NCBI GenBank assembly: GCA_963733035.1
Contig: CAVTBU010000006.1
Span: forward strand, 672,001 to 736,000
From: Pirellulales bacterium
GTDB taxonomy: Bacteria > Planctomycetota > Planctomycetia > Pirellulales > PALSA-1355
Direction: 5' to 3'
DNA: 64,000 nt
In this document: one piece after another, positions 1-64,000 of the stretch
How positions within the stretch are numbered: the first letter of the stretch is position 1
Layout: the number at the start of each line of letters is the position of its first letter
Made by a program: the position numbers and the translations under genes
The notes under the pieces: generated by a model
The model's database searches: none
Told to the model about the DNA's origin: nothing
Seen by the model: only the letters and a program-made list of their open reading frames with translations

Positions 1-1178
1 ATGCCACGATGCGTACTTGCAAGATCGGCAATAGCTACGATGGCGCCAACAAACAATTCAGCGTTCGCAAGGACGCCACCAAGCGCGGCGGCACCGACGA
101 GCAGGGGAGTGCGTGGCACGCCGCGCAGGTGCTCGATTACCTCGACCACCGAGAAAAGACGGAAGATGTCCGACCGTTCCTGATCTACTACGGTTTTTCG
201 CATCCGCACGATACCCGAGACGGCAAACCTGAGTTGCTGGCAAAGTACGGGGCGGTGAATCACACCGACAAGAGCTCCCTGCCGCCGGCCAATCCCAAGC
301 AGCCCAGGCTGCCGACAAACTATCTTCCCGCCCACCCGTTTCCTCACGGACATCCCGGATTGCGAGACGAAGTGGCCGTCAGTGGTGTGTGGGAAAACCG
401 CGACGAACGAACGATCCGCAATGAACTCGGACGCGAGTTCGCGTGTAGTGAGAACATTGATGTTCAGATCGGTCGCGTGCTGAAAAAACTCGAGGCCATG
501 GGTGAACTAGAAAACACCTATGTCTTCTACACCTCCGACCATGGCATCGCGATCGGTCGGCACGGTCTGCAGGGGAAGCAGAACCTCTACGAACATACTT
601 GGCGGGTTCCGTTCATCGTCAAAGGTCCCGGGATCAGGCCGGGAACCCGTGTCCAGGGCAACATCTATTTGCTGGACGTGCTCGCCACGCTGTGCGACCT
701 GACCAGCGTGACGCCTCCAGAGTCGAACGAAGGCATCAGTTTCACGCCGGTTCTCAAAGGCGAACGGCAAACGATCCGTGATGTGCTGTATGGCGTTTAC
801 AACGGTGGCACGAAACCCGGCATGCGTTGCGTCAAACGGGGAGATTGGAAACTCATTAAGTACGATGTACTGGATGGAAAAGTCCGAGAGACGCAACTCT
901 TCAACCTTGCAGAGAATCCCTACGAGTTTCTCCAGCAGCATCACGAGTCGCCGGTAATCCGCCTTACCGGCCATACGCCCGAGGCCACGCAAACGAATCT
1001 GGCCGGCGACCCGCGCTACGCGGAAAAGCTGGCAGAAATGGAGGCGCTATTGCTCGCCGAGATGCGGCGGCTGCACGATCCCTACCGCCTTTGGAATCAA
1101 CCCGATGACGACCTGCCGCCACCTACCGAGCAGCAATCCAAAAACAAGAAGCGCGGATCCGCCAAGAAGTCCTCATGA
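1..1178 (+). CDS. Sulfatase family protein (5' end lies outside the window)
   Basis: Sulfatase motifs GFSHPHD, YTSDHG...[20 protein letters not shown] and QLFNL..NPYE. The N-terminal CxPxR motif is not in the window. Confidence 0.9.
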
Positions 1179-1233
1179 CCTCTCCGGAGTGGAGACCCGC
1201 AGTGACGAAACGACAACACGAGGAACCGCGAAC

Positions 1234-2640
1234 ATGATGCGACTCAGTTGCTTGGCGTTGTTGGCACTTGCGGCGGCAAGGACCGTTCCGCTATTCGCCG
1301 CCGATGCCCAGCGGCCGCACATCATTTTCGTGATGGCCGATGATATGGGTTGGGGAGAGACCGGATATTACAACCACCCGCTACTGAAAACGCCAAATCT
1401 CGATGCGATGGCTGCCAATGGGCTGCGTTTTGAACGGTTCTATGCCGGCTGCCCGGTCTGTTCACCGACCCGCGCCACCGTGTTGACCGGGCGTGCCAAT
1501 GATCGCACCGGCGTGCTCAGTCACGGCTATGCCCTACGGTTGCAGGAAAAAACGATCGCCCAGGCGCTTCAGGACGCGGGGTACGTCACAGGTCATTTCG
1601 GCAAGTGGCACTTGAACGGCCTGAAAGGACCGGGCGTGCCGGTGTTGGCATCCGATCCACGCAACCCGAGCGTGTTTGGTTTTGATGAGTGGGTATCAGT
1701 GACGAACTTTTACGATCTGAACCCCGTTATGTCTCGTCAAGGTAAGGTCGAACAATTCCAAGGAGACTCGTCGGAGATCGCCGTCGCCGAGGCGATCAAA
1801 TTCATCGACCGCCATCGGCAACTAGACAAGCCGTTGTTTGCCGTCATTTGGTTTGGCACTCCGCACAGTCCGTTCCGTGCACTACCAGAGGACAAAGCGC
1901 AATTTGACCAGCTCGATAAAGCGTCGGCCAATCACTACGGTGAACTGGTGGCGATGGACCGCAGTATTGGCACGCTGCGAAAGCAACTGCGAGATTTTGA
2001 AATTGCCGACAACACGTTGCTCGTCTTCTGCAGCGACAATGGAGGCTTGCCGAAGATTAAGCCGGCGACGGTCGGCGGCCTGCGCGGCTACAAGGGGAGC
2101 GTATTCGAGGGTGGCTTGCGCGTACCCGCCATCATCGAGTGGCCAGCCGTCATTTCGTCGCCGCGCGTCACCCGCTATCCTGCCTGCACGATCGATCTGT
2201 TTCCCACCGTGGCCGACATTCTAACTCTGCCCGCCAACGTGATGATACACCCAGTGGACGGGAGCAGTTTGAAGCGTTTGTTCACCGAGGAGCTCGGCGA
2301 GCGGGACAAATCAATCCCGTTTCGCTACCAAGGCAAGGCGGCGCTTGTGGACAACCGCTACAAGATCCTCAGCGAAGACCTGAACAAAGGACGCTTCCAA
2401 CTCTTTGACCTCGACGCTGATCCGAGTGAGTCGCGAGACATATCTGCCCAGCATCCAGCCATTGCGGCTCGCCTGAAACAAGAACTGCTGGCATGGAGCA
2501 CAAGCGTCGACGAAAGTTTCGCGGGCAAAGACTACCCGGAAGGCCGCGTTGCGCCCCGGACCCCGAGCCGATTCAGTGGGCCGATCATCCGGACTACCGC
2601 CAGTTCAGATCCAACTGACGAACGGCGCGCGAACTTCTAG
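1234..2640 (+). CDS. Secreted sulfatase (arylsulfatase/N-acetylgalactosamine-6-sulfatase-like); C-terminus possibly frameshifted near 2555
   Basis: Signal peptide, [17 protein letters not shown] formylglycine motif, GKWHL, SDNGG. GAGG RBS lies before ATG 1234. Confidence 0.92.
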
Positions 2641-2836
2641 GTAAGTCGCGATGTTTGGCTGCGTCGATTGAGTCCGCGTGAGCGCCGGTTGGGCGAGGAC
2701 TTGTTGCGAATTCCCGGCTGCAGAACAGGTCGTTTGCAGAGTGGACACGGGTCGTTCATAATTCGCTAACCTTAGTGGACTACGATGGTTTTTTTGGGCG
2801 ATATTTGGCGGCTTGTCATTTAGCGGAGAAGCGATC

Positions 2837-5398
2837 ATGCGACGGTGTCAGCTTGGACAATTTGCTGCAAGGCTCGTTTTGTTGGCGGCCTGCCTCGTCG
2901 CCTGGGCACCGATGGCCTGGGGTGCCGAGGTCCTACAATTGTCCGACGCCAATTGGGACCAGGCGGTACCCGAGGGCAAGGAGGTCGATGCCATCTATGG
3001 CGACTGGGTGCTCCGCAACGGCAAGATCGTCGCCGTGATCGCCGAAGCAATCGAAGGACGCAACGCGAATATGACCGTACGCAACGTGGGCGGGTCGGTC
3101 ATCGATCTAACCGAGCGTGCGGTTCCCAGCGACCAACTCAGTGCTTACTACCCGCTGGGCACTGGCTACAGGTTGAGCGGACCGATTGGCAATGGCAAAG
3201 ATGCGATACAAAATGACGACAATGCACGGCTGACTTTTCGTGGGCCGGCACTCGACGATCGGTCGAAAGGCGAGATTGTGTATGAGCTTGCAGACGACGC
3301 GCGATGGCTCAAAATTACCACGCGGATTACCAACACGAGTAAGGATCCCATTGCGCTAAAGCATGTCGACGCGATTCGCGCCGACGGCGAGTTCGAAACG
3401 GGCGCCGATGACGCCCTGGGGGTATTTTGGGTATACGACCCGTTTTGGCGCCAGGCTTATGCGGCGGTGTTTTCCAACGCCGACGTGCGAGTAGTTGGAA
3501 CCACAAACGGTCGGCGGAGTCCCGACTTGATGCTCGACGCCAAGGACGCGAAGCAGCTAACGCTCGCCCCGGGCGAAACACAGGAACTTGTCCGCTACCT
3601 GATTCCAGCGGCCAATAGCATTGATGTCCGGGCACTGGCCAGCGACGTGCGTGGCAAATCACTCGTTGACGTGAAGCTTGCGGTTCGCGATCCCGTCGGT
3701 CCAGTGGATGCGGCCCAGGTCACAGTGAAGTCCGGCGGCCAAGTCTACGGGCGTGGTGTCACCGGCGCCGACGGCCAATTTGCCGCACGGTTGCCCGTGG
3801 GGAAATACCAGGCGGTGGTTAGCGCCCTCGGACGTGGTGAAAAGTCGCTCGACTGGAACCTTGCCAATCCGCTTGACGCGGAGGTTGAGTTGGCAGCGCC
3901 GGGCTACGTGGCGGTCAAGGTGACGGGCAGGGACGGCAAGCCAATCGCCTGTAAAGTTCAGTTCGCCGGCCGCGAGGGAACGCCCACTCCCAACTTCGGA
4001 CCGGATAGCGCGATTCACGGAGTGCGTAACGTTTTCTACACCGAAAATGGTGCTTTTCGCACGGCATTAGCTCCCGGCGCGTACGACGTAGTCGTTAGTC
4101 ACGGGCCGGAATATGATGCTGTGTTTACGGTGGTCGAAGTCGCCGATGGCGATGAAACGCTGTTGGTGGCGGAGCTCAAGCGAACTGTTGACACGCGCGG
4201 CTGGCTGAGCGCCGACTTTCACAGCCATTCGACCCCTTCGGGCGACAATACGTCGAGCCAACGGGGGCGGGTGCTGAATCTGCTGAGCGAGCACATTGAA
4301 TTTGCCCCGTGCACCGAGCACAACCGTGTGACCGTTTACGATCCGCACCTGGAGCACTTTCAGGCCTTCGACCGGATGCTGACCTGCCCGGGCATGGAAC
4401 TCACCGGCCGGCCTCTGCCAATCAATCATCAGAATGCGTTTCCGCTGGTGCCCCACCCTCGCACGCAGGACGGCGGCGGTCCTCAGGCCGACGTCGATCC
4501 GGTCGTGCAGATCGAGCGGCTGGCCATGTGGGATAACAACTCGGAAAAGCTCGTGCAGATCAACCATCCGAACATTCCACAGATGGTTGGTGACCGCGAC
4601 ACGAACGGTTCGCCCGATGGCGGCTTCGAGAAGATGTTCAGTTTCATGGACGTCATCGAAGTGCATCCACTCGATAACATCTTCAAAAACCCCGAAACGC
4701 TTCCCAACGAACGAGAGCAGGGCAACGCGATCTTCCACTGGCTGCAACTGATGAACCTGGGCTACCGCATGCCGGCCGTTGTGAATACTGACGCCCATTG
4801 GAACTTCCATGGCTCGGGCTGGCTGCGCAACTACATCAAGTCGCCCGTGGAGGATCCGACCAAAGCGTCCGTGGCCGAACTGGTTCACACCTGCGAGCAC
4901 GGCAATATCATGATGACCAACGGTCCGTTCTTGGAAGTGACGGCCGCGGCCGAACGTGATGGCGACACTGCCGATGTAGGCGATGATTTGGTAGCTCCGG
5001 GCGGCAAACTGGCGCTGAAGGTTCGGGTGCAATGCCCAAACTGGTTGAAAGTGAACCGCGTACAGGTGTTCATCAACGGCCAGCCCGCCGAGAATGTAAA
5101 CTTCACGGAACGCACGCATCCGCAAATGTTCCACCAGGACACGGTGGTCTTCGATCAGACCATTCCGATCGCGGTTGATCGTGATGCACACCTGGTTGTG
5201 GCCTGCGCCGGTGAAGGCAAAGAGTTGGGGCCGGTAATGGGACCCGACCATGGCAAAGACATGCCGTGTGCCGTGGGCAATCCGATCTTCGTGGACGTCG
5301 ACGGTGGCGGCTTCGAACCTAACGGCGACATGCTGGGATTGCCACTGGTCATGGAGCCGGGGGCGAAACCGTCGAAAGGACACCGGCACCCGCATTGA
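2837..5398 (+). CDS. Secreted CehA/McbA-family (PHP-like) metallohydrolase with N-terminal beta-sandwich/carboxypeptidase-regulatory-like domains
   Basis: Signal peptide; PHP-type metal ligands ADFHSHS, TEHN, GMELT, NHP, NTDAH. GGAG lies upstream of ATG 2837. Confidence 0.8.
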   Translation: MRRCQLGQFAARLVLLAACLVAWAPMAWGAEVLQLSDANWDQAVPEGKEVDAIYGDWVLRNGKIVAVIAEAIEGRNANMTVRNVGGSVIDLTERAVPSDQLSAYYPLGTGYRLSGPIGNGKDAIQNDDNARLTFRGPALDDRSKGEIVYELADDARWLKITTRITNTSKDPIALKHVDAIRADGEFETGADDALGVFWVYDPFWRQAYAAVFSNADVRVVGTTNGRRSPDLMLDAKDAKQLTLAPGETQELVRYLIPAANSIDVRALASDVRGKSLVDVKLAVRDPVGPVDAAQVTVKSGGQVYGRGVTGADGQFAARLPVGKYQAVVSALGRGEKSLDWNLANPLDAEVELAAPGYVAVKVTGRDGKPIACKVQFAGREGTPTPNFGPDSAIHGVRNVFYTENGAFRTALAPGAYDVVVSHGPEYDAVFTVVEVADGDETLLVAELKRTVDTRGWLSADFHSHSTPSGDNTSSQRGRVLNLLSEHIEFAPCTEHNRVTVYDPHLEHFQAFDRMLTCPGMELTGRPLPINHQNAFPLVPHPRTQDGGGPQADVDPVVQIERLAMWDNNSEKLVQINHPNIPQMVGDRDTNGSPDGGFEKMFSFMDVIEVHPLDNIFKNPETLPNEREQGNAIFHWLQLMNLGYRMPAVVNTDAHWNFHGSGWLRNYIKSPVEDPTKASVAELVHTCEHGNIMMTNGPFLEVTAAAERDGDTADVGDDLVAPGGKLALKVRVQCPNWLKVNRVQVFINGQPAENVNFTERTHPQMFHQDTVVFDQTIPIAVDRDAHLVVACAGEGKELGPVMGPDHGKDMPCAVGNPIFVDVDGGGFEPNGDMLGLPLVMEPGAKPSKGHRHPH

Positions 5399-5609
5399 TG
5401 TCCTAGCCGGTCCTGAGGTGGCTTCACAAGCCAAGTGCGAGTTGCCTTCCCAACCAGCACAACCGGTAACGACGGCCCGCGAAAAGGCTACCGGATTGTG
5501 GCTCAATTGACGCTACTCGTTTCGGCTCCTACGGTTGCTTGCGCCCGCACCTCTTGATTGCAGGTGGTCGTTGAGGCGCTTGCACAGTCTCCGTGGGAGG
5601 TAAGCAACA

Positions 5610-7384
5610 ATGGATAGCGCCCTTTGGTTTCGGTCTGCGGCCATAGCGACCGTGGTCGCCGTTCTGGCTTGGCTGCCTACGGAGAAATGCGAGGCCGGCG
5701 CCGGTGCGGTGGCCGATGCAAGAGGCGACGCCAGCAACCGTCGCCCCTACAACATCATCTTTGTCATTTGTGACCAGGAGGCATATCATCTCAGCGCATC
5801 GGGCGACTATCGCCTACCAGCGCGCAGGGCACTCATGCGCCGGGGCACGACGTTTTGCAATCACTACATTGCCTCGGCCATGTGCACCGCATCGCGGGCG
5901 GCATTCTTGACCGGCCAGCCGCCACAAGTCACGGGCGTCTTCGACCAGATGGAATACGGCTATGTGCCGAACCTAAGCCCGAGCTTTCCCAATGTGGGCT
6001 CGGTGCTTAAAGGTCTTGGCTACAGAACGGCCTACTTCGGCAAGTTTGAGATGAACGCCCAGATTCTGGCGGACAAGCACTCGGTCAACTATAGCGACGC
6101 CCTGAAGCCCTACGGGTTTGACGAGTTTAGCGCCGACGGTGACGTACGGAGCGGACCATATGATGGTTACACGAAGGACTTCTTCACGGCGGCAGAGGGC
6201 GTTCGCTGGCTGCGCACACAAGAGGCGTGGCAGCGTGAGGAGGGGGGGCCACCATTCTTCATGGTGCTCAGCTTTCTCAATCCGCACGACATTATGTACG
6301 CGGATGCCAATTTGGCGAATCAACCAGCCGTGCAAAAAGGCGCAGTGCCGCGCGTGCTTACTCCTCCGCCGGCCAATTCCATTTATCGGGAGCACTGGAG
6401 CTTCGCGCTCCCTCAGAGTCTCGAGCAATCGCTAGGCGCGCCGGAATGCCGGCGGCACTTCGTGAGTATCACGAGGGCTGGTCCAGTGCCCTCGGCTTGA
6501 TACCTGCAAATCGACCTGACATGTGGACCGTTTTCTACGATTACTATCTCAACTGCATTCGCGACAACGACCGTGCGATACAGCTGCTCGTCGATGCCAT
6601 GGATGAGATGCAATTGTGGCAGAATACGGTCGTCGTGTTCAGCGCTGATCATGGTGAGATGGCTGGTGCGCACGGAGGACTCAAAGGCAAAGGCCCGTTT
6701 TGCTACGAGGCCAATTCGCACGTTCCCTTGGTGATCGTACATCCGCAAGGTAAGCCCGGAAGCAAATGCTCCGCTGTGACCAGTCATCTCGACTTGCTCC
6801 CGACGTTCTATGGGCTTACCGGTTTGCCTACTAGCCAATGTCCGGCGGAAGTTGCTGCTCTGCCGGGTCACGATTTTTCGATCTTGCTTGATGACCCGGA
6901 GAATGCCAGCCCGCACGCCATCCGTCGGGCAGCACTCTTCAACTACGTGGGGCTCGCCACGGTCGACGGCCACTACCTGTTTCGCGCTCTGTCTCAATCG
7001 TTCACGAAACGCCCCGTGCCGCCTTTGGTGGAAATCGACCTCGGCAAACGCGGCTTTGTTTCGTTTGCGTTCGATGGCCGCTACAAGTTCGGCCGCTACT
7101 ACGCCCCCAGCGAGTTCAACACGCCACGGACCATCGACGAGATATTCGCACACAATGACGTGCAACTGTTCGATCTGAAAAACGATCCGGACGAGATGCA
7201 CAATCTCGCACTCGAGCCGGAGCGAAACAAGGAGGTCATCCTGCGGATGAACGCGGTGCTCAACGAGCTTATCGCCGCGGAAGTCGGCGAAAATGACGGC
7301 AGTTTTCTACCTGAAAGCGTGCGACCCACGCGGCCCGAGCTGACATTCGATCGTCCCCAGAGCCGCCGTGACACCTTCGAGTGA
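5610..7384 (+). CDS. Sulfatase, split by a 1-nt frameshift near 6443
   Basis: ORF 5610-6500 has NIIFVICDQ and CTASRAAFLTG. ORF 6446-7384 has SADHGEMAGAHGGLKGKG and LFDLKNDPDE. Adding one base gives a continuous ...GAPGMPAALREY. Confidence 0.88.
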
Positions 7385-7565
7385 ATCCGCCCGACGAAGA
7401 ATGGTTGGCGATCTCTTTTGCTGGTCACGACACTATTCACCCCGCCAACGCCGGTCGCCCGAGTCGTTTCCTTGAACATCCTCACCTGGTGGGGCTGATC
7501 CGCTAGAATGACGGGCCGTAGCTCGACGGAAAACCTTCAGACTCGTGCGACGCAAGGAAGGCGAA

Positions 7566-10328
7566 GTGACCAACTGGCACAAGCAAACAGTAGCTCAATC
7601 GCTTGAGCAGTTGAATTCCGACGAGAAACGGGGCTTGAGCGAGAATCAGGTTGAATCTCTGCGTGCTCGGTATGGTCCAAACGAACTCATCGAGACAGGT
7701 GGCCGTGGGGCATGGCGCATTCTTTGGGAGCAAGCCAGCGGTGCCCTGGTCTTGCTGCTGTTCGTGGCAGCCGGGGTCTCGTTCTACCTCGAGGAGTACA
7801 CCGATGCGGGGGTGATTCTCGCCATCGTATTGCTGAACGCAACCCTGGGCTTCGTTCAAGACTATCGCGCCGAAGAGGCGCTGGCCGCCTTGAAGAAGTT
7901 TGCTGTTCCGTTGGTGCGCATGCGCAGAGACAACATCGTGCGTGAGATTTCCGCTCGCGAACTGGTGCCCGGCGATATCGTTTTGCTGGAGTTGGGTAAC
8001 AACGTGCCGGCCGACTGCCGGTTGTTGGAAAGCGTTAATCTTAAGACGCAGGAGGCGGCACTTACCGGCGAGTCCGAATCGGTCGACAAGCAAGCCGAGC
8101 CAGTTGCAGGCGACGATTTACCGCTCGGCGACCGCACCAACATGGCCTACATGGGCACCGTGGTGACATACGGTCACGGTCACGGCGTCGTCACGGCCAC
8201 CGGTATGGACACAGAGTTGGGGCAGATAGCCCGCTCGATGCAGACCATCGAAGCCGAGCCGACGCCGTTGCAGAGGCGGCTCGGTCAATTAGGGCGAACA
8301 CTGGCCCTCGTGGCAATTGCCATCGTGGCGATCGTATTTGTCATGGGGTTGCTGCGGGGAGAAGAACCCCGTTTCATGCTACTAACTGCTCTGAGTATGG
8401 CGGTGGCCATTGTGCCCGAGGGACTGCCCGCCGTGGCGACCGTGACCTTGGCCATCGGCGCCCGCCGGATGTTCAGGCGAAACGCACTCATCCGCAAACT
8501 GCCCGCCGTGGAGACATTGGGTTCGGTAACCGTGATTTGCTCGGACAAGACGGGGACGCTCACCGAGAATCGAATGACGGTGACGGTGCTCGACGTGGCT
8601 GGGCAGCGACTCGATCTGTTGGAGTCGCTCGAGAGAGGAGAGCTTGCCGCCCAGGCCGACGGTCGGAATGGCGTCGACGCTCCCAAGCCGCAAGCGGCCG
8701 AGAATTCATCCTTGAGCTTGCTGCTCACGGCCGCAGCCCTGTGCAACGATGCAGAACTTGAGTTCGATTCGGAGCGGCAGGAATTTCATTCACTAGGCGA
8801 CCCGACCGAAGCGGCATTGGTCGTCGCGGCTGCGCGGTTCGGACTGCCAAAGAATCGTCTGCTGGCCATCTGCCCGCGCGTGGCGGAAGTTCCGTTCGAC
8901 TCTGACCGCAAGCGGATGACGACGGTGCACAGCCTGGATGAATCCGCCGACCGAGTTTCCGACGAACCCCTGCACTCGGTTGTCACGATGATTCGCGACT
9001 TGGAAGGTGCGTACGTGGCCTTTACGAAGGGCGCGGTCGACTGCATCCTCGACGCGTGTGACCGGGTGTGGGATGGCGGCGACGTCAAACCGCTTGACGA
9101 TAACTGGCGGCAACGCATTGCAAGTGCCAACGAAGCGCTAGCCGCTAGCGGAATGCGCGTGCTGGGTGCCGCGTTTCGGGCCCTCGCGGAATCTCCAACC
9201 GACAACGTCGAATCGGTTGAGCAGGACCTGGTGTTCATTGGCATCCTGGGCCTGCTCGACCCGCCCCGGCCCGAGGTGGCCGAGGCCGTTGCACGCTGCC
9301 GCTCGGCCGGCATTCGCCCGATGATGATCACCGGAGATCACCCGCTGACCGCTGGCCATATTGCCGCGCAGCTGCGGATCGACGACGGCGGGCGTGTTGT
9401 CACGGGACAGCAGTTGGAACAAATCTCACCGGAACAGCTCAATGAGATTGTCGAACAGACGGCGGTTTATGCCCGCGTGGCCCCAAAGCACAAGTTGCGC
9501 ATCGTGCGAGCCCTGCAAGGCAATGGCCAGGTGGTTGCGATGACCGGCGACGGAGTTAACGATGCCCCGGCGCTGCGGCAGGCGCACATCGGCATTGCGA
9601 TGGGCATTACCGGCACCGACGTTTCCAAGGAAGCCTCGCAGATGGTGCTGCTCGACGACAACTTCGCCACGATCGTCAATGCGGTTGAGGAAGGCCGTAT
9701 CGTCTACGACAACATCCGCAAGTTCGTAAAGTACACCATGACCAGCAATGCTGGCGAAGTTTGGGTGATGGTGCTCGGACCGCTGGTGGGCATGCCGCTC
9801 CCGCTCTTGCCGCTGCAGATTCTATGGATCAATCTGGTGACCGACGGCTTGCCCGGTTTGGCCCTGGCCGTGGAACAGGCCGAGAGCGATACAATGCGGC
9901 GGCCACCCTATCCGCCCAACGAACACGTATTTGGTCGCGGCATGATGCGCGATATCGCTTGGATCGGCCTGTTGATGGGCCTGGTGTCGCTGGCGATGGG
10001 CTATTGGTATTGGGCTTTTGAGTCCGCAACCAACGTGCAATGGCGAACGATCGTGTTCACCGTGCTGACGCTGTCTCAAATGGGCAACGTGATGGCAGTG
10101 CGTTCCAACCGCGATTCGTTGTTCCGGATCGGCGTCTTCTCGAACCGGCCACTCCTCGGCGCGGTGCTCTTGACGTTTGGATTGCAATTAGCCGTGGTCT
10201 ATTGGCCCCCGTTGCAAAACGTGTTTCAGACGGCGCCCCTGTCCGCAATGGACCTGCTGTTGTGCATTGCCCTGAGTAGCGTCGTTTTCTGGGCCGTCGA
10301 GGCGCAAAAGCTGCTCAAGCGCCGCTAG
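7566..10328 (+). CDS. Cation-translocating P-type ATPase (P2A, Ca2+-ATPase-like)
   Basis: TGES, VPEGL, DKTGTLT phosphorylation motif, [27 protein letters not shown]; multiple TM helices. Confidence 0.95.
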
Positions 10329-10468
10329 CTGCGACAGGCTTTCGACACGAAAGCCAGGGCTCTTGACGGCGGTGGAAAAGGAGCACGGCTCGGCGGGCCT
10401 GGGCCTGATGTTGCTCCCACGGTTGCGAGTCGGCACGGAGAACGTTCCCGAATCCTAGTGACTTCAGA

Positions 10469-10780
10469 CTAACCGCCCGCGAGCGCTCCGATCACCAAGT
10501 AGGGTTCCGCTCCCGATGCGACCGCATCAGGCAGCGGAGAATCGGGCGATTCATTCGATAGATCCTCCTCGCAAGCGAAGAACCTAAGGAATGCCCGCCG
10601 CTGTTGCGTGACATGATCGCGAATGGTGCCGCGCAGCATTGGATACCGCGCTTCAAGCGCATCGAGAACCGTTCGCTGCGTCACGGGACCGTCGAGGGAG
10701 ATCTCCACCTCTGGCCCAACCTTCGCCAGCATCCGTAGATGCAACGGCAGCATCACGCGTATTGCGGCTGCACCGGTCAT
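10469..10780 (-). CDS. MoaD/ThiS-family ubiquitin-like protein
   Basis: About 100 aa with a beta-grasp pattern ([15 protein letters not shown]) and C-terminal ...GALAGG. Its start overlaps the upstream stop (ATGA). Confidence 0.88.
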
Positions 10781-11895
10781 GACAACGCTTGCACCTCGAC
10801 GCTTAGTACGGGTGGCAGGTCGCGGACGATCGGAGCCCAGTGATCGCCGGAATCGGCAGAACAGTACACTTGTCCGCCGGTCGTGCCGAAATAAATGCCA
10901 CAAGGATCCAGCGAGTCGACGGCCATCGAGTTTCGCAGTACGTTCACGTAACAGTCACTCTGCGGCAACCCGTCAGTGAGCGCCTCCCACTCGTTGCCTC
11001 CGCTACGGCTGCGATAGACGCGCAGCTTACCATCGGGCGGATAGTGCTCTGAGTCACTCTTGATAGGCACGACGTAAATGGTTTCCGGCTCGTGCGCGTG
11101 GACGTCGATCGGAAAACCGAAATCGCTAGGCAAGTTGCCGCTCACTTCGTGCCACTCGTCTCCAGCATTGTCGCTCCGCATCACGTCCCAGTGTTTCTGC
11201 ATGAATAGCACGTCTGGCCGCGCGGGATGCATGGCGATGCGATGCACGCAATGGCCAACCGCCGCGTCCGGGTCGGGCAACACGTAAGGCGACTTCAGGC
11301 CTTGGTTGATCGGCTGCCACGAACTGCCGCCGTCGTCGGAGCGAAAAGCGCCGGCTGCCGAAATCGCAATGTAAAGTCGCTGTGGATTGCTTGGGTCAAT
11401 CAAAATTGTATGCAGGCACATGCCCCCAGCCCCCGGCTGCCAGAACTTACCCGAGCCATGCTCGCGCAGGCCCGGAAGTTCGTGCCACGAGCGACCGCCG
11501 TCGGTGGTGCGAAACAGCGCCGCGTCCTCCACACCGGCGTAGACGGCATCCGGGTCGGTTCGCGAAGGCTCCAAATGCCAAACGCGCTTGAACTCCCAGG
11601 GGTGTGGCGTGCCATCGTACCACAAATGCGTGCCGGGCGTGCCCTCGTACGCGAACTTGTTGTCGACCGGCTCCCAGGTCTGCCCTCCGTCGTCCGATCG
11701 CTGGATCAATTGGCCAAACCAACCACTCGACTGCGAGGCGTAGAGCCGATCGGGATTGGCGGGGGAGCCCTTGACGTGATAGATCTCCCAGCCGCCAAAG
11801 TGTGGCCCGACGACTTCCCAAGCCTGGCGTTTGCCGTCGGACGTCAGGATGAATGCGCCTTCGCGCGTGCCAACAAGTACGCGTACACCGCTCAT
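10777..11895 (-). CDS. BNR/Asp-box repeat beta-propeller protein (sialidase-like fold)
   Basis: Repeated Asp boxes [44 protein letters not shown]; no signal peptide. Confidence 0.9.
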
Positions 11896-11940
11896 TCCGA
11901 GCTCCTCGCAATTGGACGTGATGCAAAGTATTCGATCATG

Positions 11941-12345
11941 CTACGCACGCAGAGGCAACAAAGCTCTCAGCCGGGGATCACGCAGAAACAAACCCAACCA
12001 AACCAATACGCCGAAGAAAACTGGAGCGGCGACCGAAATAGCCGGGTCTTCGACGCGAACGTGCGTTGCCGTTGCGCCGCCCAAATAGCCGGTCAGCAGA
12101 ACCGCCCCCAGCACCGCGGTTTGGGGGAAGACATAAACCAACGTGCAAACAAGTTCGACAACCCCGATCGCAATCGTGAGTTTTGGATCATAGCCCAATT
12201 TCGTGAAGGTCTCGACGACGGCGTCTGGCTTTGCCAGTTTCATTGCCCCACTTGTCAGCAGCATCAGGACGGCCAGCGTGCTCATGATCCGTCCAGCCCA
12301 CACCATTTTTGCGGATACCGCTTTCGTAGGTGCGTCGGTGTGCAT
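11941..12345 (-). CDS. DoxX-family membrane protein
   Basis: Four TM segments with SGAMKL and GAVLLTGYLGGATATHVR. Confidence 0.88.
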   Translation of the reverse strand: MHTDAPTKAVSAKMVWAGRIMSTLAVLMLLTSGAMKLAKPDAVVETFTKLGYDPKLTIAIGVVELVCTLVYVFPQTAVLGAVLLTGYLGGATATHVRVEDPAISVAAPVFFGVLVWLGLFLRDPRLRALLPLRA

Positions 12346-12359
12346 GCGAAGGCCTTTCG

Positions 12360-12956
12360 CTATTCACGGGTTGGAGCTTCAAGTACCGATTTCATATTCG
12401 CCAACCCCTCTTCAAATTGGCCGCCGACCATCTTATCCATGTTCAAGGCCAAATGAATAGCTTTGCTCATGAAATTGTTGGTGCCATACATCGTCCACGT
12501 GACGTCGGTCCGATCTCCATTTGGCCTGAAGCGGAACTCCGCGGTGTTCGTGGCGGCAAAGGGTTTGAGGAATTCGAGCTTGATTTTGACCAGCTCATGT
12601 GGGCGGCTTTCCACGATCGTCATCTTGCCCTCGCCGACCTGGTTGCTACCGATCCATTGGAAGATGGCGCCTTCGCCCGAGTCCGGACCGTTGTAGGTAT
12701 TTTGGGCCTGAGGGTCGAGCTTTGCCCATGGTGACCACTGCTGCCAATTGTGAAGGTTGTTTACCTGGGCGAAGACCGCCTCTGCAGGTCCGGGCATCGT
12801 GGCGGATCGCGTCACGCGAAATTCCGATGGCTGCATGGCCACAATACCAGCGAACACCACGACCACTACGAACAAGATTGCCAATACAATGAAAAGGACT
12901 GTAACCATCGGATGTCTCTTGCGCCTTGCACCGTGCTGGGAGGGCTCACTGTCCAT
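12360..12956 (-). CDS. SRPBCC (polyketide cyclase/START-like) protein with N-terminal TM anchor
   Basis: FRVTRSATM...VF..VNNLHNWQQWSPW and C-terminal FEEGLANMKS. The start may be the later ATG (MVTVLF). Confidence 0.88.
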   Translation of the reverse strand: MDSEPSQHGARRKRHPMVTVLFIVLAILFVVVVVFAGIVAMQPSEFRVTRSATMPGPAEAVFAQVNNLHNWQQWSPWAKLDPQAQNTYNGPDSGEGAIFQWIGSNQVGEGKMTIVESRPHELVKIKLEFLKPFAATNTAEFRFRPNGDRTDVTWTMYGTNNFMSKAIHLALNMDKMVGGQFEEGLANMKSVLEAPTRE

Positions 12957-13028
12957 GGTGTGTCTCGCTGACTAGAAAGCAAAGCTCGATCGGTAATTTA
13001 CCTACTGATTTTATCGACCGCTTCCGAT

Positions 13029-13499
13029 TTACGACCCATTGAGGTCGCTTACTCGACGCTCCGCGACCTTTCGAACAGTCGATAGCTCGTGCGCCCAGCC
13101 ACCCGGCATGCCGTCGCGGTGTTCGGCAATTATCTGACCGATCGCGCGATGCTGGAGCGTCAACCGTGTTTTGTCGCCCTCGGGCGATAGACGATATTGT
13201 ACGTGGTTGACCGCCGGATACGACATGCACAGTGGTCCGCAGATCTCCAGCAGTAACGGCGGTTTGAACACCTGTACGTGTCCCCAGAAATGGCCCGCAT
13301 TGTCGCCCAAATCGCGATACCAGCGGCCTCCGGGCCAGGGTTCAATTCTCATTGGCAAGGGGGAATCCGGTCCGGTGGCGTTGTGAGGGCCGAGTTGTTC
13401 CAGGATTGCCTCGAAGACAATGTCTGGCGGGGCGGCGATCAGCTCCTCTTTGCAAATCTCCAGCGTGTGTACCGTTGTTTCGATGGTGCCCGCGGCCAT
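13029..13499 (-). CDS. SRPBCC domain protein (Aha1/AHSA1-like)
   Basis: IAAPPDIVFEA, EPWPGGRWYRD, TRLTLQH, GW..EL; GGAG RBS upstream. Confidence 0.85.
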   Translation of the reverse strand: MAAGTIETTVHTLEICKEELIAAPPDIVFEAILEQLGPHNATGPDSPLPMRIEPWPGGRWYRDLGDNAGHFWGHVQVFKPPLLLEICGPLCMSYPAVNHVQYRLSPEGDKTRLTLQHRAIGQIIAEHRDGMPGGWAHELSTVRKVAERRVSDLNGS

Positions 13500-13501
13500 G
13501 T

Positions 13502-13876
13502 TTATTGCTCCACGTCGTTGGAGGTTGCGTTGTTGTGCGACGACCGTTCGCGAGCCGTCCGTTCGGCTCGCTGTTTGATGCCTTCTAGTTGATGGCTCCA
13601 GTAGCGCTCGTACGTCTTGACCCATTGATGCACGGGCTTGAGCCGCTCGACTTCCAATCGGTAGAGCCGTCGCTGCCCTTGCTTGCTGACGGATACCAGT
13701 CCCACTTTTCGCAGCACACCGAGATGCTTGGAAACTGCTGGCTGCGGCATCCGCAAGTGGTCGACGAGCTCACCGACGGCATGCTGGCTTCCTCCCCGCA
13801 ACAGGTCGATGATCTGTCGTCGCCGGGGTTCGGCAATGGCCTGGAAAACATCGGCGCTTGCGGCGGTTCGTGGCAT
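13502..13876 (-). CDS. ArsR/SmtB-family transcriptional regulator
   Basis: DVFQAIAEPRRRQIIDLL...QPAVSKHLGVLRKVGLV...GQRRLYRL. Confidence 0.93.
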   Translation of the reverse strand: MPRTAASADVFQAIAEPRRRQIIDLLRGGSQHAVGELVDHLRMPQPAVSKHLGVLRKVGLVSVSKQGQRRLYRLEVERLKPVHQWVKTYERYWSHQLEGIKQRAERTARERSSHNNATSNDVEQ

Positions 13877-13882
13877 GTCGCC

Positions 13883-13910
13883 AGTATATGCCAATAATGG
13901 AATATATCAA
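13883..13910 (-). promoter_or_regulatory. Sigma70-like promoter overlapped by a palindromic ArsR operator; probably a leaderless transcript
   Basis: Minus strand reads TTGATA-N16-TATACT-N6-ATG. Imperfect inverted repeat TATATGCCA-N4-TGGAATATA at 13885-13906. Confidence 0.7.
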
Positions 13911-14244
13911 GTCCAGCCGCCAGTTTTCCATATGGGCGACCTTGTTCCGGCGCGCGGCGCGGCCCGGCGTGGGATTTCCAGTACGAGTTACGCCGCAGGA
14001 CGGGCATATTCCAGGCAGTGCGGTTCGTTGGTTGCCGCGCACCGCGGCCAATCCGCTAGCACCGGCGGCATGACCCGCCGAATACGCGCGAAGTGCCTTG
14101 CCGAAATGCCAAAAGGCCCCTGGTGGATTGGCCGATATTCCCTAGGTAGGCACTTCTTCGCTTCCGTCCGGGCCCGCATACCCCGATGGAAGCATCCGTT
14201 TCCCGCCACGTTCAAGGCGCGGACACATCATCGGGGATCCAGCA

Positions 14245-15195
14245 ATGCGCGTGATCAGCGTGACTCCCGCAGGCCGTCGTCGTTATTTGGCGGCGCTCGT
14301 GCCGCATTTGTTGGCGCAGCGCCACGTCATCGACGAGCACCATTGGTGGCTCAACACTAACGATCCAGATGACGCCCGCTACGTAGAGCAGATCACCGCC
14401 GAGCATCCGGACTTTTTCAGAATTTGCCAAAAGCCGGTACGGTCCGATTTAAACATTGGGCAGAACATCTGGCGGTTCTTTGCGGAGTACTGCGAGCCCG
14501 ACACATTGTACTTACGGTTCGACGACGACATCGTCTATATGGCTCCGGACGCCGTTGAAAACCTGGTGCGTTTTCGCCTGGCACATCGCGAACCAGTCGT
14601 TGTGCTCGGCAACGTCGTCAACAACGGAGTCTGTTCGCATTTCCTGCAACAAGCTGGCCTCATACCACGAACCTGGGGTGAAGTAGAGAATTTCTGTCTG
14701 GACGGAAACGGTTGGGCGTGCGGCGAGTTTGCCTGCAAGCTTCATGGCCTGTTTCTCGACGAACTGCGTTGCGGAAACTGGGAACGCTGGAAACTTACAG
14801 ACCTGCCCGTCGACGGACGGCGTCGGTTCTCGGTCAATGTCGTGTCGTGGCTGGGAGAGGATCTTTGCCGCGTGCCGGAGGTTCATGGCGGGGTCGTCGA
14901 CGAGGAGTTGTTCTTGACGGTCGAGTTGCCGCGCCGCCTTGGCCGCTCGAATGCGGCTTGCGGCGACGCATTGTTTGCGCATTTCGCCTTCTTTACGCAG
15001 CGACCTTACCTTGAGTGGACTTGGCCACAGTTGATTGGCCACTACCAGGAAATCGCTCAGCGCCGCCAAACGGCGCCGTCATGGAACGAGCCGGCCCTCA
15101 CGCTGCTGCGGCACACGGCCTGGCGTTACGGCAAGCACGTGCGCAAGCTACGCCACAGCATTGAAAAGCGCAAGCAACGCCGCATGGCGGCGTAG
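14245..15195 (+). CDS. Putative GT-A fold glycosyltransferase-like protein
   Basis: VISVTPAGRRRYL N-terminus, YLRFDDDIVYM (DxD-like), late DEE and HFAFFTQR. Confidence 0.6.
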   Translation: MRVISVTPAGRRRYLAALVPHLLAQRHVIDEHHWWLNTNDPDDARYVEQITAEHPDFFRICQKPVRSDLNIGQNIWRFFAEYCEPDTLYLRFDDDIVYMAPDAVENLVRFRLAHREPVVVLGNVVNNGVCSHFLQQAGLIPRTWGEVENFCLDGNGWACGEFACKLHGLFLDELRCGNWERWKLTDLPVDGRRRFSVNVVSWLGEDLCRVPEVHGGVVDEELFLTVELPRRLGRSNAACGDALFAHFAFFTQRPYLEWTWPQLIGHYQEIAQRRQTAPSWNEPALTLLRHTAWRYGKHVRKLRHSIEKRKQRRMAA

Positions 15196-15197
15196 GC

Positions 15198-16745
15198 CTA
15201 GCGACTCGCTTTTGCGTTTTCCACTGGCCGAGGCGATGTGAACGGTGGTTTGGCCTCCGGCACCTTTGCCAACTCGGCCCGCAACTCTGCTACCAATGCT
15301 GGGCGTGATGAAGCGAGGTTCTGAGTCTCTTCCGGATCGCACTGATAGTCGTAGAGTTCCAGGTCGGAAGTATCCGCGGGCGCGCCCGGGTTCTTCCACT
15401 CCACCAGGCGATAGCGCGCCGTGCGCACGGCGCGACCTACCAGCGTCCCCTTGCCGCGTGGATTTCTGGGATATGCATGAAAGACGGCGGTTTTGGATGT
15501 CGTCTCGGGGTTGCACAACACGGACACGAGACTTTGGCCGTCGAGCGCTTGCATGGACGGCGTCGGCAGCCCGGCCAGTTCACAAAGAGTTGGATAAATG
15601 TCGACCGACTCGGCCAACGACGTGGTTCTGGTTCCGGGCTTGGCAAAGCCCGGAGCCACGATGAGCAGCGGAATGTGAGCGGCCTGTTCGTAGTTGGTGT
15701 GCTTGCACCAAATACCATGGTCGCCCAGGTGCCAGCCGTGATCGCCCCACAATACGATCACCGTGTTGTCCGCCAATTTGAGCCGATCAAGCTCGTCAAC
15801 CACGCGGCCTAGTTGGGCGTCCATGTAGCTTACGGCGGCATAGTAGCCGTGGATCAGGGTCCGCTGCAGCTCGTCGGGAACAGGACCCTGCTTCGGAATT
15901 CCGGCATATTGCCGCAGCTCACCGCCAAACTGCGGCGCGTAGGAGGGCGCGCCGTCTGGAGGCGTACGACGGGAGGCCAGGTTGAAGTCTTCCCGACGAT
16001 ATTGATCCCAGTATTTCGCCGGTGCACAAAAGGGGAGGTGCGGTTTGACAAAACCGATCGCCATGAAGAAGGGCTGCCCGGGCCGCGTGGCTGCGGCTTG
16101 CAGGCGGCGGATCGCTTCATCGGCCAGGATGCCGTCTGGATATGCGTTGTCTGGCACTTCGGCACGTTCGTAAGCGGCCCCTCTCGGCAGACCTCGCGCC
16201 GATCGATTGGCGAACAAGGCCTCCTCGCGAGTCAATTCACCGCCGGCTCGGCTTTCCGGCAGTACATAGGCCACAACGTTCGCCTTCCAGTGCGGCACCG
16301 ACCAGGATTCCGGATCTTCGTGATTGCCATGGCCCACGTGAAAGATTTTACCCAAGCCTTCGCTTTGGTAGCCATGTTGCTTGAACCACTGCGGCAGTGC
16401 AATCGCGTCTGGAGTGGCCTGGCGAAAGTTCGTGCCGAGATCGTAAATGCCGGTTGTCTGTGGTCGCAATCCCGTGAGCAGTGCATTGCGCGACGGTGCG
16501 CAAACAGCTTGATTACAATAGGTCCGCTCGAAGAGCAAACCACGCGAGGCCAGCCGGTTGATGTTCGGGGAGCGTGCCAATGCATCTCCGTAGCAGCCGA
16601 GCGCTGGCTTGAGGTCATCGACACAGATCAAGAGGATGTTTGGATGCGGCTTTTCAACGGCGACGGCGAACGCGACGGATATTCCAAGGCCGTTTACTAG
16701 CGCAAAGCCAAGTAGGAAAACCCAACGGCGTCTATGGAGCATCAT
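15198..16745 (-). CDS. Iduronate-2-sulfatase-like sulfatase
   Basis: PNILLICVDDLKP, CAPSR, GKIFH, GFVKPHLPF, WGDHGWHLGDHG, LYDY..DPEE. Confidence 0.92.
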   Translation of the reverse strand: MMLHRRRWVFLLGFALVNGLGISVAFAVAVEKPHPNILLICVDDLKPALGCYGDALARSPNINRLASRGLLFERTYCNQAVCAPSRNALLTGLRPQTTGIYDLGTNFRQATPDAIALPQWFKQHGYQSEGLGKIFHVGHGNHEDPESWSVPHWKANVVAYVLPESRAGGELTREEALFANRSARGLPRGAAYERAEVPDNAYPDGILADEAIRRLQAAATRPGQPFFMAIGFVKPHLPFCAPAKYWDQYRREDFNLASRRTPPDGAPSYAPQFGGELRQYAGIPKQGPVPDELQRTLIHGYYAAVSYMDAQLGRVVDELDRLKLADNTVIVLWGDHGWHLGDHGIWCKHTNYEQAAHIPLLIVAPGFAKPGTRTTSLAESVDIYPTLCELAGLPTPSMQALDGQSLVSVLCNPETTSKTAVFHAYPRNPRGKGTLVGRAVRTARYRLVEWKNPGAPADTSDLELYDYQCDPEETQNLASSRPALVAELRAELAKVPEAKPPFTSPRPVENAKASR

Positions 16746-16790
16746 TTCACCTTCCAGTCCGGCTAGCGGCGAGACGCGTGCCATTGTAGC

Positions 16791-17549
16791 TCACTGCACT
16801 ATCAAGGGCCGACCAGGTGTTTCGATCTGCTGCATATATTTTGGATTGGAATGCGCGCCACTGAGCGTGCGAACGAGGGGGCACGTGCTCTTCGCGTCCT
16901 TTCCGCGCCGATAGGACTCCAGCAGTTCCTTCGATTTCTGCGCGAGCATTCGACGAACTTCGCGGCGTTTGCCTTTGGTGCGAGGAATAGTCATCGCGTC
17001 GTAGGCTGTGGTCTGGTGTCTCAGCCAGGCAATGACCGCCGCCTCGGCTCGCTTTTCGACCGGGATTCGCTTGGTGCGGGCCACCGTGCCGCTGCCAACG
17101 GGCGTCGCGTGCAACGTAACGGCGCGGGCCAGCCGTTGCGCCAACTTCTGGTATCGGTTGTGAAATGCGAGATACGCCATCACGGCATGGAAAAAGTCTT
17201 CGACGTATTCGGCCTGAGCCCGACGGCGGCGCTCGGCATCGGCCTGTCGCCGTTTGGCGTAGCTCGCCGTGGAACGTTCCGCGAACAGTTGCTTGCGAAT
17301 TCGCTCAATTAGTTCCGCGGGCGCCCACAACCCGTGCGAGTACACCCGGCCTCCCTTGTTCTCTTGCACCCGCCAATGTGGGCCGGCAAGTTTGACCCGT
17401 CGGGTCAATGCGGCATCACCCGGCGGCAGGTGAACCCAGTCGGCCGGCACGCTCAGAACGGCACCGCGCCGATCGCGCACCGTTCGAGCCCGGGGCCCGG
17501 GCGAAAAACTCTCCACGGCTGGTTGTGATTTCAACGCCGTACTCCCCAT
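16791..17549 (-). CDS. DUF2293 domain-containing protein
   Basis: LPPGDAALTRRVK, HATPVGSGTVART, AVIAWLRHQTTAYD; basic and Arg-rich. Confidence 0.8.
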   Translation of the reverse strand: MGSTALKSQPAVESFSPGPRARTVRDRRGAVLSVPADWVHLPPGDAALTRRVKLAGPHWRVQENKGGRVYSHGLWAPAELIERIRKQLFAERSTASYAKRRQADAERRRRAQAEYVEDFFHAVMAYLAFHNRYQKLAQRLARAVTLHATPVGSGTVARTKRIPVEKRAEAAVIAWLRHQTTAYDAMTIPRTKGKRREVRRMLAQKSKELLESYRRGKDAKSTCPLVRTLSGAHSNPKYMQQIETPGRPLIVQ

Positions 17550-17650
17550 CAGTGCGCGTTGCTGCCGATCATCAAGTTGGCAATCATACGAGGCGCCCTG
17601 GCTCAAATTCAAGCAATTCCGTGGCAACGGGTGACCATCACGCGGCACCT

Positions 17651-18295
17651 TCAAGAAGCCGGTTTGCTTGGTGCCGTCGGCTCAAAAGCCGCGGCGGCCA
17701 GCCGACGGGCGTGATTGCGTACGTCGGTGGGCCAGGTTTCGGTGAGCTCGTGGAATTTTTCCGCGTTGGGAGCAAACAGGGCCCGCGTCACCTCCTCAAA
17801 CCCCGGCAGGTTTCCCGCCAGTGCGTGCAGAAACCGGTAGGCAGCCTCTTGACCGCGACGAATTGCGTCAGCCGTTTGCCGCGAGCGACGAGCGTCGTCC
17901 ACCAGCTTGCGCAAGGCAACCGAGGCTCCGCCGGGCTGCGCGCTGAGCCATTCCCAATGCCGGGGGAGCAGTGTGACCTCGCGCGCCACCACGCCCAGCT
18001 TTGGCCGGCCACGGCCCCGCGGGGTGGAGTCCGTAGCACCTTTAGCGTGCCGCCCCGCCGAGTCGACGCTTGAGCGCGTCTCCGGCAGCTCCAGTCGACG
18101 TAGGACGTCTCCCAATGGGCCGCGAAAGTCGACCTCCAAAAGTTCGCTGGTGGTTTCGTCAAAAACGAGCACTGGCGCCCGCTCTCCGCGTTCAAGCACG
18201 GCCTTGGTCTTGGCGACCACGTTCTTGATTTCGCCCGATGCGATCCGCTCGAACCCTTCAAAAGCAATACAGTGGCTAGATGCCGTTGGGTGCAT
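17651..18295 (-). CDS. DUF2239 family protein
   Basis: GRGRPKLGVVAREVTLLPRHWEWLSAQPGGASVALRKLVD and AGNLPGFEE; GAGG RBS. Confidence 0.88.
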   Translation of the reverse strand: MHPTASSHCIAFEGFERIASGEIKNVVAKTKAVLERGERAPVLVFDETTSELLEVDFRGPLGDVLRRLELPETRSSVDSAGRHAKGATDSTPRGRGRPKLGVVAREVTLLPRHWEWLSAQPGGASVALRKLVDDARRSRQTADAIRRGQEAAYRFLHALAGNLPGFEEVTRALFAPNAEKFHELTETWPTDVRNHARRLAAAAFEPTAPSKPAS

Positions 18296-18333
18296 GGCGT
18301 GCGATTCCTCGGTTGAATGGGAGTTTCCTGGAG

Positions 18334-18375
18334 TTTTACCCGGATATAAATTATCGTCAATAGTCCCGGGTAAAA
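18334..18375. promoter_or_regulatory. Inverted-repeat operator overlapping the probable DUF2239 promoter
   Basis: Perfect 10-bp inverted repeat TTTTACCCGG (18334-18343) / CCGGGTAAAA (18366-18375). It flanks a minus-strand TTGACG -35 box (18355-18360) in an AT-rich patch. Confidence 0.65.
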
Positions 18376-18554
18376 TTAAGAAACTTCGCCGGTTGATTGC
18401 CAACCTCGGTGTCGCCGTGCGGATCGGCTCCCATCGAACACGGCCAGCGAGATCACTCGAATCGCATCCATCGAGGCCCAATTGATGCAGCTGCGCGGAT
18501 TCGTCGGCAAGCGAGCCTTAGATTCGGAGATGGATTCACCCCCCCCCCGCTACG

Positions 18555-19796
18555 CTAACTTGCGCTCAAATCAACGGCTGAAGCATAGAGGAAGAAGAGC
18601 AGCGTGCCGATCAAGATCAGCACGGTGAGCCACGAATTTTTGTAACGGCTGCCGACCCAATCGGCTCGTCCGTTGAGCACCAGCAGCACGACGGCCAGCA
18701 TGGGTACGAACGCGGCCCCCACAACGGCATAGGATTGCTGCACCAGACGAAAATTGGTGCCCGCCATCCCTAGGATTGGCACTACCGCGATCGCATACAG
18801 ATAGCCGCGGTAGGGGAGGCTCGACGTATCGACCCTTTCGTGATGCCGCTCTCCGCCGCGCATCCGCCACAGGTCGGCGAACAAGTAGGGCACGCTTTGC
18901 CACACGCCAAACAGGCTGCTGAATACCGCGCCCCAAGCTCCGGCCAAAAAAGCCCATCGGGCCAGCGGGCCGGCGTGACCAAAGGTTAATTTCAATTTCT
19001 GCGACATTTCGACAACCAATGTCGCTCCGCCGCCGGGAAGTTCGCCAAGAGAATTGCCGATGATGACCATTGCCAGACCGAACAGAGCCGTCGCCGCGTA
19101 GCCCGCCGCCAGATCGACGCGACAGGTTGTAAGATCTTCGACGCTGGTGCGATTTTCCTCGCGAATCCAGTAGCCATAGCACAGAATGGTGACCGTTCCG
19201 CCCACGCCGCCCAAAAGCGCGATCGTCCAAACCGCTCCGCCCGTGGGGATTCTCGGAACTAGTAAACCACGGATCATGTCTATCGGGTCGGGGCGTAGTG
19301 CGACTGCCGTCACCAGTACGACGACGAACATCACCGCGATACAAACGCTCATCACTCTTTCGAAAAGCTTGTATCCTCCGATCTGGACCAGCGCCACGGC
19401 GACCAGGCTGTGCAGCACGCCGTAGATGATTTTGTCGCGAGCAGCCGAATCGGTCAGCGGGTAGATGGCATGGCATGTCACGCCGACCGCTCCCATCAAT
19501 GCCGCGGCGACAAAATAGCTCCAAACGAACAAGTAGGCCAGGAAGAACCAGCGAGCCGGTCGTCCAAGCCGTTCCACACAACCCTCGATGAGCGTGCTCC
19601 CGGTGGCCAATTGCCAGCGTGTGAGCCCCTCGTTCAGCACGAACTTCAGAAAGGCGCCTAGCACGGCAGCCCACAGAATAGCCAGACCAAGGGTGCTGCC
19701 GGCAAACGATGCCGTTGCCAAATCGCCGGCGCCAACGCCGGTGGCGGCAACTAAGATTCCCGGTCCGAACGACCGCAGCAAGGTCTTAGCGTTCAT
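18555..19796 (-). CDS. NRAMP-family divalent metal transporter-like protein
   Basis: FGPGILVAATGVGAGDL N-terminal motif; about 11 TM helices. Confidence 0.82.
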   Translation of the reverse strand: MNAKTLLRSFGPGILVAATGVGAGDLATASFAGSTLGLAILWAAVLGAFLKFVLNEGLTRWQLATGSTLIEGCVERLGRPARWFFLAYLFVWSYFVAAALMGAVGVTCHAIYPLTDSAARDKIIYGVLHSLVAVALVQIGGYKLFERVMSVCIAVMFVVVLVTAVALRPDPIDMIRGLLVPRIPTGGAVWTIALLGGVGGTVTILCYGYWIREENRTSVEDLTTCRVDLAAGYAATALFGLAMVIIGNSLGELPGGGATLVVEMSQKLKLTFGHAGPLARWAFLAGAWGAVFSSLFGVWQSVPYLFADLWRMRGGERHHERVDTSSLPYRGYLYAIAVVPILGMAGTNFRLVQQSYAVVGAAFVPMLAVVLLVLNGRADWVGSRYKNSWLTVLILIGTLLFFLYASAVDLSAS

Positions 19797-20017
19797 GGAG
19801 CCCCTTTTGACAGAGTAGTAGAACCGGTGCCGGCTCCGTTATAAGCTGTCCGTTCACTCAGTAACATCGCAATGGGACAGCACGGCCGTCGTGGCCCGAC
19901 GTTCGTGCCGAGGAACCGCCGGCGTGGAGCAACCACCTCGAATTTTGCCCCCCTTTACATACTTGCCGAGCTAGGAGCTCTGCCACTTACGGTCCGCAAG
20001 CCGAGGACGATGGGGCG

Positions 20018-21163
20018 CTAAGAATTGCGAGAAGGCTCAGGGTCTGAAGGTTGAGTGCGGTGCGACGAGTCGCCATTGTCGGGTACCGATTCCGGACTTT
20101 GGTTTTGCTGAAGTGTTGAGAGCGCTTGCTTTTGCTCGGTGGTTAGAAGTCCCAAGCTTCGGCGGCCCAAGATCAGTTGCGGATCGTCTTCGCCGATCAC
20201 CTCCGACAGCGACTTCGCGGCAGTTCGGCTCTCGACCATCAACCGGCGCAAACGCATCCGTTGAGCTTCTGTTAGCCCGAGTTGCCGGGAGATGTCAGGC
20301 CTCAAGAGGAAATCGGGTTGCGCAGAGCGGATGATGCCCCGGTCCAACTTGATGTTCGGCAGATGAGACAACTTGGGTGCCTCGGCCGCTTTGCGCGCAC
20401 CCTTTAACAGACCAGGCGGTACCGAAGGGAGCCGCAATTTTCCAAGCTGGCGATTGCGCGTCTCGCTCGAGGCGGAACCTCGCTTTGTCTTCTTGTCCGT
20501 GCCCGTCGGTTTCCAAGGTTCTCGTGAGTCGGGTTCCGATCCGATTGACCGACGATGCTTCTCCACTTCGTGTTTGAGTGACAGAACGGCTTTTGGCGCT
20601 AATTCGAGAGGATTGCGTATCTTTGCCACGCGGGCTTCGGAGTGACTGCCGTCTATTGGATTCAGCGGCCTGGATTGATTGAGCGCGTAGAGAATTCCTC
20701 CGCCGATCACACACAAACCCGCAACAATCGCAACGGCGGACCCCAACATCGACTGCGTGAGTGCAAACATGCGCGGCCGACGAAGCAGCGTCATGCTTCC
20801 TTTGCACTGCCGGGCCATCTCCCACGTTTCGTCGTCTGAAATGCGTTTCAGACCCAGCCGGGTGCGGCTGGTCAGGTGACAGCCTTCGAACCTTTCGACA
20901 CCTACGTCCTCCATGTCAATGAAAACGACGAGGACCTTGAACCACTCGTCACCGACGTGCAGCATGAGCATGTCGCCCGCTCTGCAGTCCGCGATGTGAT
21001 CAAACTCGACCGCGAAGCCACCGGCCGATTCGTCGACCACCACGACCGGAAACGGTATTTCACCGATCTTAAGCTGGCCGTCGCGCCGGATTCCGCTTAC
21101 TGGGAAGCGAAACGCCGCACGACGTTCGGGTGGAGCTGCACGCTTGCGACGGGAGCGAGACAT
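20018..21163 (-). CDS. Membrane protein with an N-terminal PilZ-like domain
   Basis: ERRAAFR (RxxxR) and VDESAGG (DxSxxG) motifs, one TM helix, and a helical C-terminal region (LGLTEAQR..LTTEQK). Confidence 0.6.
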   Translation of the reverse strand: MSRSRRKRAAPPERRAAFRFPVSGIRRDGQLKIGEIPFPVVVVDESAGGFAVEFDHIADCRAGDMLMLHVGDEWFKVLVVFIDMEDVGVERFEGCHLTSRTRLGLKRISDDETWEMARQCKGSMTLLRRPRMFALTQSMLGSAVAIVAGLCVIGGGILYALNQSRPLNPIDGSHSEARVAKIRNPLELAPKAVLSLKHEVEKHRRSIGSEPDSREPWKPTGTDKKTKRGSASSETRNRQLGKLRLPSVPPGLLKGARKAAEAPKLSHLPNIKLDRGIIRSAQPDFLLRPDISRQLGLTEAQRMRLRRLMVESRTAAKSLSEVIGEDDPQLILGRRSLGLLTTEQKQALSTLQQNQSPESVPDNGDSSHRTQPSDPEPSRNS

Positions 21164-21557
21164 GGGCCGGTTCGATGCAAAGTGAATGCCAGCAGTGATT
21201 TCTAAGGATTGCAAAGGGCGAGAGCATTGCTGCTCTATTTGAAAGGATAGGCCAAGAAGGCATTACCGACGGTGCGGTGGTAACGATTTTCAGGGTTCCG
21301 ACTGGCGCCAACGTGGAACGTCGCCGGTGAGAGCGGAGGCTCCGTCCGCGAACTGACATCACAGCTTAGATCGGAAACCATGCGTCCAGGTCGGAGTGGA
21401 TTAAGAATTCGCCTTCGAGTGCTCCGCGAGCAACGGATTCTGGTGGTGGGGTTAGGATACTACCTGATCCCATGCGGGTTAGACGCGGCGGAGATGGGGA
21501 AAGTTCCCCGACAACAAGGCACGAGACGAGCCCGAAAGATTTCCCAATCGGAGGGCG

Positions 21558-22616
21558 TTAGGCGCGCATTCGTCCGGTGAATGCCATCAGTTGAGCCTGG
21601 GCTTGTTTATAGGCTGGGTCGCGCAACCGCTGGCTTGCCCCCAGTAGCGAGAGACTCGTACTGTCCACATTGAATCCGAGCTGATTGCCTAGCATCCGAC
21701 GGCGTTTCATGATCGCGTATTTGAGCCTGCGATTGCCCAACAGGCCCAGCATCCCCAAGACGTATCCGCCCGGATAGAAAGGCGCCGTGCGCGTGGCCAG
21801 GGCGAAATACGCCATCGCCGTTTCGTGGAGGCCGAGAATGGCATTCTTCGCGCCGTGGGAGCAGAACGAGCGAGCGCGTTCCACAGCGGACAAACCGCGA
21901 AATTCACGGCCCTGCATGATATGGCGCTGAACCGCGAGCTCGGCGTTGAGCGCTTGCAGGCGGTTCGAGGCAATGGTCATCGATTCGTGATGCCGATAAC
22001 ACATCAGAGGTTCATCGACAAATTGAAAGTGCCAGTTGCCGGCCAACCGTCGCCAGAAGTCGTAGTCTTCGGCACAATGCATGCTCGTGTCAAAGCGAAC
22101 GCCGCTCAGGCATTGACGCCGCACCATCGACGACACGGTGAGAAAGCAGCGACGCGAAAGTTCCGCCAACACCATTCCTGAAGGGCGTAGCCCTGGCATC
22201 GCTTCCGAGTAAAGTTCGACTGCATCCCCCCGGTCGTTGACGATCAATGCGTCGGAATAGACCACGCCGATTCTGGTATCCTTGACTAGCGCGGCAGCGC
22301 AAGTCTCGAGATTTGTCGGCAGCAGCATGTCGTCAGAATCGAGAAACATGATTGCGTCGCCACGAGCCTGGTCAAGGCCGACATTACGCGCGACCGAGCG
22401 ACCGCGGTTCGGTTGACGAATCACTCGCACGGACGGTCCATACCCGGCCAATATTTCAGGTGTCTCGTCAGTCGAGCCGTCATCAATGACAAGAATTTCA
22501 TAGGGAGGATGCGATTGGTTCAGTGCGCTATCCACCGCGTCGCGGATGTATTTCGCGCGATTGAACGTGGGAATGATAACGGTGACTTTCAAGTCGGCCG
22601 GTGAATTCATGGACAT
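21558..22616 (-). CDS. Glycosyltransferase family 2
   Basis: VTVIIPTFNR, VIDDGSTD, ARNVGL, FLDSDD, AEDYDF. Confidence 0.93.
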   Translation of the reverse strand: MSMNSPADLKVTVIIPTFNRAKYIRDAVDSALNQSHPPYEILVIDDGSTDETPEILAGYGPSVRVIRQPNRGRSVARNVGLDQARGDAIMFLDSDDMLLPTNLETCAAALVKDTRIGVVYSDALIVNDRGDAVELYSEAMPGLRPSGMVLAELSRRCFLTVSSMVRRQCLSGVRFDTSMHCAEDYDFWRRLAGNWHFQFVDEPLMCYRHHESMTIASNRLQALNAELAVQRHIMQGREFRGLSAVERARSFCSHGAKNAILGLHETAMAYFALATRTAPFYPGGYVLGMLGLLGNRRLKYAIMKRRRMLGNQLGFNVDSTSLSLLGASQRLRDPAYKQAQAQLMAFTGRMRA

Positions 22617-23973
22617 GTACTGGCCTCGTTGGGCAAGTGCGGACTGAGGGATGAAGAGTCGAGCACATAAAACAGGGTGATCGACCGCGCGACTGCTGCC
22701 GTGGCTGAGCCCGACAGAGTCGCCAACGCGGCGCCCCAGCGCGAAGGAGTGGGACCAGCAATACGGCCGACGATATGGTTACCGACACGCTGCACAAGTC
22801 GGCCAGGAAATTGGCTCGTGGCCGATCAACCGACCACAGACCGATTCCGGCCACCATTTCGAGCGACGTCGTCATGCTGGCAGCTGCCAGCGTGGCGAGA
22901 ATCGGCCCTGTTTGCTCGTAGCCTTCGCCGTAGACGAATACGGCCAACCAGGGGCCCGTTAGAAATACAAACAGGCAAAACGGCGCCAGTGATGTCAGCA
23001 AGAAGGCGCCCGCTCGCAGCAACACGCCTTTGAGTTCCGAACTACCCCCTTCAAAGAATGCCGAGGCCGCGCGCGGCGTGAGCCAACGGTCGACACCGGT
23101 GAGCAGCAGTGTGGTCAGTCCGATCAGTGTGGTACACGCACCCAGGAGGCCAGCTCCGACGGTGCCTGTTGCCGCCCCCACAATCCAGACCATTGCATAG
23201 GGGACGATATTGTGCACGAGATAGCTGCGCAGAGCCCAACGGCCGAACGACCAATTGCTCTTCCAGTCCTTCATCATGCGGGGCCGTTCGAAGCGTACTT
23301 GCGGAGGTCGCAGTGCGTACCAGCCCAGGGATGCCAATCCGCAAGCCATACCCATGACCACGTAGATATTGAAGATTGTCAGGCGGCCGAAGTAAGCCAC
23401 CACTAACAGGCCGGCGAGTTGAGCGATCGCCACTACCAAGTCGATTACCAATGCGGTGGTAAAATCGAGATCCGCAAAGGCGAAACGGCGAATCCACTCC
23501 CGCAGCAACAGCAGTGGGCCGGCACCCAATAGCGCCCACAATGCTGGTAGCAGTGTAGCGGGAGCTGTGAACGTCAGGCCGGCGATCGCCAGCAGCAAGA
23601 TCGCGATGGCCAACACGGTTAGTGTTGCGTGGTGTACCCAGGCACTGCCTGCGTAGGCCGCCCGCTCAGGGTCGCGAAAACGCCGCGAGTAGATCGTGTA
23701 CGGAGCTGCGATCAGGCGTTCGTGAACCCCGATGGCCACCAGCACGAGCGACAAACTGAGATAATACAGACCGACTTCGTCCTGCGAACAGGCACGGTTG
23801 ATAATGACCGCGGTAGCAAAGCTCGTAGCACTGACAACCGCTTGATCGACCAGCGAGACCAGGCCGGTCCCCACAGAGTGAAACCGCTTCCACAGTTGAG
23901 CGGCGCGCACGCGGCGGCTTATCGCCTGCGGCTGCTGGCTTACGGCATTTTGTGTGATTGGATTCGTGTTCAT
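22607..23973 (-). CDS. wzx: Wzx-like polysaccharide flippase 1; frameshift near 22740
   Basis: Many TM helices, DQAVVSATSF. The hydrophobic C-terminus (GAALATLSG...) continues in the frame of ORF 22607-22795. Confidence 0.8.
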
Positions 23974-24141
23974 GAGTGATTTGTAACGATGCCGAAGCCC
24001 GGGCCGTTGAGACGCCGAATAATACCTTGCATGCAGGCCGCCGTGTTTGGGGGTGCTCCTCTCGTCGGACTCGTATAACAAGAGAAACTCCCCGAACAGC
24101 GGCCAAAGACCAACGTCGCTCTCCGCTGCGTCTCAGCGCGA

Positions 24142-24948
24142 CTAACCGTAGGATAGCTCCTGCATGGGTTGAACTGCATCATGTGGATCAAATGAGCGAA
24201 GGCCGGCCTTCTGCAATGCGAGATAGGTCAGATACAAGGGATTAAGCAGCACATAGCGGCGCCACAACCGGCGCGGTTCGTGGGCCAGGCGAAACAGCCA
24301 TTCAAGGCCATTGCGTTGCATGAAGTCCGGCGCGCGAGCAAGTTCGCCGGCATGAAAATTGAACGCCGCTCCGACGGCCAGGATTGGCATCGAAAGAGCT
24401 TCACGCAGTTCGAAAGCGAACACTTCCTGCCGGGGGCAGCCGAGACCGACCATTGCGATCCGCGCGCCGCTCGAGCGAATTTCTGCGACGAGCTCTGCAC
24501 GTTCGACCGGTTGCAGTTGTCGGAATTTCGACGCCCGACAGCCAGCGATCTTTAATTCTGGCGCGAGTTCAAGCAGTTGCGAGGCCAGCGTATCGAGCAA
24601 TTCCTGCGTGCCGCCGAAGAGAAAAATCGGTACGCCGTCCGCGGCGGCATGCTGGCAAGTTTTTAGCATCAGCGAAGGGCCATCCACCCGACGACGCAGA
24701 TTGAGTCCGTGTAGCCAATTCAGGCCCCAGCGAACCGGCTGGCCATCGGGCACGAGCATGTCGAAGCGATTCAGTCGGTAGCGATGCACCGGATCCAGCA
24801 CGCCGGTCATCAGTCCGTGTACGGCCAACGCGGAGACGGCCAGCGGACGACCCGCGCGTGCAGCGGAGAGGATGCGGTCGATGGCGGCCTCGAAGTCGAC
24901 CGCGTCGATGCGAATGCCTAGTACGTTGTGCCTGCCATGGTCGATCAT
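24142..24948 (-). CDS. WecB/TagA/CpsF-family glycosyltransferase (GT26)
   Basis: [50 protein letters not shown]. Confidence 0.95.
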
Positions 24949-26024
24949 TGGGCCACTGCCTCCTGCCAGCGTTCAGCGTTGACTTCGTGAATCTCGACGA
25001 GAATGTCGCGGACGCTGTATTGCAACTGCCAATTCGGATAGTGACCGGCGAACTTGCTGACATCGCTAACCCACCATATGTGGTCGCCGGAGCGATTTTG
25101 CTCGGCGTATGACCAATTTAGCTCGCGGCCGGTGATTTCCTGGCAAAGCTCGATCGCCTCAAGCATCGAACAGTTGCTGTGCCGCGCGCCACCGATGTTG
25201 TAGACAGCGCCCGAACGGGGTGCCTTGGCGAATTCGGCGAACGCGCGAATCAGATCGGCACTGTGAATGTTGTCGCGGACCTGTTTTCCCTTGTAGCCGA
25301 ACACGGTGTAAGGGGTTCCCGTCGCGGCACACTTCATCAGATATGCCAGGAAGCCGTGTAGTTGCGTGCCCGAGTGGCTGGGACCGGTCAGGCAGCCGCC
25401 GCGGAAGCAGGCGGTGTTCATGTCGAAGTAACGACCGTACTCTTGCACCATCACGTCGGCCGCGACCTTTGACGCCCCAAACACGCTGTGTAGCGTGTGA
25501 TCGATCGACATGTCTTCGCGTATGCCAAGCGCGTAGATGTGATCGGGCTCGATCTCGAAGCGCGTTTCCTGCTCGACCAAGGGCAGCCGGTTTGGCGTGT
25601 CGCCGTACACCTTGTTCGTTGACGTGAAGATGAACGTGGCCTCGGGGGCGAACTGCCGCGTCGCCTCTAACATGTTCAGCGTGCCTTGAGCGTTCACGCC
25701 AAAGTCGGTCTTTGGCTCGCGGGCGGCCCAGTCGTGCGACGGCTGCGCCGCAGTATGAACGATTAGCGAAATCTCGCGCCCATAGAGCTTGAAAAGACGG
25801 TCGATCGCCTCCCCGTCTCGAATATCGACCTCGACGTGCTGATAGTCGTTGCCCAGTTCATTGCGTAGGCGGTCGGCTTGCCGAGCGGTCGACGCCTCAG
25901 CGCCAAAGAACCGTTTGCGCATATCGTTGTCGATGCCGACGACATGCATGCCGCGGCCCGCGAAATACCGTGCGGCTTCCGAGCCGATCAATCCAGCGGA
26001 TCCTGATACAATTGCCACACTCAT
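24945..26024 (-). CDS. NAD-dependent epimerase/dehydratase (CDP-paratose 2-epimerase-like extended SDR)
   Basis: [39 protein letters not shown]. Confidence 0.9.
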
Positions 26025-26106
26025 GTTACGGTTCAACAAGGGGTGAAAGGATACTGATCTTCAAGGTCGCAAATTGGATGCATCTGGTTCGTGTAAGTGG
26101 GCGGTC

Positions 26107-27360
26107 CTATGGCTGCAATTGGACCTTCGGATTCGAGACGCGCGGCTCGGGCACGTCCGACTGGAGGCAGGCTTCCGCGGCGGCACGATTGCCTCGTGCT
26201 CGCAGCGCATCTGCATAAACAGCCATCAATTGCCTGTAGTTGTGCGCGGCGGTGTATCGGTCCTCGTACTCTTTGCGAGCCGCGCGCCGGCTGGCCAGCA
26301 ACAAGCGAGGATCGGAGGAAAGCCCCTCAACCTGTGCGGCCAGATCAAGTGCGTCGCCTGGTTTGAACAGCCGGCCCGTGCGACCATGATCCACTCCGCC
26401 GGCCATGCACCCCAACCGCGATGCAACAACCGGCGTGCCGGCCGCCAGCGCTTCTAAAATCGTGCGTGGCAACGCTCCCTCGTACCATTCGGAGGGAGCG
26501 ACTAGTAGGGCGGCGTCCTGAAGCAACTTGTGCACTTCCGAACGACTGCGCCGGCCTAGCCACTCGATGGCAGGAGATTGATCCGCGGCCTCACGCACGC
26601 TGCCTGCCAGCGGACCATCGCCGACAATCTTGAGCGACAATCCGCCTGGCGCCTGGCGCCAGGCTTCGAGCAGCGTCGGCACACCCTTCTCAGCTACCAA
26701 GCGTCCAATGAAAAGCGCGTAACCGCCTCTTCCTTGGCCGGGGCCGGGGTCGGGCGTGATGAAATTCGACTTGACCACGATCTTATCGGCCGGCAATCCG
26801 CCGGCGATGAACTTGTCAGCGGCGAACTGCGTCAGTGCAATGTACCGGTCTACAAGATGTTTCCAGGTGCCGATCGCGCGGTGCGTTGCCAGCATGCCCG
26901 CGGTAACGGCGGTCGTCGCACGACTTTCACGGTAGCAACCGTGAAGCACGGCCGGCCATGCAAAGAGCTTTCCGAGGCAATCTTCACAGACTTTTCCCGC
27001 GCGGAAGAAAAGCGCATTCGGACACAGCAATCGATAGTTGTGCAAGGTTTGCACCACCGCCATTCCCTCCGCCCGTGCAACGTAGTAGGCGGCGGGTGAA
27101 ACGAGCGGAAACGTATTGGCGCAGTGCATCAACAGCGGCTTTTCGCGGCGGATAAGGGTTTGCAATTCGGCGCGAGTTCGACCGTTCCAAATGGTATTAG
27201 CCGCCATTTTCAGGCGGCCGGTGTCGCGCAGCGAGTCATTGTGCACGCTGTAGGTGACGACTTCGTGGCCGTGGTCTCGCAGCAACTCGACCTCGTCGGC
27301 AAAAACTTCGTCTTCGCCCCCGGCTTGCTGGTAGTAGTTGTGGACGAGCAGAAACTTCAT
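26107..27360 (-). CDS. Glycosyltransferase family 4 (GT-B)
   Basis: HNYYQQAGGED, TLHNYRLLCP, GRLVAEKG, PSEWYEG...EALAAGTPVVAS. Confidence 0.93.
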   Translation of the reverse strand: MKFLLVHNYYQQAGGEDEVFADEVELLRDHGHEVVTYSVHNDSLRDTGRLKMAANTIWNGRTRAELQTLIRREKPLLMHCANTFPLVSPAAYYVARAEGMAVVQTLHNYRLLCPNALFFRAGKVCEDCLGKLFAWPAVLHGCYRESRATTAVTAGMLATHRAIGTWKHLVDRYIALTQFAADKFIAGGLPADKIVVKSNFITPDPGPGQGRGGYALFIGRLVAEKGVPTLLEAWRQAPGGLSLKIVGDGPLAGSVREAADQSPAIEWLGRRSRSEVHKLLQDAALLVAPSEWYEGALPRTILEALAAGTPVVASRLGCMAGGVDHGRTGRLFKPGDALDLAAQVEGLSSDPRLLLASRRAARKEYEDRYTAAHNYRQLMAVYADALRARGNRAAAEACLQSDVPEPRVSNPKVQLQP

Positions 27361-27475
27361 GACGTGCCTCCTCGCCACGCGGTATCAGCGCAAGGGCCCA
27401 TTTCATAGCCATGTTCCGTCGCCAGGCAAGTGCTTCTGCGCGTCGTTCGGCTGTTGCAGAGGTGCATAGCGTGTT

Positions 27476-28549
27476 TCATGAGTTGGCCCACACTGGCTTT
27501 TCCGTGGAAATCGAGGGCTTCTTCTCGCTGTCCGGCGCCGCATCTGACAAGTTCATCAAAGGTGCGACGTCGCTGAGCATCGCGCGCTCCGAGCGAAAGT
27601 CGAGGTAGTTGGAGAAACTGTGCTGTCTGAACAGACGCGGCGCCAACAACTGCAGTCCGGAGCGAACATATCCAATCGCACGCCACATGCGGCACTGCCA
27701 TCCGAGAGCGGTTGCTTGATCGCCGCGAAGTCGCGCCGGTAGCCACTGCATGATTCCGACAAATGCAATCTGCGTGGCACGTGCCGCCAGCCGCGCCGAT
27801 ATTCCCAGTAGGCTGTGCGATTTCCGATCACGCAATGCGCGGGCCGCGCCTGTGCGGCAGCAGGTCCAGCGTAAGTAGTTCGGCTGAAGTCGATACGCTG
27901 GAATGACATGCCGCACGATCGCACGCGGCGTGTACCAAGCCGGTATCTCGGCTTGAAAGATACGCAGAAACAGGTCGCTGTCCTCCGCTCCCATGTTGAG
28001 CGTTTCGTCGAAACGTCCGATCTGTCGAAACACGTCGCCATGGATCAGCAGATTGCCGGTACCAGGCATACAGCGCAGGTGATATGGCATGGGCTCATCT
28101 AATCCGACTGATTCGCCCAGCTGCGCCCGACAATGGCGCGAAACCTGCGGGGCGTTTTCGGGCAAACGCAGCCTGACGGCGCCCCCCACGCAGCGCAGAT
28201 TCTTTTCGCGTGCGATCGCCACCAGTTCCGTTAGCCAATTGGGATCCGCGATCTGGTCGTCATCAAAAAATGCAATCCACTCGCCACGCGCAGTGGCGAT
28301 CGCGCGGTTGCGGGCCGCGGCGACGCCCGGTTGCCGTTCGTACACTGCGCGAAGTGGCACGGGTGACGTGGCAATCGATCGGGCAATAACTTGCGGCGTT
28401 GCGTCGGTCGATGCATTATCGACCACCAGGATCTCGTGCTGGAAATCGCTACTCGATTCGAGAGCCATCAGACTTTGCAGGGCATCCGTCAGCATTTCCG
28501 CACGGTTGTAGGTGCAAACGGCGATGGTCACGCGCATGTTAGTGCTCAT
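27476..28549 (-). CDS. Glycosyltransferase family 2
   Basis: TIAVCTYNR, VVDNASTD, AARN, FFDDDQ, GAEDSDL. Confidence 0.93.
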   Translation of the reverse strand: MSTNMRVTIAVCTYNRAEMLTDALQSLMALESSSDFQHEILVVDNASTDATPQVIARSIATSPVPLRAVYERQPGVAAARNRAIATARGEWIAFFDDDQIADPNWLTELVAIAREKNLRCVGGAVRLRLPENAPQVSRHCRAQLGESVGLDEPMPYHLRCMPGTGNLLIHGDVFRQIGRFDETLNMGAEDSDLFLRIFQAEIPAWYTPRAIVRHVIPAYRLQPNYLRWTCCRTGAARALRDRKSHSLLGISARLAARATQIAFVGIMQWLPARLRGDQATALGWQCRMWRAIGYVRSGLQLLAPRLFRQHSFSNYLDFRSERAMLSDVAPLMNLSDAAPDSEKKPSISTEKPVWANS

Positions 28550-28555
28550 GGGATG

Positions 28556-29938
28556 TTAGTACGCGCGACCTGCGGTGCGCAAATTGCCGACCCATGTTCC
28601 GACAGGATCGAGTTTGACCGCGTTTGGCTCCGTCACAATGCGGCCTGCGATCTGCAGCACCCCGCAGCTGCCCAACAGGCAAATGACCGACGCTTGCACA
28701 AGCTCGGATTCTGTAAACGATCCGATCGCTAGAAAAACCACTAGCGCGAGTAGGAATCCGGTGGCCGGAGTTCCGATCTGACGGAACAGATTCGCGGCGC
28801 TGCCAATGACCATCAGCAGCAACAGGACCAGCAGCAGCACGCCGCACAGTCCCAGGTCCAACATTGCTTCGAAGTACGCGGAATGGGCGCTGGGTACCGT
28901 CCAATAGAGAACGCCCGAGATAAAATCGGTTCGCTCGACGTTCCAAAACGCTCCATAGCCATACCCCAAAATCGGGCGCTCGCCGATGAAGTAGGTCAAT
29001 TCGTTCCAAAGTGGGACGCGGCCGGTTAACCCCTCGGACGCATCCTCCCGACCCATGCTCGCCAAACCTTCGAACAGTTCGTCACTGTCGGCACTCGCGA
29101 ACTGACCCACCACCAGCACGGCACAAAACAAGGCTCCTGCTGCCATTGCGGCCATAATTCGCTTACGATCCGGTTTCAAGACGCACAACACCGAAAGCGC
29201 GGCGATCAGCGAGACGGTGGCAGTCCGTGATTTGGAAACAATCAACACGCAGATGGCCAGCGCCGCGAGCGTGAGCCACAGAGTTCGATAACGCGGCGTG
29301 AGCGAGAGTTCAGCCAGCGCGCCTAGCAAAAGCAAAGCGCCATAGACGCCCTGGGTATTCGGATGGACCAATCCCGAAAACCGATAGCCCGACTCCCAGG
29401 GGCGAAACTTGCCCACCGCCAACTCGGACGCGAGTCCCACGCCGATCCATAAGCAGGTCAACCCCACGACAAAATGGACCAGTTCCCGTGGCGTCAGTTG
29501 TCGTGTCAAACCGACGCCCGCGGCGCAAATGCACAGCAGGGCGATATAGCGACGCATTGTTAAATCCGGCTCGGAAGACCAGAAAATGCTTAGCGCGCCC
29601 CAGCCCATCAGGGCGATGGCGGTCAGCAAAATTGGGGCATTCCAGTCGCGATGCCAGCCACTTCGGCAGAACGTGAGATACACGCCGAAGATCCCCAGAG
29701 ACAGAACTGCAACCTTTGTCGTCCAGCTACCGGTCGCGAGCATGTCCACCTGTTCGTCAACGGCATAAATGCCGCCATCCCACGCGTCGATCTTCAATAG
29801 GTTCGGGTCGCTATACGCCAACATCAAGCCGATTCCGACGACCGCGATCGCCAGCCACAAGCGGCCGGTCGAACGGGATTCGTCCACCGGTGGCGCCGGT
29901 TGCCAGCGAGGAGTTAGTTGAATGGTGTGTAAGCTCAT
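28556..29938 (-). CDS. wzy: O-antigen ligase/Wzy polymerase family protein (ExoQ-like)
   Basis: About 12 TM helices, HPNTQG, SKSRTA, LTGRVPLW, PILGYGYGAFW, AHSAY. Confidence 0.85.
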   Translation of the reverse strand: MSLHTIQLTPRWQPAPPVDESRSTGRLWLAIAVVGIGLMLAYSDPNLLKIDAWDGGIYAVDEQVDMLATGSWTTKVAVLSLGIFGVYLTFCRSGWHRDWNAPILLTAIALMGWGALSIFWSSEPDLTMRRYIALLCICAAGVGLTRQLTPRELVHFVVGLTCLWIGVGLASELAVGKFRPWESGYRFSGLVHPNTQGVYGALLLLGALAELSLTPRYRTLWLTLAALAICVLIVSKSRTATVSLIAALSVLCVLKPDRKRIMAAMAAGALFCAVLVVGQFASADSDELFEGLASMGREDASEGLTGRVPLWNELTYFIGERPILGYGYGAFWNVERTDFISGVLYWTVPSAHSAYFEAMLDLGLCGVLLLVLLLLMVIGSAANLFRQIGTPATGFLLALVVFLAIGSFTESELVQASVICLLGSCGVLQIAGRIVTEPNAVKLDPVGTWVGNLRTAGRAY

Positions 29939-29983
29939 GGATCGTCAGCCGTTTGTCGGCTGGAAGGCAGTTTCTGGTTCGAG

Positions 29984-31399
29984 TCAGGTCGTCGGTTTCA
30001 AATTCACGCTGTGGTCGGGAACTAACGGCGTGTTGCGGATGGTCGGGAAGGCCGACGACAGTGATGCGATTGCACGCAATGCTCGGGCCAGCGTCAGCCA
30101 TCTCACCGTCGCATCGATGAAGGCACCGATCAGCAGGGCAGTGGCGGCACCCTGAGCCCCAAACGGATAAACCAGGAAAGTTACGGCAAGAGCAGTCGTG
30201 AGCACGCTGCAAATATCGGCCAGGAAGTTCAAACGCGGTTGTGCAATGGCCCAAAGACCGTTGGCGGCCACAACTCCAAGGCTGCCGCTCAAGCGAGCGA
30301 AGGCCAATAGGATGACCATCGTTCCGCAATCAAGGTACTGATCGCCATACACAAAGACCGGCAACCAATCACCAGCTAGCGTGACCAAGAGACATAAGCT
30401 GCCCAGAGCGCCGGCCATCAACGTCGCGGCACCCGTAAGCACCCGCACCAGCTCTTTGCGCCCGCCATCTGCGAAGGCCTTGGCCGCCTGGACGGTCAGC
30501 ACGTTGCTCACGCCGGTGACGAAGACGTTGGAGAGCCCGACCAGGGTGACGCAGGCCCCGAGCGTACCGGCGACAGCCACGCCGGATACGATTCCCACGA
30601 TCCACAACAGGGCATAGTCGGTCAGATTGGTAAGCAGAAAGGTGGGGACGGCCCACCGTGAAAATGCCCAATTGTGGCACCAGTCGGTAAGGAACCGTTG
30701 GCGGATAAATCGAAGCGGCGGATGATCGACGACGTACCACGCAGCAGCGGCCAGCGCGCAGGCAGTGGCCATGGCAGCATAAATGGTCCACAGCGACAAC
30801 AGCCCCAAATAACCCAGGACAGCAAGGCTGGACAGTTGCACCACGGCTACCGTGATGTCAATCGCGACAGGCGTTGCCAGTTTCAGGTGGGCGTATGAGA
30901 AGCGGCGAATGGCCTCTCGCAACAGTAGCAGTGGCAAGGCGATGGCCAGCGCGGTCGCTCCAGAGAAGACCTCGTGCCAGCCAAACAGCCATGATATCGG
31001 CACCGCTAAATATAGCGACAGGGCCACGATTCCTGTGAACAGAAACTGGTGAACCCAAGTGCTGCCTGCGTATTCGCGCAGCTCCCGTCCGCGGCGGTGA
31101 TGAGCGAACACAGAGTACGGTGCGACGATCATTTGGTACTGCAAACCGAGCGCAAGAAAGACGATGCTCAGGGTGAGGTAGTATGCCCCCAGATCGTCGG
31201 GCGAGGTCGTGCGACCGATAATCACCGCGGTAGCGAAGCTTGTGGCACTGACGATCATCTGATCGACCACGGCGAACAGCTTATCGGAGGCCAGCGGGAA
31301 TCGCTTCGCGAACCTCCGGATTGGCCCGGTCCATGCCGCAGCTATTTCGCGACCGTGGGGGTCAGCGATGACTTCAGGATTCATCGATTGCTGGTCCAT
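29984..31399 (-). CDS. wzx: Wzx-like polysaccharide flippase 2
   Basis: Paralogue of 22607-23973 (DQMIVSATSFATAVII...LLLLREAIRRF); many TM helices. Confidence 0.82.
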   Translation of the reverse strand: MDQQSMNPEVIADPHGREIAAAWTGPIRRFAKRFPLASDKLFAVVDQMIVSATSFATAVIIGRTTSPDDLGAYYLTLSIVFLALGLQYQMIVAPYSVFAHHRRGRELREYAGSTWVHQFLFTGIVALSLYLAVPISWLFGWHEVFSGATALAIALPLLLLREAIRRFSYAHLKLATPVAIDITVAVVQLSSLAVLGYLGLLSLWTIYAAMATACALAAAAWYVVDHPPLRFIRQRFLTDWCHNWAFSRWAVPTFLLTNLTDYALLWIVGIVSGVAVAGTLGACVTLVGLSNVFVTGVSNVLTVQAAKAFADGGRKELVRVLTGAATLMAGALGSLCLLVTLAGDWLPVFVYGDQYLDCGTMVILLAFARLSGSLGVVAANGLWAIAQPRLNFLADICSVLTTALAVTFLVYPFGAQGAATALLIGAFIDATVRWLTLARALRAIASLSSAFPTIRNTPLVPDHSVNLKPTT

Positions 31400-32396
31400 A
31401 CGCCGCGATTCTCTCGCTTCTGTCCAGTTGATGAGTTCGTTGACGCCGGACGCGATTGGAGGATGCCTAAGGATGTCACAGATGCCAAGGATCGCTTGAC
31501 CGGCCGCGCGACACTCGCCACCGACTCATACCACCCCGTGAGCTTGGCGGCCAACGTCGCCGGTGTGTCTCTCTCGGTGACGTTGAATCGTCCCCAATGA
31601 AATGGATCGGTATTCGGTAGAACACATTCGTGACGCGTCGATAACGCGCACGAGACATTCGACTCTCGGGCGATCTGAATCAGTTTCGGCTCGACAAATC
31701 CGAACGGGAACGCGAACGGCGGCTTGTCCACGCCGAACTGCGAGCTGAGGATTTGGACCGACCTTGCCAGGTCCTTGCGAAACAACTCAGCTTTGTTTTC
31801 AAACAACTGATGGGTGTGAGTATGCGCCCTAGTCCTACCAGTCCGCTCGCCTGAAGTGCATGGCACTGCTCGATTGAAAGCAGCCGCCAACTGGAAACCG
31901 GTACTCGCGCCTTGCCAGCCAACGACCAGGTGTCACTGGGAAACGGTTCTTGGCTCCCCAGGAATCCGGTTGCCAGGAAGATGGTGGCCGGAATCCCGAA
32001 TTCTCGGAGGATTGGCAGTGCATTCAACAGATTGTTTTCGTAGCCGTCGTCGAACGTGACTGCGAACGCCCTGGGCGGAATCCTTTCCCCAGCCGTTTGG
32101 GCTGAAATGAGTCGTTCGAGCGGCCAAGGAACGAAGCCGCGTTTCAACAGTCCCGATAGTTGCTTGCGCAGACGTTGCGGTGTGACGTTGCATGTGGGCG
32201 TCGCCAAGCCAGGCTCATGATCTGTCACTCGATGGTACATCAGAATGCCAAATCCGGTTTGCTGGCGATCGCCGAAGGCGGCGCGTAGTCCACCGGCCAC
32301 CTGCGACATTGCCCAGGACGCACCTTCGAGCAGTCGGTCAGAGGCGAAACGTGCGGGGACAGCACGAGCGCAGTGGTTGTCGATCTTTTCGATCAC
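31381..32396 (-). CDS. Polysaccharide deacetylase (CE4/NodB); frameshift near 31828
   Basis: ILMYHRV, TFDDGY, PATIFL. Restoring one G gives GAHTHTH, followed by FAFPFG. Confidence 0.88.
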
Positions 32397-32425
32397 GGCC
32401 ACTCCAAAACTTGTTACGAGAACAC

Positions 32426-33555
32426 TCAGCAGGCGCCACGGCCAACGACCACGGCCGGCAATGTTTGGACGAGAAGCTTCAGGTCGCGAGCCGCCGAGCG
32501 CGTCCGGATATAGCGCAGATCCATGCGCATCCATTCGGCAAACGAAACTGAGGAACGGCCGTGCACCTGCCAGATGCAGGTAATCCCCGCAGTCACGTCC
32601 AAACGACGACGCTGCCACAATTCGCAACCGTCCGACTCGCGAGAGTCCATGGCGCGGGGACCAACCAGAGTCATGTCGCCCAATAACACGTTCACGAGTT
32701 GTGGCAGCTCGTCGATGCTGGTCGATCGCAGAAATCGTCCTAGACGAGTAACCCGCGGGTCCTTCGCGATTTTGAACGCCGGACCATCCTGCTCACTGAA
32801 GGGCGCAGAGCTGCCTTTTGCTGTTCGGCATCGACTGCCATCGTGCGAAACTTATAGATCGTGAATTGCCGGCCGCCGATCGTGTCGCGACGCTGGCGGA
32901 AGATAACGGGTCCGGAAGAAGTGCTCTTTATGGCCGCGGCCACGGCCAGCAACAGCGGCGACAGTGCGAACAGCGCCAGGCTCGAGATCACGAGGTCGAG
33001 CACTCGCTTCCAGCGCGGCAAAGGTTGCAGAAAGAAGGTATGCATCGGACGCACGCGTCGACCGATGCTGTGCGCGACCACGCCGCTACTGACCGTTGTA
33101 TGCAGTGGCAGGTCGGCCGCTGCCGGATGCACCACGAGTTCCTCGTCCTCATGGCGACCATTCGAATCGTCGGTCGGATACGTGAATACCTCGCAGTCCA
33201 GATCACGCGACTCCTCGGGCAGCCGTTCCAGCAGGTCGCTCGCGAGCTTCCAGGCGCCGTCGGCGGGAGTCTCCGGCAGGATGACGCCGACGCGATCGCT
33301 CGAAAGCAATCCAGCGTCGTCAGTTGCGCGAATCCGTGCGGCGAACACTTGAGTCAATGTGCTCAGCTCGTGCGGATCGAAGGAACTGGCAGAGGTGAAC
33401 GTCAGTAGCGCGAACTGGGAATTGCCACGGTCGCTGCGCATCCGTTCGCGGGCGAGAAGCGACTGCATGCGATCGATCGTATGCAGTGATGCAGCCGGAT
33501 CTGGTCGCGTCGTGGCGAATCGCCAGGCGTGGATGAATCTACGGAGAGGACTCAT
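32426..33555 (-). CDS. Priming sugar transferase (Bac_transf) with an N-terminal degenerate GGDEF-like domain; frameshift near 32802
   Basis: KRVLD...SPLL...GPVIFRQRR...YKFRTM, then in another frame [36 protein letters not shown]...GITCIWQV. Confidence 0.9.
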
Positions 33556-33590
33556 GAGACGATCATCTGCTGAGGAAGGGTCGTTCGACT

Positions 33591-34295
33591 TTACAACCTT
33601 GCGTCGAGCCAGCGTGGAAGATCTCGGGAGTGGTGGTTTAAGATGATTCCGAGAACGGCCGCGTTTGCATGGATCAACCGCTGCTTGGCACGTGCAGCGG
33701 GCGCGCTGTGAGTTCGCTGGCCGTCCATTACCAGCAGCACCCCGTCTAAGGTTCCAACGGTCGAAAAGCAGAGCCCAGAGTCACTGGGAGGCAGGTCAAC
33801 GATCACGAAGCTGAACTTAGTTTCGAGTGTTCGCAAGAGCTCGACGATGCGATTGCCATCCATGCTCGAGAGCGGTGACCTTGCGAGATCAGCGCCTCCC
33901 AGGAAAGAGAGGTTCGGTACGCACGTGGCCGTGACGCAATCTGCCAAGGGAGCGGTCTCGTTCAGCGCCGCAAGCAGACCGCCTCCTGTTCCAGTCGCGC
34001 AAAGTCGATTTACCAGCGGCGACGGGCGTGCACTAATATCAACGAGCAGAACCGGACGCTCGCTTGTATGCGCCGCGGCAATTGCCAAGTTGGCCGCTAC
34101 GGTACTCACTCCGGCTCCGTGCACGCAGCTTGTGATTCCAATCGACTTGGGCTCGATCGGTGCGTTGCCGTTTGCCGACAGGTCTTGGTCGGGCCGTAGC
34201 CAATGGGCCAAGGCATAGTATTGTTCGACCACTGCGCCGCCACTCCCGCCCCGCCGGGTTGACGTCTTGGCCGAATCCTGCGTCAGTGTGATCAT
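33591..34295 (-). CDS. CpsD/CapB-like BY-kinase domain protein with degenerate motifs
   Basis: IGITSCVHGAGVSTVAANLA (Walker A lacking Lys), LLVD, VIVDLPP, DGVLLV, LGIILN. Confidence 0.8.
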   Translation of the reverse strand: MITLTQDSAKTSTRRGGSGGAVVEQYYALAHWLRPDQDLSANGNAPIEPKSIGITSCVHGAGVSTVAANLAIAAAHTSERPVLLVDISARPSPLVNRLCATGTGGGLLAALNETAPLADCVTATCVPNLSFLGGADLARSPLSSMDGNRIVELLRTLETKFSFVIVDLPPSDSGLCFSTVGTLDGVLLVMDGQRTHSAPAARAKQRLIHANAAVLGIILNHHSRDLPRWLDARL

Positions 34296-34311
34296 CGCGA
34301 TGTGGCTACCC

Positions 34312-35877
34312 TCAGTTTTGAACGAGTTCGTGTCGAGACCCGCGCGGGACGGAGAACAACACTGGAATCCCCAGTTCGTTTTCGATCTGTTCGGGGGTCC
34401 GTAGGGACCGATCGAAGGCTTCGGCCACGAGTGCCACGAGCACGGATCCGACCATCGCCAGAACCAGGCCCAGCACCAGCGTCAGCTTGATGAGCGGACT
34501 CGAAGGCTTGGCAACATAGGTGGGGGGTTGCACCACGTTGACATTGGATACGCGGCCCGTTTCGAGTGCCGCGTCGATGCGGGCTTGCTCACGGTTTGAT
34601 GCGTATTTCAGATAGCTCTCTTCGAGCAAGTCGGCCTTGCGAGTCAGCTCGGTAATCCGCAGCTCGTTGTCGTTGAGTGCCCGAATCTTGGCCTGAACTG
34701 TTTCGAATTGGCCCTTCAACGAGGCCGATTCCGCCTTGTAGGCCGCAGCTAATGCTCGCGTCGTGGCCAGTTCGGTTTGCACCGACTGATGCACCGGGCT
34801 GAGCCTTCGAGTGGAATGGTTACGACTGGCCTCCTCGTCGCCGAGAATGCGGCGAGTTTCGTCGACCTGGCGCCGCAATGCGATCACTTTGGGATGCAGC
34901 GCGGTAAACCGCGAGCTGGCCTCTTTTTCCTGAATTTGTACCAGGTAGAGCTCTCTCCGCATGGCGTCGACCGCCGCACTAGGAACCTCCGCCTCTTCGG
35001 CAAGTTGCGTCTCGGGCAGTTCGTGGAGCGTCTCTTTTAACGCCTGGATCTTGGCCTCTGCCGCCGACAATTCGCGCTCATTCTGTAGAATCGCGACTTC
35101 AATCGCGTTGGCTTGCGCTTCGACATTCGCGCGCTGGCCTTCGACCGACGCCACGGCGCTATCGTTTTTGGCATCGCGCAAAGCAGACTTCGCACGCGTC
35201 AGCTGCTCGTCGAGAAGACTCGTTTGGCTGACAAAGAAATCGTAAGAACCAGTGATGCGGTTGGCCTTGCCGTGCCGAACCTGATAGGCTCCCAGAAACG
35301 ACTCGAGGATCCGCTGCGCCTGCCGAGGATTGGCAGCCTTGCTCTGGACAATCAGGACATTGGATTTTCGCGGTGAGCTTACCGAGATGTTTTTTTCCAG
35401 CTTGGTGACGGCCTTCTCGTCGGCACTGATGTCCCCGTGCAGCCAGGCTGCGGCGGCTCGCATCGGAGTCATGATCGCGTCCATCCAAGTGACCTTGCCC
35501 TCACCAGGTCCATAGAGTATCTCGTCCGCCCCGAGCTGTGCGACCACGTCGTCAAGCAACGCACGGCTACGGAGGATCTCGAGTTCCGAGTTGATTTCAC
35601 TTTCGCGTGACTCGTTCACGGTGATGGTTTCGTTCATCGTGGCAGTGGGATCCAGCGCCACGCTCTCCTTCCCCAATCGCACAAACAAACGCGCCTCAGA
35701 CGTGTAAGCCCGCGGAAAGACGATCACGCCTAAAATGAACAGGGCCAGAGTCGCACAGAATGCAACCGCCATCTTGCCCTTGTGCCGATAGAAAACGCCG
35801 CACCAATCGCGGAGGGTCGGCGTTGACTGCGTTGCCGATGGAACCGTATTTCCGTAGGTCGTGTTGCGAGTAATCAT
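34312..35877 (-). CDS. Polysaccharide co-polymerase/chain-length determinant (GumC/Wzc N-terminal type)
   Basis: Two TM helices flanking a long coiled coil; SELEILRSR, FTALHPKV, PSSP, ELGIPVL..VP. Confidence 0.9.
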   Translation of the reverse strand: MITRNTTYGNTVPSATQSTPTLRDWCGVFYRHKGKMAVAFCATLALFILGVIVFPRAYTSEARLFVRLGKESVALDPTATMNETITVNESRESEINSELEILRSRALLDDVVAQLGADEILYGPGEGKVTWMDAIMTPMRAAAAWLHGDISADEKAVTKLEKNISVSSPRKSNVLIVQSKAANPRQAQRILESFLGAYQVRHGKANRITGSYDFFVSQTSLLDEQLTRAKSALRDAKNDSAVASVEGQRANVEAQANAIEVAILQNERELSAAEAKIQALKETLHELPETQLAEEAEVPSAAVDAMRRELYLVQIQEKEASSRFTALHPKVIALRRQVDETRRILGDEEASRNHSTRRLSPVHQSVQTELATTRALAAAYKAESASLKGQFETVQAKIRALNDNELRITELTRKADLLEESYLKYASNREQARIDAALETGRVSNVNVVQPPTYVAKPSSPLIKLTLVLGLVLAMVGSVLVALVAEAFDRSLRTPEQIENELGIPVLFSVPRGSRHELVQN

Positions 35878-36076
35878 CCGTAGGCCTCAATGTCTTGATA
35901 GCGCTCGTGCGCCGGACTATATCTCAGGCACGATTGTACTCGGTCTAAATTGCCATCAACGGACTGTGTGTGGTAGCTGTGTAGAGGGTGTGGGGAATTA
36001 CACATAGGGTCCTCACATTGCCGTTAGCGATCTTCTACCGACCGCGCTACAACGGGCATTTCTCTCGCACAAAGTC

Positions 36077-36916
36077 TCATGTCGGCGGGTTGAATTCACC
36101 CGAAGCGACCCAGCGCGGATGCACGAACGTGAAGAAATCGACGGCCAGTTTTTCTTCCACGAACGCATACGGAAGCCAACCGTAGCCGTTTTCACCCCAA
36201 CTCGCGCCCCAAGAACTACGCACCAGCAAGGCTCCTCGCGAGCCACGTAGCCAGCGATCGTCATAGCCGGCCACCACCAGCGCCTGACCGCCTAAAGGCG
36301 CATCGAACGTCGGTCGAAAGGGAATCTGCCCGTCAAGGGGCAGGGAATTCGGAATCGAGCAACCGAAGCAGGCCGGAAAACCCGCTGCCACGAACGCTTT
36401 CACCGAGGCTAGGACTTCGCCGCCCGTCAGTTTACGCCCATCAAGTCGGAGATAGCGGATTTCCCGATACGGCTCGTGAAACGAGTACAAGAAAGCGTCC
36501 GGCGCTTGTTGGATCCGCTCCCGTTCGTAGGGCCAGAATCGCTCCGGCGGCACGCCGCAATGCAACATTGCGCTGAGCGTCGTCCGCAGGTCAGCGCCGA
36601 CGTCGCCTGATGCGCCGGCCCAGCGGCAGGCATTTTGGTGGAGAAACAAGCGCGACGGTCGAATCAACCGGCCATGGGCCCGTCGTTCGAAGTATTGCAC
36701 CACGGCAAGGCAGGCGTGGGAGCACGAGGCGGCGAGATCAAGTTGGTCGTCGGCTTCGAGGAAGTATTCACGAAGATCGACGCTGGGGGGGGGCTCAGCT
36801 ATCGGAGCGTCGAGCCGCCCCAGATATTCCGCTACTTGGGGCGAATCGGGTGTGTAGTCGCGAAAATCCGGCGTACACGGCAGCCAACCGAATCCGCGAG
36901 GTACGAAATGCGTCAT
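36077..36916 (-). CDS. C1A papain-like (xylellain-type) peptidase homologue with substituted catalytic His/Asn
   Basis: GWLP..PDFRDY, VDLR, DQ...SC, SRLFL, GGQALVVAGYDD, RSSWG.SWGENGYGWLPY. Confidence 0.85.
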   Translation of the reverse strand: MTHFVPRGFGWLPCTPDFRDYTPDSPQVAEYLGRLDAPIAEPPPSVDLREYFLEADDQLDLAASCSHACLAVVQYFERRAHGRLIRPSRLFLHQNACRWAGASGDVGADLRTTLSAMLHCGVPPERFWPYERERIQQAPDAFLYSFHEPYREIRYLRLDGRKLTGGEVLASVKAFVAAGFPACFGCSIPNSLPLDGQIPFRPTFDAPLGGQALVVAGYDDRWLRGSRGALLVRSSWGASWGENGYGWLPYAFVEEKLAVDFFTFVHPRWVASGEFNPPT

Positions 36917-37150
36917 GCGAGAACCTACCCAAGCGTCGCAACGGAGGTGCGAAAGGACGGGACGATACCCCAATCGGCCCAAACTGCAATTGGCGGCCGC
37001 GGATCGAACTGCAGGCTGCCAAGCACCGATTGAGAATAGCGAGACTTGCGGAGGGGCCAAGGTGCGCCCTGGGGAGCGTCCCGTGACTGCCGGTGCGCAA
37101 TCACCACCAGAAGTGTGGTTGGCGTGGGGCTACGGCTCCGCGTCGTCGGC

Positions 37151-37885
37151 CTATTCCGCGACGAATTCCCACCGAATCCCTTCGCCGCTTCCGTCGCCCA
37201 TGAATCGCAACAGCGAACACTTTTGCTTGCGGTTGAGGGCCTTGATCGTATCGTGAAGCCGCCGGCGCGGATCCAACTGAGGAAGCGGGGGCAGTGGGTC
37301 GTCAATGCGCGGCGGCCAACCGTCTTCCTCAAATGCCATTAGAACCGTTTCCTGATTCGGCGAGGGCAGTTTGAACTCCTTAACGACGTCCGCACCAACC
37401 CGCAACTGACGACGCTGATCGTCCCATTTGGGCCGCGACTCGTCCGGCACGATAATCCGGCAATTGGCCGCGGTTTTGTCAGTCGCTAAAGGCAACTCCA
37501 GCGCGCACGCTCCTCGGGCAGCCAATACGCCGCTCGGTGTGAGCACCACGCAGGTCGAATCGTCGAAATTGAGCAGCGGAGTGCGACGAAACTGACGAGT
37601 GCGGTCCGTTGAGTCGGTAATTTCCACGGCGTGTTCCACGTAGCCCACGCCAGCGAGCCAGCGCAGGTCACTGTTACTCAACCGCGCGGTGCGCAGCACG
37701 TTCAATTCCACCGCCAGGTCCCATACATCCTGTTCGAGTTCGAGCGCGTATTCGTAGGCTTGCAGCAGCAGGCTTAGACCTTCGCGCAAATGAGGTCGAA
37801 CGTCGTAGCGAGGGACGGACGTTGGCGTGGAACACGCCGGCGGATCACTGCGGTCGAATGATTCGCTCGTAGACATTGGAGGCAC
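37151..37885 (-). CDS. Hypothetical protein, possible DNA-binding (winged-helix-like C-terminus)
   Basis: PKWDDQRRQLRVG..VVK...NQETVL.AFEE...RRLHDTIKALNR...GEGIRW loosely resembles OmpR-type effector domains. Confidence 0.5.
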   Translation of the reverse strand: MPPMSTSESFDRSDPPACSTPTSVPRYDVRPHLREGLSLLLQAYEYALELEQDVWDLAVELNVLRTARLSNSDLRWLAGVGYVEHAVEITDSTDRTRQFRRTPLLNFDDSTCVVLTPSGVLAARGACALELPLATDKTAANCRIIVPDESRPKWDDQRRQLRVGADVVKEFKLPSPNQETVLMAFEEDGWPPRIDDPLPPLPQLDPRRRLHDTIKALNRKQKCSLLRFMGDGSGEGIRWEFVAE

Positions 37886-37905
37886 GCTTGTGGGTACGGG
37901 GCGGC

Positions 37906-37925
37906 GCCTGATTGAAAAATCAGGC
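37906..37925. promoter_or_regulatory. Perfect 8-bp inverted repeat upstream of the 37151-37885 gene
   Basis: GCCTGATT-GAAA-AATCAGGC, next to an AT-rich TATAAC/TATGAT -10-like stretch on the minus strand. Confidence 0.5.
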
Positions 37926-38079
37926 TTCCGTTATAATCATAGTTTCACCCAAGTCGAGCTTTTAACGGCGAGAAAAGTTTTTGCCGCACTTGCCGAGAGC
38001 ATAACCCGCGTAATCCCAACGCCGTACGGGCAACGCGGTTTACGTCGCGTGTCAGGTCCGTTTTGGCGCGAACCGGTCC

Positions 38080-39316
38080 CTAGGGCATCGGCAAGATTGG
38101 CAAAATGCCCCGATACGGGAAGTAAATCAAGCCGAAGTTAACGGGGACCACGCCGTACAGACCGCGCGTGAAAACGAGTTCAATGAAATTGTCAGTACGC
38201 AAGATTCTCGACTTGGGAACGATGACCAGGTCGGCGTCGCTGACCCAGATTTCATCGGCCGGGCAGGGTGCATTTCCGAGCAGGGCATCGCGCAGATCGA
38301 GTTCGGTCGCCACGAGCCGCCAATCATTAAAACGGCGGAATACGACGATGTGTGTGATGCGGGCTCCCACGTTCCAGCTTCCAGCCATGGCGATCGCCTG
38401 CATCACCGTTGTTGGAGCCTCGAGCGAATAGCGGCCCGGCTTCTGCACTTCTCCCAAAACATAGACGCTCCGCGGTGCCCTGGCGCAGCACCGGCACGAC
38501 CTCCATTCCGTCAATTTGTTCGGCAAACCGCTCGTCAAGTTCGCTCTTGAATTCCTCCAGCGTGAGGCCTTGTGCGGGCACAGAACCGATGGCTGGCAAC
38601 TGCACGGTGCCTTCCGGGGTTACCCGCCCCAGATAGACCTGGCCGCCAAAGCCAGACTTTCCGGCTACGGTGTAGCGTAGGTCTTCGAGCTTCGAGTTCA
38701 CTTTGACGGGCATGATCGAAATCGCCGGGGTTTCGTCGTACACCTTGAACCGCCGTACAACTTCCTCACGCACGCGTCCGACGTCGAAACCAGCAACGTC
38801 GACTTGGCCGATCAGGGGCAGCGTGATGGTGCCATCGGGCGCAACAGTCAACGTGCGACTCAAGTCCGGATCGGTCGCAGACTCGATCGCCAGTTCGTCG
38901 CCGACGTTGAACTTGTACGTCCCATGCATTCGGTCACGGTCGACTCGAAAGACAAATTCAATCGCATCGTCGACGCGCAGCCGATAAACTGGCACATGCG
39001 GCAGTCGGGCGCGGCCGACGTACTCACCCTGCGCCCACCTCTGGAAGTCGGCTTCGGACCGCAGGGCCTGCCAGCTGGCCTCGCAACCTTCTGGACAGGC
39101 GTTGACGCAATCAATCGCCGGTGTGTCATGGGGTGCGGCCGGCGTCAATCGCGGAGTCGGCGGCAGAGAAAAGTCTGCCCCCGACTGCAGGAGAGCCGTG
39201 TGGTTCACTCGGCGAGTGGGTAGCGGTTCACTCGCACTCGCGCCGTACCCAGCCACGGTGGATGCAACGACGAGGACCAAGAGAGCGTGTTGTTTGTGCC
39301 AGTTGCGCCAAATCAT
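38080..39316 (-). CDS. wza: Polysaccharide export (OPX/Wza-like) protein 2; frameshift near 38480
   Basis: YRLRVDD, GDEL.I, V.PDGTITLPLIG, then in another frame VYVLGEVQKPG...MQAIAMAG...DLVIVPKS. Confidence 0.87.
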
Positions 39317-39353
39317 GTGGGGCAGCTCCCTAATGACTGTCCACCATTGACGC

Positions 39354-40616
39354 TTAAGGCACAGGCGTCAGGTCTCGAAAGACGGTGTAGTTGATGCTGC
39401 CGTTGACCGGAACCACGCCGTATATGCCGCGAGTGAACACCAAGTCGATGAAGTTGTCCGTTCGCAGCAGCTTGGACTTCGGCACGATGATCAAGTCGGC
39501 GTCGCTCACCCAGATCTCGGCGGCCGGGCAGGGGGACTTGCCCAACAGAGCCTGACTTAAATCGAGACTCGTGGCGATCAGCCGCCAATCGTCGGCGCGG
39601 CGAAAGACAACGACATTGGCGATCTTGGCACCCACCGTCCAACTGCCCGCCATGCTAATGGCTTGCATGACCGTGGTGGGCGCCGTGAGTACGTAGCGAC
39701 CCGGGGCGCGAACTTCTCCCAGCACGTACACGTACCGTGGGGCTCGCTCACGGAGCACAGGCATCACCTCGACCCCTTGGATTTCCTCGGCAAACCGCTC
39801 CGCCAATTCCACCTTGAACTCGTCGATGGTCAATCCCTGGGCCGGCACTGACCCGACCGCTGGTAGCTGAATCGTGCCCTCCGGTGTGACGCGGCCCGGC
39901 AGCACCTGGCCTCCGAAGCCGCTTCGGCCAGAGACCGTATAGCGCAAATCTTCGAGCTGCGTGTCGACCTTGATTGGCGTGACCGTGATGGCCGGCGTGA
40001 CGTAGTACTTCTTGAAGTCTTCATCCAGCTGATTTCTGAGTTGCGCAACGCTCAGACCTGCCGCCGCAACGGAACCCACCAGGGGCAACGTGATCGAGCC
40101 GTCGGGCAATACCGTCACCGTGCGGAGAAGTTCCGCCTCGGCCGCCGATTCAATTTGGACTTCATCGCCCACGTTCAGTTTGTAGGGTCCCGAGATTTTG
40201 TCGCGCGTGACACGGAACACGAAGTCGAGCTGGTCGTCGACGCGCAGCCGGTACGTGGGAACGTGTGGCAAGCGAGCTCGGCCCACGTACTCTCCCTGGG
40301 CCCATTCCTGAAAGCCCCACACCGGTCCGAGCGCTTCCCACGTGGCTTCGTACCCCGGTGGACAATGATTGACGCAGTCAACAGCCGGAGTTTGATGCGG
40401 AGCGGCCGGCGTTAGTTGAGGCACTTGAGGAAGGGTCATTGAGTATCCCAGGTCTTCCGCCGGTGTGGGGGTCGCAACTGGCAGATCACTGGGCGAGCTC
40501 TGCATCGGTTCGTTCGCACGCGCGCCTGCGGTGACGGCCAACGAGAAAGCGGCTAGTGCCGCCATCGCGCGATGAGGTCGAACCGGTCGTCGCAAAAGGA
40601 AAATTAGGCGGGACAT
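39354..40616 (-). CDS. wza: Polysaccharide export (OPX/Wza-like) protein 1
   Basis: Signal peptide, Poly_export motif VLPDGSITLPLVG and SLBB motif VYVLGEVRAPG; clear paralogue of the downstream gene. Confidence 0.9.
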   Translation of the reverse strand: MSRLIFLLRRPVRPHRAMAALAAFSLAVTAGARANEPMQSSPSDLPVATPTPAEDLGYSMTLPQVPQLTPAAPHQTPAVDCVNHCPPGYEATWEALGPVWGFQEWAQGEYVGRARLPHVPTYRLRVDDQLDFVFRVTRDKISGPYKLNVGDEVQIESAAEAELLRTVTVLPDGSITLPLVGSVAAAGLSVAQLRNQLDEDFKKYYVTPAITVTPIKVDTQLEDLRYTVSGRSGFGGQVLPGRVTPEGTIQLPAVGSVPAQGLTIDEFKVELAERFAEEIQGVEVMPVLRERAPRYVYVLGEVRAPGRYVLTAPTTVMQAISMAGSWTVGAKIANVVVFRRADDWRLIATSLDLSQALLGKSPCPAAEIWVSDADLIIVPKSKLLRTDNFIDLVFTRGIYGVVPVNGSINYTVFRDLTPVP

Positions 40617-40624
40617 AAAGGATA

Positions 40625-43069
40625 TCAACGTATAAGGTTAAGAGGATTCCAAAAGGGTGGGCGTTTTCGGGCCACCGAAGCGGCTGGTTTCGCGGATTCG
40701 TTCCGCGATGATTCTCCAACGGCAATCGGTGGGGCAGGCCTCGATGGAATATTTGCGTTGGGCTGCGCTCCCAGGCTGGCGAACGTCGCCGGATCGACCC
40801 ATTGCACGGGCGGAGCTTTTGTATCGGGTTGCGTCTGTTGCAGGGCGTCGGCCTGTTGACGCGTTTGGGCCGCCATTTCACCTTCGCCCAGACGAGACTG
40901 CACGACGGCCAGATTCTTCAGCATGATCGGTTGCGGTGATTGCGCCACGCTACCCATCAGCAACTCGCGGGCAAGTTCGAGTTGACCGGAACCGGCCAGC
41001 AACACGCCAAGTTCATGTGCTGCCCGAAAATTCTGTGGCTCGCAGATCAGAGCCGCCTGATACAGAGTGATCGCCGGTCCAGTGAATTCCATTTGCTGGG
41101 CGTTGCGTCCGGCACCGGCAATGATGATCTTGCCAAGCCCGTAAAGGGCAATCGAACCAACCGTTTCTCGTCCGACGCCGGCTGCCAGGTGTTCCTTGGC
41201 AAACCCGTAGTAGTATTGCGCGGCCAGAGCCGGGGGCATGTCGGACAGATTGCGCTGTTTCAACACTGGTGTTTGGTGACCTCGGACCAGCCGGGCCACG
41301 TCGAGATCGGCCGGGCTCGACGCGACAAAATCACGCGCCTCTGTTAGCGCCAGCAAGCCGGCCGCAACGGCCTTACTGAATTGCCGCGTACCCCGCTCGA
41401 CGTCGTGTGCCTGGGCGATCAAATTGATCGCAGAAGTGAACTCCTTTCGCGACGCGTACATGGCGCCTTTCTCGGCCAATTGAATCGCGTGCCGAACTCG
41501 TTCGTCGGCCTGCGCCAACGTGGCCACCATCGCCGGAGAACGCGTGCCAGGCACCTGCGGTAGCGGAACGCTGGGGGCAACCGGTGCCGGTCGAGGCGCC
41601 TCGGCAAGCGGTGCAGCGGGCGCAGGCAACGGGACCGTCGCCGCGACATCGCGTGCTGCTTCAACGCGCGCGGGGGCCGGCGGAGCGACCGCAATCGGCG
41701 CGGGGCCAATTGGAGCGACCGACACGGCGGGCGGCGCCGCCTTGGCGATCTCCGTCGGATGTGGCGGCTGCGCCGGCGAGGCCACGGATTGGGATTGAGC
41801 GGCGCGCGGTGGGGCCACGGCTTCGACGTCCACGGGCGGTCGCGCAGCTAATTTGGATTCGACCTTTGTCTCGCCCGCGGTGGCGTTCGAATCGGGCAGG
41901 GTCGCCAGTGTGGGGACCCGGTCGACCGCAATTTGAGCGGGCTTTGCCACCCGCCGCGTTTCCGCCTTTGCCACGGGTACCGGTTCGGACTGGGCAATCG
42001 GGGTCGGATTGTCAGCAATCTCGGGCTCAGCCTTGACGGTCAAAGTTGATTCCAGTTCGATGCGTTGTTCCGGCTCGCGGACTTCCTGTGCCTCGGATCG
42101 CGCGACCGTCGGAGTTTGTGCATCGACTTCCGGAGCTGGTTCTGTGCCTGCAATTGTCGGTTCCGACTCGACGACCTGCGGCGCAGGAGGCGTTGCCGCT
42201 GGTTCCGCTTTTATCGAGAGCGCGGTAATGGCCGGCACGATGGGCGCTGGGGACAAGCTGGTGACCTGAGGCGTCTCGGCTTTGGGCTTGGTCGGCTTAA
42301 CCGTCGTCACAGCGGACGGCTCCGGTTTCGCCTCTGGTTTGGCCAACGACGGCGACTCGGACTTCGGCTGGAGGGGCGAGCCCGAACCGCGCGCGATGAC
42401 GCGCACTGGCAATAGTTCGCGCCTTGTATCGGCAAAGCGTGAATTTGTCGATGCCTTGGATCGACGAGCATTCGCTTGCTTGTTCGAGGGCGTGTCGCTG
42501 GCAGACTTCTCGCGACTCGGTTGCACGTCGAGTTTGATTGTTTCAACTGCCAGGCTTTTCGCCGGCGTTTTCGAGTTGTCAGCAAACTTGAGTTCACAAT
42601 CAACGGTCGGTTCAGCTGGCACGGGTTCTAAAGCGGCTTCAGCCTCGACGCTCTCGGATTCGATTTCGGCGGCGACCGCCTCCGGCGCGTCGTTCCCAGA
42701 CGCGCTCATGGGGACGTCCACGTCGAGCGTTTTTGCTGACTCCGGTGTCGGTACCGCGGAGGAATCTACCAACTCGTCAACTGCCCAGGGGTCAACTGGG
42801 GCTACCGCGATTTGACCACCGTTGTGATGCGTCGTTTCTTCGACCTCGACGGTTGTAGAGGTCTTCGGACTTGCCGAAATCGTGTAGGAATTCGGTTCGA
42901 AAAAGTCCTGCTCTGGACTGACAACGACGGCCTGCGGAGGGCCGAGCGGTCGCGTTTGTTGCCGTGCGGTCGCCGTGGGCTGGCTGTTGCTGTTGCCACA
43001 CCCCACGCTCAACAGAGCGCCGAGCGAGGCAGTTGCGGCTGCGCAGCGGGCAATGGCTTTACGATCCAT
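40625..43069 (-). CDS. Large lipoprotein with a Pro/Ala/Glu-rich linker and C-terminal TPR-like domain
   Basis: Lipobox LLSVGC, about 450 aa of low complexity, then TPR-like helices (ALYGLGK, AAHELGVLLAGSGQ, LKNLAVVQSRLG). Confidence 0.75.
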   Translation of the reverse strand: MDRKAIARCAAATASLGALLSVGCGNSNSQPTATARQQTRPLGPPQAVVVSPEQDFFEPNSYTISASPKTSTTVEVEETTHHNGGQIAVAPVDPWAVDELVDSSAVPTPESAKTLDVDVPMSASGNDAPEAVAAEIESESVEAEAALEPVPAEPTVDCELKFADNSKTPAKSLAVETIKLDVQPSREKSASDTPSNKQANARRSKASTNSRFADTRRELLPVRVIARGSGSPLQPKSESPSLAKPEAKPEPSAVTTVKPTKPKAETPQVTSLSPAPIVPAITALSIKAEPAATPPAPQVVESEPTIAGTEPAPEVDAQTPTVARSEAQEVREPEQRIELESTLTVKAEPEIADNPTPIAQSEPVPVAKAETRRVAKPAQIAVDRVPTLATLPDSNATAGETKVESKLAARPPVDVEAVAPPRAAQSQSVASPAQPPHPTEIAKAAPPAVSVAPIGPAPIAVAPPAPARVEAARDVAATVPLPAPAAPLAEAPRPAPVAPSVPLPQVPGTRSPAMVATLAQADERVRHAIQLAEKGAMYASRKEFTSAINLIAQAHDVERGTRQFSKAVAAGLLALTEARDFVASSPADLDVARLVRGHQTPVLKQRNLSDMPPALAAQYYYGFAKEHLAAGVGRETVGSIALYGLGKIIIAGAGRNAQQMEFTGPAITLYQAALICEPQNFRAAHELGVLLAGSGQLELARELLMGSVAQSPQPIMLKNLAVVQSRLGEGEMAAQTRQQADALQQTQPDTKAPPVQWVDPATFASLGAQPNANIPSRPAPPIAVGESSRNESAKPAASVARKRPPFWNPLNLIR

Positions 43070-43622
43070 CGTTCGTCCGTGCCTGATAGCTTAGTGAAGG
43101 GGATCCATCCACATTCCCAATCGTCGCGATCGAGGCGGTGAACGGAATAAATCCACCGTGAGCGACTCTACGACCTAAGCGGGGGGGGCATACAGCCGAC
43201 AAATCTTCACTTGTTTGCCACACCGGAAATCTATGTAGAGTTTTCCGTGTTTTCGCACGCGGACCGTTTTCTTATGCGAGAAATCACGCGCTTTGCGCTT
43301 GCGTCTTGCGTTGGCCATACAAGCAGCTGTTGCCATGCGGCCCCCGTATTGGAAGTCGGGTAATAACGGTGTGACCGTCCTTACCGCCCACCGACAAGCA
43401 TTCTGCTCGTCCCCTAGCGCATCTTGCCTAGGCGCTGCCCCTCCCGCAATTAGCATAAAACCCATGCGGTTACTGGGTTAATTGGGCAACTTGGGTAGCG
43501 CATGGGACGTTCGAGTCCGTCTTCAACGGCGGCTCTTGGCACCACGGCAGAACTGAGAAGAGGCCGTGCGGCGAGCGGACACCACGAAGTGCGCCACTGC
43601 ATCCTATTCCAAAGGCCACTCT

Positions 43623-46600
43623 ATGCATTGGTTGAAGCTGCTTGGGCCGCCGCGCGGTCGTAAAGCGCCGGCGCTACGCAAACACGCATTGGACCTCCAG
43701 TTCGAAACCCTCGAACAACGACGAGTCCTCTCGATTGATCCGGTGGCTGTTGTCGCGCCCGAGACGGTTAGTCCTGATCCGGTTGTGGTGCCCTTGGCCG
43801 TTGCCGACCAGAGCATCCAGAGTTCGTGGCAAGCTGATTCGACCAGCACCCTGTCCGTTTCCGAGCACACTGGCGAAAAGCCACAATCCAAAGTGTGGAC
43901 CTATGATGGCGAGTGGTTCGCCGTGCTGCCGAATTCGACGGGCACCTGGATCTGGCGACTCGACAATGGTGCCTGGACTCCCGTTTTGGAGTTGTCCAGT
44001 TCGAACACGTACCACGCCGACGTCAAACCGACGGGCAACATAACACACGTGCTGCTGTTCGACGGCGGCATTACGCAGTTGGCCAGCGTTCAATACGTGG
44101 CGGCGACCCATTCGTACGAGTTCTGGTCGCAGCGTCCTGACAACGTGGGCATCGCGCTGCCCGGTTCCACGGAAACGGCGACCATCGACATCGACTCGCA
44201 AGGCCGCATGTGGTTGGCCTACGACAACAAGTCGGCGCACACCGTCGAAGTCCGCTATAGCGACGGCGACTACGGAAGCTGGAGCGGTCCGATCACCGTT
44301 GCATCAGGACTCGCAACTGACGATATCTCGGCCATTGTCGCAATGAGTACTGGACAGATTGGTGTCTTCTGGTCGAACCAGAACACGCGCCGATTCGGAT
44401 TCCGGACGCACGACGATGGTGCTGATCCGAACCAGTGGAACGCTTTTGAAGTGCCCGCCGATCAATCGGCGTTAAACATCGGGCACGGCATGGCCGACGA
44501 CCACATGCATTTGGTGTGCGGCTCGGACGGGACGATATACGCGGCCGTCAAAACCGGCTACGACAGCTCCAAGGCCACGGAAATCGGGCTCTTGGTGCGG
44601 CATCCCGACGGAACCTGGGATCCACTGTATGACGTTGCTCCGGTGGGAACTCGCCCGATCGTGGTCCTTAACGAACAGTTGGGCAGCGTCCTCGTCGCCT
44701 ACACCGAGCAAGATGCCGGCGGCAAGATTCTCTATCGTGAAACGTCGACTAGTTCGATTTCTTTCGGCCCGGCGCAAGTGTTGATCAGCGGTGCCACTTA
44801 CAACAACGTCACCAGTACCAAGCAGACGTTCACCGACCAGATCCTATTTGTTGCGGCCACCAGTTCCAAAGTGGCCGGCACATTGCTGATCAATCCGGAA
44901 GCCACCCCATCGGCACCTGTCACAAATCAGCCGCCGCAGGTCAGTGCCGGACCCGACCTCTCGACGCAGCTTGGCACCCCCGTCGCCCTGAACGCCTCTG
45001 CTAGCGATGACGGCGAGCCAAGCGGCACCTTGACGCTGCAATGGATCATGGTCAGCGGTCCAGGTTCGGCCTTCTTCGGCAATACGAACGTCGCCTCTAC
45101 CAATGTCACCTTCAGCGCGGCCGGTACCTATGTGCTGCGGTTAACTGCCTCAGACGGTACCTTGGCGGCCAGCGACGACGTGACGGTGACCGTGACAACT
45201 AGCGCTCCGGCGAACCAGGCCCCCAGTGTCCAGGCAGGCTCGGACCTGGCCGGTGCGACGGGCACCCCAATCCAATTGGCTGGAGCCATCACCGACGACG
45301 GATTGCCGACCGGAACGCTCACGTCCCAGTGGACGCTACTCAGCGGGCCTGGTCTGGTCAATTTCGCAGACGCCAATGCCGCCAGCACAACAGCGACGTT
45401 CAGCGTGGCGGGCAGTTACGTATTGCGATTGACGGCTTCGGACGGGGCCTTGAGTTCGAGCGATGACGTGACAGTCACCGTAACCACGGCCACCTCGCCC
45501 GGCATCGTCGGTTTTTGGAACTTCCTAAAGGGCATTGGGGCGGGGTACCCGAGTGAGATCGGCGACTTGGGAAGCTTGCAGGGGGGAGCTACCGTTAGCA
45601 CCGATGGCCGGCTGAACCTCAATGGCTCCGGGCAGCAATACGTTGTGCCTGACATGCCCGAGTTGCAAATCTCGAATGCCATCACCATTACCGCCTGGAT
45701 TAAACCCAGTACCGGTGGGACCCAGTATATTGTCAAGAAGGCATCTAGCAACTCGACTGACGGGTTTGAACTGGGCTTGAGCAACAGCGGCACCGTATTT
45801 GTGCGCTTTAATCAAGCGAGTTCTGGCAACAGCTACCGTATCGACTCTTCGTCCAAGTATCCGACCAATGGCAATACTTGGATGCACGTGGCGGCGACCT
45901 ATGATGGCTCAACAATTCGGCTGTACATCAACGGCCAGGAACAGGCAAGCCAGGCAGCCAAGTTTACCATTGCCACGAACAATTTGCCCTTGAGCCTTGG
46001 CTCAGGTGACAGTGGCAGTCGCACAATGCAAGGTCAGCTTGACGAAGTGTTGGTTACCGACCGAGCACTTTCGGCGGCGGAGGTCTCGCAGGTGTATTCC
46101 GGCGGGTTCCATCCGACGCCACCGTCGGCGCCGGTCAACCAACCGCCCAGCGTCAGCGCGGGTTCGGATCAGTCAACCCAAGTGGGCGTTAGTTTCAATC
46201 TTAGCGGTTCGGTTGCCGACGACGGTCAGCCGTCGGGCTCGCTCTTGAGCAATTGGAGCGTGGTCAGCGGACCAGGCGCGGTCAGCTTCGGAAACGCGGC
46301 ATCGCCAACGAGCCTCGTCACGTTCAGCGCAGCGGGCACCTACGTCCTGCGGCTAACAGCTTCGGACGGCGACCTCAGCTCGAGCGACGACGTTACCTTC
46401 GTCGTAGCCGCGGCAAGCTCGCCAGGCATTGTTGGCTTTTGGAACTTCAAGTCGGGCTTTGGAGCCGGATACCCCAGCGAGATTGGCGACCAGGGAAGCC
46501 TGCAAGGGGGGGCCACGGTCACCAGTAACGGCCGTCTTAACCTGAACGGCTCGGGACAAAGCTACGTCGTGCCAGACGTTCCGCAATTGCAGATTGCCGA

Positions 46601-47969
46601 TGCGATCACGATTACGGCCTGGATCAAGCCCAGCGCCAGCGGGTCGCAAACCGTGATCAGCAAGGCAAGCAGCAACACGACCGACGGCTTTGAACTGGGG
46701 CTAAGTGCCAGCGGCACGGTCTTCGTCCGCTTCAATCAGGCGAGTTCGGGAGACAGCTATCGCGTTGACTCAACATCGAGCTATCCGACGAGCGGAAACA
46801 ACTGGATGCACGTCGCCGCGACCTACGACGGTTCCACGATTCGTCTCTACATCAACGGCCAGCAGCAGGCCAGCTTGGCCGCTTCGATCACAATCGGCAC
46901 AAACAATCTGCCGCTGACATTTGGTTCAGACGCCGGCGGTGCGAATTCGATGGCGGGGCAACTCGACGAAGTGTTGATCACGGATCGCGCGCTCACGGCC
47001 TTTGAGATCTCGCAGGTGTACGTCGGCGGGTTCAATCCCACTTCCCCGTCAAGCGTCAATCAACCGCCAACCGTCAGTGCCGGGCCTGACTTGAGTGGAC
47101 AAACCGGAGTGTCCATCTCACTCAACGGTCTTGCGACCGACGACGGACAACCCTCGGGTGTCTTGCTATCGCAGTGGACCGCGGTGAGCGGCCCCGGTTC
47201 CGTCGATTTTGGCGACGCAAGCGCGGTAAGTACGACGGCGACTTTCAGTACGGCAGGCACCTACGTTTTGCGGCTGACGGCTTCGGATGGGGCATTGAGT
47301 TCGAGCGACGACGTAACGGTCGAGGTGACCTCGTCCAGCTCGCCGGGCCTCGTTGGCTTCTGGAACTTTAAGCAGGGTATTGGGGCGGGGTATGCCAGCG
47401 AGATCGGTGATCAGGGGAGTTTGCAAGGCGGCGCCACCGTAACCAGTAACGGCCGCCTCAATCTGAACGGCTCGGGACAGAGCTACGTCGTACCGGACGG
47501 TCCCCAGTTGCAGATCGCCGACGCGATTACGATCACCGCCTGGATCAAGCCCAGCGCCAGCGGATCGCAAACCATCGTCAGCAAGGCAGGCAGCAATACG
47601 ACCGACGGATTTGAACTGGGATTAAGCGCCAGCGGCACGGTCTTCGTCCGCTTCAACCAAGCCAGTTCAGGAGACACGTATCGTGTCGATTCGTCGTCAA
47701 GCTATCCCACCGACGGCAACACTTGGCTGCACGTGGCGGCGACTTATGACGGTTCCACAATCCGACTCTACATTAACGGCCAGGAGCAGGCGAGCCAGAC
47801 GGGTGCGTTTTCCATCGGTACAAATAGCCTCCCGCTGACATTCGGCGCTGATGCCAACGGTGCCAACTCAATGGTGGGACAGCTCGACGAAGTGCTAATC
47901 ACCGACCGGGCTTTGTCGGCCTCCGAGATTTCAAAGGTGTACACCGGCGGGTTCAATCCCACGCCGTGA
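43623..47969 (+). CDS. Large extracellular protein: planctomycete export motif, beta-propeller-like domain, 4 PKD/Ig-like and 3 LamG/ConA-like domains
   Basis: LQFETLEQRRVLS N-terminal motif; NQPPxVSAG...GTYVLRLTASDG...DDVTV x4; ITITAWIKP...WMHVAATYDGSTIRLYING...GQLDEV x3. Confidence 0.9.
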   Translation: MHWLKLLGPPRGRKAPALRKHALDLQFETLEQRRVLSIDPVAVVAPETVSPDPVVVPLAVADQSIQSSWQADSTSTLSVSEHTGEKPQSKVWTYDGEWFAVLPNSTGTWIWRLDNGAWTPVLELSSSNTYHADVKPTGNITHVLLFDGGITQLASVQYVAATHSYEFWSQRPDNVGIALPGSTETATIDIDSQGRMWLAYDNKSAHTVEVRYSDGDYGSWSGPITVASGLATDDISAIVAMSTGQIGVFWSNQNTRRFGFRTHDDGADPNQWNAFEVPADQSALNIGHGMADDHMHLVCGSDGTIYAAVKTGYDSSKATEIGLLVRHPDGTWDPLYDVAPVGTRPIVVLNEQLGSVLVAYTEQDAGGKILYRETSTSSISFGPAQVLISGATYNNVTSTKQTFTDQILFVAATSSKVAGTLLINPEATPSAPVTNQPPQVSAGPDLSTQLGTPVALNASASDDGEPSGTLTLQWIMVSGPGSAFFGNTNVASTNVTFSAAGTYVLRLTASDGTLAASDDVTVTVTTSAPANQAPSVQAGSDLAGATGTPIQLAGAITDDGLPTGTLTSQWTLLSGPGLVNFADANAASTTATFSVAGSYVLRLTASDGALSSSDDVTVTVTTATSPGIVGFWNFLKGIGAGYPSEIGDLGSLQGGATVSTDGRLNLNGSGQQYVVPDMPELQISNAITITAWIKPSTGGTQYIVKKASSNSTDGFELGLSNSGTVFVRFNQASSGNSYRIDSSSKYPTNGNTWMHVAATYDGSTIRLYINGQEQASQAAKFTIATNNLPLSLGSGDSGSRTMQGQLDEVLVTDRALSAAEVSQVYSGGFHPTPPSAPVNQPPSVSAGSDQSTQVGVSFNLSGSVADDGQPSGSLLSNWSVVSGPGAVSFGNAASPTSLVTFSAAGTYVLRLTASDGDLSSSDDVTFVVAAASSPGIVGFWNFKSGFGAGYPSEIGDQGSLQGGATVTSNGRLNLNGSGQSYVVPDVPQLQIADAITITAWIKPSASGSQTVISKASSNTTDGFELGLSASGTVFVRFNQASSGDSYRVDSTSSYPTSGNNWMHVAATYDGSTIRLYINGQQQASLAASITIGTNNLPLTFGSDAGGANSMAGQLDEVLITDRALTAFEISQVYVGGFNPTSPSSVNQPPTVSAGPDLSGQTGVSISLNGLATDDGQPSGVLLSQWTAVSGPGSVDFGDASAVSTTATFSTAGTYVLRLTASDGALSSSDDVTVEVTSSSSPGLVGFWNFKQGIGAGYASEIGDQGSLQGGATVTSNGRLNLNGSGQSYVVPDGPQLQIADAITITAWIKPSASGSQTIVSKAGSNTTDGFELGLSASGTVFVRFNQASSGDTYRVDSSSSYPTDGNTWLHVAATYDGSTIRLYINGQEQASQTGAFSIGTNSLPLTFGADANGANSMVGQLDEVLITDRALSASEISKVYTGGFNPTP
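45213..47966 (+). repeat. Three tandem ~921-924 bp intragenic repeats (PKD-like + LamG unit)
   Basis: Units start near 45213, 46137 and 47058. Long near-identical DNA stretches between units 2 and 3, e.g. tggatcaagcccagcgccagcgg. Confidence 0.85.
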
Positions 47970-48003
47970 CCTGCCCACGCCGAGTAAAAAAAGTCACCAG
48001 TCG

Positions 48004-50295
48004 CTACGCCGCTCGACGGACCTCGGCTGAGGCGCGCACGGGCTGATCTCGCTGGCGACGCACGTTCCAGGCATGGATGCACCGCCGTAGATAGTATCGT
48101 ACCCGTCGTGGCCAATAGCGATGCGGCCGCAGCGCGACATAGGCCGTCCGCTTGACGTGCTGGAGCCATCGCGGATCATTCAACAGACTTTCCAGCGACA
48201 GACCCGTGTACGGCAACCAATTCCGGCGATAGTTCTTGGCACCACCGGACGGCAAGTCGCCGGCGAAATCAATCGGACAGCCGGCGATGTCATAGCTATC
48301 GCGGAAAGTAGCAGGTTGTTGTTCATAGTGATGCAGGAATTCGAAGTCGATTAATTTCAGACCCTGCTGCCGATCGATCAGGACGTTGTCGATGCTGGCA
48401 TCGATTAGGGCGTAGCCCGCCTCGTAAACGCAGCGAATCGCTCCGATCGCCTCCTGTGCCACGTCGATCGGCAGTAACCGTCCACTCGAACGATCATAGC
48501 GAAGCACATCATCGTAGAACGGATAAACGACGGTGCGCTCGCTGGATTCAAGTAGCGGGGGAACTTGTGGCACCTGCGGTGCGAGATCTCGCATCGCGTG
48601 TTCTTCGCGGCGGCAAAATCGCTCGCAGCCGAGTTTGAACGACTTGCGCACTGCGAGTCGCCCGTGGTATTTGATCAGCTCAATCTTGGTACGACGCCCA
48701 AACCGTGTCAGGTCCTGAAGTACCGGAGCGTCGTTTGAGCTGTCAGCGTTCCAGGAGTCCAGTCGGCGCCGGATCTCGCCCTCGCCTTCAGGCATTGCCA
48801 AGGCGATATACTCCCAGGCTTCGGTGCCGTTGTCGCTTGAATGCAGCGCGTTGCAATGTTCTTCGACAGGGAGCCCCTGATTGAACGCATCGCGAATCCG
48901 TCCCTTCTCCAACACGCGGGCATTGGTGGCCAACGGAAACTTCTTCCGCTGCCGGCGCGTCAACGGCTGCGGTTGCGGGTCGAACGCCACGACCACGGCC
49001 GCGGGAGGTCCTCCAGAAACCGCCCACGGTCCGCGGCCCCAATTGCCACCGCGAATGTTGGCGGCCACGTGGCGCAATTCCGCGTCGGAGAGCATTTTGA
49101 TTTTCAGAATTGAAAAACCAAGGTCTTCCAATAGTGGCACAAGCTTATCAAGACCGCCACGGTTCATTGCCTCGCTTCGGAGGATGAAAGTCACCAGACC
49201 CCGATCCTCCGGACGCTCGAGGTCGTCGTGCAGCGACTGGCGGATCCAGCGATTGCGTTTCCCCAATCGCAAAAGCATGTCGCGCGGCGGTTGCCAGTCA
49301 TGTTCGGCTAGAAACACGTCGAGACCCTCGCGAGTGACGTCCAGTGGTGTCCCAAGCTTGTTCGCCAGGCTCGACAGAATCGTGCGGTAGTCGTGATCGT
49401 GCGATCGTTCGCGACGCACCGGAGCGGCAGCCGACTTGGGGATGCCAGAGGATGGACCCTTGTGGTAAACGGCGTGATAAGCCAAGCTCAGCAGGTGCTG
49501 ATCAGGACGAGGTACGCGGCAGACTCCGTTGTGCGGCACGGCGCCGTCGAGGAGTTCCTTGGCCAGCCGAGGCGGAAAATACGGCATCTTGCGAAAGTCC
49601 GACCGGGGCAGACCGGTCTCGGAATAGATGTCACAGGGCTGAACGCCGGGGCCGTCCTCGAGTATCGCCAAGACCGCTTCCAGATGCTTGTCGTCGACGA
49701 GCAAGTCGAGGTCCTCTCCAGGCGGCAATTCGGGCAGCGATTCGAACCATCGTAGCACGACATGTCGCAGATCAGCATCCCGTAGTCGTTGCAGAAAGCC
49801 GGTCAAGCCGAGATTAAAAGGTACGTAGTGCCGGGCGCCGCTGGGCAGACGTCGACGTCGTACGGGATAGACGAGCAGGCAATCGTTACCATCGTCCGTG
49901 AGCGCCACGCGTTGTGCCGTCGACAGGTTTCCCAGCAGGACATGACACCAGCAGACCAGCCGGACCATTAGCAGCATGGGGTGCAAGCGGCCGCTGACGG
50001 CTACAAACTGAGCATGTCTCAGGTTGCGAAACCGGACCGCGCCCAACGCTGCGCGGCCGCCAACGATAAGCACCTCGGCATTATTTTCGCGGAGCGCGTT
50101 TCGCCGCACGGACACTGTCGCATGTGATTGCAGAGCGGGGTGTTCGGAAACGATCCGCGCGCATTGTTGCCGCGAGTTGGCGATGCACAGGTAGCGGTCA
50201 TATCCGGCGGCCAAGAGTCGCTCGCCCAGCGGTTGGCGGCCGGCGAAAACCTCGATGAACCTCGTGGTGGGTTCCCACCTGTCACGTGCGGGCAT
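48004..50295 (-). CDS. Multidomain hypothetical protein: nucleotidyltransferase-like, nucleoside-diphosphate-kinase-like and protein-kinase-like domains
   Basis: VVLRW...GEDLDLLVDD; TFILRSEA..RG...LEDLGFSILKIKML...GGP...IRDAF...NALHSSDN..EA; AVRK...REE...D...NVLID...LKLIDFEF. Confidence 0.65.
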   Translation of the reverse strand: MPARDRWEPTTRFIEVFAGRQPLGERLLAAGYDRYLCIANSRQQCARIVSEHPALQSHATVSVRRNALRENNAEVLIVGGRAALGAVRFRNLRHAQFVAVSGRLHPMLLMVRLVCWCHVLLGNLSTAQRVALTDDGNDCLLVYPVRRRRLPSGARHYVPFNLGLTGFLQRLRDADLRHVVLRWFESLPELPPGEDLDLLVDDKHLEAVLAILEDGPGVQPCDIYSETGLPRSDFRKMPYFPPRLAKELLDGAVPHNGVCRVPRPDQHLLSLAYHAVYHKGPSSGIPKSAAAPVRRERSHDHDYRTILSSLANKLGTPLDVTREGLDVFLAEHDWQPPRDMLLRLGKRNRWIRQSLHDDLERPEDRGLVTFILRSEAMNRGGLDKLVPLLEDLGFSILKIKMLSDAELRHVAANIRGGNWGRGPWAVSGGPPAAVVVAFDPQPQPLTRRQRKKFPLATNARVLEKGRIRDAFNQGLPVEEHCNALHSSDNGTEAWEYIALAMPEGEGEIRRRLDSWNADSSNDAPVLQDLTRFGRRTKIELIKYHGRLAVRKSFKLGCERFCRREEHAMRDLAPQVPQVPPLLESSERTVVYPFYDDVLRYDRSSGRLLPIDVAQEAIGAIRCVYEAGYALIDASIDNVLIDRQQGLKLIDFEFLHHYEQQPATFRDSYDIAGCPIDFAGDLPSGGAKNYRRNWLPYTGLSLESLLNDPRWLQHVKRTAYVALRPHRYWPRRVRYYLRRCIHAWNVRRQRDQPVRASAEVRRAA

Positions 50296-50333
50296 CCGTT
50301 TCCTCGCTGCTTGCGGCCGTTCTGTGCCGGCGT

Positions 50334-51215
50334 TTAGGCTGCCCTATTCTTCGCTTCGCGACGACCCCATTGTGCCTCGCTTGCCGCATCGCCGCCGAAA
50401 GCAATCACTTCGATTGTGCGATCGCTCGATTCCGCTTCGGGGTCGGGCTGCAACTTTGCGTGCTGCAATTCCCACAGCCGGGCTTGTTTCATGAACGTGT
50501 AAAATGCCGTGTAGGCGCAGATGTGAAAACCCGGCATGCCGTCCAAGAAGCCCAGCCGCAGAATGTACAACTGCAGAAATCGCAACGGGGCACGAAACAC
50601 CATTGACAACAGACTGACGCGCTGTCCTTCGTCGCGTAGATTGAGCGCTCCCCATGAGGCGTAGCGATTCATCTTCCGCCAGTACTCGTCGGAGCTCCAG
50701 GTCGTGTAGTGATCGAACGGATGCTTGAGCCGCCGGACGCGCGACGGATCCATTTGTATCTCGGCATGTACCCAGCGTTCGCGATAGCGCCCGATGTCGC
50801 GGCGAAAAAGCCGCAACACGTCGTCGCTTCCCCAGCCGCAGTGGGCGATATGGTAGCCAAGAAAATGGTTCTTGCGTCCAATCCAGTAGCCGTCGATGTC
50901 GTCACTCGGCTTGTCAAGCAACAGGCGAATCTCTGCGGCCAACTGCGGTGTTACTCGCTCGTCGGCGTCGACGATGATTACCCAAGGATGTTGAGCCTGC
51001 GGGATCGCCCAGTTCTTGAAGTTGGCCGAATGCACATAATCCCGTTGAATGATACGGCAGCCGCCCATTTTGCGCACGATGTCCAGCGTGCCGTCGGTCG
51101 AACCGCTGTCCGCGACGAGAATCTCGTCGGCGATCGGCCGCACGGACTCAATGCAGGGTCGGATATTGTATCGTTCATTCTTGCAGGGAATCAGGGCCGT
51201 TAACTTTGTCTTCAT
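50334..51215 (-). CDS. Glycosyltransferase family 2 (WaaE/KdtX-like)
   Basis: IPCKNE, VADSGSTDGT, KNWA, VDADERV, VHAE, Y.LRLGFLDG..G. Confidence 0.92.
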   Translation of the reverse strand: MKTKLTALIPCKNERYNIRPCIESVRPIADEILVADSGSTDGTLDIVRKMGGCRIIQRDYVHSANFKNWAIPQAQHPWVIIVDADERVTPQLAAEIRLLLDKPSDDIDGYWIGRKNHFLGYHIAHCGWGSDDVLRLFRRDIGRYRERWVHAEIQMDPSRVRRLKHPFDHYTTWSSDEYWRKMNRYASWGALNLRDEGQRVSLLSMVFRAPLRFLQLYILRLGFLDGMPGFHICAYTAFYTFMKQARLWELQHAKLQPDPEAESSDRTIEVIAFGGDAASEAQWGRREAKNRAA

Positions 51216-51650
51216 GGATGGTCCTACTCAGGAAACTCATGGCGCAGAATCTCCTGCCCCGGGAATGTCTTCGGTATCGGCAAATGTGAGTCTTTCGTGA
51301 AAACCCCCAAAACCGGCAGAACCGTCTCGACTGGAGTAGCGAACGAAATCTGTTGGTACAAACGACGTGCTAGCACGGAATCGGGCGCGAAGTTTCAACT
51401 GTCCGCGCTACGCGCGGATTTCTTCACGTATTCGGTGGAGTTCCGCCCACCCAGTGCGTCCATACGGGCAGACACGTGAATTTGCGCCGCCCGGATGCGT
51501 GCGATCGTGCCAATTTCCGCCGGATCGCTCGTCATGCGGCAGCGCGCCGGCCAAAGAAACGTGCTTACAACAAATCTGCTGGCGTTTGCGGCCTGGCGCT
51601 CGTAACTTGTAGCCATGCGCCGTAACACGCTTGCCAATCGCAGCCAGCAG

Positions 51651-52871
51651 ATGCTTCGCCGCCATTTCCTGGTGACCACCGGTGGGGCGACTTTCGTGGG
51701 ATTGTTCGCGTCAAAGCTGCTGGCCGCCGAGCGCCATTCGCGACGACTGCTGTTCACCTCGCGTGGCAAGACCGGTATCGCCATGCTCGATGGTGGCCGC
51801 ATGCGGTATCTCGACTTGGATGTTCCCAACCAGGCGACCTGGCAGCCGGGACCGGCCTTCGGAGACGGAAAGCGGATCGTGCTGTTAAGTATGGAACCGC
51901 GGCGCGATGGACCGGGTCGGCCCTTTGAAGAGTACTACACGCAGACGCCGACGCACCTCTGGACCTACGATCTTGATTCAGGAGCACTCGAGGAAATCTG
52001 CACGCGCGAGCGGCTGGCACCCTTCGAAACGCCGGCGTTGCTGCTGAGCGACGAGCGCATTCTGATGCAGGTGGTGCGCGACAAGGTTGGGCAGATCTTC
52101 TCCATGCGGTTGGATGGAAGCGACCCGCGTCCGTTCACCAGGGCAGGGGAGGGTTTGCCGTACGGCTTGAGCCTCAGCCCGGATGGACGCCGCGTGGCTT
52201 ATCATCTGGCCAGTCCCGAGGGCTATCAAATTTGGACGAGCGACACCGACGGGATGAACCGAGTGCGCGTGGCGGCCAGTCCGGCGCATTTGTACTTTGG
52301 CACTGCCTGGTCGCCGGACGGCAAGTGGGTGCTGTACGTTGACTGTCACTATCAGTCCGATCCGGGACACGACTGGGCCGACGTTTGCATCGGACGCGCG
52401 GATGGCAGCGAGCATCGCGTGTTGACCGAAGGACAGGCAATGTGGTTTGCAGCCACCTACGGCAACGAGCAAACGCGCGGTGGGGGCTCGAACGTGCCTG
52501 CTTGGACTCCGGACGGTGCGATTCTGTTTCCTCGCCGCACGCCCGATGCAACGGTCGCCTGGCAGTATCAGGCGAGTCGCCCCGACACGGATCACTTCAA
52601 CCGCGACTATAAACCGGAGCAAGCCCGCGGCTGCTGCGAGATTTGCCGCCTGGATCCTGCCAGTGGCGCGATGCAGGCGCTTACGCACGGCGACACCGGC
52701 GTCTGGGATTTCCGTGCCAGTGCAGCGCCCGACACGGGGCAAATCGTTTTTTGCCGTGCCAAAGTGGGCGATGCGCCGGCGATCTGGGTGATGGATGACG
52801 ACGGCCGCAATCCCCGGATGATCACGCGTGGCATCGACGACCTGGGTGCGGATCATCCTCGCTGGGTTTAG
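51651..52871 (+). CDS. TolB/PD40-repeat beta-propeller protein with a Tat signal
   Basis: MLRRHFL twin-Arg leader; LSPDGRRVAY, WSPDGKWV, WTPDG, DHPRW. Confidence 0.85.
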   Translation: MLRRHFLVTTGGATFVGLFASKLLAAERHSRRLLFTSRGKTGIAMLDGGRMRYLDLDVPNQATWQPGPAFGDGKRIVLLSMEPRRDGPGRPFEEYYTQTPTHLWTYDLDSGALEEICTRERLAPFETPALLLSDERILMQVVRDKVGQIFSMRLDGSDPRPFTRAGEGLPYGLSLSPDGRRVAYHLASPEGYQIWTSDTDGMNRVRVAASPAHLYFGTAWSPDGKWVLYVDCHYQSDPGHDWADVCIGRADGSEHRVLTEGQAMWFAATYGNEQTRGGGSNVPAWTPDGAILFPRRTPDATVAWQYQASRPDTDHFNRDYKPEQARGCCEICRLDPASGAMQALTHGDTGVWDFRASAAPDTGQIVFCRAKVGDAPAIWVMDDDGRNPRMITRGIDDLGADHPRWV

Positions 52872-52980
52872 CGGTCCAAATGTAACCCGAGATCCAACGG
52901 ACTGACGCTGGAACGGTCGCCGAATCCGAGGTAACGTAGTGGCAGAATCCTGCCGTATTGCTTCCACGAAAGGTCCCGCC

Positions 52981-54000
52981 ATGTTCGCTCGTCGGTCGTT
53001 TTGCGTCACTGTTCTCCTGTGCGCCGCAGTCTCCGGTGCTTTGCGTCTTGCCGAAGGGGCCGGCATCAGATTTGAAGGCAAGCAGGGACCCGGCAAGGGC
53101 AAACAAATCGTGCTCGTGAGCGGCGACGAAGAATACCGTTCCGAGGAAGGCTTGCCGCAGTTGGCCAAGATTTTGGCCGAACATCACGGGTTCACGTGTA
53201 CGGTTTTGTTCGCCATTGACAAGAACGACGGCACGATCAATCCGAACCAGAACGACAACATTCCCGGTCTCGAAGCGCTCGACTCGGCCGATTTGCTGAT
53301 CCTGTTCACGCGGTTCCGCAATCTACCGGACGACCAGATGCGACACATTGTCGACTACGTCGAGTCCGGCAAACCGATCATCGGGCTGCGAACCGCCACG
53401 CATGCCTTTGCATTGGCGCCCGAGAGCTCGTTTGCCCGCTACGGCTGGCAGAGCAAGGAGTGGGATGGCGGCTTTGGCCGGCAGGTGCTGGGCGAAACCT
53501 GGATCAATCACCACGGCGGACACGGCTCGCAAAGCACCCGCGGCATCATTGCCCCTGGCCAGCAGGACAATCCCATCCTGCGCGGCATCAAGGACGGCGA
53601 CATCTGGGGTCCGACCGACGTCTACGGCGTTCGTCTTCCGCTCCCCGGCAACAGCCAGCCGCTCGTGCTGGGGCAGGTGCTCGTCGGGATGAGCCCCGAC
53701 GATAAACCACTCGAAGGCAAGAAGAACGACCCGATGATGCCGATCGCCTGGACCAAGACTTACACGAGCCCCTCGGGCAAAACGGCGCGGGCTTTCACCA
53801 CAACGATGGGCGCTTCGCAAGACCTTTCGAGCGAGGGGCTCCGCCGCCTGCTGGTCAACGCGGCCTACTGGGCCTTGGGAATGGAAGACAAGATTCCATC
53901 CAGGTCCAACGTCGACATCGTCGGTCAGTACAACCCCACGCCGTTCGGTCACAGTACTTACCAGAAGGGCGTGAAGCCAGAGGACTTGAAGGAACGATGA
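52981..54000 (+). CDS. ThuA-like (class I glutamine amidotransferase-like fold) secreted protein
   Basis: SGDEEYRSEE, IPGLEAL..ADL, GLRTATHAF, PIAWT, FTTTMG, RRLLVNA.YW. Confidence 0.8.
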   Translation: MFARRSFCVTVLLCAAVSGALRLAEGAGIRFEGKQGPGKGKQIVLVSGDEEYRSEEGLPQLAKILAEHHGFTCTVLFAIDKNDGTINPNQNDNIPGLEALDSADLLILFTRFRNLPDDQMRHIVDYVESGKPIIGLRTATHAFALAPESSFARYGWQSKEWDGGFGRQVLGETWINHHGGHGSQSTRGIIAPGQQDNPILRGIKDGDIWGPTDVYGVRLPLPGNSQPLVLGQVLVGMSPDDKPLEGKKNDPMMPIAWTKTYTSPSGKTARAFTTTMGASQDLSSEGLRRLLVNAAYWALGMEDKIPSRSNVDIVGQYNPTPFGHSTYQKGVKPEDLKER

Positions 54001-54007
54001 AATCAGA

Positions 54008-54034
54008 AGGATGAGTAAGACGTTTTCTCATCCT
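54008..54034. terminator. Hairpin between convergent genes, possibly a bidirectional terminator
   Basis: AGGATGAG-N11-CTCATCCT inverted repeat between the stops at 54000 and 54049; no clear U-tract. Confidence 0.45.
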
Positions 54035-54048
54035 GCTCACCTTGGCCT

Positions 54049-55365
54049 TCAACAGTCGAGCGTGTGCTCAACTTCCCAGCCTGATACGTGCCGGCCGTAG
54101 TCGCGCCACTGCGCGCGCTTCAGTTTCAAATACGATGCGCTGAACGCTTCGCCCAGCCGGCTTCGTAGCACGTCGCTTGCGGCAAAGGCCTGCATGGCTT
54201 CGTATAGATTGTCGGGCAGCGTCGGCGGGCCATCGAGGCGATCGTCGTCCAAGTACATGTTTGAATCGAGCCGCTGGCCGGGGTCGCGGTTGTTGGCGAT
54301 GCCGTCGAGGCCGGCGTGCAGAATGGCCGCCGGCATCAGGTAGGGGTTTGCTGAGCCGTCCGGCAGCCTCAGTTCGAGACGCCCTGCATCGGGGATGCGG
54401 ATCATGTGCGTGCGGTTGTTGCCGGCGTAGCTGATCGTGTTGGGTGACCAAGTGGCACCAGAGGCTGTCGCCGGGGCGTTGATGCGGCGATACGAATTGA
54501 CCGTGGGATTGGTGAACAGGCAGAGGGCCGGGGCTGAATACATGATGCCGCCCAGGAAATGGTAGGCGAGTTCCGACAGCCCCAGTTCACCGTCACGAGC
54601 GAAAAACAGATTCGCTTCGGAACTGTCCTGCCATAGAGAAACGTGCGTGTGGCAGCCGTTGCCGGTCAAGTGCGAAAACGGCTTGGGCATGAACGTTGCC
54701 CGCAGGCCGTGCTTTTCGGCCAGGGTCTTGACCATGTACTTGAAGAACGTGTGCCGATCGGCCGTGGTCAGCGCGTCGGAATAGTTCCAGTTCATCTCGA
54801 ACTGGCCGTTGGCGTCTTCGTGATCGTTTTGATAGGGTCCCCAACCGAGCTTCTGCATGGCATCGCAGATCTCGGTTATCAGATCGTACCGCCGCATCAG
54901 GGCCTGTTGATCGTAACAGGGCTTCGCTTGCCGATCGCCGGAATCCGCCAGAGCTTGACCCTCCGGCGTGAGAACGAAGAACTCGCATTCCACTCCCGTG
55001 CGCATTTCGTAGCCAAGACGCTTGGCCTCGATCAGGGCGCCCTTGAGCACGTTTCGCGGGGCTTGGGCGACCGGCTCGCCGGACATCCACAGGTCGGCTG
55101 CCACCCAGGCAACTTCCGGCTTCCAGGGAAGTTGTACGACGCTGGCCGCGTCGGGAATGGCAAACATGTCCGGGTCGGCGGGTGTCATATCCAGCCAGGT
55201 GGCAAATCCCGCGAAGCCCGCCCCGTTCTTACACATTTCACTGATTGCCGCAGCCGGTACGAGTTTGGCTCGCACGGTTCCCATCAGGTCCGAGAATGAA
55301 ACCAGAAAGTACTTTACGCCCAGTTCCCGGGCCAGTGCGGCTAGTTCGACTGACATGACCTTCAT
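54049..55365 (-). CDS. glnT: Type III glutamate-ammonia ligase (GlnT / gamma-glutamylmethylamide synthetase-like)
   Basis: RAKLVPA, GAGFAGFA, GVECEF, KPCYDQ, YQNDHEDANGQFEMNW, ATFMPKPF..LTGNGCH, NNRTHM.R, ELRLPDG. Confidence 0.92.
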   Translation of the reverse strand: MKVMSVELAALARELGVKYFLVSFSDLMGTVRAKLVPAAAISEMCKNGAGFAGFATWLDMTPADPDMFAIPDAASVVQLPWKPEVAWVAADLWMSGEPVAQAPRNVLKGALIEAKRLGYEMRTGVECEFFVLTPEGQALADSGDRQAKPCYDQQALMRRYDLITEICDAMQKLGWGPYQNDHEDANGQFEMNWNYSDALTTADRHTFFKYMVKTLAEKHGLRATFMPKPFSHLTGNGCHTHVSLWQDSSEANLFFARDGELGLSELAYHFLGGIMYSAPALCLFTNPTVNSYRRINAPATASGATWSPNTISYAGNNRTHMIRIPDAGRLELRLPDGSANPYLMPAAILHAGLDGIANNRDPGQRLDSNMYLDDDRLDGPPTLPDNLYEAMQAFAASDVLRSRLGEAFSASYLKLKRAQWRDYGRHVSGWEVEHTLDC

Positions 55366-56375
55366 GATGCGAGCAGCTCCTTAACGGCGCGGGCAATGAA
55401 TTGCTCGTCCTCGGGGTTCTTGCTTGGGTTGCCGGCCCGATGGCCCCAAATCGATGGAATGGGAAGGTAGATCGCCCGCTGCATCCGCCGCGCTTCGTGG
55501 TCGCTGTCCTCGGGCGTGAAGTACAGGTCAGTCGCACAAGGCATGACGAGCGTATCGGCTTCGATCGCTCCGAGAGCCCGATCGATGTCGCCTCCGTAAA
55601 TATCGTTGTCGCTGATATCCGACCGCTTCCAGGTTTCAATCATTGACACCAGGTTTCCGGCATTCCGCTTGAGGAAGCTGGCTTCCCAATCGCGAACGAG
55701 AAAGTCCTCCAGCGATTCGTAGCCGAGTTTCAGGTAGAGCTTCTCGCGGTAGAACGCCTGCGACAGCGCCCAGCCGGCGTACACCCGACCCAGCGCCCGC
55801 AAGCCGCGCTCGGGCCAAGCGGTGAAGCTCGTGCGGTCGAAGGCGGCGTCGGCGGTGAGCGCCGCGCGAATGCCCTCAAGAAACACGAGGTTGTGCGGCG
55901 ATGTCTTGGCCGAGCCACAAACGGCCGCGATGCGCTCCACCCGATCTGGATAGAGAGCGCCCCAGTGCAATGCCTGCTGCGCGCCCATCGACCAACCGTA
56001 GACCAAGGCCAGTCGCTTGATACCGAATACATCCTCGAGCATCTGACGTTGGGCCTCCACGTTATCAACGTGCGTGAACAGGTCCAAATGTTTCGAACCG
56101 AGTGGTTCAGGCAGATTGCTCGGCGAACTCGACAGGCCGTTGCCAAACTGGTTGGCAATGATAATGAAATACTTTCGCGGATCGAGAATCCTGTCCGGCC
56201 CGATCAGCCAGTCGATGTCCTCGTGGGTCGCTCCGTAGGACGTCGGATACAAGATGACGTTCGAGCGGTCTTCGCGCAATTCGCCGTATGTTTGGTAGGC
56301 GAGCACGGCTTGGCGAATTGTCGTTCCATGTTGCAGCTTGAAGTCTTCAATTTCATAGGTTTCATAAGATTGCAT
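55362..56375 (-). CDS. Alpha/beta hydrolase, homoserine O-acetyltransferase (MetX)-like
   Basis: LAYQTYG.L, FGNGLSSSPSN, GWSMGAQQA nucleophile elbow, DLYF, WGH. Its stop overlaps the glnT start (ATGA). Confidence 0.88.
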   Translation of the reverse strand: MQSYETYEIEDFKLQHGTTIRQAVLAYQTYGELREDRSNVILYPTSYGATHEDIDWLIGPDRILDPRKYFIIIANQFGNGLSSSPSNLPEPLGSKHLDLFTHVDNVEAQRQMLEDVFGIKRLALVYGWSMGAQQALHWGALYPDRVERIAAVCGSAKTSPHNLVFLEGIRAALTADAAFDRTSFTAWPERGLRALGRVYAGWALSQAFYREKLYLKLGYESLEDFLVRDWEASFLKRNAGNLVSMIETWKRSDISDNDIYGGDIDRALGAIEADTLVMPCATDLYFTPEDSDHEARRMQRAIYLPIPSIWGHRAGNPSKNPEDEQFIARAVKELLAS

Positions 56376-56389
56376 CGGCCTTGCGCCCG

Positions 56390-57346
56390 CTAACGTGCGA
56401 CCTCGATTTCGTGCAGCCTGCGAATCACTTCGCCGTTGGCCTTGGGATAACTGGGAGCGATGTGCGCCAGGCGACTTTTCAGTTCCTGATGCGCCCGCGG
56501 TAAGCAGAAAAACGTGATTGACGGATAAAGGTGATGTTCGGCATGGAACGGCATGTTCCACATCAGAAATCGAATCGGCGCGCTGGCGAGCGTCGTGCGG
56601 GTGTTCGTCAGTCCATTGGTATCCTGGCTGCAACCGGTGTGTTCCACGATCAAGATCGCCCGCAACAGCGGTTGGGCCAGGATGGCCGGGAACAGCCAAT
56701 ACCACCAAACGACCGCCGTTTGCAGAACGACCGAGCCGATGGCCAATAACAGATACAGCCCAACATGTGCGCAAGCCGACCAGGTGACGATGCTGCGCGA
56801 ATGTTCTGGGACGAACGGATACGGCCTGCGCCCGATCGCCATCGTGACTAGCTCCGCCGGCTTGTGCCACCAGAAGGGCAGGCCGCTGATGTGCAATGCA
56901 TACTCGAAGCGACTGGTGGGCTTGGGGGTTTCCAGTTCGGGATCGCGCTCGGCATCCTGCGTGTAGCGATGATGCCAAGTGTGGTAGCGCCGGTAGTATG
57001 TGAAGTTGTAGAAACACAGCGCTCCGGCCAGCCAACCAAAAGCGTCGTTGAACCAGGGAGTCTTGAAGGCCGTTTTGTGCACACACTCGTGCATCGGGGC
57101 GAACATTGTCACGATCGTGAAACCGTGGGCGACCATCGCCGGCGCAAGCAGCCACCAATTGTCGAACGTGAGCCAGATGAGCAGCCCGGTCGTACCCATC
57201 ACGGCCAAATGACCGCCGTAGCGCAGCGTTCCGCGCAGGTCCGAGCGCTGGCTCAATGCGCGCACAACATCGATCTCGATCGCGTTGCGACCGGGCAGTT
57301 TGAGGATCTCGGGATAGTATTGTTCCGCCGCCGCCGGGTCTTGCAT
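56390..57346 (-). CDS. Membrane fatty-acid-desaturase-family di-iron oxygenase (MocD-like)
   Basis: Three His boxes HECVH, HTWHH, HAEHH, plus EHTG, TNTRT and TM helices; AGGAG RBS before ATG 57346. Confidence 0.9.
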   Translation of the reverse strand: MQDPAAAEQYYPEILKLPGRNAIEIDVVRALSQRSDLRGTLRYGGHLAVMGTTGLLIWLTFDNWWLLAPAMVAHGFTIVTMFAPMHECVHKTAFKTPWFNDAFGWLAGALCFYNFTYYRRYHTWHHRYTQDAERDPELETPKPTSRFEYALHISGLPFWWHKPAELVTMAIGRRPYPFVPEHSRSIVTWSACAHVGLYLLLAIGSVVLQTAVVWWYWLFPAILAQPLLRAILIVEHTGCSQDTNGLTNTRTTLASAPIRFLMWNMPFHAEHHLYPSITFFCLPRAHQELKSRLAHIAPSYPKANGEVIRRLHEIEVAR

Positions 57347-57424
57347 GAGGCTCCTACTCGCATCGTTTCTCGGACACCAGGTTTCACGCAGCAATCTGCA
57401 TACCTTAGGCAGCCGGAATTCCGA

Positions 57425-57531
57425 AGCTACTAGCACGCCGGAGTTTAACCATTCCCGACTCCCGCATGACAGAGACTCGAAAAATGCATTTTGCCGCGCA
57501 TCGGGGCAGTGCCGTGCCGCGCCTTGGAGCA
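57425..57531 (-). promoter_or_regulatory. Putative sigma54 promoter with two upstream NtrC-like enhancer sites
   Basis: Minus strand CGGCGTGCTAGTAGCT (GG-N10-GC) at 57425-57440. TGC-N11-GCA sites at 57492-57508 and 57515-57531. Confidence 0.55.
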
Positions 57532-57655
57532 AGGGGCGCAGGCGGGTTGCACCGGCCAAATGCTCCGCGGGCGCGGTTGCGATGCCCCTTGCAGCGACGA
57601 TAATGTCAAAGGCCCAACCACCCCCTCGATCTGCTAGCCACTCAGGAGTCCCACT

Positions 57656-58723
57656 ATGTCCCGCTTTTCGCGCCGACAAGTTTTGAAAGCTGGTGCCGCC
57701 ACCGTGGTTTCCCCCTCCGTGTTGTCGATGCTTGGCTCGACGGCCCTGGCAGCCGACCCTTATGCCGACGGCAAACTCGTCGATGGGGAACCTCCGAAAC
57801 CGGAAAAGGGTTCGTTCACGGTGGCAGTTCTTCCCGACACGCAAAACTACAGCGAGCGCTACCCAGAGACTTACAAAGACCAGACAAACTGGATCGTCGA
57901 CAGCAAGCGCGACCGCAACATTGCCTGCGTGCTGCACCTGGGCGACATTACCAACAACAACACGACCGCCGAATGGGAAAACGCCCAGGCGGCGATGCGA
58001 ATTCTCGATGGCAAGCTGCCGTATTTCATGGTGCCCGGCAACCACGACTACAGCGAAGGGGGCCATTGTCGTGACCGCACGACGCTGCTCAACGATTATT
58101 TCTCCGTCGGTCAATTCCAGGGGACGCCGACCTTTGGTGGCACCTACGATAAGGAGCCCGACCGGCTGGAGAACACCTATCACCTGTTTTCCGCCGAAGG
58201 GCGCGACTTCGTGGTGATTGGCCTCGAGTTTGGTCCGCGCAAGGACGTCGTTCGTTGGGCCAACGAGGTGGCTGCCAAGCACAAGGACCGCGCGGCGATC
58301 TTGATAACCCACGCCTACATGTACTACGACGATACCCGATACGACTGGAAGAAGTACGGCGCCAAGCAAGCTTGGAATCCGCATGGTTATCTGGTGGCGA
58401 AGTCAACGGACGACGACATTTCCGACGGCGACGAGTTGTGGAATAACCTCGTCAGCCGCCATGAGAATTTCATCCTGACGCTCAACGGCCACGTGCTGGT
58501 CGATGGCTTGGCGCGATTGACGTCCACCACGCCCGGCGGCCGCGACGTGCATCAGATCCTCGTCAACTACCAGATGCGTCCGCACGGCGGCGATGGCTGG
58601 TTGCGGTTGCTCGAGTTCCGTCCGGACGGCAAGACCGTGCAGGTGTATGACTATTCGCCGACCTTGAAGCAGCGGAATGAAGGACCGGCTAACCAGTTTT
58701 CCTTCCAACTGGCAGCTGTCTGA
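57656..58723 (+). CDS. Tat-exported calcineurin-like metallophosphoesterase
   Basis: SRRQVLK Tat motif; PDTQ, HLGD, PGNHD, ITHAY, NGH. Confidence 0.9.
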   Translation: MSRFSRRQVLKAGAATVVSPSVLSMLGSTALAADPYADGKLVDGEPPKPEKGSFTVAVLPDTQNYSERYPETYKDQTNWIVDSKRDRNIACVLHLGDITNNNTTAEWENAQAAMRILDGKLPYFMVPGNHDYSEGGHCRDRTTLLNDYFSVGQFQGTPTFGGTYDKEPDRLENTYHLFSAEGRDFVVIGLEFGPRKDVVRWANEVAAKHKDRAAILITHAYMYYDDTRYDWKKYGAKQAWNPHGYLVAKSTDDDISDGDELWNNLVSRHENFILTLNGHVLVDGLARLTSTTPGGRDVHQILVNYQMRPHGGDGWLRLLEFRPDGKTVQVYDYSPTLKQRNEGPANQFSFQLAAV

Positions 58724-58776
58724 ATTGGCAGCCCTCAGTCTTCAATCTTCGACGGTGCCAAGCGTGGCGGCTGGAG

Positions 58777-60027
58777 CTACCGGTGCGACGCGAAAGCATC
58801 GAGAATCTGCACGTGCTCGGGGCGGAAGCCGATGCCGATTACCAAGGCCGGAATCCTGCGAGTCAGCGGCACTTTGAGCAACAGTTTGGCGTACCACGGC
58901 AGGCGCGGAACTTCGTTGTTGCCGAGTACACGTTCCAGCACGCGATGGTGAATCACCAATTGCAGCCGCTGAGTCCAGCGCGTGGGAAACTTGCGCCGCT
59001 TCTGAACCTTGGCCAACGCGTCCGTCGAGATGCGATGTGATCGTAGTGTGTCGGCCAGCAGATTGGCCGCGGCCACGGCGTCTTGAATTGCCAAGTTGAT
59101 GCCCACGCCACCCACGGGCGACATGGCATGGGCTGCGTCGCCAATGCAGAGCAGACCGGCTCGATGCCAGATCTTCAGACGATCGACCATGACCGTCAGA
59201 AGTTTGACCTGTTCCCAATCATCGAGTTCACCCGCGCGATCTTTGAGAAACGGCGCGATCTCGGCAACGCGTCGGTGAAACGCGTCCAACCCTTCGCTGC
59301 GAATGGTATCGTAACCTCCCTTGCGAATCACATAAGCACACTGCCAGTAGTCGCCTCGATCGAGCATCACGAAGACCGCTCCCCGTCCGAATCTGCCGAT
59401 TGGCTGTTTTGGATCATCCGGCTCGCGACGGATCCGCATCCACAGTACGTCGATTGGAGCTCCGAGGTCTTCGACTTTCAGGCCCGCACGCTCGCGAACT
59501 ACCGAATGCCGCCCGTCGCACCCGACGGTCAGATGCGCGTGGACTTGCAGCTGACCGGTGGGCGTTTTGGCCTGTACGCCAACAATGCGGCCGTCTTGCT
59601 CGATGAGATCCGTCACCTCGCTCTGCATCTTCAGCCGAAAGGTCGGCAATCGCTGAGCCCGGTCCGACATAAAGTTGAGAAATTCCCACTGCGGCATGAA
59701 GGCGATGAAGCCGCAGTGGGCCGGCAGGTGTGTGAAGTCGGCGAACACGAACTCGTCGCCCCCCACCACGCCGTGAACCTGCCGCGCTTCCTGGTGCGGA
59801 CGCTTAAGAAACTCGTTGAGCAGGCCAAGTTCGTACAGCAGCTCGAGCGTGGAGGGATGAATCGTGTCGCCCCGAAAGTCACGCAGGAAGTCGGCGTGCT
59901 TTTCCAGTACGACTACATCGATTCCCGCCCGAGCGAGCAGAAACCCCAGCATCATGCCCGCCGGCCCACCCCCGACGATACAACAGGACGTGGTGACTGC
60001 GTCACTGACTGACTCGTCATCCACCAT
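58777..60027 (-). CDS. FAD-dependent monooxygenase/oxidoreductase
   Basis: VGGGPAG, DFRGDTIHP, GCDGRHS, IGDAAHAMSPVGGVGINLAIQD. Confidence 0.92.
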   Translation of the reverse strand: MVDDESVSDAVTTSCCIVGGGPAGMMLGFLLARAGIDVVVLEKHADFLRDFRGDTIHPSTLELLYELGLLNEFLKRPHQEARQVHGVVGGDEFVFADFTHLPAHCGFIAFMPQWEFLNFMSDRAQRLPTFRLKMQSEVTDLIEQDGRIVGVQAKTPTGQLQVHAHLTVGCDGRHSVVRERAGLKVEDLGAPIDVLWMRIRREPDDPKQPIGRFGRGAVFVMLDRGDYWQCAYVIRKGGYDTIRSEGLDAFHRRVAEIAPFLKDRAGELDDWEQVKLLTVMVDRLKIWHRAGLLCIGDAAHAMSPVGGVGINLAIQDAVAAANLLADTLRSHRISTDALAKVQKRRKFPTRWTQRLQLVIHHRVLERVLGNNEVPRLPWYAKLLLKVPLTRRIPALVIGIGFRPEHVQILDAFASHR

Positions 60028-60062
60028 TTGGGGCGGCCTCCCGTTCTGCTCAGGCGAGCATC

Positions 60063-61846
60063 TTACGGCATCAACCGCAGACTCACCCCCCGGACATCCA
60101 TTGCCTTGCGGCCGGGTATGTCGACGGCTTTGAGCACCAGCGGGCCTTTGCCGGCCGGTAGTTCGAACGTCCCCAGCGACAGCGGCTGGAAGTCTTTGAC
60201 CAGCGACTCGCCGTGTCGCGGCACCCGATCCTGTTCGGCGCCGACGAGCGGTGGGTCGAACGCTTCAGTAACTTTGCCGCGCACCCGCTGTCCGCTAAAC
60301 GACAACTCCATCGTCGAGCCGACATCCTCGGGCGGGCAGGTGTAGTGCACGAATGCTTCGTACGTGCCGGCTGTGTGCACTTCGATGTCCCAAGTGATCG
60401 AATCGTCCGTGCTAGTCCAGTTTTCGAAAAACGAACAATTCGGCGCGCGGGCGCTGCGGGTGATCGTGCCGTGCGACACGCCGTCGCGGGCCGGGAGCGG
60501 TGCGGTCGGAAACTCGGCATAGCCAACGGTGAAGGGACGCGTATCGCTGTCGCCGCGTTGGAGCTGGCCGAGTACCTCCTGTCGCCAATCGGCCACTGCC
60601 CGACGCAGCTTGGTGGCGACGTCTGGATGGGCGTCGGCGACGTCATGTGCTTGTCCGGGGTCTTTCGTGAGGTCGAAGAGTTTGCCGGCGTCGTCCAGGC
60701 GATATTGCTGCGTGCGCGCGCTAACTTTGCCGGCCCAATGCGAGAAGACCGTGCGGTCGGTCGGCTTGCTGTTTATTTCCAACAGCAGCGGGGCAAGGCT
60801 TTGCCCGTCGAGCGGTTTTTCGTTCGTGAGGTGTATGCTGGCCAGCTCGGCCAGTGTGGGTGACAGATCAATGGCCGCGCTGATCTGCGAGACCTTCTTG
60901 CCGGGCGGAATGTGACCGGGCCAGCGCACCAGCAGTGGCGAGCGAACGCCCCCTTCGTCGGTCCAGCCCTTGCGTCCCTTCATGCCGCCGTTCCAGCGCC
61001 AACTGTTCGGTCCGTTGTCGGAAAAGTAAACCACGATCGTATCGTCGGCCAGCTTCAGCTCGTCGAGCTTGGCTAGCACGCGCCCCACGTTCCAATCGAT
61101 ATTTTCGCACATGGCGAGCGCCGTGCGCGTCATTTCCGGGTCTTCATCCTGCCCTGGCTCGGCCCGTTGCGGAAGCTTGGCTCCCCGAAACTTTTCGTAG
61201 AACCGATCGGGCACTTGCATTGGCGAGTGAGGCGTGTTGAAGGGCAAATAACAGAAGAAGGGCAGCTGGCGGTTCGCCTCGATGAACGCCAACGCGTGAT
61301 CCGTCAGATCGTCCGTAATGTAGCCGTTGCCGCGGACGGTTTGGCCATTGTGTTCCAGTACTGGGTCGAAATAGTGGCCCCAATGGCCCGAGCAGAAGCC
61401 GTAGTACTCGTCGAAACCGCGTGCGTTGGGATGGTAAGGCCACTGCGTGCCGTTGTGCCACTTGCCAAACGCACCAGTGGCATAGCCGGCGGCCTTGAAT
61501 GCTTCGCCGATCGTTCGCTCGTCGAGGTCCAGCCGTTCGCCGCCGGTCGAAGTACTCCACACGCCCCCGCGCGGATGGTAGCGCCCGTGAGGAATTCGGC
61601 GCGGGTAGGCGAGCAAACCGGGCAGACAAAGAACCTGTCGAATATCGCGCCGTCGCGCGCCAACGAGTCGATGTGTGGCGTAGACAGGTTTCCGTTACCG
61701 TGGATGCTCAAATCGCCCCAGCCTTGGTCGTCCGCCAGAATGACGACAATATTGGGTTGCTCGGCCGCCCAGGCCGCGGCGCTCGACGCGACGAGACTAC
61801 CCAAAGACGCGAGACACGATAGCAATAGTGCGGAAATTCGAAACAT
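60063..61846 (-). CDS. Secreted arylsulfatase with a C-terminal beta-sandwich extension; frameshift near 61584
   Basis: ORF 61304-61846 has a signal peptide, [12 protein letters not shown] and [11 protein letters not shown]. It continues in ORF 60063-61616 with [20 protein letters not shown]. Confidence 0.9.
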
Positions 61847-61870
61847 GGAAGCTTTGACCTTTGCAGGGCG

Positions 61871-62514
61871 TTATTGATTGTCAGCGCCCCAAACCTGTAC
61901 GTCGTCGAGCACGATCGATTCGCCGCGAGTGACAAAACGGTAGCTGGGCTTGTCCACGTTCAGGCGTTCATCTTGGGCTGTTACCGTAACATCGTCATCG
62001 GTTCGCACCGTTACTTTGTCGCCGTCCATCTCAACCAGCAGGGTGTACCACACGCCCTGCTCGAAGATGGCCGGAGTCTTGGCCAGTTGCTCGACGCGAG
62101 ATTTCGGGTCGCGCTTGTCCTTGTCTTTGGTAATCACGAGCGCGTTCTGGCGAACGAGCACGCGAAACAAGTGCCCCCGTGCATGATTCATGCTCAAGTT
62201 GAACGTCTTGGCTCCATCGAGTTGAAACGAAAACTTGATCGCCGAATTGCGATTAGGCTGCTTGAGTGTCAGCACGGCCGCGTGCTTATCCGTTGGCTTT
62301 TCGCGGCCGACAAGTTCACCACCAACGACGAGCCACGAACCCTTGTTGATCATCCACATCGAGTCGAGCGGTTCGCCGTCGAACCGCTCATCGAGGAGTA
62401 ACTTGCTAAATCGCTTGGCCGGGGCGCAAGATCGGCATTCTTCGCCGCTTCCGCCGTGGCCGCAAAAAAACAGATGCAGACACACGACAATCGTGCAAAG
62501 ATGGACGCTTTCAT
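61871..62514 (-). CDS. Secreted ConA-like/jelly-roll domain hypothetical protein; frameshift near 62420
   Basis: Signal peptide MKASIFARLSCVCICFFAATAEA in one frame; LLDERF...GSWLVVGG.L...WYTLLVE...LDDVQVW in another. Confidence 0.6.
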
Positions 62515-62579
62515 CGGGTCCGACCCTTTTTCAAGGTGAGTGAGGACGGAAGTCACGCACCTTAGAATAGCAGTCCCCA

Positions 62580-63826
62580 GTGGGACAAACAATTCAGCGG
62601 CGGGATGCTCGACACTCTTGGGGCAAGCGAATGTATTTTCCTGGCCGACGCGAGCGTCTGTTTGCCTTTTTGTACTTTTGCGAAGGCGCTCCAATTGGCT
62701 TTCTGTGGTGGGCGTTGCCGGCCTACTGGTCGGCGTCCGGTGTACCGGTCGAGCGCGTGACGGCGATCACGGCTGCGGCGGTTCTTCCGTGGAGCCTCAA
62801 ATGGCTGTGGGCGCCGTTGGTGGACCTAACCGCGCCGCGCTTGGGCTATCATCGCTGGATCGTGGCGATGCAGTTCTTGATGGGACTGTCGCTGTGGCCG
62901 CTGGTATGGTTGGACCCGAGCGAGCAGTTCGCGTGGCTGCTGGCCGTGCTGCTTGTACATGCAACGGCGGCAGCCACGCAAGATGTGGCCATCGATGGTC
63001 TATGCGTTGCGCTGGTTGCCGAGCACGAACGGGGCGAAGTCAACGGTTGGATGCAAGCCGGTATGCTCTTGGGCCGGGCGATGTTTGGCGGAGGCGCCGT
63101 GTTGCTCATCGGCGCAGCACCTTGCTGGCCGGCCTGATCGCACTGGTTGCCTTGCTGTGGACCGCGGCAATTGTGCTGGGCTTCCTTTTAAGCACGGCCG
63201 AACGCACGTCGAAGACCAACGTCGGGGATGTGCGAGCGCAACCCAGTATCGTGCTGATTTTGCGTGGCGGTTTGTTTTGGTTGGCCGTGTTGTTCGCTTT
63301 TGTGGGGGGCGCGGCGTTTGAATCCGTGGGTGCCTTGCTGGGGCCCTATCTACAGGATGCCGCTTTGTCGCTCGAGCAGATCGGCCTGTTTCAAATCGGA
63401 CCCTTGGCCGGAGCCATGGCCCTGGGCGCACTTTTCGGGGGAAAGGTTGCCGACCGTTTTGGTCATGTCCGGGTGGCGTGGTGTGGATTGCTAGCGCTCG
63501 TGCTGCTCAACTTGACGCTTGGCCTGACGGAGATGGCGGAAGATGCATCTAGTGCCATTCGCCTGCCTCTGATCATCGCGGTGTATGTGGTGATTGGTAT
63601 ATTCACGGCCTCGTCCTATGCTCTCTTCATGGACTTAGCACAGGGCCGATGGCAGGCGACCGTGTTCAGTGCATTGATGGGAGTTACCAATGCATGCGAA
63701 GCCGGCTCGGCATATGCATCAGGGTGGTTGGCAGCCGCATTTGGATATTCCGCCACATTTATTATGATGACAGTACCGTCGGTCGTGGGATTGGCAATCC
63801 TGCCGCTGCTGCGACGTCGATCTTGA
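62580..63826 (+). CDS. AmpG-like MFS permease; frameshift near 63115
   Basis: LYFCEGAPIG, LPWSLKWLWAPLVD and ATQDVAIDG in ORF 62580-63137. The C-terminal half (PYLQD, GG.VADRFG, ALFMD, AT.FS) is in ORF 62540-63826. Confidence 0.85.
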
Positions 63827-63929
63827 GAATTCCGCGTTTCCTCTCATCCCTTCGCCTGCGGTATGTCTACGGTCGCGTCCCGTTTCCACGGGCGGCGACA
63901 GCCACAGATCACCCGGAGGAATTGTGCTG

Positions 63930-64000
63930 ATGGATGTCGACCATGTGGAATTCGAGCGCGAAGTAATCCTGCGCCAGCTGCGGATGGAGGATTTCGACGA
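63930..64000 (+). CDS. 5' fragment of a gene running off the window, possibly GNAT-domain
   Basis: GGAGGA RBS at 63915-63920, then MDVDHVEFEREVILRQLRMEDFD. The LRQLRMEDFD segment resembles a GNAT N-terminus. Confidence 0.45.
   Translation, partial: MDVDHVEFEREVILRQLRMEDFD

Follow-up and report, generated by a model that had tools for sequence, protein, structure and literature searches.

Several described glycan pathways pair a kinase with a nucleotidyltransferase (NTase) in the service of a glycan transferase, among them LicA/LicC/LicD, HldE, FKP, and GlmU, and none of these contains a nucleoside diphosphate kinase (NDK) domain. The WaaP/Kdo kinases, WbdD, and the RIO kinases have a compact protein-kinase-like fold with a catalytic Lys/Glu/Asp/Asn/Asp set, and WbdD joins its kinase to a Rossmann-type domain. 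Among NTases of the pol-beta type, ANT(2''), LnuA, TM1012, and MenT1 combine a DxD with a third carboxylate, and ANT and LnuA nucleotidylate sugar-like hydroxyls. The members of PF14907, which are also of the pol-beta type, are ~400 aa long and carry a D-L-D-L-L-V strand with a His on the next helix. PsmN is reported as an uncharacterised NTase, modelled on the ANT(2'') structures 4xje and 5cfs, whose action must follow that of the kinase PsmK if a hexose is to be attached to a phosphate on a lasso peptide (PMC6993621, PMC11912497); no Pfam accession is given for it there.

The gene analyzed here, P0001, lies within a stretch of 64,000 nt (the window) on contig CAVTBU010000006.1 of a Pirellulales bacterium (GCA_963733035.1) and is present in one copy in its own genome (table 1). 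The full-length AlphaFold2 model of the protein consists of four packed domains (pLDDT 94.9, pTM 0.88), and the confident models of P0001 all fall within a pTM range of 0.88–0.91 at a pLDDT of ~95. An earlier note on this DNA had read the protein as an NTase, an NDK-like, and a kinase-like domain; these three domains were recovered, and the note had missed a fourth, N-terminal domain (residues 1–150). No signal peptide was seen in P0001. In sequencing runs, only small shares (at most 0.19) were matched; a 184-nt contig from an RNA library is identical to positions 48899–49082 of the window, which does not show transcription.

Table 1. Features of the P0001 locus (window positions; strand in brackets).
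Feature	Position	Strand	Basis
P0001 gene	48004..50295	(-)	single open frame, 763 aa
GAGGAA, ribosome-binding-like hexamer of P0001	50300..50305	(-)	4 nt ahead of ATG, read from sequence
N-terminal alpha/beta (Rossmann-like) domain, residues 1–150	49846..50295	(-)	alternating strands and helices, pLDDT >93
Pol-beta-type NTase-fold domain with helical subdomain, residues ~155–356	49228..49833	(-)	VIA-align, invariant residues
GEDLDLLVDD (G193–D202), putative metal-binding DxD strand (D195, D197)	49690..49719	(-)	conservation, PF14907 alignment
NDK-fold domain, residues ~362–515	48751..49212	(-)	Foldseek, VIA-align, PDB profile
His485 codon, predicted phospho-histidine	48841..48843	(-)	invariance, NDK alignment
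Compact protein-kinase-like domain, residues ~520–750	48046..48738	(-)	PDB profile, VIA-align, catalytic set
C-terminal RRAA tail of P0001	48007..48018	(-)	homologue C-termini
Partner GT2 (P0002, 293 aa), first gene of the pair	50334..51215	(-)	Pfam GT2 1.2e-16
Convergent giant LamG/PKD protein (P0003)	43566..47969	(+)	Pfam Laminin_G_3 and PKD

A word search returned 110 homologues of P0001, and a total of 1166 representative clusters from at least eight phyla matched the protein, none of which has a functional name in any source. An assembly chimera, which the earlier note had named as a reason to discard its reading, was ruled out because complete genomes and numerous independent assemblies contain the same architecture. 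What stays constant in the family is a core made up of the NTase and NDK domains, with the kinase and the N-terminal domain being optional: the kinase is missing from forms of ~535 and ~400 aa and the N-terminal domain from forms of ~620 and ~400 aa. No Pfam or NCBIfam family reached its threshold with P0001, and the clusters found by an Atlas search with the core all bore the name "hypothetical protein" and had no Pfam family in common. No description of the architecture was found in the literature, in line with the earlier statement that no described protein is known to have it. P0001 is a real, widely conserved, and unnamed enzyme that unites an NTase, an NDK-like, and a kinase domain in one chain.

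The NTase-type DxD reported in the earlier note was located where it had been placed, within a domain that adopts a pol-beta NTase fold in the model. The nearest solved folds cover residues ~160–345, and the VIA-align Z-scores of the domain were 7.4 for MenT1, 6.5 for ANT(2''), 6.4 for TM1012, 5.5 for LnuA, and 5.3 for 4ok0, values (5–7.4) that are middling by the program's own caveat. TglT and MenT4 were also among the structural neighbors, and the matches to MenT1, ANT(2''), TM1012, LnuA, 4ok0, and MenT4 (Z 7.4–5.0) cover model residues 21–206. FKRP and LicD were absent among the best 50 VIA-align matches for the core, which does not exclude a relationship to either. In the model, D195 and D197 are placed on the strand at 196–200 and D222 on the strand at 217–225, as in the DxD and third carboxylate of ANT(2''), LnuA, TM1012, and MenT1. 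In alignments of 47 and 65 sequences, no variation was seen at D195, D197, H274, H278, or K279, and D222 is invariant or close to it; D197 is also constant in 111 sequences. A search of the PDB sequences with the NTase-domain profile gave nothing meaningful, and in sequence the domain resembles no PDB chain to a detectable degree. Unlike the minimal pol-beta NTases, P0001 is found neither in a resistance nor in a toxin–antitoxin context.

The domain was also compared with PF14907. An hhalign comparison aligned it with members of that family over 149 columns (probability 75.6%, E = 2.4e-5), with the DxD placed opposite the invariant D-x-D of the PF14907 members and the His-containing helix aligned. 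The score of the P0001 domain against PF14907 was 12.8 bits and therefore under the gathering threshold of 31.2, and PF14907 matched 41 out of 65 family members weakly (E ≤ 1, best 5.8e-4). PF14907 members share the pol-beta-type fold, the D-L-D-L-L-V strand, and the His on the following helix with the P0001 NTase but, unlike P0001, lack an NDK domain. On this sequence comparison the NTase domain is probably a distant relative of PF14907 and not a member of it. Neither Pfam nor NCBIfam gave an NTP_transferase match in P0001.

The NDK-like segment with a retained phospho-histidine, likewise proposed in the earlier note, was borne out by structure and by sequence. All matches listed by Foldseek for the NDK-domain model were NDKs (probability 0.99–1.00, best E = 3.2e-4), and VIA-align superposed the domain on 1xqi with a Z-score of 9.6 (rmsd 3.4 over 122 residues). 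A profile of the segment matched 64 PDB sequences at E ≤ 1, with NDK-family chains making up 59 out of the 60 shown and the best match (1.4e-4) spanning the whole domain. Both the NTase and the NDK folds, the lack of which had been named as an argument against the architecture, are present by structure comparison. In the HMMER alignment, His485 is matched to the active-site His of NDK, and it is invariant in 140, 111, and 64 sequences. The same alignment shows that R373, W419, T457/N458, R468, and N482 are retained at NDK positions, which presumably bind the nucleotide phosphates and stack the base as in NDK structures. The Pfam NDK score of P0001 is 13.9 bits, below the gathering threshold of 27, and 14 of the 47 members tested matched at E ≤ 0.05 (best 8.7e-5). 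The domain shares with NDK (PF00334) the fold and the position of the catalytic His within N-x-x-H-S-S-D but differs in two respects: an invariant Gly-rich RGGNWGxGPW loop (RGGNWGRGPW in P0001) replaces a helix hairpin, and the domain is never free-standing and always follows an NTase. A separate canonical ndk gene is present elsewhere in the same genome, and the NDK-like domain of P0001 is therefore counted as specialized.

The C-terminal kinase-like fold with its LIDFE motif (L648–E652, ending at 48340) was confirmed by matches of the family profile to protein kinases in the PDB (5.3e-9) and by VIA-align (Rio1, Z 14.0; Rio2, 13.9; the lanthipeptide kinase CurKC, 12.5). The catalytic set known from the WaaP/Kdo, WbdD, and RIO kinases is kept in most of 96 sequences (K551 in 96 out of 96, E564 in 94, D632 in 92, N637 in 87, and D650 in 95). 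The P0001 domain scores below every Pfam threshold, NCBIfam gave a LanKC match at 5.9e-4, and PF06293 (WaaP/Kdo) found no match in P0001 and one among 47 members (1.4e-4); in fold, the domain is nearest to RIO and LanKC and not specifically to WaaP. In the model, the strands and helices of the N-terminal domain follow one another in a Rossmann-like order, and N71, N72, and A73 do not vary among 33 sequences. It gave no significant match by PDB profile or Pfam and none in the Atlas, and Methyltransf_16 matched a single one of 33 members at 0.0061, which is not significant. In comparison with the WbdD-like cap enzymes that combine a kinase and a methyltransferase, no recognizable SAM-binding motif was found in this domain.

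The GT2 gene P0002 ends 38 bp before the start codon of P0001, the distance given in the earlier note, and the link to glycan synthesis drawn there is supported by conserved neighbors and natural fusions. Orthologues of P0002 (58–79% identity) were identified in 19 fetched loci, in 14 of which they are placed immediately upstream of the homologue, in the same orientation and no more than 200 bp away. Another GT2 cluster was found in 21 out of 67 loci. The neighborhoods of homologues contain Wzx flippases, GT4, GT61, RmlA-type NTP_transferase, DegT, and epimerases, and relatives of P0001 are naturally fused to a Wzx flippase (P0185), a GT4 (P0236), and a TPR-GT41 protein (P0237). The family is embedded in glycan loci, which are of the envelope-polysaccharide kind in planctomycetes, cyanobacteria, actinobacteria, firmicutes, and others. 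The predicted complex of residues 1–522 with the GT2 scored 0.00, which argues neither for nor against binding.

The kinase-less forms differ in their surroundings. In 10 of their 21 loci, a WaaP/Kdo-type kinase fused to a GT2 (~570 aa) stands in for the missing kinase within 5 kb of the homologue, and no such fusion was found near the kinase-bearing forms (0/32 loci). PF06293 matched the four of these ten fusions that were scanned at 1e-7 to 1e-12, and BLAST showed that all ten share their N-terminal domain. The Fisher p of 1.8e-5 for this association is overstated because the planctomycete genomes are related and not independent.

Our tentative choice as the best explanation, held with somewhat less than even confidence, is that P0001 acts on the acceptor side. 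P0001 would be a cytoplasmic glycan-tailoring enzyme that works as a partner of the upstream-encoded GT2 on an envelope glycan, probably at a stage when this is lipid-linked and located on the inner side of the membrane. The kinase domain would place a phosphate on a hydroxyl group of a glycan sugar, in the manner of WaaP/Kdo kinases, and the PF14907-like NTase-fold domain, binding a Mg-nucleotide via its DxD, would then elaborate the phosphate, using NTP or an NDP-sugar to convert it to either a phosphodiester or a phosphate activated by a nucleotide. The NDK-like domain would interconvert NDP and NTP by cycling phosphate via His485, either making the NTP that is consumed or removing the NDP left by the NTase-fold domain and the GT2, and supplying the NTP or removing the NDP of the NTase would account for their constant fusion. 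The sequence of steps, the choice of nucleotide, and the identity of the acceptor are as we infer them.

Judged by their residues, the three catalytic domains have complete and conserved catalytic sets and are apparently active. The fusion to a Wzx flippase fits an enzyme that acts on a lipid-linked unit, and the WaaP/Kdo-kinase–GT2 proteins of the kinase-less loci point to phosphorylation of an acceptor no less than to that of a free precursor. PsmN parallels the P0001 NTase in working after a kinase and in being modelled on ANT(2''), of which 4xje is also a top VIA-align neighbor of the P0001 domain; PsmK, however, is an HprK-type kinase, whereas that of P0001 is protein-kinase-like, and the target of the pair is a peptide. 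The models speak against acceptor-side action insofar as the fused kinase appears nearest to RIO and lanthipeptide-synthetase kinases and not specifically to WaaP.

The main alternative, possible though doubtful, is that P0001 activates a donor in the manner of LicA/LicC: the kinase would phosphorylate a free sugar or head-group, the NTase would combine the product with NTP to give NDP-X, the NDK-like domain would make NTP from NDP and ATP while recycling the NDP of the transferase, and the GT2, or LicD in other lineages, would transfer X or P-X to the glycan. As the product of the NDK would be the substrate of the NTase, this alternative offers the simplest reason for their obligate fusion. 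In the window, the GT2 and P0001 form a two-gene cassette on their own, with no other sugar-nucleotide gene adjoining and no LicD beside P0001. LicD or LicD–GT2 genes lie directly downstream of core-only forms in three Steroidobacteraceae-type loci, an arrangement that fits donor supply at least as well as acceptor-side action. Some family members match the APH family, which includes anomeric sugar kinases. A family of phosphonate clusters offers a related arrangement, in which Ppm is reported to be flanked by a thymidylate kinase and a PF14907 NTase (PMC8942020). Against donor activation, the Firmicute loci already have an RmlA-type NTP_transferase adjoining the homologue, and the Wzx flippase and WaaP/Kdo-kinase–GT2 fusions fit acceptor-side action better. 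Furthermore, we know of no pol-beta-fold enzyme that makes NDP-sugars or CDP-alcohols, the known makers being of the RmlA/LicC, cytidylyltransferase, or HIT types. The "LicA/C/D logic" invoked in the earlier note survives as an analogy only, because the NTase of P0001 is of the pol-beta type and does not have the donor-making fold of LicC/RmlA.

It is very unlikely that P0001 instead serves the phosphoglycosylation of a protein or peptide, in which a Ser/Thr, for example of the LamG/PKD protein P0003, would be phosphorylated and the NTase and GT2 would build a sugar on the phosphate. Such a role would suit the kinase fold, whose nearest relatives are kinases of proteins and peptides (RIO, class III lanthipeptide synthetase, PknB) and include the NCBIfam LanKC match, and it has a precedent in PsmK/PsmN. 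The LamG/PKD cluster of P0003 is present in 15 out of 67 loci, and the N-terminal module of P0003 (residues 85–450), which belongs to no assigned family, recurs in 12 neighboring proteins, including some from Actinomycetota and Gemmatimonadota loci. The other 52 loci, however, have no LamG neighbor within 5 kb, P0001 has no visible signal peptide while the LamG protein looks exported, and the links to flippases and LPS kinases point to glycans.

A regulatory role is more improbable still; here the NDK-like domain would provide NTP from which the NTase forms a signalling nucleotide, and this would control the GT2 or glycan export. Pol-beta NTases do include cyclases and oligonucleotide synthases, and the GT2 adjoins; the structural neighbors are, however, small-molecule and tRNA NTases (ANT, LnuA, MenT) and not cyclases or CD-NTases, no receptor or effector domain was seen, and the fusions are to biosynthetic enzymes. 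That P0001 is a MenT/AbiEii-like toxin or defence NTase lying in glycan loci by chance is highly improbable: its best NTase-domain neighbor is the toxin MenT1, with TglT and MenT4 also listed, but those Z-scores are middling, no antitoxin-like partner was seen, P0001 is a multi-enzyme of 763 aa whose GT2 partner is conserved, and its family keeps to glycan contexts in all phyla.

The C-terminus of P0001 is a common feature of the family. Among the word-search homologues, 58 out of 110 end in RAA and 83 in AA, and an RAA-type tail is also common to the partner GT2 family. The idea of RAA as a genome-wide glycan tag was ruled out by unrelated RAA-ending proteins in the same genome: of 20 RAA-ending open reading frames, the 18 outside the window were scanned, and besides two GT4 and an ABC ATPase these include an integrase, RF-1, a response regulator, and MMPL, MFS, LpxA-like, and PEP-CTERM proteins.

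In a wider reading, which taken as a whole is unlikely, the NTase–NDK core would be a new and widespread system (>1000 clusters, at least eight phyla) for phosphate-bridged decorations, in which an NDK-fold domain with a phospho-histidine was taken over for the phosphoglycosylation of glycans or proteins. His485 would supply nucleotide directly to the adjoining PF14907-like site, or withdraw it from there, and would not serve the general NTP pool; the giant surface protein with LamG/PKD domains that is conserved alongside may be among the targets, and the C-terminal R-x-A-A tail would be a recognition tag common to the enzymes of one pathway.

Returning to the narrower claim, the probable task of P0001 is the decoration of a sugar chain of the cell envelope in a manner not described so far. 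The family is large, extends over many phyla, and has three apparently active catalytic domains without a name or an assigned function. Its domain swaps represent natural experiments, in which the kinase is placed on a P0001-type protein or on a second GT2 and the partner is a GT2 or LicD. If the claim is true, identifying the product would probably bring to light a new phosphate-linked decoration of glycans or else a new way of making an activated donor, the NDK-type domain would be the first dedicated one known inside a glycan pathway, and the poorly understood PF14907/PsmN-type nucleotidyltransferases would gain a function.

The open reading frame at 48004..50295 (-) is one uninterrupted frame encoding a protein of 763 amino acids (P0001). 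The three motifs claimed for it in an earlier note (a nucleotidyltransferase (NTase) DxD motif, the His of a nucleoside diphosphate kinase (NDK) and a kinase LIDFE motif) were each found at the position claimed, and so was a family-2 glycosyltransferase (GT2, P0002) upstream. On its own, P0001 matched no Pfam or NCBIfam family above threshold; below threshold, weak matches pointed to NDK (E 0.052), to Pkinase (0.22) and to lanthipeptide synthetases in their kinase part.

A word-indexed search identified 110 further proteins related to P0001, and 1.84 billion cluster representatives, scanned exhaustively with HMMER, yielded 1166 matches at E<=1e-3, with 541 reaching E<=1e-30. All relatives carry the source name "hypothetical protein". 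Scanning a single genome for each species gave 179 places; the 79 loci kept from these are spread over the Planctomycetota, Gemmatimonadota, Cyanobacteria, Actinomycetota, Bacillota, Gamma- and Alphaproteobacteria and one spirochaete, and some lie in complete genomes of isolates. The family is thus real and large, which rules out that the open reading frame is an assembly chimera. P0001 is present as a single copy in its own genome, and the core is patchy among relatives (3/201 sampled genomes of the phylum at E<=1e-10, its own genome counted in). Evidence of expression is weak: a 184-nt contig identical to 48899-49082 was identified in a metatranscriptome library from sediment, in which DNA may be present, and short pieces identical to sequence of the window occur in soil and sludge DNA runs.

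Features of P0001 and its surroundings (residue numbers refer to P0001)
Feature	Location	Strand	Basis or content
Polysaccharide synthesis/export cluster	21558-43069 (~21.5-43 kb)	-	two Poly_export/SLBB, P-loop ATPase, Bac_transf, polysaccharide deacetylase
GT2 (P0002)	50334..51215	-	Pfam family-2 glycosyltransferase 1.2e-16; stops 38 bp before P0001 start codon
GAGGAA hexamer	4 nt before P0001 ATG	-	read from sequence
N-terminal domain	residues 1-150		Rossmann-type alternation of strands and helices
Pol-beta-type NTase fold and helical subdomain	residues ~155-356		structural comparison of model
GEDLDLLVDD (NTase motif)	residues 193-202, 49690-49719	-	P0001 sequence
NDK fold	residues ~362-515		Foldseek and VIA-align on model
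H485, His of NALHSSDN	codon 48841-48843	-	P0001 sequence
Compact protein-kinase-like fold	residues ~520-750		structural comparison and profile
LIDFE (kinase motif)	residues 648-652, end at 48340	-	P0001 sequence

Structural models of residues 140-520 (140 sequences; pLDDT 95.5, pTM 0.91) and of full-length P0001 (111 sequences; pLDDT 94.9, pTM 0.88) were of high confidence and predict that the four domains form a single packed unit. The three folds read earlier from the sequence are present in the model, including the NDK and NTase folds on which that reading depended; the N-terminal domain had been overlooked. This domain contains an invariant N71-N72-A73 (33 sequences), and family searches with it gave no significant match. 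The best solved neighbours of the NTase domain were MenT1 (Z 7.4), ANT(2'') 4xje (6.5), TM1012 (6.4), LnuA (5.5) and 4ok0 (5.3), Z scores that the tool rates as middling. For the NDK-like domain, the Foldseek matches listed were all NDK (best E 3.2e-4), and VIA-align superposed 122 residues (Z 9.6, rmsd 3.4). The nearest folds of the kinase domain were Rio1 (Z 14.0), Rio2 (13.9) and the CurKC lanthipeptide-synthetase kinase (12.5), together with Bud32 and PknB, and the family profile matched kinases in the PDB at 5e-9.

What stays constant across the family is a core of NTase and NDK. Forms of ~760 aa contain all four domains, those of ~620 aa lack the N-terminal domain, those of ~535 aa lack the kinase and those of ~400 aa consist of the core alone. 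Longer relatives carry N-terminal additions: a Wzx-type flippase (Polysacc_synt_3, 1.2e-36), GT4, TPR with GT41, TPR alone or a histidine phosphatase. In an alphaproteobacterial MAG, a separate kinase ORF of 369 aa directly follows the homologue (L067:9580-10689 (+); 33% identity to the P0001 kinase domain, E 1.7e-32), an arrangement that reflects a natural split or else a frameshift.

Judged by residue conservation, the active sites of P0001 look intact. Across the core alignment of 140 sequences only H274, R468 and H485 are invariant. In the NTase domain, D195, D197, D222, H274, H278 and K279 are invariant in both 47 and 65 sequences; in the NDK-like domain (64 sequences), F370, R373, R415, G417, W419, K464, R468, N482 and H485 are, and the His proposed as the phospho-acceptor is therefore conserved in this set as well as in the core alignment. 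A HMMER alignment to a solved NDK spanned the entire domain and placed H485 on the catalytic His, R373 on the first-strand Lys, W419 on the first Phe of P-F-F, T457-N458 on the T-D/N-P segment and R468 on the Arg of T-I-R; in NDK structures, the positions other than the His contact the phosphates of the nucleotide or stack its base. Where ordinary NDKs have a helix hairpin, P0001 has an invariant Gly-rich loop (RGGNWGRGPW). Among the 96 sequences with a kinase domain, K551 is retained in 96, E564 in 94, D632 in 92, N637 in 87 and D650 in 95. Because the P0001 genome also has an ordinary ndk at another site (E 2e-49), the NDK-like domain counts as an additional and specialised copy.

The NTase-domain profile matched no PDB sequence. 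PF14907 (NTP_transf_5, "uncharacterised nucleotidyltransferase"), found in 56/151 genomes of the phylum, matched 41 of 65 individually scanned NTase-domain sequences at E<=1 (best 5.8e-4), all below the family cut-off. In a profile comparison with 20 bona fide PF14907 domains from same-phylum genomes, hhalign gave 75.6% probability (E 2.4e-5, 149 columns), aligning the D-L-D-L-L-V strand and the His-bearing helix. The domain is accordingly read as a probable distant homologue of PF14907 and not as a member.

In the window, the GT2-P0001 pair is flanked by divergent unrelated genes and by a convergent giant LamG/PKD gene (P0003, 1467 aa, 43566..47969 (+)), which separates it from the polysaccharide cluster; the latter also contains Wzy_C, GT2, GT4, an epimerase, WecG/TagA and several ORFs without family. 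An N-terminal module of P0003 (~360 aa, at about 43821-44915) had no Pfam or PDB match. BLAST identified it in 12 neighbour proteins of P0001-homologue loci, nine planctomycete (51-63% identity) and the others from an Actinotalea locus, an actinomycete MAG and a Gemmatimonadetes MAG (26-45%), a recurrence that suggests a functional link across phyla.

For 66 fetched loci and the window, the ORFs lying up to 5 kb from the homologue were called (67 loci, 485 proteins) and grouped by BLAST, and cluster representatives were scanned with Pfam. The GT2 cluster of the window is present in 26/67 loci and a second GT2 cluster in 21/67. True P0002 orthologues (58-79% identity, conserved above P0001 itself) were identified in 19 of the fetched loci; in 14 of these the orthologue is the gene immediately upstream, no more than 200 bp away and on the same strand. 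Further neighbours include GT4, GT61, Wzx flippases, RmlA-type NTP_transferase, DegT, epimerases, an ABC exporter and a methyltransferase. In three Steroidobacteraceae-type loci with core-only forms, LicD or a LicD-GT2 fusion follows directly. Two core-only loci of this type with LicD (L061, L073) also have a divergent lactate/malate-dehydrogenase-family gene upstream and an MFS transporter nearby, which may hint at a head-group being made.

P0001 and its GT2 end in a C-terminal R-x-A-A tail (48007-48018 and 50337-50348) that is common to four protein families of planctomycete loci (L002-L052). Among P0001 homologues, 58/110 end in RAA and 83/110 in AA; AA ends occur in 25/32 of the GT2 and Kdo-kinase-GT2 cluster and RAA ends in 4/5 of a second downstream GT2 cluster, against a background of 76/4090 long ORFs ending in AA in the P0001 genome. 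Most homologues of other phyla lack the tail (present in 7/138). The tail could serve these families as a common tag for recognition or degradation; the RAA end is not specific to glycan enzymes genome-wide.

In planctomycete loci with a kinase-less homologue, 10/21 encode within 5 kb a protein of ~570 aa whose C-terminal half is a GT2 paralogue (28-38% identity to P0002). Its N-terminal half matches the Kdo/WaaP LPS kinase family (PF06293 at 1e-7 to 1e-12 in the 4 scanned), and this domain is common to all 10 proteins (41-75% identity). The protein was found in 0/32 loci with a BLAST-detectable fused kinase and in none of the remaining 13 (Fisher test, 10/21 vs 0/32: p = 1.8e-5, which overstates the evidence because the genomes are related). 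This swap suggests that kinase activity is required by the system and may be placed on either the P0001-type protein or the GT2. The characterised kinases of the Kdo/WaaP family, to which the stand-in kinase belongs, are known to phosphorylate sugars of a lipid-linked glycan.

NDK-type domains act on NDP and NTP, and the obligate NDK-NTase fusion implies that NTP is consumed or NDP released at the adjoining NTase-fold domain, which argues against LicD-like chemistry with NMP release at the latter. Two schemes are compatible with this. A scheme on the acceptor side is tentatively preferred, in which the GT2 would add a sugar, the kinase would phosphorylate a glycan hydroxyl, the PF14907-like domain would elaborate the glycan phosphate with NTP or an NDP-sugar and the NDK-like domain would recycle the nucleotide. 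It is supported by the fusions of WaaP/Kdo kinase to GT2, by those of the core to a flippase or GT, and by an experimental precedent, the NTase PsmN. According to two reports on the pseudomycoidin lasso-peptide cluster, PsmN is an uncharacterised NTase modelled on ANT(2'') (4xje, 5cfs), depends on its two Asp and is needed for one or two hexoses on the phosphate installed by PsmK (PMC6993621, PMC11912497).

Donor activation, as proposed in the earlier note, is the main rival and is judged somewhat less likely. There the kinase would act on a free precursor, the NTase would form NDP-X, the NDK would restore NTP, and the GT2 or LicD would transfer the moiety. It agrees with a self-sufficient two-gene cassette, with the LicD neighbours and with a reported phosphonate cluster family in which Ppm lies between a thymidylate kinase and a PF14907 NTase (PMC8942020). 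Against it, an RmlA-type enzyme already adjoins the homologue in firmicute loci. In addition, no pol-beta-fold enzyme is known to make NDP-X-type donors. Protein phosphoglycosylation, signalling and a toxin function are less likely.

A full-text literature search, with most subscription journals outside its reach, turned up no account of an NDK-NTase fusion and none of the P0001 family, in line with the claim that no protein of this architecture had been described; a term search of an NTase-fold classification paper (PMC2794190) found neither NDK nor "diphosphate kinase". The component folds of P0001 are already known; what appears new is its architecture, along with the part that an NDK-type domain would play in a glycan pathway.
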